Assembly: GCA_900554615.1 (NCBI GenBank)
Contig: USIB01000001.1
Coordinates: 1 to 53,846, forward strand
Direction of reading: 5' to 3'
DNA from: an uncultured Mycoplasmatota bacterium
GTDB taxonomy: Bacteria; Bacillota_I; Bacilli_A; RF39; UBA660
DNA: 53,846 nt
The first letter of the stretch is position 1; each line of letters begins with the position of its first letter. Below are positions 1 to 53,846 of the stretch, in pieces. A program made the translations under genes and the position numbers. Below the pieces are notes generated by a model. It did not search any database. It saw only the letters and a program-made list of their open reading frames with translations, and had not been told where the DNA came from.

Positions 1-153
1 TTTTTATGAAAAAGCACTTGACTTTTTATAGTTGGTCACCCCGAATATAATACACAAAAAATAAAGCAAAAAATAAGTAAAAGTATTTACAATTGGTTAA
101 TTTCAATCATATTATTGTAAATATATCCTAAGTGGTGTACAATATTACTTGAA

Positions 154-1665
154 GTGAGCGTGACCTATATGAATGTCCTAAAGTTTAACGATAAATTTGA
201 TAGTTTAATAGAAGAACCAATGAGTTATTGGAAAACACTAGATGATGTTCCTCAAAACATTAAAGATTTTATTAACGAAGCATCTAATTTAATTCCAATA
301 TATAATGAAAACAATAATAAATATTATTGTTCTAAATGTATAGAAGAAATTACAAAACAAAATAAGTGTCCTAAATGTTTAAAAACATTTGCATTCCACG
401 ATAAGTTAAAAATGGAAAATATAAAAGACATAAGAACTTTAAGTGATAATATTTATTATTATGTTTTTGATATCAATGACAATGACATATTACTTTATTT
501 ATTATGGGAACATATAGATTATCGTAATCCAATAACATACCTCCCATATAGAAATAGTAAAATAAGTATTAAAAACATTTATCAAATATTACCGACAAAA
601 ATTATAAACCTTATAACAAATAAACACATTTTATATAAAGAATTAGAAGATATACTTATTAGATTTGCAAATTCGAGTGATGAAATAAGTGATGACGATT
701 TTGATATATTAGATGAATTTGAATTTAATACATATGAACATCAATATTTATATACAAGCAATTTAACAGATTTAAAAAATACAAACTTATATAAGTATAG
801 TAATATTTGGATTTTAAAAGATTATCTCAAGGAACATTCTTTTAATTTATCAAGTTTAACTTTCTACCCTGTGTATTATAAGGAATTTGAATATCTATTA
901 AAACTTAAATTATTTGAATTAGCCATTGATGATTGCCCTAATATTAAATATAGAGGAAATTTCAAAAATACATTTGGAGTTGATAAGAAATATTATTCGT
1001 TTATGAAAGATATTAATATTAATAGTCTTCAGTTAGAAGCACTTAAGATTTATCCGACTGCTGATATAAATATGCTAAATTTTATAAAAGATAATCTTTG
1101 GTTAGTTCAATTAATATTAAAGTATGTTAATCTAGATAAAGTATTAGAATATTTGAAAGAACAAGGCTTAAATATAAAGAATTTACACGAATATGGAGAT
1201 TATATAAGATGTTGTGAAGAGATGAAGTTAAACTTAAAAGACCATAATGTATTATTTCCAAAATATTTTACTAAAGAACATGATAAAGTTACTAATGAAA
1301 TGATAGTAGCAAAAGATCCTCTTACAGATAAGAGCATTAATGATTTGGCTAGTTTTCTTATTTTAAATAAATATGAAGATGATAAATATATTATATTTCC
1401 TGCGGATAGCATAAATAGTCTCATAGATGAAAGCACCCAGCAGTCAAATTGTGTAAGAACATATTGTGAAATGGTTAGTAATAATGAATGTCAAATATAC
1501 TTTATGAGGTATAAAACTGATATTAAAAAGTCATTTGTTACTATTGAGGTTAGAAATAATAAAGTTGTTCAAGCAAAAGTTAGATTTAATGAAGAACCAT
1601 CAAGCGAAGTCATGGATATTATAAAAAAGTGGGAGCAGACTTTAATACCATTAATTAATAAATAG
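154..1665 (+). CDS. PcfJ-like domain protein with N-terminal zinc-ribbon-like Cys pairs
   Basis: 503-aa ORF with CSKC...CPKC pairs near the N-terminus. The C-terminal segment QSNCVRTYCEMV..IYFMRYK..VTIEVRNNKVVQAKVRFNE resembles the PcfJ-like signature as recalled. Start is uncertain (GTG 154 or ATG 169). Confidence 0.5.
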   Translation: MSVTYMNVLKFNDKFDSLIEEPMSYWKTLDDVPQNIKDFINEASNLIPIYNENNNKYYCSKCIEEITKQNKCPKCLKTFAFHDKLKMENIKDIRTLSDNIYYYVFDINDNDILLYLLWEHIDYRNPITYLPYRNSKISIKNIYQILPTKIINLITNKHILYKELEDILIRFANSSDEISDDDFDILDEFEFNTYEHQYLYTSNLTDLKNTNLYKYSNIWILKDYLKEHSFNLSSLTFYPVYYKEFEYLLKLKLFELAIDDCPNIKYRGNFKNTFGVDKKYYSFMKDININSLQLEALKIYPTADINMLNFIKDNLWLVQLILKYVNLDKVLEYLKEQGLNIKNLHEYGDYIRCCEEMKLNLKDHNVLFPKYFTKEHDKVTNEMIVAKDPLTDKSINDLASFLILNKYEDDKYIIFPADSINSLIDESTQQSNCVRTYCEMVSNNECQIYFMRYKTDIKKSFVTIEVRNNKVVQAKVRFNEEPSSEVMDIIKKWEQTLIPLINK

Positions 1666-1776
1666 ATTATATTGGTACATTATTTATTGATGATATTTTA
1701 GATAATCTTGATTAATTATTATTAGTCTCTTGTAAAAGTGCTCTGAGTGTTGTAAACTATTACTAGAGATGAAAGC

Positions 1777-2370
1777 GTGAGTGATGTTATGAAAATAGAA
1801 CTTAAAGAAATAGATAGTTTATTAGATGATGGGATAAAACAAGGAAGTTTAAATTTATTATGTTCTAAGGCAGGTATGGGTAAAACAACATTTGCCTTAA
1901 ATCTTATGAGTAACAACATTAATGATAAGATTATTGCTTACTTTAACTTTGAATTATCTAAAGATAAATTATTTGAAAGAATGAACAAACTATTTGATAC
2001 TGATTATACTAATAAAAATATATTTGTATATAAATATGATTATAATAAGACAGTAGATGATATAATTAATAAATGTATTGAATTAAAGAAATCTAATATG
2101 GGATTAGATTTAGTTATAATTGATTATATAGAATTAATATCATGTGAAATTAATACTATTCGTAAGAAAGATTTTAATTCTTATATCCTAAGTAAATTAT
2201 ATCAACTAGTAAAAGAATATAATATTACAGTAGTATTGGTAAGTCTATGTCAAAGAACAAATAAAGAGATATCCATAAATGATTTGTTTTTAGATAAAGA
2301 TAGTTTAGATAAATTAGACAATATATTTTATTTATATAATGGTAATACTGTAGAAATAATAAAAAAATAG
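1777..2370 (+). CDS. DnaB-like helicase C-terminal (RecA-fold) ATPase domain only; N-terminal domain absent
   Basis: Aligns by eye to DnaB/DnaC C-domain motifs: Walker A SKAGMGKTTFALNL, FNFELSKDKLFERM (compare FSLEMS..QL..RM), Walker B DLVIIDYIELI, VVLVSLCQR. At 197 aa it lacks the N-terminal and linker regions. Confidence 0.6.
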   Translation: MSDVMKIELKEIDSLLDDGIKQGSLNLLCSKAGMGKTTFALNLMSNNINDKIIAYFNFELSKDKLFERMNKLFDTDYTNKNIFVYKYDYNKTVDDIINKCIELKKSNMGLDLVIIDYIELISCEINTIRKKDFNSYILSKLYQLVKEYNITVVLVSLCQRTNKEISINDLFLDKDSLDKLDNIFYLYNGNTVEIIKK

Positions 2371-2509
2371 TATTAATTCATTAGTTAAAACTATATTAGT
2401 TTATAAAAATAAAATATGGAGGTTTAAATGCAAGAAGGAAATATGAATAGAATTAAATAATAATTAACTTATTGTTAAACCATTTTAAGTATTATATAAT
2501 ATAGAAGAG

Positions 2510-3778
2510 GTGATAATTATGTCAAATAATAAAAATGAATTATTGGAATTAAAAAATAGTAAGGAATGGTTAGAATTTGAAAACTACTATATGGGGTATA
2601 GTATATTTAATCAGTTTGACTTTTTTAGATTTGAAGATATGCATACTAATATATTGAAATCATTATTTATTGAGGAAAATGCTTATGGTTTAGGTACTTA
2701 TCCATTAAGAAAACTAATAGAACTATTAAGATTTAAAGATAGTAGTAAAGTAAATATAGAATCAGATGAATTTAGTATTATAGTTAAAAATGTAGAAACA
2801 CAAAAGGTAATAAAGAAAAATAGATTAGATTTGAAGATTGATTTTAAAGTTGATGATAAAGATTATAGTATTATACTAGAAAATAAAGTGTTTTCAGATG
2901 AACATGATGATCAATGTAGAAAGTATTATGAATATTTTATGGAAGATAAACCTAATGATAAGACTAATTATATATTTGTATATTTATCTTTAGAAAAGAA
3001 GCCTAACTTTGATTATAAAAAAGAATATATTTGTATTAATTATCAAGAATTAGTTACTTATGTAATTGAACCAAGTAGTTATAAAAGTACTAATATGAAT
3101 CCTAGAATAATTAGTTTAGATACCTATTTATCAAGTTTTTCAAAATTATATGAATATTTGGATGCAAGTTATGATTTTCCAATTACGCGTTTTGGAAGAG
3201 AACTTACCATTAATTTGTATAACAGTAGTGAACTATTAAGAACATTTACTAAAAATAAATTTTATGAAAATAATAAAACTATTTTAGATATTTATTATTA
3301 TAATATTTTAAAAATAATTAATGATGAAGATGAGAGATTAGAAAACGATAGGGAAAAGATTAATAAATTAAGAAAAGAAATAAACTCAAAATTACTTAAT
3401 GTTAATTGTACTTTTAAAGGAGAAAAAGTAACATATAAGAAATGTTATCTATTAATAGTCAAATATTTATTTGAATTAAAATTAATTAAAGATGAAAAAG
3501 ATCTTGATAAACTTAATAAATGCGTACTTTATAAGAATTACGTAGTTGCTACTAGTGATTATGATAATTTATCTCATAAAGATTATTATTATCTCTCAGA
3601 TGAAGTGATTAATGGACTAATGTTAAATGATAAAAAATTATATTATTATGTAGGACCTTTTGGGCAAGAAGAATTAAGATACTTTATAGAAGAAATTAAT
3701 AAACAATTTAATAACGCATTAGAAGGTATTGTAGAAATTAATAAGCAAAATGATGGGGGTAAAAATGAAAATAGATAA
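2510..3778 (+). CDS. PD-(D/E)xK nuclease family protein (PDDEXK_4-like)
   Basis: 422-aa ORF with the motif RLDLKIDF..(13 aa)..IILENKV (D...ExK core) after an N-terminal HTNILKSLF segment typical of this family. The C-terminal half has no recognised domain. Confidence 0.5.
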   Translation: MIIMSNNKNELLELKNSKEWLEFENYYMGYSIFNQFDFFRFEDMHTNILKSLFIEENAYGLGTYPLRKLIELLRFKDSSKVNIESDEFSIIVKNVETQKVIKKNRLDLKIDFKVDDKDYSIILENKVFSDEHDDQCRKYYEYFMEDKPNDKTNYIFVYLSLEKKPNFDYKKEYICINYQELVTYVIEPSSYKSTNMNPRIISLDTYLSSFSKLYEYLDASYDFPITRFGRELTINLYNSSELLRTFTKNKFYENNKTILDIYYYNILKIINDEDERLENDREKINKLRKEINSKLLNVNCTFKGEKVTYKKCYLLIVKYLFELKLIKDEKDLDKLNKCVLYKNYVVATSDYDNLSHKDYYYLSDEVINGLMLNDKKLYYYVGPFGQEELRYFIEEINKQFNNALEGIVEINKQNDGGKNENR

Positions 3779-4241
3779 AGAATATAGATTTGATAATTTT
3801 AAGGTTAATCAAGGTAATAAATTAGCCTTTTCTCTTGCACTAAAAGTAGCAGAAGAACCCGGTAAAAGTTATTCACCGCTATTTATTAGTGGCAATAATG
3901 AACGAACTCATTTAATGAATGCAATAGTTAATTATATATTAGAACATTTTGATTATAAGGTCGTTTATATAAAAGCATCAGATATTAGTAATATAACCAA
4001 TAATATCGATGTATTAATCATTGATGAACTTGATTGTCTATCTACTTCAGAAGAAACTAAGTTATTAGAGGTAATAAAATTACTTCAATCAAATAACAAA
4101 CAAATAGTTTTAGGTAGTAATAAACCATTAGAAGAATTAAATAATATTAGTGATAAATTAAAAGATGTTATTAATTGGGGGATGTCAGTGAATATAAAAG
4201 ATGATAGCGGTAAGAAGATTGCTGATTATAATTGGTTATAA
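3765..4241 (+). CDS. DnaA domain III-like protein with deleted Walker A; no DNA-binding domain IV
   Basis: YRFDNFKVNQGNKLAFSLALKVAEEPGKSYSPLFISGNNERTHLMNAI aligns to DnaA YTFDNFV.G..N..A..A..VAE.P...[21 protein letters not shown], but the P-loop GxGK is missing. Walker B VLIIDELD and sensor-I-like QIVLGSNKP are retained. Start moved to ATG 3765, which has a GGGGG RBS 5 nt upstream; the track ORF starts at 3750. Confidence 0.6.
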   Translation: MKIDKEYRFDNFKVNQGNKLAFSLALKVAEEPGKSYSPLFISGNNERTHLMNAIVNYILEHFDYKVVYIKASDISNITNNIDVLIIDELDCLSTSEETKLLEVIKLLQSNNKQIVLGSNKPLEELNNISDKLKDVINWGMSVNIKDDSGKKIADYNWL

Positions 4242-4265
4242 AATAATATATTACTTGGAGGAATA

Positions 4266-4715
4266 ATGAATAGAAGTTTTTTTGAGATAAAGAATAATAT
4301 TAAAAATATTAATAATTTAATTGGTAAGCATATTATTTATAATTTATATACTGATGATAAATATTATTCTACTTTTCGTGGTAAATTATTAAATTATAAA
4401 GATAATATTTTATATATTGATGTATTTAACGATGGTATGGAAGAAACTAAAAGTATGTATGAAGTTCCTTATAGGCAGGAAATACCAATTAATAAATTAA
4501 AGACTATAGAAGAATTTAAAAATTATTATAATAAAGAATTTGATAATGTATATATTAATAAAAATTGTAAAATTATAAATAAAAATAACGACTTTATAGA
4601 GGGAGTTATAATTGACTATCAGTTAGGAAACATAATGATAAGAATAGATAATGATCCAAACTATGAATATCCATTATATTTTGTTAAAGAAATAGAAATA
4701 ATAAAATGTCAGTAA
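4266..4715 (+). CDS. hypothetical protein (two tandem small beta-barrel/Sm-like-looking repeats)
   Basis: 149-aa ORF with GGAGG RBS at 4257-4261. Two similar segments (IIYNLYTDD..FRGKLLNYKDNILYIDV and KIINKNNDFIEGVIIDYQLGNIMIRID). The fold assignment is only an impression. Confidence 0.45.
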   Translation: MNRSFFEIKNNIKNINNLIGKHIIYNLYTDDKYYSTFRGKLLNYKDNILYIDVFNDGMEETKSMYEVPYRQEIPINKLKTIEEFKNYYNKEFDNVYINKNCKIINKNNDFIEGVIIDYQLGNIMIRIDNDPNYEYPLYFVKEIEIIKCQ

Positions 4716-4779
4716 TAAAGTTAATTATTGACATTTTTTTAAATTTTTATAAGTTTTAGGAACAATTTCCTAAAAAGTA

Positions 4780-4788
4780 TGTTATAAT
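4780..4788 (+). promoter_or_regulatory. extended -10 promoter (TGTTATAAT) for tRNA-Leu
   Basis: TGnTATAAT lies 12 nt upstream of the tRNA 5' end. No good -35 element. Confidence 0.4.
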
Positions 4789-4800
4789 TAATATGTACTT

Positions 4801-4886
4801 GCCAGCCTGGCGGAATGGTAGACGCGGTAGACTCAAAATCTACTACTAGTGATAGTGTGAGGGTTCAAGTCCCTTGGCTGGTACCA
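4801..4886 (+). tRNA. tRNA-Leu (anticodon CAA), class II with long variable arm, encoded CCA
   Basis: Acceptor stem GCCAGCC/GGCTGGT, D-arm GCGG-AATGGTA-GACGC, anticodon stem-loop GTAGA-CTCAAAA-TCTAC, long variable arm, T-arm GAGGGTTCAAGTCCCTT, then A-CCA. Confidence 0.9.
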
Positions 4887-4899
4887 AAATTGATTTGTT

Positions 4900-4926
4900 A
4901 ATCTAACTGAAAAGTTAGGTTTTATT
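4900..4926 (+). terminator. intrinsic terminator after tRNA-Leu
   Basis: 9-bp stem AATCTAACT/AGTTAGGTT with GAAA loop, followed by TTTATT. Confidence 0.5.
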
Positions 4927-4956
4927 ATGGTACTACTTATAGAGGAGTTGAAATAA

Positions 4957-5388
4957 ATGAAAACTAATAGAACTATTACAAGAGAAAATGCTATGACTAT
5001 ACTATATCAAATATTCTTATATAAAAAAAATAAAATAAATTACAATGTAGAAGAAGTAATTGAAGAGTATATGAATGATTTAGACTTAGAAGAAAGAAAA
5101 AAAATAAATATAGAGTTTTTAAAAGAATTAATTAATGGTGTTTTAAATAATATTGAAGATATAGATAAGAATATACTTAAGTATTTAGAAAATTGGACTA
5201 TAGAAAGACTTGGACTTACAGACCAAGCAATCATTAGAATATCAGTATACGAACTATTATATACAGATACCCCTAACTTAGTTTGTATAAATGAAGCCAT
5301 AGAGTTATCAAAAAAATATTCAGATGACAAAGTATCAAAAATGATAAATGGTGTTTTAGACAAAATATATCATGAGGTAGAAGAGTAG
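4957..5388 (+). CDS. nusB: transcription antitermination factor NusB
   Basis: 143 aa with typical NusB length and motifs (R..A...LYQ; DR......ILR...YEL; INEAIELSKKY......ING VLDK). Conserved position ahead of xseA and xseB. Confidence 0.85.
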   Translation: MKTNRTITRENAMTILYQIFLYKKNKINYNVEEVIEEYMNDLDLEERKKINIEFLKELINGVLNNIEDIDKNILKYLENWTIERLGLTDQAIIRISVYELLYTDTPNLVCINEAIELSKKYSDDKVSKMINGVLDKIYHEVEE

Positions 5389-6200
5389 TGCCTAAAGTTA
5401 TTAGTTATAAGAAATCATTTAATGAATTAATAAAAAATAAAACAATTACAGTTTTAGGTAGATATAAAGATTCTTTCTATATTAATCCAAAAAAATTATT
5501 CTTTAAGGAAGAAAAAGATAGAATTAGTTATGAACTACTAGGAGATTTTATAGCAGACTATCTAAATATAGAACATACCAAATATGAAGAATGTCTAATA
5601 AAAACCACCAGTAGAGAAATAAAAGGATTAGTATCTAAAGATTACAGAATACCTAATCACACTTTAGTAAAGTTTAATAAAATATTAGGTAAAAAAGATA
5701 TGACTATAGATAATATCCAATTATCTTTAGATAAATATTTCAATAATTATCCAAATAAAGAAGAAATCATATCTAGAATAATGGATGGAGTAGTAGAGCA
5801 TTATATGTTAGATTTATTACTTGGTAACATAGATAATGGAAGATATAACTATGAACTCATAGTAGGAGACACTAATGCCCATTTATCCCCATATTCAGAT
5901 TTTGGAATGATTTTTAATTATACAAGTACCAATCTAAGAGTAGATAATACTTGTGATAACTCAGTATATAATAATCTATCAAAACTATTAGAAAATAAAA
6001 AATACTATGATAGATTTACTAGTATGTATAATAGTCTTAATCCATTTGTTTTAGAAGATTTAATTAATAAATTAGAAACAAATAAAAATACCAGTATAAA
6101 TGATAATACTAAGAATATAATTTTCCTATCTTATAGTAGACATTATATGTTAGTTAGAAATGTTTTAGAAACACTTAGAAATAAAAAGAAGACTAAGTAA
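5388..6200 (+). CDS. hypothetical protein (weak HipA-C/kinase-like LLGNIDNGRYN motif, catalytic His absent)
   Basis: 270-aa ORF coupled to the nusB stop (ATG overlaps). Only a weak resemblance to the HipA-type loop (LLGN.D.H..N). Confidence 0.4.
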   Translation: MPKVISYKKSFNELIKNKTITVLGRYKDSFYINPKKLFFKEEKDRISYELLGDFIADYLNIEHTKYEECLIKTTSREIKGLVSKDYRIPNHTLVKFNKILGKKDMTIDNIQLSLDKYFNNYPNKEEIISRIMDGVVEHYMLDLLLGNIDNGRYNYELIVGDTNAHLSPYSDFGMIFNYTSTNLRVDNTCDNSVYNNLSKLLENKKYYDRFTSMYNSLNPFVLEDLINKLETNKNTSINDNTKNIIFLSYSRHYMLVRNVLETLRNKKKTK

Positions 6201-6236
6201 TAAATAGTCTTTATATAAATATAAAGGGGTGAATAT

Positions 6237-7514
6237 ATGAATGATAATTATATAACAATAACAGAAGTAAATAAATATATAAAAGAGGTTATTAACGAAG
6301 ATTTACTACTTAGAAAAGTATATTTAAGAGGAGAAATATCCAATTTTAAAGCCCATTCAAGAGGTCACTACTACTTTACCCTAAAAGATGAAACATCTAG
6401 AATAGCGGCTGTTATGTTTTCATTTAACAATAAAAATCTTAAGTTTACTCCTTATGATGGTATGAAAGTATTAGTAACAGGAAAAATAGATGTATACGAG
6501 TCAACAGGAGCATACCAAATATATGTAGAAGATATGTCTCCTGATGGAATAGGAGCCCTATATGTCGCTTTTGAAGAGTTAAAGAAAAAACTTGCTAGTG
6601 AAGGATTATTCGACAAAGATAAAAAGAAAAAAATCAGAAGAATACCAAGTACAATAGGAATAGTAACATCTCCTACAGGAGCCGCTATCAAAGATATATT
6701 AACAACATTAAAAAGAAGATTCCCAATTTGTAATACCATTCTTTTTCCTGCCCTTGTTCAAGGAGAAAATGCTAGTATAGATATAGCAAACAAAATAAAA
6801 CTTGCTAACCAAGTAAAAGATATATATGGAATAGATACATTAATAGTAGGTCGTGGAGGAGGCTCACTAGAAGACCTATGGCCATTTAACGAAGAAGTAG
6901 TAGCAAGAGCAATTTATGCCAGTGAAATACCCGTAATATCCGCTGTCGGTCATGAAATAGATATTACAATATCTGACTATGTAGCAGACCTTAGAGCCCC
7001 AACTCCGACAGCAGCAGCTGAACTTGCTTCAGTTGATGTTAACACAATTACTACTTATTTAAATACCGCTACTACAAGAAGTATCACGGCTCTAAATAAT
7101 ATTATAAATAATAACTATAAAAGATTAGATTCAATAAAAAATAGTTATATCCTTACTAGACCTATTAGTATGTATGAAATAAAAGAACAAAAACTTGATA
7201 TGTTAATAGATAATCTAGATAAAAGTATTAATAAAGTACTAGAAGATAACAAAGTAAAATTATTTACTTATACTAATAGTTATATACTAAATAATCCTGA
7301 AATGTTATATAAATATAGTAGTCAAAAATTAGAACACATTATATCTAAACTAGAAGTACTTAATCCTCTTAATACATTAAATAGAGGCTATGCCATTATA
7401 AAGAAAGATGACAAAGTACTATCAAGTAGTAAGAATATAAATATAGATGATATTATTAAGATATCACTTAAAGATGGAGAAGTATCTAGTAAAGTAATAA
7501 AGGTAGGTGAATAG
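6237..7514 (+). CDS. xseA: exodeoxyribonuclease VII large subunit
   Basis: 425 aa. N-terminal OB fold (V.GEISNFK.H.SGH.YF.LKD), GIVTS.TGAA..D, RGGGS.EDLW.FN.E, and a long C-terminal coiled coil. Confidence 0.9.
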   Translation: MNDNYITITEVNKYIKEVINEDLLLRKVYLRGEISNFKAHSRGHYYFTLKDETSRIAAVMFSFNNKNLKFTPYDGMKVLVTGKIDVYESTGAYQIYVEDMSPDGIGALYVAFEELKKKLASEGLFDKDKKKKIRRIPSTIGIVTSPTGAAIKDILTTLKRRFPICNTILFPALVQGENASIDIANKIKLANQVKDIYGIDTLIVGRGGGSLEDLWPFNEEVVARAIYASEIPVISAVGHEIDITISDYVADLRAPTPTAAAELASVDVNTITTYLNTATTRSITALNNIINNNYKRLDSIKNSYILTRPISMYEIKEQKLDMLIDNLDKSINKVLEDNKVKLFTYTNSYILNNPEMLYKYSSQKLEHIISKLEVLNPLNTLNRGYAIIKKDDKVLSSSKNINIDDIIKISLKDGEVSSKVIKVGE

Positions 7515-7516
7515 AA

Positions 7517-7747
7517 ATGAAAAAAGAAAAAGAAGAATTAACTTTTGAAGATAAAATTAAATTACTTGAAGATATCGTTAAAGAACTTGAAAGTGGAGAA
7601 GTACCACTAGATGACGCAATAAATAAATATACTGAAGCAATGAAACTTGCTAAAGAATGTTCAGATAAATTAAATAGCGTATCAGAAAAAGTAAATAAAA
7701 TCATGACAGAGAATGGTCGCTTAGAAGACTTTACTATAAGTGAATAA
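7517..7747 (+). CDS. xseB: exodeoxyribonuclease VII small subunit
   Basis: 76 aa with FE..I..LE.IV..LE.G...LD.AI..Y..G..L...C. Lies immediately after xseA. Confidence 0.85.
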   Translation: MKKEKEELTFEDKIKLLEDIVKELESGEVPLDDAINKYTEAMKLAKECSDKLNSVSEKVNKIMTENGRLEDFTISE

Positions 7748-7780
7748 TATTAGTATATAGTCTTGATTATATATAATAAG

Positions 7781-7811
7781 AAAGAGGAAAAATTACTCCT
7801 CTTTTTAATTT
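7781..7811. terminator. bidirectional terminator between xseB and spoIVB
   Basis: 8-bp stem AAAGAGGA/TCCTCTTT followed by TTTAATTTT. Overlaps the spoIVB stop codon. Confidence 0.5.
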
Positions 7812-8806
7812 TCTGCTTCTTCTAGCATTTTAGTTATGAATATACCATATCCTTTAGTAGGGTCATCTACCACTACATGAGTTACTGCTCCTACTATATA
7901 ATCATCTTGAATAATAGGACTACCACTCATACCTTGTACTATACCACCAGTTTTTTTAAGAAGTCTACTATCAGTTATTTCAAATAAGATATTCTTAACC
8001 TCATTAGTACTTACCTTTAAGATATTAATACCAAAACTTTCTACTATATTACCATCAATTACTGTAAGAATAGTAGCGTCTCCCATTTTAACTTCATTAT
8101 CCTTAGCCACTTTATATAATTTCTTATCAGGAAGAGTACTAGTATAATTACCAAAGATACCATTAGTAGTATTTTCTTTAACCTTACCAAAGATATTACT
8201 ACTATCATATCTAGCATTCTTTTCACCAGGTTTTCCAATATCACTTCTAGTTATTCCAGTAACAGTAGAACTATATATTTTACCATCTTTAATTTCTAAT
8301 TTCTGTCCAGTATTCTTCTCTATAATCTCATGACCTAAAGCACCAAATAATTTAGTATTAGGGTCTATATATGTAAGAGTTCCAACACCAGATATAGTAT
8401 CTTTAACATATAATCCTGTCTTATAAATATTATCATTAGTCTTAGTTAGTTTTAGAGTAGTCTTATTCTCTTTACCTGCTCTTAAATAAGTAATATCTAT
8501 ATTCTCTTTATTAGTAGTTTTCTCAACTATATTTAACATCTCTTCAATACTAGATACTTCTTTATTATTAATTTTAGTTATCTTATCTCCAGCATGAATA
8601 CCAGCTTCTTTAGCAGGATTTTTACCATTAACTTCATAAGTTCCAACGATTATTACTCCTTTGGAATTAAGTTCAATACCGATATTTTCTCCTCCTGCTA
8701 ATATATAATCTGAATAGGCTAAAGTATATGTGGGTATAATAAGTAGTGTAAACATTAAAGTAAGCAGAATATTGTTTTTTATTTTTTTAAAAAACATAAA
8801 ATACAT
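7805..8806 (-). CDS. spoIVB: SpoIVB peptidase (S55 family) with PDZ domain
   Basis: 333 aa with signal/TM segment, PDZ-like GIHAGDKITKINNKEV, GTLTYIDP....GALGH and the catalytic GMSGSPII motif. Confidence 0.85.
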   Translation of the reverse strand: MYFMFFKKIKNNILLTLMFTLLIIPTYTLAYSDYILAGGENIGIELNSKGVIIVGTYEVNGKNPAKEAGIHAGDKITKINNKEVSSIEEMLNIVEKTTNKENIDITYLRAGKENKTTLKLTKTNDNIYKTGLYVKDTISGVGTLTYIDPNTKLFGALGHEIIEKNTGQKLEIKDGKIYSSTVTGITRSDIGKPGEKNARYDSSNIFGKVKENTTNGIFGNYTSTLPDKKLYKVAKDNEVKMGDATILTVIDGNIVESFGINILKVSTNEVKNILFEITDSRLLKKTGGIVQGMSGSPIIQDDYIVGAVTHVVVDDPTKGYGIFITKMLEEAEN

Positions 8807-8893
8807 CTCCTTTTAAATATTATTCACAGACTACATTATTATTATTTACTATTATTTTTAAACTATGAAAGATAATAATTACCATTTCATTTT

Positions 8894-8956
8894 CACTCTA
8901 AGCCCAAGGTCTATAGAGTGTTAGTTTAAGCCAATAAGAGTATTGTCTTAAACTAA
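8894..8956. repeat. twin hairpin with AGCC...GTCT apex (family member)
   Basis: Hairpins 8894-8920 (CACTCTA/TAGAGTG, apex AGCC-caag-GTCT) and 8921-8956 (10-bp stem TTAGTTTAAG/CTTAAACTAA, apex AGCC..GTCT). Confidence 0.6.
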
Positions 8957-9051
8957 TATATCAACCATATCTACTTTATATAAGAGAAGTATATATACTT
9001 ATTATTTATAAAATATTCATACTTTTCGTAATAATATATTCCATGTAGTTA

Positions 9052-9080
9052 TTGACAAAATAAGCATTTTGGTGTAAAAT
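9052..9080 (+). promoter_or_regulatory. sigma-A-type promoter TTGACA-17-TAAAAT
   Basis: TTGACA at 9052-9057, 17-nt spacer, TAAAAT at 9075-9080. AAGGAG RBS and ATG 9104 lie downstream. Confidence 0.45.
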
Positions 9081-9103
9081 ATTTACCTACAAGGAGTGAT
9101 AGT

Positions 9104-9436
9104 ATGAATAAGATTTATATTAATAATCAAATAGAGACTGCTAGATACAATTATAATTATTTTATTATGAAAATGATTATACGTATTTTACAAGTATGTT
9201 TTAAATTATCTTGCATATTATTAATTAGTGGGATATTTAATTACACTATTATAAATATAATTGCTATTATTTATACTATTATGTCATTATTTAGTATTTA
9301 CGATATCGTTATAAATTATAAGCATATATTAGAAGATATTGCAAATACCCTTGGTATAAAGAAGTTCTCTTTTGAAATAGACCTTAATGTTATAAGTAAT
9401 GATTTATTTAAGGGAATGATTAGTTATGGAAAATAA
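9104..9436 (+). CDS. hypothetical membrane protein
   Basis: 110-aa ORF with good RBS and two hydrophobic segments. Confidence 0.45.
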   Translation: MNKIYINNQIETARYNYNYFIMKMIIRILQVCFKLSCILLISGIFNYTIINIIAIIYTIMSLFSIYDIVINYKHILEDIANTLGIKKFSFEIDLNVISNDLFKGMISYGK

Positions 9437-9695
9437 TTTTTATGTAGGTAATGTTATAACTAAAAAACATAAAGATAAATTAGTTCTTTATAGTACAGAT
9501 TCTATTAATTATTTAGATTTAGTTAATGATAGAATGTATACTACTGAATATAATAGTAAAGGATATGTCGAAAAAGAAAGTCTAGTAAAAGTTAATATTA
9601 ATGATTTTAGAGATGATTATCATTATTTATTAATTAGACATAATGAGAACAATAGTATTAAGAAAAAAAGAAAGTTATTTTCTTTTAAACATTAG
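9426..9695 (+). CDS. hypothetical protein
   Basis: 89-aa ORF overlapping the upstream ORF by 11 nt, consistent with an operon. Confidence 0.4.
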   Translation: MENNFYVGNVITKKHKDKLVLYSTDSINYLDLVNDRMYTTEYNSKGYVEKESLVKVNINDFRDDYHYLLIRHNENNSIKKKRKLFSFKH

Positions 9696-9704
9696 GAGAA
9701 TTTT

Positions 9705-10001
9705 ATGGAAGATAATATTTATATTTATGAAGTACCATACTGGAAAAAAAAGAAAGAATATGTAAATCAAGATAATGTAGTTATATATGATATGAGAGTA
9801 GGGCATATGGATAAGTTTAATAGATGTTTACCTATTATTAAATCTATATCTAAATATAATTACGAAATGTTAATGAATGAGAAATATATACTAAATAGAA
9901 CTTCTTTTAGTATAACAGACCTAAGTGGTAATGATATTCCTTTAACAAGTGAAAAAACATTTGCTAAAAGTAGAGTTTTAACTAAAGATACTAATAAATA
10001 G
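9705..10001 (+). CDS. hypothetical protein
   Basis: 98-aa ORF with AGGAG RBS at 9693-9697. Confidence 0.4.
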   Translation: MEDNIYIYEVPYWKKKKEYVNQDNVVIYDMRVGHMDKFNRCLPIIKSISKYNYEMLMNEKYILNRTSFSITDLSGNDIPLTSEKTFAKSRVLTKDTNK

Positions 10002-10023
10002 TATTCTTTTTTAATTATTAAAA

Positions 10024-10057
10024 AACTACCAATATTTTAAATATTATTTTGGTAGTT
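10024..10057. terminator. bidirectional terminator (convergent genes)
   Basis: 9-bp stem AACTACCAA/TTGGTAGTT with an A-run upstream and a T-rich tract downstream. Confidence 0.55.
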
Positions 10058-10070
10058 CTTTTCTTAATTA

Positions 10071-10577
10071 TTATTTTTTAGCGAAAGTTCTTTCAATATT
10101 ATCATTAAAACAAAACTCTTTTACACCATCATTATATATTCCATCTACTATTTTCGTCAATTTCCAATTATATTTTGTAATCATTCCTTTAAACATAGGT
10201 AATTTATCTTCAGTAAATGTTATTAATGGTTTTGTTGTCTCTAAAAATCTCATCGATTCTTCTAATAACAAACTTCCAATTCCATGTTTTCTATATTTAT
10301 CAGAAACAAATAAAGTACATATTTTTCTTTCCTTTTCATCTTTCTTTAAACAACTTAATGCAATAATTTTTCCTTTTTTATTTTTAACAAATATTATATT
10401 TCTGTTAGGAGTTAAACATCCTTTTATCTGTTTATTATAAAACCATTCTTTATATCCTGGATAGGTCTTATTTAACCAAGAAGTAAGTTCATATAGTTCA
10501 TTAGCAATTTCCATAAAACTATTATGATTTGTGTCTGAAATATAATTTTTAATATTATCTATTTCCATTATAATCAT
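10071..10577 (-). CDS. GNAT family N-acetyltransferase
   Basis: 168 aa. The acetyl-CoA-binding motif region LFVSDKYRKHGIGSLLLEE matches the Q/RxxGxG/A motif. Confidence 0.75.
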   Translation of the reverse strand: MIIMEIDNIKNYISDTNHNSFMEIANELYELTSWLNKTYPGYKEWFYNKQIKGCLTPNRNIIFVKNKKGKIIALSCLKKDEKERKICTLFVSDKYRKHGIGSLLLEESMRFLETTKPLITFTEDKLPMFKGMITKYNWKLTKIVDGIYNDGVKEFCFNDNIERTFAKK

Positions 10578-10582
10578 TTCTC

Positions 10583-10927
10583 CTAAATTAATTCTATTTC
10601 TATTGCTAATACACCATATTTAAGTTGTTCTTCTGACGAATATATTTCATTTAATTTTTGTAAAAGTTCTTCTTTAGTTATACTTTGGTCCGCTAGTAAA
10701 GTGATATCAAAATTAGCAGTTAATTCATTAAAGTTTTTATATTTATATATATTTTTAACTTTTGTATGTAAATATTCAGTATCTTTATCTACTTTCTCAA
10801 AGATAATAATATCATTTATCTTTATATTCTTTCTTTTTTCATCATTTAATCTTAATTCTAATCTTTTTGTTCCATTCTTTATGTAATTAAAATATTGTGG
10901 TAATAACTTCATATTATATATCTTCAT
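10583..10927 (-). CDS. ASCH domain protein
   Basis: 114 aa. The N-terminus LLPQYFNYIKNGTKRLELRLNDEKRKNIKINDIIIF matches the ASCH pattern (yf..I..G.K..E.R.nd.kr..i..GD.i.f). Confidence 0.6.
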   Translation of the reverse strand: MKIYNMKLLPQYFNYIKNGTKRLELRLNDEKRKNIKINDIIIFEKVDKDTEYLHTKVKNIYKYKNFNELTANFDITLLADQSITKEELLQKLNEIYSSEEQLKYGVLAIEIELI

Positions 10928-11075
10928 AAACTTATCCTCCTTTTAGTTTTATAATATAAACCAAGCAAATACTATTATATCACTAAAATACTATTTTTTG
11001 TTAACTTTATTTAATAATATCAAAGTAGGGTATTAAGTAATATCTTTTTTCATATATTTAATTAGGTGATTTATC

Positions 11076-11819
11076 ATGAACAATACTAGTATGGCTTTTC
11101 TACTTACCTTTCTAGCAGGACTATCTACGATGATTGGTACTATATTTATAGGAAAAAAGAATAGTAATAACGTTATTTTATCCTCTTTATCCTTTGCAGC
11201 AGGAGTTATGATATGCGTTTCTATTACAGATTTAATTCCTGAATCAATATTATTAATATCTGATAATTTACATAGCATTCCTACTATTTTAATTTCATTT
11301 TTAGGAGTTGTTCTAGGAGTTATTATATCAATGTTAATTGACTATTATTTACCAGATAATGATAAATCAAATAACAAGTTATATAGAGTTGGTTTCATTT
11401 CTATGATTGCCATTATTATTCATAATATTCCTGAAGGTATAGCTACATTTATGGCTACGAATAGTGATATTTCATTAGGCTTATCTCTTGCCCTTGCTAT
11501 TGCTATGCATAATATACCTGAAGGTATTAGTATATCAGTTCCTATCTATTATAGTACTGGTAGCAAAAAGAAAGCCCTTTTATATACTGGTATTTCCGCA
11601 TTATCCGAACCTTTTGGAGCTTTACTTGCTTATTTATTTTTAAAAAACATAATGAATGATTTAATTCTTGGAATATTATTCTCTGTAATAGCGGGTATAA
11701 TGCTCCAAATATCATTTAGTGAACTACTACCATCCGCTAGAAGATATAACGATAATAAAAGATTAATTATTTTCTTTATAATTGGTATACTATTTATGTT
11801 AATTAAGTTTCTCTTATAG
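11076..11819 (+). CDS. zupT: zinc transporter ZupT (ZIP family)
   Basis: 247 aa, multi-TM, with two HNIPEG motifs (IIHNIPEGIA and MHNIPEGIS) typical of ZupT. Confidence 0.85.
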   Translation: MNNTSMAFLLTFLAGLSTMIGTIFIGKKNSNNVILSSLSFAAGVMICVSITDLIPESILLISDNLHSIPTILISFLGVVLGVIISMLIDYYLPDNDKSNNKLYRVGFISMIAIIIHNIPEGIATFMATNSDISLGLSLALAIAMHNIPEGISISVPIYYSTGSKKKALLYTGISALSEPFGALLAYLFLKNIMNDLILGILFSVIAGIMLQISFSELLPSARRYNDNKRLIIFFIIGILFMLIKFLL

Positions 11820-11833
11820 AAATATATATTCTT

Positions 11834-11891
11834 CTATTGATAGACAACTTGTTGGCTATCAATAGCCCTCTGAGACTACAGGCTTAGAGGG
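11834..11891. repeat. twin hairpin with AGAC...GGCT apex (family member, opposite orientation)
   Basis: Hairpins 11834-11865 (CTATTGATAG/CTATCAATAG) and 11866-11891 (CCCTCT/AGAGGG, apex AGAC-taca-GGCT), directly after the zupT stop. No U-tract. Confidence 0.6.
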
Positions 11892-11971
11892 AATAAATTA
11901 AAAAAAATAACAAAAGGTAATGACAAGTTATCTTTTTTTTGATATAATTAGTTATAGTAGAGGAGGGTCTT

Positions 11972-12718
11972 ATGAAAGAGACTTTAATATGTAGTTTAAA
12001 AAAACATAATATATACTATTTAAATGATAGTAATGTTGGCTTTTATATATTAGTTCCTTATAAAGAATATAATGATACTAATATTAGTATTAGACTTAAA
12101 AGTAATTATCATTCTTATGATTTATCTAGAAATAGTTTAGAGACTGTTACTAATGAACTTGTTAATTATTATAACAATCTTGATAATTATAATGTTACTT
12201 TAATTTTACCTGTCTTTTATGATGATATATTAAATAGAATTAAAGTAGTAGAAGATTTAGAATTATATCAAAGACTTGATAAGTATTTAGGTTATATTTT
12301 TAATAGTGCTTATTTATTTTTAACAAGGAATAATATTAAGGTAAATAATAATATATATGTTATTAATAATGATTCTTTTAATAGATTTACTAATTGGTTT
12401 GTAAATAGATATAGTAATAGAATTGAATATAAAACAATAGTTGATTTAGTAAAAGAGAATGGAACTTATACTAGTTATAATGTTATTGAGACTCCTACTA
12501 TTAACTTTGTAGTAGGTAAAGATAAAGAGCCTACAATAGATAAAACTGTTGAACTTGAAGCAGAAACTTTTGATAATTTGGCTAAAAAGGTAGCAAGAGG
12601 GGAAGAAATAACTCCTAGAGTAAGAGAAGCCTCAAGTGGTGGATTTGTATCTTATATATTACTTGGTATTATTACCTTTGTAGTATCTATTGTTTTGTTA
12701 TACTTATTTGTTAAGTAG
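11972..12718 (+). CDS. hypothetical protein with C-terminal TM anchor
   Basis: 248-aa ORF with GGAGG RBS and a C-terminal hydrophobic helix (FVSYILLGIITFVVSIVLLYLFV). Confidence 0.5.
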   Translation: MKETLICSLKKHNIYYLNDSNVGFYILVPYKEYNDTNISIRLKSNYHSYDLSRNSLETVTNELVNYYNNLDNYNVTLILPVFYDDILNRIKVVEDLELYQRLDKYLGYIFNSAYLFLTRNNIKVNNNIYVINNDSFNRFTNWFVNRYSNRIEYKTIVDLVKENGTYTSYNVIETPTINFVVGKDKEPTIDKTVELEAETFDNLAKKVARGEEITPRVREASSGGFVSYILLGIITFVVSIVLLYLFVK

Positions 12719-12727
12719 GAGACTACT

Positions 12728-13060
12728 ATGAGTGATTTATTTTATTATTTTGTCTCTCTACTAGTTATTTCTCTTTTTACTTTAATTAGTTTTCAAAAGA
12801 ATATATTTCTGTTTAGTGTAATACTTGGCTTTATTTGGACTATTTTTCAAATTATTATAAATATATCTCCTAGTTTTAATATATCTATTCTTGCTATTCT
12901 TAGTGTATTTCTTTATACATCAATAATTGCCCTTATAAGTATTTTTATTACTAAGGGAAGAATATCTCTTATATCATATTGGTTTTTCTTTTTAATTATA
13001 TTTGGTGGATTAGCATATTTGTCAAGAATTTATATTTTTCCTATATTATTTAAACTATAA
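12728..13060 (+). CDS. hypothetical integral membrane protein
   Basis: 110 aa, almost entirely hydrophobic (3-4 TM segments). Starts 9 nt after the upstream stop. Confidence 0.5.
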   Translation: MSDLFYYFVSLLVISLFTLISFQKNIFLFSVILGFIWTIFQIIINISPSFNISILAILSVFLYTSIIALISIFITKGRISLISYWFFFLIIFGGLAYLSRIYIFPILFKL

Positions 13061-13072
13061 AAAAAGTACTTA

Positions 13073-13186
13073 TTATCTAAGTACTAGTGATAGTATAGTT
13101 GTTACTGAAAATGCTATTGCTAAAAAAAGCATTATATAAGCAAATATCTTATTACTAAGGTTTTGCTTCTTTTTCTTTTTACTCAT
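13073..13186 (-). CDS. small membrane protein (37 aa), not in the ORF track
   Basis: AGAGGTG RBS 6 nt upstream of ATG 13186. Sequence is MSKKKKKQNLSNKIFAYIMLFLAIAFSVTTILSLVLR, a Lys-rich N-terminus plus one TM. The stop lies inside hairpin 13065-13085. Confidence 0.35.
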   Translation of the reverse strand: MSKKKKKQNLSNKIFAYIMLFLAIAFSVTTILSLVLR

Positions 13187-13265
13187 ATTTACACCTCTAG
13201 TAATATTGTATCAAATATTGTTCATATTTTCAATATTTTTTAATATAATTTATTGGTGATAAGAT

Positions 13266-13898
13266 ATGAATAAGAAATTAAATAGAGGACTAGCCATTAT
13301 TATGCCAGATAAGAGAATTAATACTTTTGTTTTATTTATCATTATTTTAGGTATTATATCAGGTTCTATTTTCTTAGTTGTCTTGAAAGAGGCTGATAAG
13401 AATATTGTTATTGATAGAATTAATACTTTTTTTTCTAATATTAATACTAATAATATTAATAATTTAGTTGCCTTTAAGAATGCTCTTATTGAGAATATTA
13501 TCTTTATTTTATTAATATGGATACTTGGTATGTCTATTATTGGTATTATTGTTAATGTCTTTTTGATATATTTAAAAGGATTTATTATAGGGTTTTCGTT
13601 ATCTTCTTTCTTTTTAGTATATGGCTACAAAGGGTTACTTGCCGGATTTATTTATGCTTTTCCTACTAGTATTATTTATATATTAATTTGTTTATTACTT
13701 GGTGTTTATTCGATATTGTTTACTCTTAATCTTTTTAATCTTATTTTTAATAAGGATAGAAGTTTAGATATGAAAAGATTTATTAAGAAATATGTTTTAA
13801 TTCTTATTATCTCTCTTGTACTTGTTCTTGTATCCTCTTTAACAGAAGGATTTCTAGTACCTTCTTTATTAAAAGTAGTTATAAAACTATTTATTTAA
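13266..13898 (+). CDS. spoIIM: stage II sporulation protein M
   Basis: 210 aa. ILLIWILGMSIIGIIVNVFLIYLKGFIIGFSLSSF aligns with B. subtilis SpoIIM [34 protein letters not shown]. Similar TM topology. Confidence 0.75.
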   Translation: MNKKLNRGLAIIMPDKRINTFVLFIIILGIISGSIFLVVLKEADKNIVIDRINTFFSNINTNNINNLVAFKNALIENIIFILLIWILGMSIIGIIVNVFLIYLKGFIIGFSLSSFFLVYGYKGLLAGFIYAFPTSIIYILICLLLGVYSILFTLNLFNLIFNKDRSLDMKRFIKKYVLILIISLVLVLVSSLTEGFLVPSLLKVVIKLFI

Positions 13899-13942
13899 AT
13901 GTGAAAATATGGTATAATGTCCTGTAGTGAGGTGTTATACTT

Positions 13943-15019
13943 ATGAAAACAGTTGTTATTGGTATGTCTGGGGGAGTTGATTCTTCAGTTGCTGCTATTG
14001 CACTAAAAGAGGCTGGATATAATGTTATTGGTTTATTTATGAGAAACTGGGATAGTACTATTAATAATGATTATCTTGGTAATCCTAATTTAAATAATAA
14101 TATTTGTCCTCAAGAACAGGACTATAATGATGCACTAGCGGTATGTGAAAAAATTGGTATTCCTTTACATAGAGTTGATTTTGTTCGTGAGTATTGGGAT
14201 TTTGTCTTTACATACTTTCTTGACGAACTTAAAAAGGGAAGAACTCCTAATCCAGATGTTATGTGTAATAAATATATTAAGTTTGATTTATTTGTCAAGG
14301 AGGCTAGAAAACTAGGAGCGGATTATATTGCTACGGGCCACTACGCTAGAATTATTGATGGTCATCTTGCAAAAGCACTTGACAAAAATAAAGACCAATC
14401 TTACTTTCTTGCTTATGTAAACAAGGATATCTTTAAGGATGTATTATTTCCACTTGGTGAAATAGAGAAACCTATGGTTAGAAAGATTGCTAGTAAATAT
14501 GGACTTGTTACCGCTGACAAGAAAGATTCTACTGGTATCTGTTTCATTGGTGAGAGAAACTTTACAAAGTTTTTAGAGAACTATTTACCTAATATTCCTG
14601 GTGATATTGTAAATATTGATACTGGAGAAGTTCTAGGTAAACATATTGGTCTTATGTACTATACAATTGGTCAAAGAAGAGGACTAAATATTGGTGGTAC
14701 TAAGGATAGAACTTTCGTTGTAAAAAAAGATTTAGATAAGAATATTTTATATGTTGCTATTGGGGACGATAATAAGTATCTATATTCTTCTAGTGCTCTT
14801 ATTGAGGACTTTAATTTCTTAACTGATAAGAGAATTAATAAATGTACTTGTAAGTTTAGATATAGACAACCTGATATTAATGTTACTGTAGAATATCTTG
14901 ATAACAATATGATTAAACTTTCTTATGAAGGCTCTAAGGCTGTTACTCCTGGTCAGTTTTGTGTTTTATATGATGGAGATATTTGTCTTGGTGGCGGAAT
15001 TATTAAGGAAGTTAAGTAG
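13943..15019 (+). CDS. mnmA: tRNA 2-thiouridine(34) synthase MnmA
   Basis: 358 aa with PP-loop GMSGGVDSSVAA, then RTPNPDV.CN..IKF, ATGHYAR and DQSYFL. Confidence 0.9.
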   Translation: MKTVVIGMSGGVDSSVAAIALKEAGYNVIGLFMRNWDSTINNDYLGNPNLNNNICPQEQDYNDALAVCEKIGIPLHRVDFVREYWDFVFTYFLDELKKGRTPNPDVMCNKYIKFDLFVKEARKLGADYIATGHYARIIDGHLAKALDKNKDQSYFLAYVNKDIFKDVLFPLGEIEKPMVRKIASKYGLVTADKKDSTGICFIGERNFTKFLENYLPNIPGDIVNIDTGEVLGKHIGLMYYTIGQRRGLNIGGTKDRTFVVKKDLDKNILYVAIGDDNKYLYSSSALIEDFNFLTDKRINKCTCKFRYRQPDINVTVEYLDNNMIKLSYEGSKAVTPGQFCVLYDGDICLGGGIIKEVK

Positions 15020-15027
15020 ATTTATGT

Positions 15028-15062
15028 ATACTCTAGAGTTATTACTTTAGGGTATTTTTTTT
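15028..15062 (+). terminator. intrinsic terminator after mnmA
   Basis: 10-bp stem ATACTCTAGA/TTTAGGGTAT (2 G-U pairs), loop GTTATTAC, then T8. Confidence 0.6.
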
Positions 15063-15169
15063 CTTGTTTTTTATGGATATTTGAAAAAATTACTAGTATT
15101 TTTATTTTTTGTATGGTATAATTGTAAATGTAAAGTGTATATCAAAATTGTAATAGGAGGATAATAGTA

Positions 15170-15952
15170 ATGAATGTTGTCGAAAAAATTAATTTGATAC
15201 TTAAAAAGGCTAATATTTCTAAAGTTAATTTATCTAAGTATTTAGGTGTATCTAGACAAATGGTTTACAATTACTTTGATGCTAATGATTTATCAAAGTT
15301 ACCTAATGAAAAGTGTCAACTTTTATTTGACTTACTTGGTGTTAATTCTGAAAGAGAGATATTAGATATTAATATAACTAATGATTATTTACAAACTATA
15401 GGAGGAAAAATATTTGATAATAAAAAAAGTACTCCTAAAAAAGAGGAGTTTATTGACCTTGGTGGTCTTAGAAAAGAAGAAATTACTTTGATTAATGAAA
15501 TATGTCAAATGCTTAAAAATATTCTTATGGAAGAAAAGGGTAGAGAAGGGGAAGCAATGGCTACTGTTTTGTATACTCATCACTTTATTGAAAACTTAAG
15601 TTCTACTAAGGAACTTAAATATATTCTTGGATATTTTTCTAAAAACTTTGGTTATATTGCTCCTGATAAGTATGCATTCGATGAGAATAATCAATTTGTT
15701 CTTGAGAGTATTATGTACTCCGCTATGACATTATATAGTAATGGGGGAGCCTCTCGTACTAGACTTGCAGAATCTCATAAGAGATGGGAAGCAATGCTTG
15801 AATCTAAAAAAGAAGAAAAATTAACTAGAACACAAGAATTAAATACTGCTAAAATAAGGGCACTTAGAGAACTTGGTTATGCTGAAATTGATAAAAGTAA
15901 TGCTAGTGAAGTTTTAGATAAAATAGCGGAAATTATGGCTCAAAAGTTTTAA
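15170..15952 (+). CDS. HTH domain protein (XRE-like N-terminus), function unknown
   Basis: 260 aa. The N-terminal NLSKYLGVSRQMVYNYF is helix-turn-helix-like. The remainder is unassigned. Confidence 0.5.
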   Translation: MNVVEKINLILKKANISKVNLSKYLGVSRQMVYNYFDANDLSKLPNEKCQLLFDLLGVNSEREILDINITNDYLQTIGGKIFDNKKSTPKKEEFIDLGGLRKEEITLINEICQMLKNILMEEKGREGEAMATVLYTHHFIENLSSTKELKYILGYFSKNFGYIAPDKYAFDENNQFVLESIMYSAMTLYSNGGASRTRLAESHKRWEAMLESKKEEKLTRTQELNTAKIRALRELGYAEIDKSNASEVLDKIAEIMAQKF

Positions 15953-15970
15953 TTTAAAGGAGAAATATAA

Positions 15971-16300
15971 ATGAAAAAAACTTTATTTGCGGTTTTAATA
16001 TGTGGTATTATGGTATTAACACTTACTGGCTGTGGTAGTAAAATTGAAACAAATGATGATGTAAATAATGTAAGTATTGATGAATTAAATGATATTAACA
16101 ATAAAATTATCTTTTATTTTAATGATAATGGTACATCTATATATGATAATTATAGTTATAATTATGTAAATGAAAATGATATGGTTGTTGTTGTTGGATT
16201 AGTAGATAATAGTAAAGAAGAACAAGAATGGTTTAGAAGAAATATAGTTGATTCAAAGTATATTAGATTTGAACAAGGAAACCATCCTGTAAATGAATAA
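15971..16300 (+). CDS. lipoprotein
   Basis: 109 aa with a signal peptide ending in the lipobox LTLTGC. Confidence 0.6.
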   Translation: MKKTLFAVLICGIMVLTLTGCGSKIETNDDVNNVSIDELNDINNKIIFYFNDNGTSIYDNYSYNYVNENDMVVVVGLVDNSKEEQEWFRRNIVDSKYIRFEQGNHPVNE

Positions 16301-16575
16301 TTAGTCCCCTACTTTTATTTTTCACTAAAAAGAGGGAAGGGATAGATACTTTTCTACTAAATTTAATTTAAATGATTTTTTAATTAATTAGATGAAGAAT
16401 TATCCATCTTAAATTATATTAAATAGATTATGTAGTTAATTTTTTTTTAACATGAATAATATTTTTGTAGATATAATTATAATATATGGAGTATAATTAA
16501 TATTATTATGAGATAAGTCTTATTTTATATGGTAATTTAAGGTTAATTACTATACTACTTTTAATCAAATATCAT

Positions 16576-16603
16576 ACTTCCTATAATTAATATTATGTTA
16601 AGT
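16576..16603 (+). other. dif: chromosome dimer resolution site dif (XerC arm - 6-bp centre - XerD arm)
   Basis: ACTTCCTATAA-TTAATA-TTATGTTAAGT compared with B. subtilis dif ACTTCCTAGAA-TATATA-TTATGTAAACT (recalled): 10/11 and 9/11 arm identities. The gene-orientation switch occurs here. Confidence 0.7.
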
Positions 16604-16623
16604 TCTATTTTTTCACTATGGGC

Positions 16624-17205
16624 TTATTTTTGAGGTTTGCGAAGTTCTTGTTTTTCTTTCTCTAGTTTATGTCTTCTGGAAGTTATATAAGTATTTAAAA
16701 ATAATGTATGAGAACAAGCAACATTCCATAATTCCATATAGCCTTGTTCCATTAAATAATTTAATAAGTCTGAGTATTCTATTATGTCGTGTTCTAAAAT
16801 TAATATTTGTATTTCTTTTAAGAATTGGAATACTTCAAAATTATTTAATATATCGGTTACATCAAAACCATTAAATAATTGTATTTGTGTACTATCGTAT
16901 TGATACTTTTCTGGGTTGTCTTTATGTGTAAAGTATCTAAAGTACCCTCTTACACTCTCTAAAGCAATAGGCAAGGGTTGATTAATCTCGTCCATTATTT
17001 GTTTGACAGTTTTATCAGTGGTCGGACCAGGAAAAGACAATATTATATGCCAGTGTGCCTTTTTCTTCTCTCCAGTTGGGTTAACATCTTTATCGTGTAA
17101 TGGACTAACTGCAAACGAAATACCTTTTAATTTTAAAATCTCTATCCAATCTTCTGGTGCACTTTCAGGGTACACTACCCCACCCCAATTTCTTTTTTTT
17201 ATCAT
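16624..17205 (-). CDS. rep: rolling-circle replication initiator, pMV158 RepB family (Rep_2-like HUH endonuclease)
   Basis: VYPESAPEDW...SPLHDKD...KKAHWHIIL...YFRYFTHKD aligns with pMV158 RepB LYPESIPSDW..SPLHDKD..KKAHYHVLY..YLYLTHES (HUH motif plus catalytic Tyr). Start set at ATG 17205, with AGGAGG 7 nt upstream; the track ORF starts at 17235. Confidence 0.85.
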   Translation of the reverse strand: MIKKRNWGGVVYPESAPEDWIEILKLKGISFAVSPLHDKDVNPTGEKKKAHWHIILSFPGPTTDKTVKQIMDEINQPLPIALESVRGYFRYFTHKDNPEKYQYDSTQIQLFNGFDVTDILNNFEVFQFLKEIQILILEHDIIEYSDLLNYLMEQGYMELWNVACSHTLFLNTYITSRRHKLEKEKQELRKPQK

Positions 17206-17237
17206 ATTTTTTCCTCCTATTTTTATTGATTTCACAT

Positions 17238-17280
17238 TTCACACCATTGGGGGGTCGTAGTAGACCCCCAATGGTGTGAA
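17238..17280 (-). promoter_or_regulatory. candidate double-strand origin: 18-bp hairpin presenting TACTACGAC (pMV158-type nick sequence)
   Basis: On the - strand: TTCACACCATTGGGGGTC-TACTAC-GACCCCCCAATGGTGTGAA. The loop plus the first stem bases read TACTACGAC, the RepB nick site TACTACG/AC as recalled. It lies immediately upstream of rep. Confidence 0.65.
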
Positions 17281-17285
17281 TAAAT

Positions 17286-17888
17286 TTAAAGTTCGTTTAT
17301 TGGCTCAAAAGTATCGTACATTTGAGCTATGTATTTATTTCTTTTATAAATGAACATTGCTAGTATAGGACACTCCCATTCCATAGTTTCTTGATTAAAG
17401 ATAGTATTTAGACCATCTCCGCAAGTAGTATAGAAGATAGGCAAGATAGGAAGTTTTCTAGTAGCAAACATAAACCTGGCTGGTCTTCTGAGCCACATAG
17501 GTAGTTCTTTCCATTCTTGGGTTATTAACATAACTATTCGACCTCTTTTCCTACTTTGCTGCAGCCAAGAGTAAAAAGGCTTGTCTGGTGGGCTATTTTT
17601 TGTATATTTTTTAGACACTTCGTCAATTATATAAATAACATTCTCTTCAATATCTTGTAATATTTCTTCTAACTTAGTAAAGTACTGTATCTCTCTTCCG
17701 GGTATCTCCAAACTTTTAATATTAGTTTTAATTTTATAACTACATTTATTTATTCTTTCTAAATAATAAACTCCGAAATAAGTTTTACCACTACCTTGAA
17801 AGCCAGTAATAAAATAAACACCCCATTTGTCTTCTATATTAGGAACACCTCTTTTAATTAAAGATGGCATATCAATTTTTACTTTCAT
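17286..17888 (-). CDS. Zot-like / pI-like phage assembly P-loop ATPase
   Basis: Walker A GFQGSGKT, Walker B VIYIIDEV, and QQSRKRGRIVMLITQ (Zot-family hRH.G.d..liTQ). Start set at ATG 17888, with GGAGG 8 nt upstream. The 55-codon upstream extension in the track is GC-rich, hairpin-filled and probably non-coding. Confidence 0.75.
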   Translation of the reverse strand: MKVKIDMPSLIKRGVPNIEDKWGVYFITGFQGSGKTYFGVYYLERINKCSYKIKTNIKSLEIPGREIQYFTKLEEILQDIEENVIYIIDEVSKKYTKNSPPDKPFYSWLQQSRKRGRIVMLITQEWKELPMWLRRPARFMFATRKLPILPIFYTTCGDGLNTIFNQETMEWECPILAMFIYKRNKYIAQMYDTFEPINEL

Positions 17889-18019
17889 TTTATAACCTCC
17901 TCTCTGGGCCCTTTGCCCGAAGTAGCCGAACCAGGCTACTTCCCCCGCTATTAGTATAGGGGAAACCCCTATAACCCCCTTAGTAAGAATGGCTACGCCC
18001 CACCCCTTTGACATAGTTG
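17889..18019 (-). other. GC-rich structured intergenic region of the prophage (candidate packaging signal / single-strand origin)
   Basis: Perfect hairpins at 17919-17942 (GAAGTAGCC/GGCTACTTC) and 17955-17973 (TATAGGGG-AAA-CCCCTATA), plus G/C runs, in an otherwise very AT-rich context. Confidence 0.5.
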
Positions 18020-18328
18020 TTACCATACCTTTATCTTTTGAATTAGAGACCATATTTTAGTAATGGCAAAGGCATTAACTGAAATAGTATAATAACCAAT
18101 AAGTAAAGTTAAATATAAAAGTACTACATATCTAGTAACACCAGGTAGCATACTAAAAAAGTAAGCAAGACCATTACCCATATAAGTATCTACTGCAGTA
18201 GTAAAACTACCTATCATTTGTGAAAAATCTGGAAAAATATTTGAGACTAATAAATTAAGTGGAGTTAAAACCAAATCTATTATTGAATTAAGTAATTTAA
18301 ATAGACCACTAAAGATAGCATTTATCAT
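18020..18328 (-). CDS. pVI-like minor coat / membrane protein
   Basis: 102 aa with 2-3 TM segments. ATGA overlap with the upstream pIII-like gene. Its position between the pIII-like and pI-like genes matches inovirus synteny. Confidence 0.45.
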   Translation of the reverse strand: MINAIFSGLFKLLNSIIDLVLTPLNLLVSNIFPDFSQMIGSFTTAVDTYMGNGLAYFFSMLPGVTRYVVLLYLTLLIGYYTISVNAFAITKIWSLIQKIKVW

Positions 18329-25880: not shown

Positions 25881-25907
25881 ATAAAAGAAGAAAGAGAGTC
25901 GATATAA

Positions 25908-27131
25908 ATGGATAAATTAATAAAAGAAGCTTTATTAAAGGAAGAAAAAAGACAAAATGATAACATAGAACTTATTGCTAGCGAGAACTATGTATCTAAA
26001 GATATATTAGAATTACAAGGTAGTATATTTACTAATAAATATGCTGAAGGATATCCAGGTAAAAGATATTATGGCGGATGTGAAAATGTTGATATAGTTG
26101 AAAATTTAGCTATTGAATATGTATGTAAGTTATTTGGATGTAAATATGCTAATGTACAACCTCATAGTGGTAGTTCTGCAAATATGGCTGTATATAGAGC
26201 ATTACTTAATCATGGTGATACTGTTATGGGAATGAATTTATCTGATGGAGGTCATTTAACTCATGGTCACCCTCTTAATTTTAGTGGTATAGATTATAAT
26301 ATTATTGATTATAAAGTGGATTCTGATACTGGTTATTTAGATTATGATAATATTAGAGAAATCGCTTTAAAAACAAAACCTAAAATGATAATAGCAGGAG
26401 CTAGTTCTTACTCTAGAAGTATTGATTTTAAAAAATTTAGAGAAATAGCAGACGAAGTTAATGCTTACTTATTTGTAGATATGGCTCATATTGCTGGCCT
26501 AGTAGCAGCCCATCTTCATATGAATCCCGTTGATTATGCTGACGTAGTTACTTCTACTACTCATAAGACTTTAAGAGGTCCTAGAGGAGGTATTATTCTT
26601 GCTAATAATGAAGAGATTATAAAGAAAATAAATAAGACTATTTTTCCTGGTATTCAAGGTGGACCACTTATGCATGTAGTAGCTGCTAAAGCACAATGTT
26701 TCTATGAAGCATTACAGCCATCATTTGTAACTTACCAAGAACAAGTACTTAAAAATATTAAAGCTTTATCTGATTATTTAATTAGTAAAGGTATGACTAT
26801 TGTATCTGGGGGTACTGATAATCATTTAATATTATTAGATGTATATAATTCACTTGGTATTACAGGTAAAGAAGCTGAAAAAATATTAGATTCAGTACAT
26901 ATTACAGTTAATAAAAATACTATACCTAATGAAACACTTAGTCCTATGAAAGCAAGTGGCATTCGTATAGGAAGTCCTGCAATGACTACAAGAGGATTAA
27001 AAGAAGAAGACTTTGTTACTATTGGAGATATTATATATAATGTATTAAATAACTACAATAATGATAGAGTTTTAGATAGAGAAAAAAAAAGAGTATCAAG
27101 TTTAACTAATAAATATAAGATATATAATTAA
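25908..27131 (+). CDS. glyA: serine hydroxymethyltransferase
   Basis: 407 aa with [26 protein letters not shown]-lysine region [14 protein letters not shown]. Confidence 0.92.
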
Positions 27132-27169
27132 TAATGAAGAATTAATAAACAAAGACTTAAATAGTCCAT

Positions 27170-27204
27170 TGAAGATAGTTCTTTATAGCTATCTTCATTT
27201 TATT
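27170..27204 (+). terminator. intrinsic terminator after glyA
   Basis: 9-bp stem TGAAGATAG/CTATCTTCA followed by TTTTATT. Confidence 0.65.
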
Positions 27205-27223
27205 ATAAAGGAATAGTGATGTT

Positions 27224-28429
27224 ATGGAAGAATTATTATCAATTAAATTAAGACCTAAATCTTTAAAAGATATTATTGGTCAAGAACATTTAGTAGGAGA
27301 AAATAAAGTTATATATAATTTAGTTAAGAATAAGAAATTATTCTCAATGATTTTATATGGCCATCCAGGTATTGGCAAGACAAGTATAGCTACTGCAATA
27401 GCGGAAGAACTTGGTATGAGGTATAGAAGTCTTAATGCTGTTGTAAATAATAAGAAAGATTTTGATATAGTTATTGAAGAAGCAAAATTATATGATGGTT
27501 TAATTGTAATAGTAGATGAAATTCATAGATTAAATAAAGATAAACAAGATATTCTCCTGCCATATCTTGAGTCTGGAGTTATTACATTAATTGGTATGAC
27601 TACTTCTAATCCATATCATGCTATTAATCCCGCTATTCGAAGTCGTTGTCAGTTATTTGAACTTAAAGATTTAACTAGTGATGATATTAAGAAAGGTATT
27701 GATAAGGCTATAGAATCTAATTATTTAGAAGGTTTAACTATAACTGAAGAAGCAAAGAACTATTTAGCTAGTATATCCGGTACTGATTTAAGATATGCTT
27801 ATAATACACTTGAAGTAGCCTACTATTCAGAAGAGGATAAGAATATTACTTTAGATACTTTAACTAAAATAAGTAATAGAACTAACAGTTTATTTGATAA
27901 AAATGCTGATGGTTATTATAATGTAATATCGGCCTTTCAAAAATCTATTCGTGGTAGTGATGTTAATGCTGCGCTTCATTATTTAGCTAGATTAATTGAT
28001 GCAGAAGACTTAGATATTATTGTAAGAAGATTATCCGTTATTGTTTATGAAGATATTGGCCTTGCTAATCCAAGTATGGGTCCAAGAGTAGATGCTGCGA
28101 TTAATGCTGCCTTAAGACTAGGATTACCAGAAGCTAGGATTGTATTATCAGAAATAGTAATAGAACTTGCTTTATCACCTAAAAGTAATAGTGCTAAAAT
28201 GGCTATTGATAAAGCTCTTGAAGATATTCGTACTAAGAATATAGGAGATGTTCCTAATCATTTAAAGAATCCATCTAATGAATATAAGTATCCTCATAAT
28301 TATAAAAATGATTATGTAAGACAACAATATTTACCTGATAACCTTCTTGGTAGTAGATATTATATTCCTAAAGATAATAAGAATGAAAGAGTATATAAAG
28401 AAATAATAAATAGATTAGATACTATGTAA
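27224..28429 (+). CDS. rarA: recombination factor RarA/MgsA (AAA+ ATPase)
   Basis: RPKSL.D.IGQEHL, Walker A GHPGIGKTS, Walker B VDEIHRLNK.QQD.LLP..E.G, and C-terminal YDVISAFQKS.RGSD.NAALHYLARL. Confidence 0.85.
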   Translation: MEELLSIKLRPKSLKDIIGQEHLVGENKVIYNLVKNKKLFSMILYGHPGIGKTSIATAIAEELGMRYRSLNAVVNNKKDFDIVIEEAKLYDGLIVIVDEIHRLNKDKQDILLPYLESGVITLIGMTTSNPYHAINPAIRSRCQLFELKDLTSDDIKKGIDKAIESNYLEGLTITEEAKNYLASISGTDLRYAYNTLEVAYYSEEDKNITLDTLTKISNRTNSLFDKNADGYYNVISAFQKSIRGSDVNAALHYLARLIDAEDLDIIVRRLSVIVYEDIGLANPSMGPRVDAAINAALRLGLPEARIVLSEIVIELALSPKSNSAKMAIDKALEDIRTKNIGDVPNHLKNPSNEYKYPHNYKNDYVRQQYLPDNLLGSRYYIPKDNKNERVYKEIINRLDTM

Positions 28430-28563
28430 AAGAAGAATCATTAATTTGATTCTTCTTTATTAAATAATTCTTTGATAATTAAATCTTTTGAATGTAGTGT
28501 ATTATTTTTACTTAGTAATAGATTTTCATAGAATTTGATTAAGAAACTATCATTATATAGTAT

Positions 28564-29238
28564 TTATTTTATAATATCATTTATTACATAATAAGCAGCA
28601 TTTATTCCTGCTACTGCGGGTACCATCATCATTGAAGATACTAAATTTTTATCATTCTTCTTAGGTTCTTCGCTAGAAAATACTACTGGTACTTTTCCTT
28701 TTATTTTCTCATCTTTTACATATTTTCTAAGGCTTTTGGCTAGAGGGTCATACGAAGTATCTTTAATATCACATATTCTTACTTTACTTGGGTCTAATCT
28801 TTTACCCATTCCACATACAGTTATTAGTTTTATATTGTACTCTCTTGCCCTCTTTATCAGTAGTTTCTTTACTATTAGAGTATCACAAGCATCAACTATA
28901 TAGTCATAGTGGGTTTCAAATAGTGTATCTAAATTATTTTCATCTAGTTTTATTGTTAGAGGAGTTACTTTCACATTCTTATTTATTTCTTTGATTCTCT
29001 CTTTAAAAGCCTCTACTTTTAACTTCCCTACATTACTTTCTTTGGCTATTATTTGTCTATTTATATTTGATATATCTATAGTATCATAATCTACTAGTGT
29101 TATATTCTCTATTCCACTTCTTACTAAGGACTCTACTGCATATCCACCTACTCCACCTACTCCTATTACTAGGATATGCTTCTCCTTAATTTTATTTAGA
29201 CTATCTTCTCCTATTAAGGCTACTATTCTATCAAACAT
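28564..29238 (-). CDS. tcdA: tRNA threonylcarbamoyladenosine dehydratase (ThiF/E1-like)
   Basis: GVGGVGGYAVESLVRSGI..ITLVDYD.I..SN.NRQ, matching the TcdA/YrvM pattern. Same neighbourhood as B. subtilis yrvM next to rarA and aspS. Confidence 0.8.
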   Translation of the reverse strand: MFDRIVALIGEDSLNKIKEKHILVIGVGGVGGYAVESLVRSGIENITLVDYDTIDISNINRQIIAKESNVGKLKVEAFKERIKEINKNVKVTPLTIKLDENNLDTLFETHYDYIVDACDTLIVKKLLIKRAREYNIKLITVCGMGKRLDPSKVRICDIKDTSYDPLAKSLRKYVKDEKIKGKVPVVFSSEEPKKNDKNLVSSMMMVPAVAGINAAYYVINDIIK

Positions 29239-29744
29239 TATTTTATATACTTATAGGTGGATACTTTGTCTTTGATATTAGTGGTAATTACTTCTATTTC
29301 TTTTTTACTTAAGCTTGTTTTATCTACGATAAAGGCTTTGTACTTGTTTATATATAAGTAGTAGACATTATCTTTTTCTATTACTTTATATAAATCCTTA
29401 TAGTTTATGTATTCTTCTTTTCCACTATCTAACATAAAATTATGTTCTTTAAATAGATACTTTATTTTTGTATTTAAGATACTATTTTTACTCTTCTCTA
29501 TTCTTTTATAATTAGTATATGGTAAGATACTAGTATTTAGTTCTATTATTCCTAGTAAACTAAAGATAAATGTTATTATATCTATTACTTCTATATCCTT
29601 TAGAAAGAAATATCTTGCTATTATTACTACTATTAAAATATTTAGTATTATTCTTATGTTTCTTATTTTATCAAAGTAATAGGTATTTAAAAAATCCTTT
29701 ACTAAGTCATTTGTATATATTGTATTGTTTTCTATTTTCATCAT
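29238..29744 (-). CDS. hypothetical membrane protein (YcxB-like impression)
   Basis: 168 aa with two central TM helices. The stop overlaps the tcdA start. Confidence 0.4.
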   Translation of the reverse strand: MMKIENNTIYTNDLVKDFLNTYYFDKIRNIRIILNILIVVIIARYFFLKDIEVIDIITFIFSLLGIIELNTSILPYTNYKRIEKSKNSILNTKIKYLFKEHNFMLDSGKEEYINYKDLYKVIEKDNVYYLYINKYKAFIVDKTSLSKKEIEVITTNIKDKVSTYKYIK

Positions 29745-29813
29745 CTCATCTCCAATATTAGTATATTATATAGTAAACTATGTCTATGAGTTTAATTATT
29801 ATTATAAATTATT

Positions 29814-29983
29814 AATGTAAGATAAAACCCACTATGTGATGTAGTCACAGGTGGGTTGTACTCTTACATTACCTCACGATAATGTTTTTCTGTTTCATAG
29901 AGGATAACTCTCCGCAGACTTTAATTCCGATGGTAGCCACCGTACACAATATATATTGTAGTATAGTGTTCACCCAAAGTCAA
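29814..29983 (-). promoter_or_regulatory. promoter TTGACT-17-TACAAT plus about 135-nt structured leader/sRNA ending in a 57-nt hairpin
   Basis: - strand hexamers at 29978-29983 and 29955-29960. Long hairpin 29814-29870 (outer stem AATGTAAG/CTTACATT, inner AACCCAC/GTGGGTT, TGTGA/TCACA). No known riboswitch class recognised. Confidence 0.35.
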
Positions 29984-29994
29984 GTATTTTGGGT

Positions 29995-30181
29995 AAAAAA
30001 AAGTCCCAGCGGATCGACTCTGTAAGATAAAACCCGCGGCGTATGTCACAGGTGGGTGAACACAACAATCTAATTAGGATTCCTACTTTGAAGCAAGCAT
30101 TCAACACATAAATTGTATTAGTTCCCCTATTTATATCTTTAGTCGGTTTTATACTAAAGATATCGCATCCTCTAGGTACTT
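29995..30181 (-). ncRNA. ssrS: probable 6S RNA
   Basis: About 185 nt. The 5' AAAGUACCUAGAGGAUGCGAU pairs with the 3' GUCGAUCCGCUGGGACUUU. The rod extends via AUAAAACCG/CGGGUUUUAU, with an unpaired central bubble of about 16 nt per side, an inner stem GGGGAAC/GUUCACCC, and a terminal U8. Extended -10 promoter TGATATAAT at 30184-30192. It sits between aspS and tcdA, where I recall B. subtilis bsrA lying. Confidence 0.55.
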
Positions 30182-30250
30182 TCATTATATCATAGTCTAT
30201 ATTATTAGTAAATAGATTTATTTGTATTTGACAATTATTTTACTTTATTC

Positions 30251-30308
30251 CTTCCAAGCCTGTAGTCTTGAAAGATGTTATAGAGCCTAAAATATTAGTC
30301 TCTATAAC
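30251..30308. repeat. twin hairpin with AGCC...GTCT apex (family member)
   Basis: Hairpins 30251-30274 (apex AGCC-tgta-GTCT) and 30277-30308 (GTTATAGAG/CTCTATAAC, apex AGCC..GTCT). Confidence 0.6.
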
Positions 30309-30408
30309 AAATTATTTATATTATAATATATAAGCGTTTATTTTTGAGACTTAGTAGGCTCAAAAATACCTCGGAATACCTTTGGGATGAAGAGGAAAAA
30401 AAGAAAGA

Positions 30409-31767
30409 TTATTTTTTCTTTCTCTTTACTAAAGTATATTTTTTATTATCTTTAATCGTAGACTTATCAATAGTTAAACTTTCATATAGATTAGGATTAT
30501 TTGCTATTTCAAACTCTGCTAGTGTAAGTGTTGATTCTATTATTTCATTAATGCTCTTAGCACCTAGTTTTCTATCATAAGCAAGTCTAGCAATTTCATT
30601 AATAACATCCTCTGATACTTGAAGATTAATATTTTTCTTACACAAAAACTCTCTATTTGTATTTAGTGAACTTAAAGTAGAGTTCTTAATTATATTAATA
30701 TAATCTTCTAGAGTAAGATTATTCATTTCTATAAGTATAGGGAACTTATTTGCAAGTTCTGGTATAATTCCATAAGAATCCAAAGTACTCTCTTTATCAT
30801 TAGTACTAAAACCAACAGTAGTATTTCTTAATTGTTTATCATTATTAAAGTTACCTAGTCCTACTATTAAAAGTTTATTCATACTAAAACGATATCTTTT
30901 ATTATCAATATTGTTAATAGTAAATAGCCCTTCATCAATTAGACTTATTATTGCTTCTTGGTGTTCTTTACTTAATGTACTATGTCTTTCTCTGCTGTTA
31001 GTGGATATCTCTTCTAACTTATCTATTACTAATATTCCCTTTTCTGCTAGTTCTAAGTCATAATCTGTTTTTTCTATTAATTTTAGAAGTGTATTTTCTA
31101 TATAACTTACACTATTTAATCTTTTAGCATTAACAATAACACAAGGTATTCCAAGAAAATCTTCTAATAACTTGAAAATAGTAGTCTTACCTACTCCCTC
31201 AGGACCATTTATTAACATATTATAATTAAAAGTCTTATCTTCATTATTATATTGTTTCCATATAGTAGATAATATTTGTTTTATTTGTTCATCTTGACCT
31301 ATTATCTTACTTGTTAATTCTTTATATACATCACTAATATTCATTTCTCCATTATCAATAATATTATTTATTTCTAATTCTGGATAGTATTTGTTATAGA
31401 AGTTTATTAAATCATTATCTAAATATAGATTATATTTGTTATCCTTTTCTGTTTGTAGAACTACTGGCACTTTATCTTCACTTTCTGATAATATATATTT
31501 ATGCTTCTGTTCATTTATTAAAACCTTAGTCCTTATTATCCAAGGTGAATATTTAGGATAAGTTTCAGTATATTTAGAGAGAGGGAGTCTACCTATAAAG
31601 GCATACTCTTCTCTCTTAAGTATATGTTTATACTTTTTTCCTTTCTTTGTTACGAATACTTCATTATTTTCATCATAAACTCCTATTTCACTATATAGTG
31701 GTATATAGTTTATTTTATTACCTTCTACTTTCTTCTTTAAAACTACTACCAATTCTAAATTATTCAT
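30409..31767 (-). CDS. ClpX-family AAA+ ATPase paralogue with novel N-terminal domain and degenerate motifs
   Basis: IIGQDEQIKQIL, Walker A NGPEGVGKTT, LKLIEKTDYDLELAEKGILVIDK, VGF (IGF-loop-like) and C-terminal RKLGAKSINEIIE all parallel ClpX. No zinc-binding N-domain. Confidence 0.7.
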   Translation of the reverse strand: MNNLELVVVLKKKVEGNKINYIPLYSEIGVYDENNEVFVTKKGKKYKHILKREEYAFIGRLPLSKYTETYPKYSPWIIRTKVLINEQKHKYILSESEDKVPVVLQTEKDNKYNLYLDNDLINFYNKYYPELEINNIIDNGEMNISDVYKELTSKIIGQDEQIKQILSTIWKQYNNEDKTFNYNMLINGPEGVGKTTIFKLLEDFLGIPCVIVNAKRLNSVSYIENTLLKLIEKTDYDLELAEKGILVIDKLEEISTNSRERHSTLSKEHQEAIISLIDEGLFTINNIDNKRYRFSMNKLLIVGLGNFNNDKQLRNTTVGFSTNDKESTLDSYGIIPELANKFPILIEMNNLTLEDYINIIKNSTLSSLNTNREFLCKKNINLQVSEDVINEIARLAYDRKLGAKSINEIIESTLTLAEFEIANNPNLYESLTIDKSTIKDNKKYTLVKRKKK

Positions 31768-31786
31768 ATATCCCCCTTTATTATGT

Positions 31787-33529
31787 TTAGTCTCTTACTT
31801 TAATATGTGTCTCTCTAAGTTGTTTTTCAAATACTTCACCAGGACAACCCATCATAGCATCAGCACCATTAGCCCCTAGTGGAAATGCTACCATTTCTCT
31901 TATGTTTTCTTCATCTTTTAATAGCATTAGTATTCTATCGATACCAGGAGCCATTCCAGCATGAGGAGGTGCACCATATTGAAATGCTGTATATAAACTT
32001 CTAAACTTAGTCTCCACATCTTCATCAGTATAACCAGCAAGTTCAAAGGCTCTCTTCATTATTCTAATATCATGATTTCTAACAGCACCAGAAGCCATCT
32101 CATATCCATTACATACAAAGTCATATTGATATGCTACAACATTTTCAATATTATCTTCAGTAAGGGCTTCTAATCCTCCTTGTGGCATACTAAATGGATT
32201 ATGACCAAAGTCCCAAGTATTCTCTTCTTCATTATATTCAAACATAGGGAAATCATTAACGATACAGAACTCAAACTTATTCTTATCAAGTAAATCTAGT
32301 TCATTACCTAATTTAATTCTAAGTAGACCCGCTAATTTATTTATTTTATTCTTAGAGTCTGCTAGTATAAATAAAACACTTCCAGCCTCTAGATTACATT
32401 TTTCTATTAATTCTTTTCTTATTTCATCAGTTAAGAACTTATCTAATGATGATTTAAAAGTCATATCTTCATTTACTTTAATATATGCAAGAGCAGGAGC
32501 TCCAACACTCTTCATATATTCTTCCATAGACTTATACCAAGAGTTTGATTTCTCAATATTCTTAACAGTAATACCTCTAATTAAAGATGTTTTAAATGGT
32601 TCAAATGAACTCTTACTTAATATATCAGTTAAGTCTTCAATTACTAATGGATTTCTTAAATCTGGTTTATCTGAACCATACTTAAGCATTGCCTCTTTAA
32701 ATGGTATTCTTCTAAATGGTCTAGGAGACACTTCTTTATCACTAAAATGAGTAAATATGTCGTAGAAGATTCTCTCTCCTACTGCATAAACATCTTCATC
32801 CTCTACAAAAGACATCTCTAAGTCTAATTGATAGAACTCACCATATAGTCTATCACTTCTAGGGTCTTCATCTCTAAAACATGGAGCTATTTGGAAATAT
32901 CTATTAAAGCCTGAACACATAAGTAATTGCTTAAATATTTGAGGGGCTTGTGGTAAGGCATAAAACTTTCCTTTGTACTTTCTTGATGGTACAATAAAGT
33001 CTCTTGCTCCCTCTGGAGATGATGCTGTTATAATTGGTGTTTGAATTTCTGTAAAGTTCATCTCTTTCATTATTTTTCTCATATAATCTAATACTTCTGT
33101 TCTAAATAGTATTCTATCATGTACTTTAGGATTTCTTAAGTCTAGATATCTATATTTTAATCTAGTATCTTCAAAAGCTTCAGTACTTCTATTTATTTCA
33201 AATGGTAATACATTTTGGGCTTCTCCTAGTACTTCAAAAGAAGATATTAATACTTCTACTTCTCCTGTTTTCATATTAGGATTAGTCATACCTTCTGCTC
33301 TATGTCTTACTACTCCAGTTACAGTCATTGTACTTTCTCTAGTTATATCTTTAAAACTATCGATATCTTCACTTATTAACTGAATTACTCCTGTTTCATC
33401 TCTTAGAGTCATAAATACTAGACTACCTAGATTTCTTTTTTGTTCTAACCAGCCTGCTACTCTTATTTCTTCACCGATATTTTTAGTGGATACTTCACCA
33501 CAATAAATTGTTCTATATTTATTTTTCAT
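31787..33529 (-). CDS. aspS: aspartate--tRNA ligase
   Basis: Class II aaRS motifs: FMTLRD..G..Q, FRDED.R.DR..EFYQLD, GGLE.. and GAPPHAG.A.G.DR. Start set at ATG 33529 (AAGGAAG 6 nt upstream); the track ORF starts at 33535. Confidence 0.92.
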   Translation of the reverse strand: MKNKYRTIYCGEVSTKNIGEEIRVAGWLEQKRNLGSLVFMTLRDETGVIQLISEDIDSFKDITRESTMTVTGVVRHRAEGMTNPNMKTGEVEVLISSFEVLGEAQNVLPFEINRSTEAFEDTRLKYRYLDLRNPKVHDRILFRTEVLDYMRKIMKEMNFTEIQTPIITASSPEGARDFIVPSRKYKGKFYALPQAPQIFKQLLMCSGFNRYFQIAPCFRDEDPRSDRLYGEFYQLDLEMSFVEDEDVYAVGERIFYDIFTHFSDKEVSPRPFRRIPFKEAMLKYGSDKPDLRNPLVIEDLTDILSKSSFEPFKTSLIRGITVKNIEKSNSWYKSMEEYMKSVGAPALAYIKVNEDMTFKSSLDKFLTDEIRKELIEKCNLEAGSVLFILADSKNKINKLAGLLRIKLGNELDLLDKNKFEFCIVNDFPMFEYNEEENTWDFGHNPFSMPQGGLEALTEDNIENVVAYQYDFVCNGYEMASGAVRNHDIRIMKRAFELAGYTDEDVETKFRSLYTAFQYGAPPHAGMAPGIDRILMLLKDEENIREMVAFPLGANGADAMMGCPGEVFEKQLRETHIKVRD

Positions 33530-33535
33530 ATACAT

Positions 33536-33700
33536 CTTCCTTTCTTATAATATAAAAACACATTAATTATATAAGGACGAATATTATATATCCGCGGTGC
33601 CACCTTATTTCACTAATGTGCTCTTTATTAGTTTTTATCGGAACTACCCGTTTTCTACTTATTTATATCTACTATCTGTCACTAATAGTAATAGAAAATC
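33536..33700 (-). promoter_or_regulatory. T-box riboswitch leader (Asp specifier GAC) for aspS
   Basis: - strand: T-box AAGGUGGCACCGCGG (plus-strand coordinates 33591-33605). Canonical antiterminator: A1 AAGG/CCUU, 7-nt bulge UGGCACC, A2 GCGGAUAU/AUAUUCGU. GAC-A in a loop at 33677-33679. Stem III ACUAAU/AUUAGU. Promoter TTGACA (33730-33735), 17-nt spacer, TATAAT (33707-33712). Confidence 0.7.
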
Positions 33701-33755
33701 TATATTTATTATATAATTATTATTTAGTATTGTCAATTATTTTTTTATATTTTAT

Positions 33756-33808
33756 TCACTTTAAGTCTAGGTCTTAAAGTGTTGTTATTAGCCTTAGGTA
33801 TAATAACA
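33756..33808. repeat. twin hairpin (family member; variant apices AGTC-tag-GTCT and AGCC-ttag-GTAT)
   Basis: Hairpins 33756-33780 (CACTTTAAG/CTTAAAGTG) and 33781-33808 (TTGTTATTA/TAATAACAA), after the 731-aa ORF. Confidence 0.55.
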
Positions 33809-33868
33809 ATATATCAGCCATAACTATTATATATAAATATAGGATATATACTTTAATATGTTTAATAG

Positions 33869-36064
33869 TTATCTTTTTCTAATTAATATTTTTTGTTCTT
33901 GTTTTTCTTTAACACTTTTATAATAAGTATCATACAATTTATTAATTGTTTCTTGGTCTCTTTTTTCTTTAATACTTCTATTATGGAAAGTATCATATAA
34001 TTTATCTAATATTTCTTCTTCAGAATAATTATTTTTTTTATCTATTAAATCTAATAAGTTTATTGTAAAATCATACTTTTCATCGTATATACCTTCTTCT
34101 TCAGGGAAACCTAGTTTATCTATAGTAAAGGCCTCTGCATAATTTGCCCTATTAATAATGAGTGTTCCTCTAAATAATTTTTTAAAACTTTCTCTATTAT
34201 AAAGAGCATTTATCTCTTTATAATTATTAAATATTATAATAGTTTCCTCTTTTTCATAATCACTTATACTTATTATTTCTTCTATATTACTATTTATTTG
34301 ATAATATTTTATAGCATTATAATGTACTTGAAAATAACTTATATTTAGTTTTTGTAATGTCGATGGTAAGTTTATATTATTAATTCCATATAGTAGCATT
34401 GGCATAGATGGTTTTGTCTTTATATAGTCTATAAAAGAAAGTCCCCTTCTATAGTATGATTTCTTTTTAGTTATTTCTTTTATTCCTTCATATAAAGTAC
34501 TTTTAAATGCCTTATTATTGCGATAGTAATCTCTTATTAACTTTGGTGATAATTCATTTTTATGCCTTACTCCTTTAGAATATTCACCCATAAGTAAATA
34601 ATGTAATATAAATGTATTGTGTATTTCTTTGACAATTTCTTCAGTATATTCAAACTTATCATTATTTGAATCTATATAATTTTCATATATTAATCTAGAC
34701 ACAGTAACTAAAGGTACTTTTTTATTCCATTTAAATAAGTCATCATAAAAATACACTTTATGGCAATCGCATAGTCTTATTTTAAAGTTATTTATATAAT
34801 TTATTAGTTTATCTGGCTTATCCATAGATAATATTAATCCTATACATAATGAATTATCCATTATTTGTTTTATATTAAAAGATCCATTTCCATTAATAAT
34901 AATTTGATACCCTCGTATATCTGTAGTTTTTACATAAGTAGCAACTGTAATTATTGTATCTTTAAATATTCTTATTAATTTTTCATAATCATTGATAATA
35001 AAATCATATTCTTTAAAATATTCTTTATATCTAGATAATATTCTTTTATCTTTATCTCTAACTATATTATCTATCTTATTTGATATAATATTTCCAAAAT
35101 ATTCTATTTCTTCTTTATATGAATACCCATTTATCAATTTTTCTCCATTATTTATATAATCTTCTTCAATAGTATTAAACTTTAATACTAATAGTTTATT
35201 TAAGAATATGGTATCTTTTTCTTTATATAATTTATCTATAGCCATATATTTATTAATTAAATTATTTATTATTCTTAATTTCCTATTTCTTTCAATGTTA
35301 CTATTTAATAAAATATTATATTCTTCCTTTATCTTATCTAGTAAATCCTTATTATTGTATAGATAATTTTCAAGTAATATTTCTATACTACATATATCTG
35401 ATAATGATATATCTTTTTTATATTCTATATTTAATTTTAATGCTTTAGTAAATCTATAGTCTCTATCATATATACTAGATAGATAGTCTTTTTCATTATC
35501 TACTTTAGGTATGTTATTACTACTAAAACTATAATAATAATTTAATTCTTTTTCTATACCTGATATATTATTTTGACATATTAATATCTTACCTTTTAAA
35601 TTAGATATTTCACTTTCTATTATACTTCTTTTACTATGAAATAATATTTTTCTTTTTAATATATTATCTAATACTTTTATTTTTATAAATGATTTATCTT
35701 TATATTCTGATAATATACTTTTATAATAATTTAGTTTATTAATTATTATATTTAGATTTATATTATTTCTATCTTCACTTTGATTTAATATATCACTTAT
35801 ATTATGTAATTCTATTGTTAATTTAGATATTATATTTACATATATATTTAAATCTATATTATCTAACTTTAAATCTATACTAGATTTACATCTATTAGAT
35901 AATATTTCTTTATATTTGTTATTGTATTCACTAGATAATATTAGATTATCTTCAGTATTATAAAAATCATTACTTGGAGGAATAATATTATAATCTAATA
36001 ATGATAAATATAGTTCAGTTACATTATTATTTTCTTTTTTAAATAATCTTTTTAAAAAGTTCAT
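33869..36064 (-). CDS. large hypothetical protein (731 aa)
   Basis: Long uninterrupted ORF with an RBS. No recognisable domain. The C-terminus has a tandem motif (LDKLYDTFHNRSIKEKRDQE / INKLYDTYYKSVKEKQEQ). Confidence 0.55.
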   Translation of the reverse strand: MNFLKRLFKKENNNVTELYLSLLDYNIIPPSNDFYNTEDNLILSSEYNNKYKEILSNRCKSSIDLKLDNIDLNIYVNIISKLTIELHNISDILNQSEDRNNINLNIIINKLNYYKSILSEYKDKSFIKIKVLDNILKRKILFHSKRSIIESEISNLKGKILICQNNISGIEKELNYYYSFSSNNIPKVDNEKDYLSSIYDRDYRFTKALKLNIEYKKDISLSDICSIEILLENYLYNNKDLLDKIKEEYNILLNSNIERNRKLRIINNLINKYMAIDKLYKEKDTIFLNKLLVLKFNTIEEDYINNGEKLINGYSYKEEIEYFGNIISNKIDNIVRDKDKRILSRYKEYFKEYDFIINDYEKLIRIFKDTIITVATYVKTTDIRGYQIIINGNGSFNIKQIMDNSLCIGLILSMDKPDKLINYINNFKIRLCDCHKVYFYDDLFKWNKKVPLVTVSRLIYENYIDSNNDKFEYTEEIVKEIHNTFILHYLLMGEYSKGVRHKNELSPKLIRDYYRNNKAFKSTLYEGIKEITKKKSYYRRGLSFIDYIKTKPSMPMLLYGINNINLPSTLQKLNISYFQVHYNAIKYYQINSNIEEIISISDYEKEETIIIFNNYKEINALYNRESFKKLFRGTLIINRANYAEAFTIDKLGFPEEEGIYDEKYDFTINLLDLIDKKNNYSEEEILDKLYDTFHNRSIKEKRDQETINKLYDTYYKSVKEKQEQKILIRKR

Positions 36065-36214
36065 ATTGTTTTCCTCCTATGGATAGATATTATATATTAA
36101 ATACGAATGTTTGTCAATTACTATGGTGTGTAGATAGTGTAAAAATATATTGATTTTTTAATTATTATACTCTTTAATACACATAAAAAGTGCCTCTGAA
36201 TAGAGGCATATATA

Positions 36215-37357
36215 TTAATTAAATAATATTCTTTCACTTTTATACATTTTATTTATAAATATTAATAATAATATTATATATATTATTGAAGATATAATAG
36301 TTATTAATATATTACTAATGTTTATTGTTCCTGTTAGTATATTATCTACCATTATAGTGTGATTTATTATTGGTATAAATGATAATCCATTTGTTATATT
36401 TATATTTAATATTTCTAAAAACATTGGTACACAGGTTATTAAACTTATTGGTGTTAAACTACTTTGGGCTTCTTTAAATGTTTTTGTAAAACTTGCTATT
36501 GTTATACATACTCCTGATATAAAGAAAGTATATGTAAGTAATATTATACTTGTTAATGCTATTGTTTTTATATTAATATTAAATATTACATTTTCATATA
36601 TAGAGAAATTATTTTTTACATAGTATAATGATATTATTGATAATATAATTCCTATTATCTTTGTTATTAATCCTGATATAGATATGGCTAAGTATTTTCC
36701 TAATACTAAGTCTTTTCTTTTTATAGGGAATGTTAATATTGTCTCTAATGTTCCTCTTTCTTTTTCTCCTGCTGTTGTATCAGTAGAAGTATATATACTA
36801 CTTAGTGTTATTGACATTATAGTAAATGTTATAGCCATTAGTATTATTTGATTTCCAAATATACTCTCTCCTTTTATTTCATTAACATTATAACTTATAT
36901 TATTATATACTTTATTTATATCTATATTGTTATTTACTAAATAACTCTGTCCTAAATAATTGTTATAATTTTCTAAATAACTCATTATATAAGTAGTTAT
37001 TATACTACCATCTTCACTTTGAGTATTAGTATAAATATTATAGTTATTTTCTTCTTTTATTATATATGCTATTATTTTGTTATTTTTATAGGCTTTTTCT
37101 AACTCTGTTTTATCATTATATTTTATATATTTAATTTCTTTATTTGATAGTTCTTTTTCTTCTTCAGATAAATTATAGTTTACTCCTACTTCGTATGTTT
37201 TTTCTTTTGTATTTACAGTTAATTCTTCATAGACATAACTCATTAATATTACAAATATTGGTATAAATAACGGTGTTATTGCCATCATCAATAAAGATTT
37301 TTTATCTCTTATTATTAGTTTTAATTCTTTTTTTAGTGTTACTATTACATTATTCAT
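36215..37357 (-). CDS. ABC-2 type transporter permease
   Basis: 380 aa. N-terminal TM, large extracytoplasmic loop, five C-terminal TM segments. Overlaps the ATPase gene by 8 nt. Confidence 0.7.
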   Translation of the reverse strand: MNNVIVTLKKELKLIIRDKKSLLMMAITPLFIPIFVILMSYVYEELTVNTKEKTYEVGVNYNLSEEEKELSNKEIKYIKYNDKTELEKAYKNNKIIAYIIKEENNYNIYTNTQSEDGSIITTYIMSYLENYNNYLGQSYLVNNNIDINKVYNNISYNVNEIKGESIFGNQIILMAITFTIMSITLSSIYTSTDTTAGEKERGTLETILTFPIKRKDLVLGKYLAISISGLITKIIGIILSIISLYYVKNNFSIYENVIFNINIKTIALTSIILLTYTFFISGVCITIASFTKTFKEAQSSLTPISLITCVPMFLEILNINITNGLSFIPIINHTIMVDNILTGTINISNILITIISSIIYIILLLIFINKMYKSERILFN

Positions 37358-38105
37358 TAGTAGGACCTCCTGTTAAAACAAAGAAGGCTTCTCTTAAAGT
37401 ATTAGTCTTTGTTTTCTTTTTTATTTCTTCTGGTGTATCTATTATTACTATTCTTCCTTTATTTATAAATACTACCCTATCACATATTGTATCGGCTTCT
37501 TCCATATAGTGAGTTGAATATAGAATACTTTTATTTTTCTCTTTTTCTTTTTTGATAGTATCTAATATTACTTTACTTGATATTATATCTAGTCCGCTAG
37601 TGGGCTCATCTAGTATATAATATTTTGGATTATGCATAAGACATCTTGCTATACTTACTCTTTGCGTTTGACCAGTTGATAGTGAGCCTATCTTTTGATA
37701 AAGAAAGGAAGATAAATCAAATGTTTCTGTTAGATATTTTATTTGTTCTTCTATTTCCTTTTTATTCATTTGGTAATATTCTCCACACATTGTAAGTAAT
37801 TCTTTAGCACTTAAATCTTTATATAATTTTGTATTTCCTGTTAGAAAGGCCATTCTTCTTTTTATTTCTATTTCATTTTTCTTATAATTTAAGTTATCTA
37901 TAGTTACTTTTCCACTAGTCGGAGACATTATTCCTGCTATTATCCTAAGTAAAGTAGTTTTACCTGCTCCATTTGGCCCTAGTATTCCTAGTATTTCTCC
38001 TTCTTTTAATTCTAGAGTTATATCTTTATTTGCATAAAACTCTTCTTTTTTCTTACTTTTATTTAGTTTCGTAAACTTTTTTGTTACTTTTTCTACTTTT
38101 ATCAT
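37350..38105 (-). CDS. ABC transporter ATP-binding protein
   Basis: Walker A GPNGAGKTT, signature LSTGQTQR, Walker B ILDEPTSGLD, and the H-loop. Confidence 0.88.
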   Translation of the reverse strand: MIKVEKVTKKFTKLNKSKKKEEFYANKDITLELKEGEILGILGPNGAGKTTLLRIIAGIMSPTSGKVTIDNLNYKKNEIEIKRRMAFLTGNTKLYKDLSAKELLTMCGEYYQMNKKEIEEQIKYLTETFDLSSFLYQKIGSLSTGQTQRVSIARCLMHNPKYYILDEPTSGLDIISSKVILDTIKKEKEKNKSILYSTHYMEEADTICDRVVFINKGRIVIIDTPEEIKKKTKTNTLREAFFVLTGGPTNE

Positions 38106-38207
38106 AGTATCCTCCTAGTTAATTATATAATATATTTATTTTTATAACAAGATTATATTTAAAAACTGTAGATTTTTTTCTAAAATATTATTTAAAAAGT
38201 AGATAAT

Positions 38208-38924
38208 CTACTTTACTAACTTTTTATTGTTAGATAGATTATCTACTGCTTTATATAACATTATTGGTAAATTACTTATTGCTTTATCTACATTCGTATA
38301 GAAAGATGTTTCTAGTTCTTTAACATTAAGTCCTTTATTATCTAAATCAGTTATTGTCTTTTTAGTATCTCTTATTCCTCTTATTATATTTCTTGCTTCC
38401 TCATATAATTTTGAACTATTGTCTATCATATTTTTATATTTTTGAGTATCTTCTTCACCACTTAAAATACTATATAAATAATTTATATTATCAAATACAT
38501 TTCTCTTATCCGCAGGTGAATAACTATTTGAGTTCATATAGTATATAAAAATACGCATTAAGTATCCTTCACGGTCTCCTCTTTTACCAATCTCTACAGG
38601 ATCTTCTCTATAGAAACCATTTAATTTATCAATATGTCTTCTATAACTTGAAAAGAAGTTTAATATTTCATTTGTATTTCCATATTTAAATAATGTTTTA
38701 TAATATTTTGCTTTATCTTTATATTTACTTAAAAGAGTATTTAATAACATTGTCTCGATAGTAGATTTATCTTCTGGTTTTACTCCTATACTTGTTGTTA
38801 GTTCGTGTAATGCTGCTAATGTTTCATCACTTTCTCTTATAAAGCCTAATGACATATAATCTATTAATATATCATTAGTCATTTTTTTCATTTCTTTTAC
38901 TTTTTCTGTTTCTTGGTTTATCAT
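38208..38924 (-). CDS. hypothetical protein
   Basis: 238-aa ORF with no recognised motif. Confidence 0.45.
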   Translation of the reverse strand: MINQETEKVKEMKKMTNDILIDYMSLGFIRESDETLAALHELTTSIGVKPEDKSTIETMLLNTLLSKYKDKAKYYKTLFKYGNTNEILNFFSSYRRHIDKLNGFYREDPVEIGKRGDREGYLMRIFIYYMNSNSYSPADKRNVFDNINYLYSILSGEEDTQKYKNMIDNSSKLYEEARNIIRGIRDTKKTITDLDNKGLNVKELETSFYTNVDKAISNLPIMLYKAVDNLSNNKKLVK

Positions 38925-38994
38925 TATTATCCTCTCCTTCGTTCATATATTATAATAAACTATACTATTATTGTCAATTACTTTTTTAATGTTC

Positions 38995-40740
38995 TTATCT
39001 CTTTAATTTTCTTTTAATTTTACTACTTTCTATTTCTTTTTCTGTCTTTATTCTATTTTCTACTCTATACTTTAACTTATATAATGATATTATATTATCT
39101 AGTAAAGTAGTCATTACTTCTTCTATTTCATTTTGATAATTTATATTGTTATTTAATATCTTTATTAGATTTTCTTTTTCTAATGTATTACCATTTTCTT
39201 CTATAAAGCGTGATAACTCTTGTATTAATTCTAAATATAACTTAATATTTTTATTCTTTGCTTCACTATAATTGTTATCCATTATATTTTTATATGTATT
39301 TATAATTTCTTTTATGATATCTGTTTTTATTACTTCAGCATTTACTTCTAATAATATAGTATTTAACTTTTCTCTTATTCCATATACAAAATCTTCTTCT
39401 TTATTATATGGCTTTTCTAAGATAGGTACTTCTATATTTAAAACATTTATACTACTACAATATTTATCTAATTTATTTTTCTCTTTTACAAACATATTTA
39501 ATAATATATTTCTATAATATTCTTCTTTTTCATTTAGTAAAAATGGTAATATTTTATCATTTAATAGACTTATATCTATATATAATTCATTAGTATCTTC
39601 TATTTCTTTTCCATTTAGTTTATCTATACAAATATTTATTATATTTAGTATTTTCTCTATTTCTTTATCATTACTATTTTTTATCTTTGTTAATATTTGC
39701 TCTAATCTTATCTGTAATTGTAATTCTAGTGATTCTCTTCTATCTAATACTAATTCTTTATTTATATTTAGTTTATCTAAAGATTTATTATAATCTTCTA
39801 TTAAATTATCTATATAGTTATATACTATTTCTTTATTACCTAAATAAATTTTTATCTCTTTTTCTAATTCGTCTAATAATATATCTATTTTAGTTTTCTC
39901 TTTAATAGTTGTATCCTCTTTTATTTCTTCTTGCTCTTTTATGCTTTGAAATATTTCTTTTGACATATAATTATCTAAGTACCACTTTAATTCACTCTTA
40001 TTAAAGTTTATGTTTTCCTTTCGTGGTGAATCAAATCTCATACCACTAGGTAAGCCTATTGTACTTATCATTCTTTTATTTTCTCTATCTACTATCCACA
40101 TTATTTTTTGTACTTTAATCCATACATAATCTCCAGTTTTATATGTATATTTAAACTTTATATTGGATTCTTCTTCATTTAATGTTACTTTTAATCTAAT
40201 ATACTTCTCACACTTATAGATATACTCATCATATTTTACTAGATTTATTTTATTCTTATTTATACTATTATCATTGTATGTAAAATGTCTTCCTGTCTTT
40301 TTTAATTTATTCTTTTTGTATAATTCTTCTAGTTTACTTTGCATTATTATCTCATCTGCGATAGATAATGGAGATTCTCCATATTCAGCAAACTCTATAC
40401 CATAAGCTTTTATGACCTTATATTTACTTTTAATTATTTTTTCTATATCTTCAGTAAGTGGAAGAACTGGAAGAATTGCTGGTTCATATGAACTAGCATA
40501 TTTGCAAAAACCTTCGTAGCCCACAGGGTCAGATATAAATGTATAAACAGTTGCATTTAAAATTCCAGTATGCTTAATCCAAAACATATTCTTATCATAG
40601 AGATTTCGACAATTTCCAGTTAATTTGGCGGCGTCACTTAAAGTAAATCTATCAGTATATTTTTCTATTGATTTCGATTTTATCCCAAAAGGATAATGAT
40701 TCCAATCTTCTTCTCCTAATAATGTTAACTTCTCATTCAT
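38995..40740 (-). CDS. hypothetical protein; N-terminal region with a DUF6273-like segment, C-terminal long coiled coil
   Basis: 581 aa. VWIKVQKIMWIVDRENKRMISTIGL...NFNKSELKWYLDNYMSKEIF is reminiscent of DUF6273 (I.W.VL...LLIS.....F....S.LR.WLN..F). The remainder is K/E/I/N-rich helical sequence. Confidence 0.45.
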   Translation of the reverse strand: MNEKLTLLGEEDWNHYPFGIKSKSIEKYTDRFTLSDAAKLTGNCRNLYDKNMFWIKHTGILNATVYTFISDPVGYEGFCKYASSYEPAILPVLPLTEDIEKIIKSKYKVIKAYGIEFAEYGESPLSIADEIIMQSKLEELYKKNKLKKTGRHFTYNDNSINKNKINLVKYDEYIYKCEKYIRLKVTLNEEESNIKFKYTYKTGDYVWIKVQKIMWIVDRENKRMISTIGLPSGMRFDSPRKENINFNKSELKWYLDNYMSKEIFQSIKEQEEIKEDTTIKEKTKIDILLDELEKEIKIYLGNKEIVYNYIDNLIEDYNKSLDKLNINKELVLDRRESLELQLQIRLEQILTKIKNSNDKEIEKILNIINICIDKLNGKEIEDTNELYIDISLLNDKILPFLLNEKEEYYRNILLNMFVKEKNKLDKYCSSINVLNIEVPILEKPYNKEEDFVYGIREKLNTILLEVNAEVIKTDIIKEIINTYKNIMDNNYSEAKNKNIKLYLELIQELSRFIEENGNTLEKENLIKILNNNINYQNEIEEVMTTLLDNIISLYKLKYRVENRIKTEKEIESSKIKRKLKR

Positions 40741-40815
40741 TTTACTACCTTCTTTTCCTTAGTTTGTATTTTTCTATTATTAATGTGCTATTAAACATTA
40801 TACCACTTCATAAAT

Positions 40816-40967
40816 GTATTATTTATGATATCATAAACGGCCTTTAAAAGCAATGGAAAAAGTAGATTAAATGGTAAAATAACGATTGACAACAAAAGAG
40901 ACTTATGATAAGATTAATACAGAAATCAGCGGCCCTAGGTGACCTTTTCACTACGGCTGCTGATTTT
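40816..40967 (+). repeat. about 150-bp repeat module, copy A (palindrome + promoter + hairpin)
   Basis: Near-identical to 41862-42008. Contains the 16-bp palindrome TTTATGATATCATAAA (40822-40837), TTGACA (40886-40891), 17-nt spacer, TGaTAAGAT (-10 at 40909-40914), and 12-bp hairpin arms at 40923-40934 and 40955-40966. Confidence 0.7.
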
Positions 40968-40970
40968 CTT
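40921..40970 (+). ncRNA. candidate about 50-nt sRNA A (hairpin + U-tract), convergent with the Fic-like gene
   Basis: Predicted start about 7 nt after the -10. Stem AAAUCAGCGGCC/GGCUGCUGAUUU with inner stem, followed by UUUUCUU. Confidence 0.35.
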
Positions 40971-41008
40971 ATACATAAATAAAGAAAGAGTAAATAATAT
41001 TATAATTA

Positions 41009-41683
41009 CTACTCTACTCCATCTATACAATTATCATATATCCATTTCTTTATATTTGTATAATCATTAGTTTCATAAAAATCTATTAATATAGTAAAAT
41101 ATTCACCTATTTTTTCTACTGGTACTGCTAGTATACCTAGACCATTTCTTATCATTTCTTTATTTGCTATTAAATTAGCAACTCTCTTATTACCATCTAA
41201 AAACATTTGGCTTCTCTGTATCCATAGAAATAATGTTATACTTCTATCTAAACTATTTTCTATTTTCATTATATCGTTTAATTCTTCGTCATAATTACAT
41301 TCACTTGGTAATTTAGGTCTATATGAAGTTCCAGTTATTCCAACACCTCTATCCCTAAACTCTCCTAGTGGCTCTATATTTTGTCCTTTGCATATCTCGA
41401 AATGTATCTTTTTTATATAATCTATTGTTAACTCTTCATCTATTGTACTTAAAATATATTCCCAAGCGTCTTTTAGTCCTTTTAATTTAAGCATATCATC
41501 TATTGATATTTTTCCTGTATTTACATTATTTACAAATGCTACAGTATCAGCAAAAGTTACTGCTATTCCCTCTAAATTAGCACTTTTATATAAATTATCT
41601 ATTAATTTCCTCTTTGCAAAAAAGATATTATCTTCTTTAGTCATATTATATTTTCTATCCATAAATAACACTTCCATTCCCAA
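41009..41683 (-). CDS. Fic/Doc family protein with variant core motif (QMFLDGNKR)
   Basis: 224 aa. FLDGNKRVANL matches the Fic/Doc core HxFx(D/E)GN(G/K)R, except that Gln replaces the catalytic His. Start is uncertain (M1 or M8). Confidence 0.6.
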   Translation of the reverse strand: MGMEVLFMDRKYNMTKEDNIFFAKRKLIDNLYKSANLEGIAVTFADTVAFVNNVNTGKISIDDMLKLKGLKDAWEYILSTIDEELTIDYIKKIHFEICKGQNIEPLGEFRDRGVGITGTSYRPKLPSECNYDEELNDIMKIENSLDRSITLFLWIQRSQMFLDGNKRVANLIANKEMIRNGLGILAVPVEKIGEYFTILIDFYETNDYTNIKKWIYDNCIDGVE

Positions 41684-41734
41684 AATTATTATATCATAGT
41701 TTACTTATGTTTTTCAATATAATTTCTGCCAAAT

Positions 41735-41788
41735 ACATAAGTTTAGAGACAATTAAGGCTCTAAACTTTTTTCTAATGACCTTAGGCA
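41735..41788 (+). repeat. 54-bp duplicate of the terminator module found at 44228-44281
   Basis: ACATAAGTTTAGAGACAATTAAGGCTCTAAACTTTTTTCTAATGACCTTAGGCA is identical at both places. Confidence 0.8.
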
Positions 41789-41861
41789 ATAGCGGCCATC
41801 GTAGTTATTTAATTCTTTTTTACCTGGAACTGTTATTAACATAGCACATCACTCCTTAAAA

Positions 41862-42008
41862 GTATTATTTATGATACCACAAAAGACTTTTAAAAGCAAT
41901 AAAATAGAATAAAAATGTTAAATAACAATTGACAACAAAAGAAACTTATGATAAGATTAATACAGAAATCAGTGGTCGCGGTGACTTTTCACTACGGCTG
42001 CTGATTTT
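41862..42008 (+). repeat. about 150-bp repeat module, copy B
   Basis: TTGACA (41929-41934), 17-nt spacer, TGaTAAGAT (-10 at 41952-41957). Hairpin arms at 41966-41977 and 41996-42007. The C-to-T changes relative to copy A keep pairing as G-U. Confidence 0.7.
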
Positions 42009-42010
42009 TT
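41964..42010 (+). ncRNA. candidate sRNA B, antisense to the last 12 codons of the nuclease-toxin-like gene
   Basis: Same architecture as copy A. The hairpin overlaps the 3' end of the CDS at 41969-42535. Confidence 0.35.
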
Positions 42011-42535
42011 AATTCTTTCATACATTTTAAAACCATACTTAGATTTCACTCCTATTTTTTCAACCCATATTAATCTTTTGAATGTATAATTTAACTGGTT
42101 TTCTATTTCCTTTTCATTAAAAATGTCATTGGTAATATTTACTATAAAATTAACCGCTTGTCCTTGTGCTTTTTCAAGGTTATGATAAATTAATTGTGAA
42201 CTTCTTCCAATAGTATGTTTATAATCGAAATATTCTCTTCCAATTTTGTAGTCAGCAGTTTTAAAACCATCTGGTTTATTAAATCTTGGAAATAATTCTA
42301 TTTTCTTTTTAGTCTGTTTTGAAAGCCATTTTGCAAAATCTACTTCACCAGTTTTGTAATCAATTACTATGTTATAATTATCTGTCAAATATGTAATTCC
42401 TTTGTACTTAAATATATCATTTGGCTGATGGATTACAAGTATACTTCGTTCATTATTTGATTTCAGCCATTTATTTGTTATATCTTTATATAACTTATTA
42501 CTTACTTTTGGTTTTTCTGATAATTTTATAGTCAT
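41969..42535 (-). CDS. putative nuclease/toxin-like protein (PD-(D/E)xK-type, CdiA-CT/phage gp7 C-terminal-like impression)
   Basis: 188 aa. LFPRFNKPDGFKTADYKIGREYFDYKHTIG....GQAVNFIVNI resembles small REase-fold toxin modules (..PDy...g...ElK). Confidence 0.35.
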   Translation of the reverse strand: MTIKLSEKPKVSNKLYKDITNKWLKSNNERSILVIHQPNDIFKYKGITYLTDNYNIVIDYKTGEVDFAKWLSKQTKKKIELFPRFNKPDGFKTADYKIGREYFDYKHTIGRSSQLIYHNLEKAQGQAVNFIVNITNDIFNEKEIENQLNYTFKRLIWVEKIGVKSKYGFKMYERIKKSAAVVKSHRDH

Positions 42536-42616
42536 TTTTTACTCTTCACCCCCACTTGGATTTTATATGATATCTACTATACAACAGTCAAAAGATTCTG
42601 TCAATAGTTTAATAAA

Positions 42617-42674
42617 AAAGAGTAAATAATATTATAATTACTACTCTACTCCATCTATACAATTATCATATATC
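42617..42674 (-). pseudogene. orphan copy of the Fic-like gene 3' end plus its 3' flank
   Basis: 58 bp identical to 40985-41042, which covers the last 10 codons, the stop and 24 nt of 3' flank. Confidence 0.7.
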
Positions 42675-42714
42675 AACTTTTTGCATTAATATAATATAAA
42701 AATCAATTAATATT

Positions 42715-43536
42715 TTATTTACATTCACTATTTAGTTTTCTTATTCTTTTCATATAACCACTTTTCTCAAACTTTTTTTTACATTCTCTACTAACACTTT
42801 GATAATCTTTTTCAGTATGCCAACTTTCATTTGTTAATTCTTCATTTACTGCATTTAAATGTTGTAAATGGCCATTATAAAGTTTCTTTAATGACTTAGT
42901 ATTTATTTTTTCTCTTATATACTTTAAAGTATATAGAAAATATTTTCCATTTTCTGTAAAGAAATCTCTTTCCATTTCATCTGATTCATAATAATCATAA
43001 CCAAATGATTTAGGTTTTTCTGGCTCAAAATCTTCATCACAATAAAATGTTCTTTGTTCTTCCCAAATAACAAATATTTTCTTTTCTGCTATTAATCTTT
43101 CTATTTCTTCAATAGTATAATAATGTTCATCATCAATTTCAAAGTCTTTAGTATAAAGGATTCTTAGATTTATTCCTGTTTCATCATCCCAATAACCAAC
43201 ATCTTCTAGTTCTGCATTTGTTGGGAAAAATAGCTCCATTGTAGTCAAAATAGTATCATCACCTACATACTCTATATTATTTGCCTTTCCTATAATTTTA
43301 TAATAGTCCTCTTCATCCCATTCAATAAATGCAATTTCTTCCAACATATCATAGAACTCTTTATCTGTTATACTTCTTCTATTATCAATTACATTTTTAC
43401 AATCTTCTGCTCCTTTTAATAGTTCTTCAAACTCTTTTTTTATTCTAGTAAAATCCACTTTTTTTCCTTCTCTATAATTGTTAGCCAAATCTTCTAATTC
43501 CCCAAATAATTCTCTTTTAAGTAAATCAATATACAT
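42715..43536 (-). CDS. highly acidic hypothetical protein (immunity/anti-toxin-like composition)
   Basis: 273 aa, rich in D/E/Y/F. No recognised motif. Confidence 0.45.
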   Translation of the reverse strand: MYIDLLKRELFGELEDLANNYREGKKVDFTRIKKEFEELLKGAEDCKNVIDNRRSITDKEFYDMLEEIAFIEWDEEDYYKIIGKANNIEYVGDDTILTTMELFFPTNAELEDVGYWDDETGINLRILYTKDFEIDDEHYYTIEEIERLIAEKKIFVIWEEQRTFYCDEDFEPEKPKSFGYDYYESDEMERDFFTENGKYFLYTLKYIREKINTKSLKKLYNGHLQHLNAVNEELTNESWHTEKDYQSVSRECKKKFEKSGYMKRIRKLNSECK

Positions 43537-43670
43537 AAATAAAACCTCCTAATTTGATTTATGTATATTATAGCACCTTAACTTCAATATTACAACCCTA
43601 TCTTTATTTTCAAAATAATTTACAAATATATATGACTATGCTATAATATTTAACTATCAGGAGGAATAAT

Positions 43671-44222
43671 ATGAAATTAAAAGAATTAAAAGAAAATGAG
43701 CCATTAAATATAATAGAAGTATCAAAACAATACCATTATCCATCTTTTATTGCTAGAGGACCAAAAGACTCTGATACTTTTGAAGAAAAGAGAATTAAAA
43801 TGAAAGTATTTACTGACGGTGAAATAGAAAAACAAACTGAAGAAACTTCTCAAAATATCAATGAATTTTATATTGGAAAAAGGAAATACAACTATGATGT
43901 AGATGTTTTAAAGACCAAGAATTTATACTTTAAAAATCATAGTTATGTTATCACTTATTTGATAGCAGCAGAACATATGACTATTGGAAATATAACAGGA
44001 TGGTTTGATATTGTTAAAGAGGTATCAGTATACCTAGAAAATATAAAAGACAAAAAACAATTAAAAGAGGCAAAAAGAGTTATTAAAGAAATTAATAATT
44101 TAAATAGTCATACTGATTATTCATCACTATTTGGAATGATATTATCACAACCTACAAAATCCGAAAGATTTGAAACAGAAGAAATATCAAAAAATGTATA
44201 TACTTTAAAAAGAACAAAATAA
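43671..44222 (+). CDS. hypothetical protein
   Basis: 183-aa ORF with AGGAGG RBS, followed by a terminator hairpin. Confidence 0.45.
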   Translation: MKLKELKENEPLNIIEVSKQYHYPSFIARGPKDSDTFEEKRIKMKVFTDGEIEKQTEETSQNINEFYIGKRKYNYDVDVLKTKNLYFKNHSYVITYLIAAEHMTIGNITGWFDIVKEVSVYLENIKDKKQLKEAKRVIKEINNLNSHTDYSSLFGMILSQPTKSERFETEEISKNVYTLKRTK

Positions 44223-44231
44223 ATAACACAT

Positions 44232-44285
44232 AAGTTTAGAGACAATTAAGGCTCTAAACTTTTTTCTAATGACCTTAGGCATTAG
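44232..44285. terminator. twin hairpin between convergent genes (AGAC...GGCT family); the first has a T5 tail
   Basis: Hairpins 44232-44261 (AAGTTTAGAG/CTCTAAACTT, apex AGAC-aattaa-GGCT, then TTTT) and 44266-44285 (CTAATG/CATTAG). Confidence 0.6.
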
Positions 44286-44337
44286 AAAACCTCTAGTGAC
44301 TTTAAGGCACAAGAGGAAAAAGAAAAAGTAGACTAAT

Positions 44338-44775
44338 CTACTTTTCTAATAATATAGTTACAGGACCATCATTTATTAATGATACTTTCATATCAGCACC
44401 AAATATACCAGTACCTACTTCTATACCCTTTTCTCTTAATTTATTATTAAACTCATCATATAATAATGTAGCTTTATCTCCTCCTAGTGCCTTTATATAA
44501 GATGGTCTTCTCCCCTTAGAAGCATCTCCATATAAAGTAAACTGACTAATAGATAAAATATTTCCCTTTATATCTAATAAACTCTTATTCATAACATCAT
44601 TTTCATCCTCAAATATTCTTAAGTTAATAACCTTATCTACCATCCAATCTATCTCTTTAGAACTATCCCCTTCCGTAAAACCTACTAGTAACATTAAACC
44701 TTTATCAGATTTACCTACTATCTTATTATCTACTTCAACACTAGAATTAATAACTCTTTGTACTACTACTCTCAT
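44338..44775 (-). CDS. dtd: D-aminoacyl-tRNA deacylase
   Basis: 145 aa with MRVVVQRV, SQFTLYGD..KG.RPS and GADM.V.L.NDGPVT. Confidence 0.9.
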   Translation of the reverse strand: MRVVVQRVINSSVEVDNKIVGKSDKGLMLLVGFTEGDSSKEIDWMVDKVINLRIFEDENDVMNKSLLDIKGNILSISQFTLYGDASKGRRPSYIKALGGDKATLLYDEFNNKLREKGIEVGTGIFGADMKVSLINDGPVTILLEK

Positions 44776-46940
44776 TATATTACCTCTCTTTCTACTTTCT
44801 GAACAAACTTTAGATTTAATAAGTCATTCATAAACTTTTCTAATATACTTTTATTTCCTACTATTACAGTCATTCTATATACTTTATATTCACTTTTATT
44901 AATAGTAGATATACTATCTATTACTATGTTATTAGCAGAAGCCTTAGTTATTATATCCAATAAATTATCATATGTATTAGTATATACTAAGATATCAGAA
45001 GGATATTTTTTATCTTTATTTTCATTCCATTTAACATTTATTAATCTTTCATCTGTATCCAATATATTATGACAATTTATTCTATGTACTGTTATTCCTG
45101 AACCTCTTGTTATATATCCTATTATATTATCTCCTGGAAGAGGTTTACAACAACTACTTAAACTTGTTTTAATATCCGTTATTCCTTCTACTAGAATACT
45201 ATTACCATCATTTGATTCTTTATAGTAGTTAGTTTCATTTATCTTAGTCGCTATATCCTTTTTCTCTTCTGGTGGTTTATTTACTATCTTTATTATATTA
45301 TTAGGAGTATATTTTCCTGTACCAATAGTAGCATAAATATCATCTATATCTTTTAATTTTAATTCATTAAGTATTAGTTCTATATTTTTATTTGATAAGA
45401 ATTCATTTATTCCTATATCTTCTTTTCTTAATTCTTTTTCTAATAGGTCCATTCCCTTTTCAATATTTTCATCTTTTTCTAATTTACTATGATAACTTTT
45501 AATTTTATTTTTAGCCCCACTTGTTACAACAAAGTTAAGCCAATCTTTACTAGGTCTAGCACTACTATTTGTGTTAACCTTTATAATATCTCCTGTTTTT
45601 AATTTATAGTCTAGTGTTACAATATTATCATTTACAATGGCTCCGACTATATGATCTCCAACCTCACTATGTACTTTATAAGCAAAGTCAACAGGAGTTG
45701 AATCTTTTGGTAGTTCTATGACATCTCCTTTTGGTGTATATACATAGATAACATCATTAGTTAAAATATCTTTCTTTACTGAAGAAATAAATTCTTCTGG
45801 ATTATTTGATTCTTCATTTAATTCAATGATATTTCTGAATATCTGAAGTTTTTGCTCTATTGCGTCTTTAGCGGACTTCTCTCCATCTTTATGTTCTTTA
45901 TATGACCAGTGTGAGGCTATTCCATATTCTGCTATTTTATCCATCTCATATGTTCTTATTTGGATTTCAAAAAGATTACCATCTAAACCAAATACTGTTG
46001 TATGTAAAGACTGATATAAGTTTGTTTTAGGCATTGCTATATAGTCTTTAAATCTCTTCGGTACTGGCTTGTATTTGGAGTGAATTAATCCTAAGGCTAA
46101 GTAACAATCTTGCTCAGTATCTACAAATACTCTAAGAGCTAATATATCATAAATATCATCAAATCTTTTTCCTTTAGCCATTTTATTATATATACTATAA
46201 ATACTTTTACTTCTTCCTTTTATTTCATGAGGTATATTATGTTCATTTAGTAGAGTTGATACTTCACTTATCATTTTACTTACTGCTTCATCACGAAGTG
46301 TTTTCTTTTGATTTAATTTTTCTACTATATCAAAATATGCATCAGGCTTTAGATATCTTAATGATAAGTCTTCTAGTTCACTTTTTATTTTATATATTCC
46401 TAGTCTATGGGCTACTGGTGTTAATATTTCTAGAGTCTCTCTTGCTTTTTTCTTTTGTTTTTCTACAGACAAGACATTTATCGTTCGCATATTATGAAGA
46501 CGGTCTGCTAGTTTAATAATTATTACTCTCGGGTCTTCAGATAAGCCTACTAGTATTTTTCTTTGATTAGCGGCACTTGCCTCACTATCTGATGTAAAGT
46601 TTAGTTTATTTATCTTTGTTACTCCATCTACTAATAAGGCTACTTCTTTTCCAAATAGTTTCTCTATTTCTTCTTTAGTTGCATCAGAGTCTTCAATTGT
46701 ATCGTGAAGAAGAGCCGCTGCCATACATGGTGCGTCAGCAGATATATCAGTTAATATTAGAGCAACATTTAATGGGTGTAAGATATAATCATCTCCTGAT
46801 ATCCTCTTTTGCCCGAAATGTTTTTTTTCTGCATACTGATAAACCCTCTTAATTAAGTCTATATCTTCAGCATTATCATTATATTTTTTAAATCTTTCTA
46901 TTAAGTCCTCTATTGTTAGGTTTATTGTTTTTGTACTCAT
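44775..46940 (-). CDS. relA: bifunctional (p)ppGpp synthetase/hydrolase RelA/SpoT
   Basis: 721 aa. HD domain (HPL.VA.IL....D......AALLHD..ED), synthetase (RVKS.YSIY.KM, DI.A.RV, EIQIRT..M), plus TGS and ACT regions. Confidence 0.92.
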   Translation of the reverse strand: MSTKTINLTIEDLIERFKKYNDNAEDIDLIKRVYQYAEKKHFGQKRISGDDYILHPLNVALILTDISADAPCMAAALLHDTIEDSDATKEEIEKLFGKEVALLVDGVTKINKLNFTSDSEASAANQRKILVGLSEDPRVIIIKLADRLHNMRTINVLSVEKQKKKARETLEILTPVAHRLGIYKIKSELEDLSLRYLKPDAYFDIVEKLNQKKTLRDEAVSKMISEVSTLLNEHNIPHEIKGRSKSIYSIYNKMAKGKRFDDIYDILALRVFVDTEQDCYLALGLIHSKYKPVPKRFKDYIAMPKTNLYQSLHTTVFGLDGNLFEIQIRTYEMDKIAEYGIASHWSYKEHKDGEKSAKDAIEQKLQIFRNIIELNEESNNPEEFISSVKKDILTNDVIYVYTPKGDVIELPKDSTPVDFAYKVHSEVGDHIVGAIVNDNIVTLDYKLKTGDIIKVNTNSSARPSKDWLNFVVTSGAKNKIKSYHSKLEKDENIEKGMDLLEKELRKEDIGINEFLSNKNIELILNELKLKDIDDIYATIGTGKYTPNNIIKIVNKPPEEKKDIATKINETNYYKESNDGNSILVEGITDIKTSLSSCCKPLPGDNIIGYITRGSGITVHRINCHNILDTDERLINVKWNENKDKKYPSDILVYTNTYDNLLDIITKASANNIVIDSISTINKSEYKVYRMTVIVGNKSILEKFMNDLLNLKFVQKVEREVI

Positions 46941-46964
46941 CTTTCTTCACCTACCTTATTAAAT

Positions 46965-46992
46965 AGACCTACAAGGAAGTCCTTGCAGGCCT
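46965..46992 (-). terminator. hairpin after secDF
   Basis: - strand: AGGCCTGCAAGGA/TCCTTGTAGGTCT (13 bp including G-U pairs). Weak T-rich tail. Confidence 0.4.
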
Positions 46993-46996
46993 ACTT

Positions 46997-49240
46997 TTAA
47001 CAATTTATTCCTTTTATTTGCATTTCTTCTTTTTCTTCTTTTTTAGTTTCCTTACTTTTAGGTTTACTTAATCTTCTTCCTTCTAATATTAACCAAAGAC
47101 TATTTGATATATAGATAGAAGAGAATACTCCTGCTATAAAACCTACTAGTAAGGCTATATTAAAGTTTAGTATTTCATTTGAGCCTAAAACTATTAAACA
47201 TATTATAGGTACTATTGTAGTAGCAGTAGTCATTAATGACCTAAAGAATGTTAATCTTACAGAATCATTTACTAGTTCTGGTAAGTCTTCTTTTTTAGTT
47301 ACATTTCTTTCTTTATAGTTTCTTCTTACCATATCAAATGTAACTATTGTATCATTAATTGAATATCCTATTATTGTTAAAATAGCAGCTATAAAGACAG
47401 AATCTATTTGAAGTTTAAATATTCCAAAGAAAATTATAGTTACTAATACATCGTGAACTAAGGCTATTATTCCACTTATTGCATAGTTAAATCTAAATCT
47501 AAAACTTACATAGATTATTATTCCAATTAAAGATATTAGTACTGCCATTATAGCATTTTTTATTAATTGTTTTTTTACTAAGTCAGATACAACATAGATA
47601 TTTGAAGATACTTTATATTCTTCCTCTAATTTATTTGATAGACTCTCTATTTCTTCTTTTGTTAGTTTTTCATTTATTACAATAGTCGTAGAATCTTTTG
47701 TTTTATCTAATTTATTTATTGTGTATCCATCTAAGTTAATATCCTCTATTGTATTAACTGTTATTGAAGTTCCTCCTGTAAAATCTACTGCAAAGTTAAA
47801 CTTAGTTACTATAGAGTATGCAAAACCTCCTAGTATAAGAATTAGTATTACAGGTAATATTATCTTTCTTGATTTTACAAAATCTAATTTCTTAAATGGT
47901 ATTCTTACCTCTTTAGCAAGTATTATTTTTTTCTTTGATAGTCCTATGAATAGATTTACCTTATCATCAAATACTCCTGACTTAGCAAAGAAATAAATTA
48001 CTGCTTTAGATATGAATACTAATACTATTATAGTTAATAGAATATTTATTATTAACATAGTTGCAAAACCTTTTACACTTGATTGTCCAAGTATAAATAG
48101 TATTATAGCCACTATTATAGTTGTAATGTTAGCGTCTAAGATACTTGATAGAGATTCTTTATTTCCTATCTCTACGGCTTCTTTTAATGGCTTACCTATT
48201 TTTAATTGGTCTTTTATTCTTTCAAAACTTATTACAGAAGCATCTACTGCCATTCCTATTCCAAGTAGCATAGCGGCAATTCCAGGAAGAGTTAGTGTTC
48301 CCTCTATCAAATAGAATACTAAGAATGATAGCATTGTATATAGTACTAATGATGTTCCTGCTATTAAACCACTAAAATGATACATTAGAATCATTATAAG
48401 AAGTACTAAGATTACTCCTATTACACCTGCTACTAAAGTTTTATTTAAGGCTGCCTCTCCATAGGTTGCTTCAACCGTACGAGAAGATATTTCATTTAAT
48501 TTAGTTGGAAGTGAGCCTGAGTTTATTAATTCTACAAGTGATGTTGCTTCCTCCGTAGTAAAGTTACCTTGAATTATTACATCACTAGCAAAGGCTCTAT
48601 CTACTCTAGCAGCGGACAAACATCTCGATGTTGAAAGGGAGCCACAATTATCTTTTTCTTTCGTAAAAGAGTCTGTATTTTCATCAAAGTCTAACCATAT
48701 TACTATTAAGTTATTATTCATATCTTTTACTTTATTTGTTACATTATAGAACTTATCAGTATCTTTAATAGATAGACTGACAGCGGGATGTCCATACTGA
48801 TCAGTAGTTTCTTTAGCCTCTCCTCCTAATACATCTGCTGTCATAAGAAGATTATCATTATAGTCTCTAAATGATAGTACGGCTGTTGAAGATATTATTT
48901 CTCTTGCTTCCTCTTTATTCTTAATACCTGCTAAGGCTATTCTTATTTTATTATTATCTTCTATTGAGATTTCTGGCTCATTTACTCCTAAGATGTCTAC
49001 TCTCTTTAAGATTGCTTTATAAGTATTATAGACCATATCTGATGTTAATTTTTCTTGGTCTAATGGCTCTATTTCATATAATACTTCAAAGCCTCCTTGT
49101 AAATCTAAACCATAGTTTATATTTTTAAATATTGGAATACATAGATAAGCACTACCTAGTAATACTATTATGGTTACCAGTAGGCCTAATATAACCTTCT
49201 TTGTACCCTTTTGTTCTTTTATTTGCTTTTTCTTTTTCAT
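46997..49240 (-). CDS. secDF: protein translocase subunit SecDF (fusion)
   Basis: 747 aa. GLDL.GG N-terminal periplasmic domain and two 6-TM blocks with SecD and SecF motifs (D..VI..ERI.E; DTIV.FDR.RE). Confidence 0.9.
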   Translation of the reverse strand: MKKKKQIKEQKGTKKVILGLLVTIIVLLGSAYLCIPIFKNINYGLDLQGGFEVLYEIEPLDQEKLTSDMVYNTYKAILKRVDILGVNEPEISIEDNNKIRIALAGIKNKEEAREIISSTAVLSFRDYNDNLLMTADVLGGEAKETTDQYGHPAVSLSIKDTDKFYNVTNKVKDMNNNLIVIWLDFDENTDSFTKEKDNCGSLSTSRCLSAARVDRAFASDVIIQGNFTTEEATSLVELINSGSLPTKLNEISSRTVEATYGEAALNKTLVAGVIGVILVLLIMILMYHFSGLIAGTSLVLYTMLSFLVFYLIEGTLTLPGIAAMLLGIGMAVDASVISFERIKDQLKIGKPLKEAVEIGNKESLSSILDANITTIIVAIILFILGQSSVKGFATMLIINILLTIIVLVFISKAVIYFFAKSGVFDDKVNLFIGLSKKKIILAKEVRIPFKKLDFVKSRKIILPVILILILGGFAYSIVTKFNFAVDFTGGTSITVNTIEDINLDGYTINKLDKTKDSTTIVINEKLTKEEIESLSNKLEEEYKVSSNIYVVSDLVKKQLIKNAIMAVLISLIGIIIYVSFRFRFNYAISGIIALVHDVLVTIIFFGIFKLQIDSVFIAAILTIIGYSINDTIVTFDMVRRNYKERNVTKKEDLPELVNDSVRLTFFRSLMTTATTIVPIICLIVLGSNEILNFNIALLVGFIAGVFSSIYISNSLWLILEGRRLSKPKSKETKKEEKEEMQIKGINC

Positions 49241-49256
49241 AATGTTATCCTTCTTT

Positions 49257-49523
49257 CTATTTTTGTATAGATATTCTTCTATCAGTATTTTTAATACTCT
49301 CTTTTAAGTATTTATCTACTTTTTCAATATCTACATTTATTATATCATTTACCATTTCTGATATTGATAGATTCTTAGTCTTTATCCATTTATTTATTTT
49401 TAGATAATTCCATATATCAATTATTTTTATATAACTATAGTTATTCTTTATTAGTCTTAGTTTTACATTGAATGCTCCTCTTAGACTATTAAATAATTCT
49501 TCTTCGCTTTTGTACTCCATCAA
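49257..49523 (-). CDS. post-transcriptional regulator ComN/YrzD-like (by position)
   Basis: 88-aa ORF immediately upstream of secDF, as yrzD/comN is in B. subtilis. The sequence-level match has not been verified. Confidence 0.4.
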   Translation of the reverse strand: MMEYKSEEELFNSLRGAFNVKLRLIKNNYSYIKIIDIWNYLKINKWIKTKNLSISEMVNDIINVDIEKVDKYLKESIKNTDRRISIQK

Positions 49524-49579
49524 ACCACCATAATTATTGTATCACATTATTTATAAAAGTAAAAGCAAAAACAACCAAT

Positions 49580-49843
49580 TTATGGCTGTTTCTCAAATTC
49601 TTTATCATTTTTTTTAAATAATAATTCTATATCAATATCTAAAGCATCTGCGATATTGCTTACTGCATCAAGCGAGAAATTCTTTTTGCTATTAGGGGCT
49701 TCTATCCTCCTGATAAATTCATGCGAGTATTCTGTCCTCTCTGCTAATTCTGCTTGTGTTATTTTTCTACTTTTGCGATAATACTTAATATTTTTCGCTA
49801 CTACTTCATAAATATCATAATGTTTATCTTTCCTTTTTCTCAT
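49580..49843 (-). CDS. XRE-family HTH transcriptional regulator
   Basis: 87 aa. NIKYYRKSRKITQAELAERTEYSHEFIRRIE is a classic HTH_3 pattern. Confidence 0.7.
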   Translation of the reverse strand: MRKRKDKHYDIYEVVAKNIKYYRKSRKITQAELAERTEYSHEFIRRIEAPNSKKNFSLDAVSNIADALDIDIELLFKKNDKEFEKQP

Positions 49844-49929
49844 GAGATATCACCTTTAATCTTATTTTCTCACAAAAATGAACTTTTTTATGTAAACTAT
49901 TTGGTTACATTTTTAGATAAAGTGATTAT

Positions 49930-50598
49930 TTAGGCTACATTTTGGTAATTATTTCGTATTTTTTTCAATGTTTTCTTTTCACTACGAGATACTTCTACCT
50001 GATTCATACCTAATAAACTTGCTACTTCACTCTGAGTTTTATCTTCATAATATCTTAAATAAATTAGTTCTTTGTAAGGACTTTCTAATTTATTTATTTC
50101 TTCATTTAACATTAGATAATCTATGTTATAGTAGTCTTTTTTATCACTTACTGTTTCTAATAGTGATAAATCTTTTCCATCATTATATATTACTTTTTCT
50201 AAACTATCTACTCTATTCATTGAAGTTAATACTTTTGTTAATTCTTTTTCGTCTATTTCTAAAAATAGTGATAATTCAGTTATTGATGGTTCTTTCATTA
50301 ATCTTTGACTTAATATATTTTTGGCAGTATTTATTTTTTTATATAGTGATATATATTCTTTTGATACCTTTATATTTCTTTCAGCATTTATATAACTATA
50401 TATTTCACCATATATGTATTTATAAGCATAAGTAGAAAACTTGGTATTTTTATTTTCTTTATAGTTATTGTAGGCTTTTATTACTCCTATTACTCCTACT
50501 TGATACAAATCTTCAGTGCTATATCCTTTAAAATATTTATTTATTATCATATATATTAATGAACTATTTAATTTTATTATTTCTTCATATTTATTCAT
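49930..50598 (-). CDS. sigma-70 family sigma factor, SigF/SigG/SigB-like
   Basis: Region 2 (DLYQVGVIGVIKAYNNY....KFSTYAYKYIYGEI) and region 4 (YYEDKTQSEVASLLGMNQVEVSRSEKKTLKKIR). Confidence 0.8.
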   Translation of the reverse strand: MNKYEEIIKLNSSLIYMIINKYFKGYSTEDLYQVGVIGVIKAYNNYKENKNTKFSTYAYKYIYGEIYSYINAERNIKVSKEYISLYKKINTAKNILSQRLMKEPSITELSLFLEIDEKELTKVLTSMNRVDSLEKVIYNDGKDLSLLETVSDKKDYYNIDYLMLNEEINKLESPYKELIYLRYYEDKTQSEVASLLGMNQVEVSRSEKKTLKKIRNNYQNVA

Positions 50599-50936
50599 TA
50601 AATCATCCTTTCAAATAATTTGAAGGCATCATACTCTCTATTTATTTTGGGGATATCTTTTAATAGTTTACTTGATACACTGAACTTATCGCAGATTATA
50701 AACTTATTATTTTCTTCTTCATATTGTTTATATATTTTGTTTAGATATTTGATACTATAGTTATCTATTGAATACATATCATCAATATTTAAAACGATGT
50801 ATTTAAAGTCTTTATCTATTATTCCTCTTATGGTGTTTTTATTTAAATCTCCTTTTAATCTGATGAAAAGTATTCCTTTTCTAAATTCCATATTTGTCTT
50901 TAACAATATATTCACCTTCCTTTTATAATTTAACAT
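50598..50936 (-). CDS. STAS-domain anti-sigma-factor-antagonist-like protein
   Basis: GILFIRLKGDL.......YIVLNIDDMYSIDNYSIKYL resembles SpoIIAA/RsbV. TAATG overlap with the sigma gene. A TTG at 50906 (GGAAGGTG 6 nt upstream) may be the true start. Confidence 0.5.
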   Translation of the reverse strand: MLNYKRKVNILLKTNMEFRKGILFIRLKGDLNKNTIRGIIDKDFKYIVLNIDDMYSIDNYSIKYLNKIYKQYEEENNKFIICDKFSVSSKLLKDIPKINREYDAFKLFERMI

Positions 50937-51003
50937 ATTTTATTATTTTGTTATATACTTTCGACAAAACTAGATAATTATTTCAAACGACATTTTTTGA
51001 TAT

Positions 51004-51059
51004 ATGAAAAGCCTATTTTAGTCTTTTCATATTACCTCTAGCCTGTAGTCTAGAGGTAA
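51004..51059. repeat. twin hairpin with AGCC...GTCT apex (family member)
   Basis: Hairpins 51004-51030 (ATGAAAAG/CTTTTCAT, apex AGCC-tatttta-GTCT) and 51032-51059 (TTACCTCTAG/CTAGAGGTAA, apex AGCC-tgta-GTCT). Confidence 0.6.
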
Positions 51060-51139
51060 ACATTTTTCTTCTTTATATTCACAGTGAATGCTTTCTAACT
51101 TAGATATATCAAAATAAATAGAAAGTACTATCGTACCTT

Positions 51140-52027
51140 CTACTGATTATCTATATCTATTAATTCATAGTTAGTACTACCAAATCCTAAGCTTTCAGCA
51201 CTATCTATAATATGACCACCATTTCTACTTTCAATTCTTTCTATCAAATGTTTCTTGCCCTCATCTTCACTATTATAAACAAGGTCTAAACATGCTTTAT
51301 CTATAGCAACAGGATCTAAACTAGCAAGAACTCCTATATCTTTCATACATGGATCCTCAGCTTTAGCACAGCAGTCACAGTCTACACTCATATTCTTCAT
51401 AACATTAATATAAGCAATCTTATTTTTAAACTTATTATGTACTGAAGATGCAGCATCTGCCATTGCTTCAATAAACTTATCTTGTTCTGGTAAATTATCC
51501 CATAGTTTATTCATATCAGTAGTAACTCCTGCTGTATGAATATATGCCTTTCCACCCGAAGAAGATACTCCTATTGATAATTGTTTTAAACTTCCACCAT
51601 ATCCTCCCATTGGATGACCTTTAAAGTGAGATAAAACAAGCATACTATCATAATTATCTAAGTGACTTCCAACATAGTTTTTCTTTATAACTTTTCCATT
51701 TGGAATATCAAGTATATCTTCTCCCTCACTATCCATAATATCTACTTTATAATATTTATTCCATCCATGATTAGTCATTAACTTATTATGTTTTTCAGTA
51801 GTATTTCTCTCACCCTCATAAGCAGTATTACATTCTACTACAGTACCACCTACTCTAGCAATAATATCTCTCATAAATAAAGGCTTTAAATAGTTCTGAT
51901 TACCTTCCTCACCAGAATGAAGTTTAACAGCAACATTTCCTTTTAATTCAATACCTAATTTATCATAAATCTTTACTAAACTTTCACTAGTTATCTCTCT
52001 CGTAAAATAAACCTTTACTTTTTCCAT
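51140..52027 (-). CDS. DUF362 domain protein (Cys cluster DCDCC...C)
   Basis: 295 aa. Overall pattern (VAVKLHSGE.GN; VECNTAY; SHFKGH.MGG.GG; DCDCCA; DPVA.D.A) recalls DUF362. Confidence 0.6.
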   Translation of the reverse strand: MEKVKVYFTREITSESLVKIYDKLGIELKGNVAVKLHSGEEGNQNYLKPLFMRDIIARVGGTVVECNTAYEGERNTTEKHNKLMTNHGWNKYYKVDIMDSEGEDILDIPNGKVIKKNYVGSHLDNYDSMLVLSHFKGHPMGGYGGSLKQLSIGVSSSGGKAYIHTAGVTTDMNKLWDNLPEQDKFIEAMADAASSVHNKFKNKIAYINVMKNMSVDCDCCAKAEDPCMKDIGVLASLDPVAIDKACLDLVYNSEDEGKKHLIERIESRNGGHIIDSAESLGFGSTNYELIDIDNQ

Positions 52028-52090
52028 CTTATCAATTCCCTTCTATCTACACCTTTATTGTACCACATATAATAAAATCATACAATCACT

Positions 52091-53698
52091 TTAGGAATTT
52101 TTCTTATATGTTAAATACCCACTAGTATAATTAGCCATAGTACCATCAACTTTACTCCAATCATAAGAGACATTTCCCTTTATTTTAGTACTACTTTGAA
52201 ACATTTGTGTAGAATTAGTAACATTTGTCATACTCCATAAATCAGATACATAAATCGTAGTAAGATTATCACAAAGCATAAATGCTCTATACATATTAGT
52301 AACATTACTAGTATTAAAACTAGACAAATCCAAACTACTAAGACTAGAACACTTATAAAACATATTGCTCATATTTGTTACTTTACTTGTATCAAAGCTA
52401 GACAGATTTATATTTGTAAGTGAACTACATCCACTAAACATATCAGACATATCAGTTGCTTTACTCGTATCAAAATTACTTAAATCTAAACTAATTAATT
52501 TATTACAATTATAAAACATTCCATAACCCATATTTGTTACTTTGCTAGTATCAAAATTACTTAAATCTAAAGAAGTAAGTGAACTACATCCATAAAACAT
52601 CGAAATCATAGAAGTAACATTACTAGTATTAAAATTACTTAAATCTAAACTTTCTAAGCTTTTGCAATTTCTAAATACATTTGGAAATAATGTAGCACTA
52701 CTTGTATTAAAACTACTTAAATTTATTTCTTTTAAACTACTACAATCTCTAAATAAATTACTAAAATTAGTTATTCTACTTGTATCAAAACCACTTAAAT
52801 CCAAAAAAGTGAGTGAACTACATCCATTAAACATATCATTAAAATATAATAAATTTGGTGTTTTAAAATTACTTAAATCTAAATTAACTAATTTACTACA
52901 ATTATAAAACATATATGTCATACTAGTAGTATTTGTTGCATCAACATGCCTTAAATCAATCGAAGTAACATTACTAAGATAAGCAAATAACTGTGAACTA
53001 CCATTAGGAAGTTTTATAACTCCATCATCACTACCAATATACACTTCATATAAACTATTACTATCAGTATCAGTATACCACATCATAATACTACCATCAC
53101 CATTTTGTGATATATCAAAACTACCTAACACATTCATTGGAACAACATTATTATTAGTAACAGTCAAAGTCTCTATAGTATTTCTAACTACATCTGTATT
53201 TAAAAACTTAGAAGTATCACTAATAGAGCTTTCAGCTCCTCGTATAACATTATTACTACTAACTTTTTCAGTAATTAAAGTATAACCACTAGGAACTATT
53301 AAATCTCCACCATTCTCATATCCAAGAATTGTTTTTAATGTAATAGTATTTGTTGTAGTACCATTATTTATTAATTTTAACTTAATAAATTTATTTTCTC
53401 CATAATTCATTATTCCTGATACTTCTAAAGCAGACTCTTCATATACTTTTACTATAACATCAGTACCAGTATATCCTACTCCATATTTAACTTTACCATT
53501 ATTAGAATTAGTAATCTTATAATAAATTGTTTTAGAACTTTTAGCATCTATTTCAATACTATCACTACCATTAATTACAATTGAATAGCTATCATTATCA
53601 TCAGTAATTATACTAGATAAAGCAAAAGTATTATATAAATATCCAATCATCAACAATATAATTATGAACATTATTATCATTATTATTCTTTTTTTCAT
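52091..53698 (-). CDS. BspA/DUF285-type leucine-rich repeat surface protein
   Basis: Signal/TM N-terminus, then about 10 tandem 25-aa repeats (LDLSNFDTSKVTNMSxMFxGCSSLTS). Confidence 0.75.
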   Translation of the reverse strand: MKKRIIMIIMFIIILLMIGYLYNTFALSSIITDDNDSYSIVINGSDSIEIDAKSSKTIYYKITNSNNGKVKYGVGYTGTDVIVKVYEESALEVSGIMNYGENKFIKLKLINNGTTTNTITLKTILGYENGGDLIVPSGYTLITEKVSSNNVIRGAESSISDTSKFLNTDVVRNTIETLTVTNNNVVPMNVLGSFDISQNGDGSIMMWYTDTDSNSLYEVYIGSDDGVIKLPNGSSQLFAYLSNVTSIDLRHVDATNTTSMTYMFYNCSKLVNLDLSNFKTPNLLYFNDMFNGCSSLTFLDLSGFDTSRITNFSNLFRDCSSLKEINLSSFNTSSATLFPNVFRNCKSLESLDLSNFNTSNVTSMISMFYGCSSLTSLDLSNFDTSKVTNMGYGMFYNCNKLISLDLSNFDTSKATDMSDMFSGCSSLTNINLSSFDTSKVTNMSNMFYKCSSLSSLDLSSFNTSNVTNMYRAFMLCDNLTTIYVSDLWSMTNVTNSTQMFQSSTKIKGNVSYDWSKVDGTMANYTSGYLTYKKNS

Positions 53699-53814
53699 AA
53701 TTCCTCCAACATAAAAAGACTACGAAAAATCTCTAGTATTTCTACTAGTTACTTCATAGTCTTTATTATTCAATATGTTACTTATAAAGACTTTATTTAC
53801 TAGACTTAGAACAT

Positions 53815-53822
53815 CCCCCCCC
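53815..53822. repeat. homopolymeric C8 (G8 on the gene strand) flanked by TAGAACA direct repeats
   Basis: TAGAACA-T-CCCCCCCC-TAGAACA at 53807-53829, about 117 nt upstream of the repeat-protein start. Confidence 0.8.
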
Positions 53823-53846
53823 TAGAACAGATTCTTGTTTGGATGT

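Follow-up and report, generated by a model that had tools for sequence, protein, structure and literature searches.

The window, by which we mean the whole stretch of 53,846 nucleotides that was analyzed, carries a rep gene on the minus strand at positions 16624..17205. The open reading frame listing gives this gene as 16624-17235 (minus strand) with a GTG start. The ATG at 17205 is the likely start, since a ribosome-binding site, AGGAGG, can be read from the sequence 7 nt before it (17213..17218, minus strand) and gene calls on identical contigs use the same start, yielding a protein of 193 amino acids. Based on Pfam, PDB and conserved residues, the ORF encodes an initiator of the RepB/pMV158 family, an HUH rolling-circle initiator. 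By its Pfam matches, the protein has two domains, one for origin binding and nuclease activity at the N-terminus and one for oligomerisation at the C-terminus. The first, PF01719 (Rep_OBD, formerly Rep_2), matched with an E-value of 1.9e-41 and 141.4 bits (cut-off 24.6) and aligned over positions 5-120 of the 121 in the profile. The second, PF21861 (RepB_C), matched residues 127-179 with an E-value of 3e-12 and 46.7 bits (cut-off 27.3). The initial annotation had described Rep as a RepB-like HUH protein, and the PF01719 score far above threshold together with the RepB C-terminal domain bears this out. PHROGs and NCBIfam gave no match for Rep, and the family was settled by Pfam and PDB. The C-terminal domain is of the RepB_C type and may form hexamers.

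HMMER aligned Rep with the RepB structure PDB 3dkx over residues 5-155 (2.3e-16), and all the motifs that had been named in the initial annotation are present in this alignment. In the order window/pMV158 RepB they read YPESAPEDW/YPESIPSDW, SPLHDKD (identical in both), KKAHWH/KKAHYH and YFTH/YLTH. In RepB, H39, D42, H55 and H57 are metal ligands and Y99 is the catalytic residue; a role is also described for Y115 (PMC5030251). These six residues align with H37, D40, H51, H53, Y91 and Y103 of the window protein. H37, D40, H51 and H53 are therefore predicted to be the metal ligands and Y91 the catalytic tyrosine. The metal-ligand and Tyr residues are invariant in our alignment of Rep proteins (A1).

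Upstream of rep, an inverted repeat at 17238..17280 (minus strand) was recognized by folding, by a repeat scan and by compensatory changes as the equivalent of IR-I of pMV158, a hairpin that presents the nick sequence. Its arms match perfectly over 16 bp. The predicted fold has 18 pairs, one bulged C and the loop TACTAC, with a free energy of -18.9 kcal/mol (z = -6.4), a stability that was equalled by 0 of 200 shuffles. No other perfect inverted repeat in the 53.8-kb window reaches 14 bp with a loop of 3-12 nt, and the hairpin has a G+C content of 53% vs 25% for the window. The nick sequence TACTACGAC lies at the tip of the hairpin (17254..17262, minus strand) and occurs once in the window, with 0.09 occurrences expected. 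The nick sequence mapped in pMV158, 5'-TACTACG/AC-3', is the same and lies in the loop of IR-I (PMC1851628, PMC5030251), so that the consensus given in the initial annotation agrees exactly with the published one. The longer nick region reads gggggggcTACTACGACcccccctataGTGCCGAGTGCCAA in pMV158 (NZ_MZ396393 was used for the comparison) and cattgggggtcTACTACGACcccccaatgGTGTGAAATGTGAA in the window.

By homology with pMV158, cleavage is predicted between G17256 and A17255 of the minus strand, and the minus strand of the window, which is the coding strand, is predicted to be the viral plus strand. The predicted nick lies 57 nt before the rep ATG, on the same strand and with no ORF between. In the minimum-energy fold, the scissile G and A are paired at the top of the stem; the tip of the hairpin must therefore fray or be opened by Rep. 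The sequence and the repeat scan further revealed two tandem 7-bp direct repeats, TGTGAAA x2, at 17230..17243 (minus strand), which start within the 3' arm of the hairpin. From their likeness to the proximal direct repeats of pMV158, these are likely the iterons bound by Rep. Downstream of the nick we found no further direct repeats that would resemble the distal repeats (bind locus) of pMV158; this stretch is rep coding sequence, and the length and spacing of the bind locus vary within the pMV158 family (PMC1851628). Neither a CopG-type gene nor an antisense RNA was found between origin and rep, and the 57 nt between nick and ATG leave no room for the latter. Rfam at gathering thresholds matched nothing inside the element and only tRNA-Leu and 6S RNA elsewhere in the window, which means that no known plasmid antisense RNA is present in the element. 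The proposal of a pMV158-type replicon thus holds for the nic part, but the distal repeats and the CopG/antisense-RNA control were not found.

The origin and rep belong to a prophage unit of 4,993 bp, in which 11 of the 12 ORFs lie on one strand and all ORFs are intact. A Zot-like pI assembly ATPase is encoded at 17286..18053 (minus strand), as indicated by Pfam Zot, phrog_197 and identity to an inovirus Zot. It matches PF05707 with 6.1e-6 and 26.3 bits against a cut-off of 20.3, and phrog_197 with 1.3e-11, and it is 52% identical to the annotated Zot of Bajarodino virus 14. Its start is uncertain, with lengths of 200-246 aa across gene callers, and its stop codon is 6 nt away from the hairpin. 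Next to it, at 18020..19449 (minus strand), translations, weak homology and position point to a pIII-like protein of 374 aa and a pVI-like membrane protein of 102 aa. The 374-aa protein has a signal-like segment at the N-terminus and a hydrophobic segment at the C-terminus, and the region shows weak homology to genes at the same position in three inovirus genomes (L003, L050, L077). Neither protein matched a family in Pfam or PHROGs. From their position and sequence features, the 374-aa protein looks like the adsorption protein pIII and the 102-aa protein like pVI.

The translations of a stretch at 19434..20251 (minus strand) gave small structural genes, i.e. a 62-aa major-coat-like protein and ORFs of 46, 47 and 112 aa, with homologues in related prophages. 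The major-coat-like protein (20063-20251, minus strand) has a hydrophobic core and a basic C-terminus, and its gene is directly followed by a terminator-like hairpin at 20053-20077. Early ORFs of 84, 97 and 62 aa occupy 20302..21198 (minus strand); none of the three matched a Pfam or PHROGs family, and the 97- and 62-aa ORFs have homologues in related prophages. A ssDNA-binding protein is expected among the early genes; Pfam and PHROGs recognized none in the element. The one sizeable non-coding gap, 170 nt at 20774-20943, was considered as a minus-strand origin or packaging hairpin, and its fold does not surpass those of shuffled sequences (z = -1.0). The best promoter-like site, with TG (TTGACA-17-TATACT, 21244..21272, minus strand), lies in the divergent stretch that separates the repressor gene from the phage operon; it is a consensus match only, and the scan showed no overall excess of such sites (36 found vs 36.3 expected from shuffles). 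The sole gene on the opposite strand, at 21320..21520 (plus strand), encodes a 66-aa HTH_3 repressor of the Cro/CI type (Pfam HTH_3, 6.9e-11). Bajarodino viruses 14 and 63 have an annotated 'repressor protein' in the corresponding place. Pfam and PHROGs detected no second replication gene in the element and no recombinase domain indicative of an integrase in its 10 larger ORFs; the remaining ORFs of 46 and 47 aa are too short. The surrounding element is an inovirus: it has a Zot-like pI, and its morphogenesis genes are homologous to and colinear with those of the complete circular Bajarodino virus 14. With 4,993 bp and nearly all genes on one strand, it also fits the small genomes of inoviruses (about 4-12 kb). 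Its DNA is predicted to be circular and single-stranded in filamentous virions.

The motif NACTACGA(C/T) was present within 2.5 kb of rep in 93 of 112 loci with Rep relatives, and its occurrences lie on the rep strand in 95 cases and on the opposite strand in 4. The initial annotation had argued that a protein and its cis site side by side are unlikely by chance, and the conservation of the pairing across relatives supports this. In relatives, the consensus structure has a stem of 9 bp, and the nick sequence lies entirely within a loop of about 12 nt. All nine consensus stem pairs show compensatory changes among 32 relatives, a count biased toward structure, as these sequences had been chosen for having the motif and a stem of 6 bp or more; in the loop, the sequence does not vary. 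A GC-rich 18-bp hairpin had been claimed upstream of the gene; the 18 pairs and 53% G+C stand, but the top GTC/GAC pairs of the window stem are variable in relatives and so not part of what is conserved. Two to three iteron-like repeats occur in relatives, and their sequence tracks the Rep lineage. TGTGAAA x2 itself was also found in four of them (L047, L048, L049 and L052), whose Reps are 68-81% identical to that of the window. The median distance from nick to rep is 86 nt at Zot-linked loci and 417 nt on small contigs without Zot. The nick motif also occurs in plasmids without Zot. Small plasmids carry close Rep relatives, one of them, with 54% identity, on a 1.37-kb S. aureus plasmid, and in plasmid relatives a ribbon-helix-helix gene lies between origin and rep. 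In a neighbor-joining tree, which is rough, lacks support values and was used qualitatively only, the window Rep falls into a clade of Zot-linked Reps, and plasmid and phage Reps are interleaved.

The prophage is flanked by 26-nt direct repeats 4,993 bp apart. The left site, attL, at 16576..16603 (plus strand) reads ACTTCCTATAA-TTAATA-TTATGTTAAGT, a dif-like 11-6-11 arrangement with a left arm of host type, and 23 of its 28 positions are as in B. subtilis dif (dif sequences for comparison were taken from PMC3025954). The right site, attR, at 21569..21596 (plus strand), 4,993 bp from attL, reads AGTCCGCATAC-TTAATA-TTATGTTAAGT and has a phage-derived left arm; the center and right arm are common to both sites. 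Empty sites with the same neighboring genes were found in related bacteria (L037, L043, L045, L046), and the sequence to the right of attR matches their right flank. Three metagenome contigs (L004-L006) contain an attP-type junction of the right phage end to the left end, as can arise only in a circle or a tandem array. Paired dif-like sites also surround related prophages in six other MAGs, and several relatives show degeneration of the left (XerC-type) arm on the phage side, with center and right (XerD-type) arm kept. The nearest recombinase is a XerD-like host gene at 23315-24253, 1.7 kb away, whose location is unchanged in genomes that lack the prophage. The cumulative GC skew within the 54-kb window peaks at 15-17 kb, where gene orientation converges, and the dif-like site may be the dimer-resolution site of the chromosome, at its replication terminus. 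We infer from these sequence features that the phage probably entered via host XerC/D-type recombination at a dif-like site. As a side finding, dif (Xer-type) integration of Bacillota inoviruses is of greater interest than the Rep/origin call.

The rep gene and the hairpin are, very probably, the initiator gene and the plus-strand (double-strand) origin of a temperate filamentous phage, working like RepB and the nic locus of pMV158. In the mechanism we propose, Rep would bind the iterons and the 3' arm of the hairpin on the supercoiled duplex form and aid extrusion of the hairpin. Tyr91, with Mn2+ held by H37/D40/H51/H53, would then cut between G17256 and A17255 and stay joined to the 5' end. 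The 3'-OH would be extended by a host helicase and polymerase through rep, the att junction, the repressor region and the structural genes back to the origin, and the displaced strand would be resealed by Rep into a circular plus strand. This strand could either be copied back to duplex or be exported by the Zot-type assembly machine. Progeny DNA might be produced from a circle after excision or, in the way of CTXphi, by rolling-circle replication that runs through prophage copies in tandem.

Three other readings of the locus were weighed. The hairpin could mainly be a terminator or packaging signal of the Zot operon, with TACTACGAC at its tip by coincidence. It does lie just 6 nt past the Zot stop and is very stable, but no T-run follows it and it is absent from the output of the terminator scan. 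The invariant loop and covarying stem across relatives, the strand-specificity of the motif relative to rep and its presence in Zot-less plasmids also speak against this reading, to which we give practically no credence; the hairpin may still have a secondary terminator or packaging role. That the phage makes no use of Rep and origin, these being instead a pMV158-type plasmid integrated beside a Rep-less filamentous prophage, is suggested by the close Rep relatives on small plasmids such as the 1.37-kb S. aureus plasmid, and by the interleaving of plasmid and phage Reps in the rough tree. Yet a single dif-like pair brackets rep and the morphogenesis genes as one 4,993-bp unit that has no other replication gene, and the hairpin follows the Zot stop codon after only 6 nt. 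In addition, the CopG cassette of the plasmid type is missing, the spacing between nick and rep is the one usual in phages, and complete circular inovirus genomes in GenBank share the order of Zot, origin, rep and repressor. We consider two adjacent elements very improbable.

A somewhat less remote alternative, though still an unlikely one, accepts the identification of Rep, origin and prophage and holds that the element is a defective fossil, which no longer replicates or makes particles. The window contains a single prophage copy, neither a minus-strand origin nor a ssDNA-binding protein was recognized, and several small ORFs are without homologues. Against decay stand the intact state of all ORFs and the retained active-site residues of Rep. 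An identical Rep protein is also found on contigs from several samples, with an identical origin in the four that were compared, and the right-to-left-end junctions in three contigs likewise argue against a fossil.

The combination of this Rep with its nick site in inoviruses is not new and is common in public phage genomes. The initial annotation had interpreted the locus as a plasmid replicon fused to an inovirus module; the inovirus is confirmed, but the arrangement is not a one-off fusion and had already been catalogued. With the present analysis, this prophage and many metagenomic inoviruses, in which the gene is annotated merely as 'replication initiator protein', gain a precise plus-strand origin. 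As the nick is predicted to the nucleotide and candidate Rep-binding repeats are at hand, the biochemistry of pMV158 becomes directly transferable. Both the cis site and the protein illustrate the published view that inoviruses exchange replication modules with small plasmids. A broader generalization, which we offer tentatively and would not bet on, is that a clade of gut Bacillota inoviruses might combine pMV158-type nic locus/RepB replication with host Xer integration at dif, the left arm of attP often being degenerate. If this were true, progeny might arise by RepB-driven rolling-circle replication across tandem prophages, in a CTXphi-like manner. Phages exploiting Xer would then reach beyond Vibrio, Xanthomonas and Neisseria, i.e. 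outside the Proteobacteria, and integration at dif would explain the persistence of such phages in uncultured gut bacteria.

Compared with pMV158, representative of the pE194/pLS1 family, the window shares Rep_OBD and RepB_C, the metal ligands and the catalytic Tyr, as well as the identical 9-nt TACTACG/AC, which caps a G-run/C-run hairpin. Both also have two direct repeats of 7 bp immediately next to the 3' arm; those of pMV158 are GTGCCGA GTGCCAA. The differences are that the window Rep is about 31% identical to RepB, that its iteron is TGTGAAA vs GTGCCRA, and that nick and ATG are separated by 57 nt vs 417 nt in pMV158. For the three 11-bp distal repeats that pMV158 has 84 bp from its nick, no counterpart was found in the window, and neither CopG/antisense-RNA control nor a single-strand origin of the ssoA/ssoU type was recognized. 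Finally, the window replicon resides in a phage and not in a plasmid.

The closest likeness is to metagenomic inoviruses and prophages. Rep is 64% identical to that of Bajarodino virus 33 (PQ006162), 50% to that of Bajarodino virus 14 (PQ006174) and 51% to that of Dulem virus 59 (PP511793), and a prophage in the uncultured Bacilli MAG CANQPC010000006 has a Rep with 81% identity. From the closest prophage relatives, the host would belong to the uncultured Bacilli / Mycoplasma sp. CAG-type gut bacteria. Like the window element, these have a single TACTACGAC hairpin with iterons upstream of rep, and homologous Zot and structural genes in the same order, with sizes of 4.5-7 kb. In the circular, 4,471-bp Bajarodino virus 14, Zot, origin, rep and the opposite-strand repressor are followed by the structural genes, as in the window. 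The window copy differs in being integrated, and it has no counterpart of the integrase/recombinase gene found in Bajarodino virus 33 and Dulem virus 59. The modules are mosaic, as the closest Rep and repressor (L047) accompany a different Zot. GenBank holds 52 inovirus records with a homologous Rep and the same gene order; a literature search found no paper associated with the Bajarodino records. In the catalogue of Roux et al. (2019), the Rep_2 family iPF_00199 comprises 71 inovirus proteins with the annotation DNA replication, RCR, Rep_2; the window Rep shares their Pfam family. That catalogue entry is a protein family only; Xer recombinases were not found in the main text of the paper, nor pMV158/RepB in its supplements.

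In its integration, the prophage resembles CTXphi, VGJphi and TLCphi (filamentous phages and satellites of the IMEX type, which use host XerCD), as it is an integrase-less filamentous element between two dif-like sites. It differs from them in its low-GC Bacillota-type host, which is not a Vibrio, and in its RepB-type initiator. As with these elements, a tandem or circular junction was detected, and either excision or rolling-circle production from tandem copies is plausible. The degenerate left arm seen in relatives is the mirror image of the sites of TLCphi and of the gonococcal island.

The rep gene lies on the minus strand and extends from 16624 to 17235 (GTG start) or, more likely, to 17205 (ATG start). 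An AGGAGG sequence is located 7 nt 5′ of this ATG, which was also the start chosen by gene callers on identical metagenome contigs and yields a protein of 193 aa. The initial annotation had read this protein as RepB-like, and all motifs that it named were found in the alignment to the RepB structures. Rep matched Rep_OBD (PF01719, formerly Rep_2, the profile suggested in that annotation) with 1.9e-41, covering almost the full profile, and RepB_C (PF21861) with 3e-12. The top solved structures were those of pMV158 RepB (3dkx and others; 2.3e-16). In pMV158 RepB, Mn2+ is held by H39, D42, H55 and H57, Y99 is catalytic and Y115 is a structural tyrosine (PMC5030251). The aligned counterparts in the window are H37, D40, H51, H53, Y91 and Y103, all invariant in an alignment of the window Rep with three phage homologues.

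Just upstream of rep, a hairpin occupies 17280-17238 on the minus strand (TTCACACCATTGGGGGTC-TACTAC-GACCCCCCAATGGTGTGAA). The repeat search found perfect arms of 16 bp and, anywhere in the window, no second perfect inverted repeat with arms of 14 bp or more and a loop of 3–12 nt. Folded as single-stranded DNA, the hairpin forms 18 pairs with one bulged C at −18.9 kcal/mol (z = −6.4), a stability reached by none of 200 shuffled sequences. The window contains a single copy of the motif TACTACGAC (expected number, 0.09). Since hairpin and motif are both single in the window, and given the shuffle statistics, the observation is real and not a chance pattern; a GC-rich hairpin with a nick sequence beside rep, as noted at first reading, is thus borne out by repeat search, folding and the unique motif.

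The nick sequence of pMV158, 5′-TACTACG/AC-3′, is located in the apical loop of the inverted repeat IR-I (two papers from the pMV158 laboratory; PMC1851628, PMC5030251), and the consensus given in the initial annotation is the same as this published sequence (PMC1851628, PMC5030251). Two 7-bp proximal direct repeats adjoin the pMV158 hairpin, and three 11-bp distal repeats lie 84 bp away (PMC1851628, PMC5030251, PMC9943647). The origin sequence is gggggggcTACTACGACcccccctataGTGCCGAGTGCCAA in pMV158 itself and cattgggggtcTACTACGACcccccaatgGTGTGAAATGTGAA at the corresponding place in the window, where two tandem 7-bp repeats, TGTGAAA, are positioned as in pMV158 (17230-17243, minus strand). Read side by side, the two origins thus share the nick sequence, a G-run/C-run hairpin and two tandem 7-bp repeats in the same place. 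By homology, the cut is predicted between G17256 and A17255 on the minus strand. Apart from the repressor gene, all phage genes have this predicted nicked strand as their coding strand, in line with expectation for the plus strand of a filamentous phage.

To assess the conservation of this pairing, Rep relatives were collected from GenBank phages (52 records, 11 fetched), plasmids (513 records, 4 fetched, including pMV158), IMG/VR (17 loci) and a set of one genome per species (79 loci). Among the loci fetched, 112 had a Rep match (window counted); 93 of these carry the motif NACTACGA(C/T) within 2.5 kb of rep, with 95 occurrences on the rep strand versus 4 on the other. Almost all occurrences lay in a hairpin followed by 2–3 tandem repeats of 7–8 bp, mostly containing GTG. 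RNAalifold analysis of 32 diverse examples gave a 9-bp stem and a 12-nt loop enclosing the entire nick sequence; compensatory changes were present at 9/9 stem pairs among these examples, which had been preselected for the motif and at least six paired bases. At the top of the window hairpin, the GTC/GAC pairs lack conservation among relatives, and the functional loop therefore probably exceeds the 6 nt first proposed. The TGTGAAA pair recurs in four loci (L047, L048, L049 and L052) whose Reps are 68–81% identical to the window Rep; the repeat sequence follows the Rep lineage, as Rep-specific iterons would. In four Rep_2-type inoviruses (L009, L028, L029 and L030) the nick hairpin lies about 0.9–1.2 kb downstream of the rep start, past the gene, and the order of origin and rep is therefore not fixed. 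Several small contigs with Rep and nick site (L060, L087, L092, L096 and others) are binned as Methanobacteriota, Campylobacter, Bacteroidales, Flavobacterium or Treponema; such assignments probably reflect misbinned small plasmids or phages and not true hosts.

Upstream of rep on the minus strand, moving away from the hairpin, the first gene, with its stop codon 6 nt from the nick hairpin, encodes a Zot-like pI ATPase (Pfam 6e-6; phrog_197 1.3e-11). It is followed by genes for a 102-aa membrane protein and a 374-aa pIII-like protein, small hydrophobic ORFs, a gene for a 62-aa coat-like protein and three small early ORFs. A terminator-like hairpin (20053-20077, minus strand) is found directly 3′ of the coat-like gene, as in Ff phages. 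An HTH_3 repressor gene (21320-21520; Pfam) is encoded on the opposite strand, with a bidirectional terminator-like hairpin at 21519-21543, 3′ of it. Pfam and PHROGs profile searches detected no replication or recombinase domain in the other prophage ORFs scanned. The gene order is the same in Bajarodino virus 14, a metagenomic inovirus with a complete circular genome of 4,471 bp (identities: Zot 52%, 112-aa protein 64%, 102-aa protein 30%, 374-aa protein 27%). Domains, nick hairpin, conservation and inovirus gene order thus support the reading as a pMV158-type replicon in a filamentous phage and confirm the original observation.

Inovirus Reps fall into five HUH clusters, with replication modules repeatedly swapped with plasmids (Kazlauskas et al., 2019; PMC6668415), and a supplementary table of Roux et al. 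(2019) includes, under the annotation ‘DNA replication, RCR, Rep_2’, a family of 71 inovirus proteins. Homologues of the window Rep occur in 52 GenBank inovirus records (best 64% identity) and, at up to 81% identity, in prophages of uncultured Bacilli MAGs. In a rough neighbour-joining tree, the window Rep falls within a clade of Zot-linked Reps, next to the Rep of a 1.37-kb S. aureus plasmid; elsewhere plasmid and phage Reps are interleaved. The relatives, the tree and the catalogued family therefore indicate an established, widespread lineage: the ‘modular fusion’ proposed initially is right as evolutionary history and is not a new event. Rep and repressor have their nearest relatives in L047 (81% and 91% identity, respectively), whose Zot is closest to that of the metagenomic inovirus Dulem virus 59, while the window Zot is closest (about 50%) to those of Bajarodino virus 14, L077 and L050. 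Among the phages, too, the modules are mosaic.

A 26-nt direct repeat at 16583-16608 and 21576-21601, spaced 4,993 bp, marks the ends of the element and overlaps two dif-like 11-6-11 sites. The first, attL (16576-16603; ACTTCCTATAA-TTAATA-TTATGTTAAGT), matches B. subtilis dif (ACTTCCTAGAA-TATATA-TTATGTAAACT; PMC3025954) at 23/28 positions. The second, attR (21569-21596), has a left arm, AGTCCGCATAC, unlike that of attL and matching the E. coli dif left arm GGTGCGCATAA at 8/11 positions. When metagenome contigs were searched for exact matches to the 22-nt core, the site proved to be empty in related bacteria with the same neighbours (L037, L043, L045 and L046 among the examples), in the order XerD-like, phosphoglucomutase, site, 260-aa protein, mnmA, and both flanks match the outer flanks in the window. 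Three metagenome contigs (L004–L006) have Rep and origin identical to the window’s, with the phage left arm and core joined to the rep end. Such a join constitutes the attP junction of either a circle or a tandem array; therefore, the phage was present as circle or tandem copies in those samples and as a single copy in the window. Paired dif-like sites also bracket six related RepB-type inovirus prophages in other MAGs (L048, L065, L072, L075, L077 and L084). The host-type arm ACTTC(C/G)TATAA directly follows rep in five of them (the L077 arm differs); on the phage side, the left arm is degenerate and rich in A+T, and centre and right arm are identical.

Within the 54-kb window, cumulative GC skew peaks at 15–17 kb, where gene orientation converges. 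A host XerD-like tyrosine recombinase gene (23315-24253, minus strand; TIGR02225, 326 bits against a cut-off of 329.6) lies 1.7 kb from the dif-like site, and its linkage to phosphoglucomutase and the site is retained in the prophage-free genomes L037, L043 and L045. End repeats, empty sites, attP junctions, skew and the XerD-like neighbour fit an element that would integrate via host Xer recombinases, and an integrase-free prophage in a dif-like site suggests integration by Xer in a Bacillota-type host. A 109-aa lipoprotein-like gene (15971-16300, plus strand), between the 260-aa gene and the dif-like site, is missing from all related empty-site loci and is thus a strain-specific insertion beside dif. 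About 150–270 nt left of attL, short imperfect copies (TTC-TAAAAAGAGG, 16321-16335; GTAGTTAATTT, 16432-16449) of sequences right of dif (21596-21610 and 21620-21637) may have arisen by chance, through an old duplication or as the remnant of a previous insertion. Two further host features, a 6S RNA (29999-30181, minus strand; Rfam, 52.7 bits) and a tRNA-Leu(CAA) (4801-4886, plus strand), have no connection with the replicon. The combination of Rep and origin in inoviruses is already catalogued; in the literature consulted, we found no explicit account of a pMV158-type nic locus in such phages, nor of their integration at dif-like sites, which is the more novel reading.

Judged from protein and origin sequences, the prophage very probably replicates by a RepB/pMV158-type mechanism. 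On the supercoiled duplex form, Rep would bind to the iterons and to the 3′ hairpin arm, and the hairpin would be extruded. Y91 with Mn2+ would cut at G/A, Rep remaining attached; starting from the 3′-OH, host enzymes would extend the strand through rep and across the att junction, then through the repressor region and the structural genes until the origin is reached again, and Rep would close the plus strand thus displaced. One integrated copy alone would be unable to terminate the round, and progeny would therefore need Xer-mediated excision or tandem copies; the attP junctions are compatible with both routes.

In contrast to pMV158, no distal repeats were found at the window origin by the direct- and inverted-repeat search, and it has no CopG/antisense-RNA cassette. 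No single-strand origin was recognised either, the one sizeable non-coding gap (20774-20943) folding no better than shuffled sequences. Absence of the control cassette is general among these phages. Nick and rep are separated by a median of 86 nt in 41 Zot-linked loci, versus 417 nt in 32 small contigs without Zot; in plasmids a ribbon-helix-helix gene occupies this space. Integration by host Xer, as proposed here, has been reviewed for CTXphi, VGJphi and TLCphi (PMC5357621, PMC4246890). Production of progeny from tandem copies, one of the two routes proposed for the window prophage, is that of CTXphi. With their degenerate left arm and uniform centre and right arm, the sites of the six related prophages mirror the arrangement known from TLCphi and the gonococcal island.
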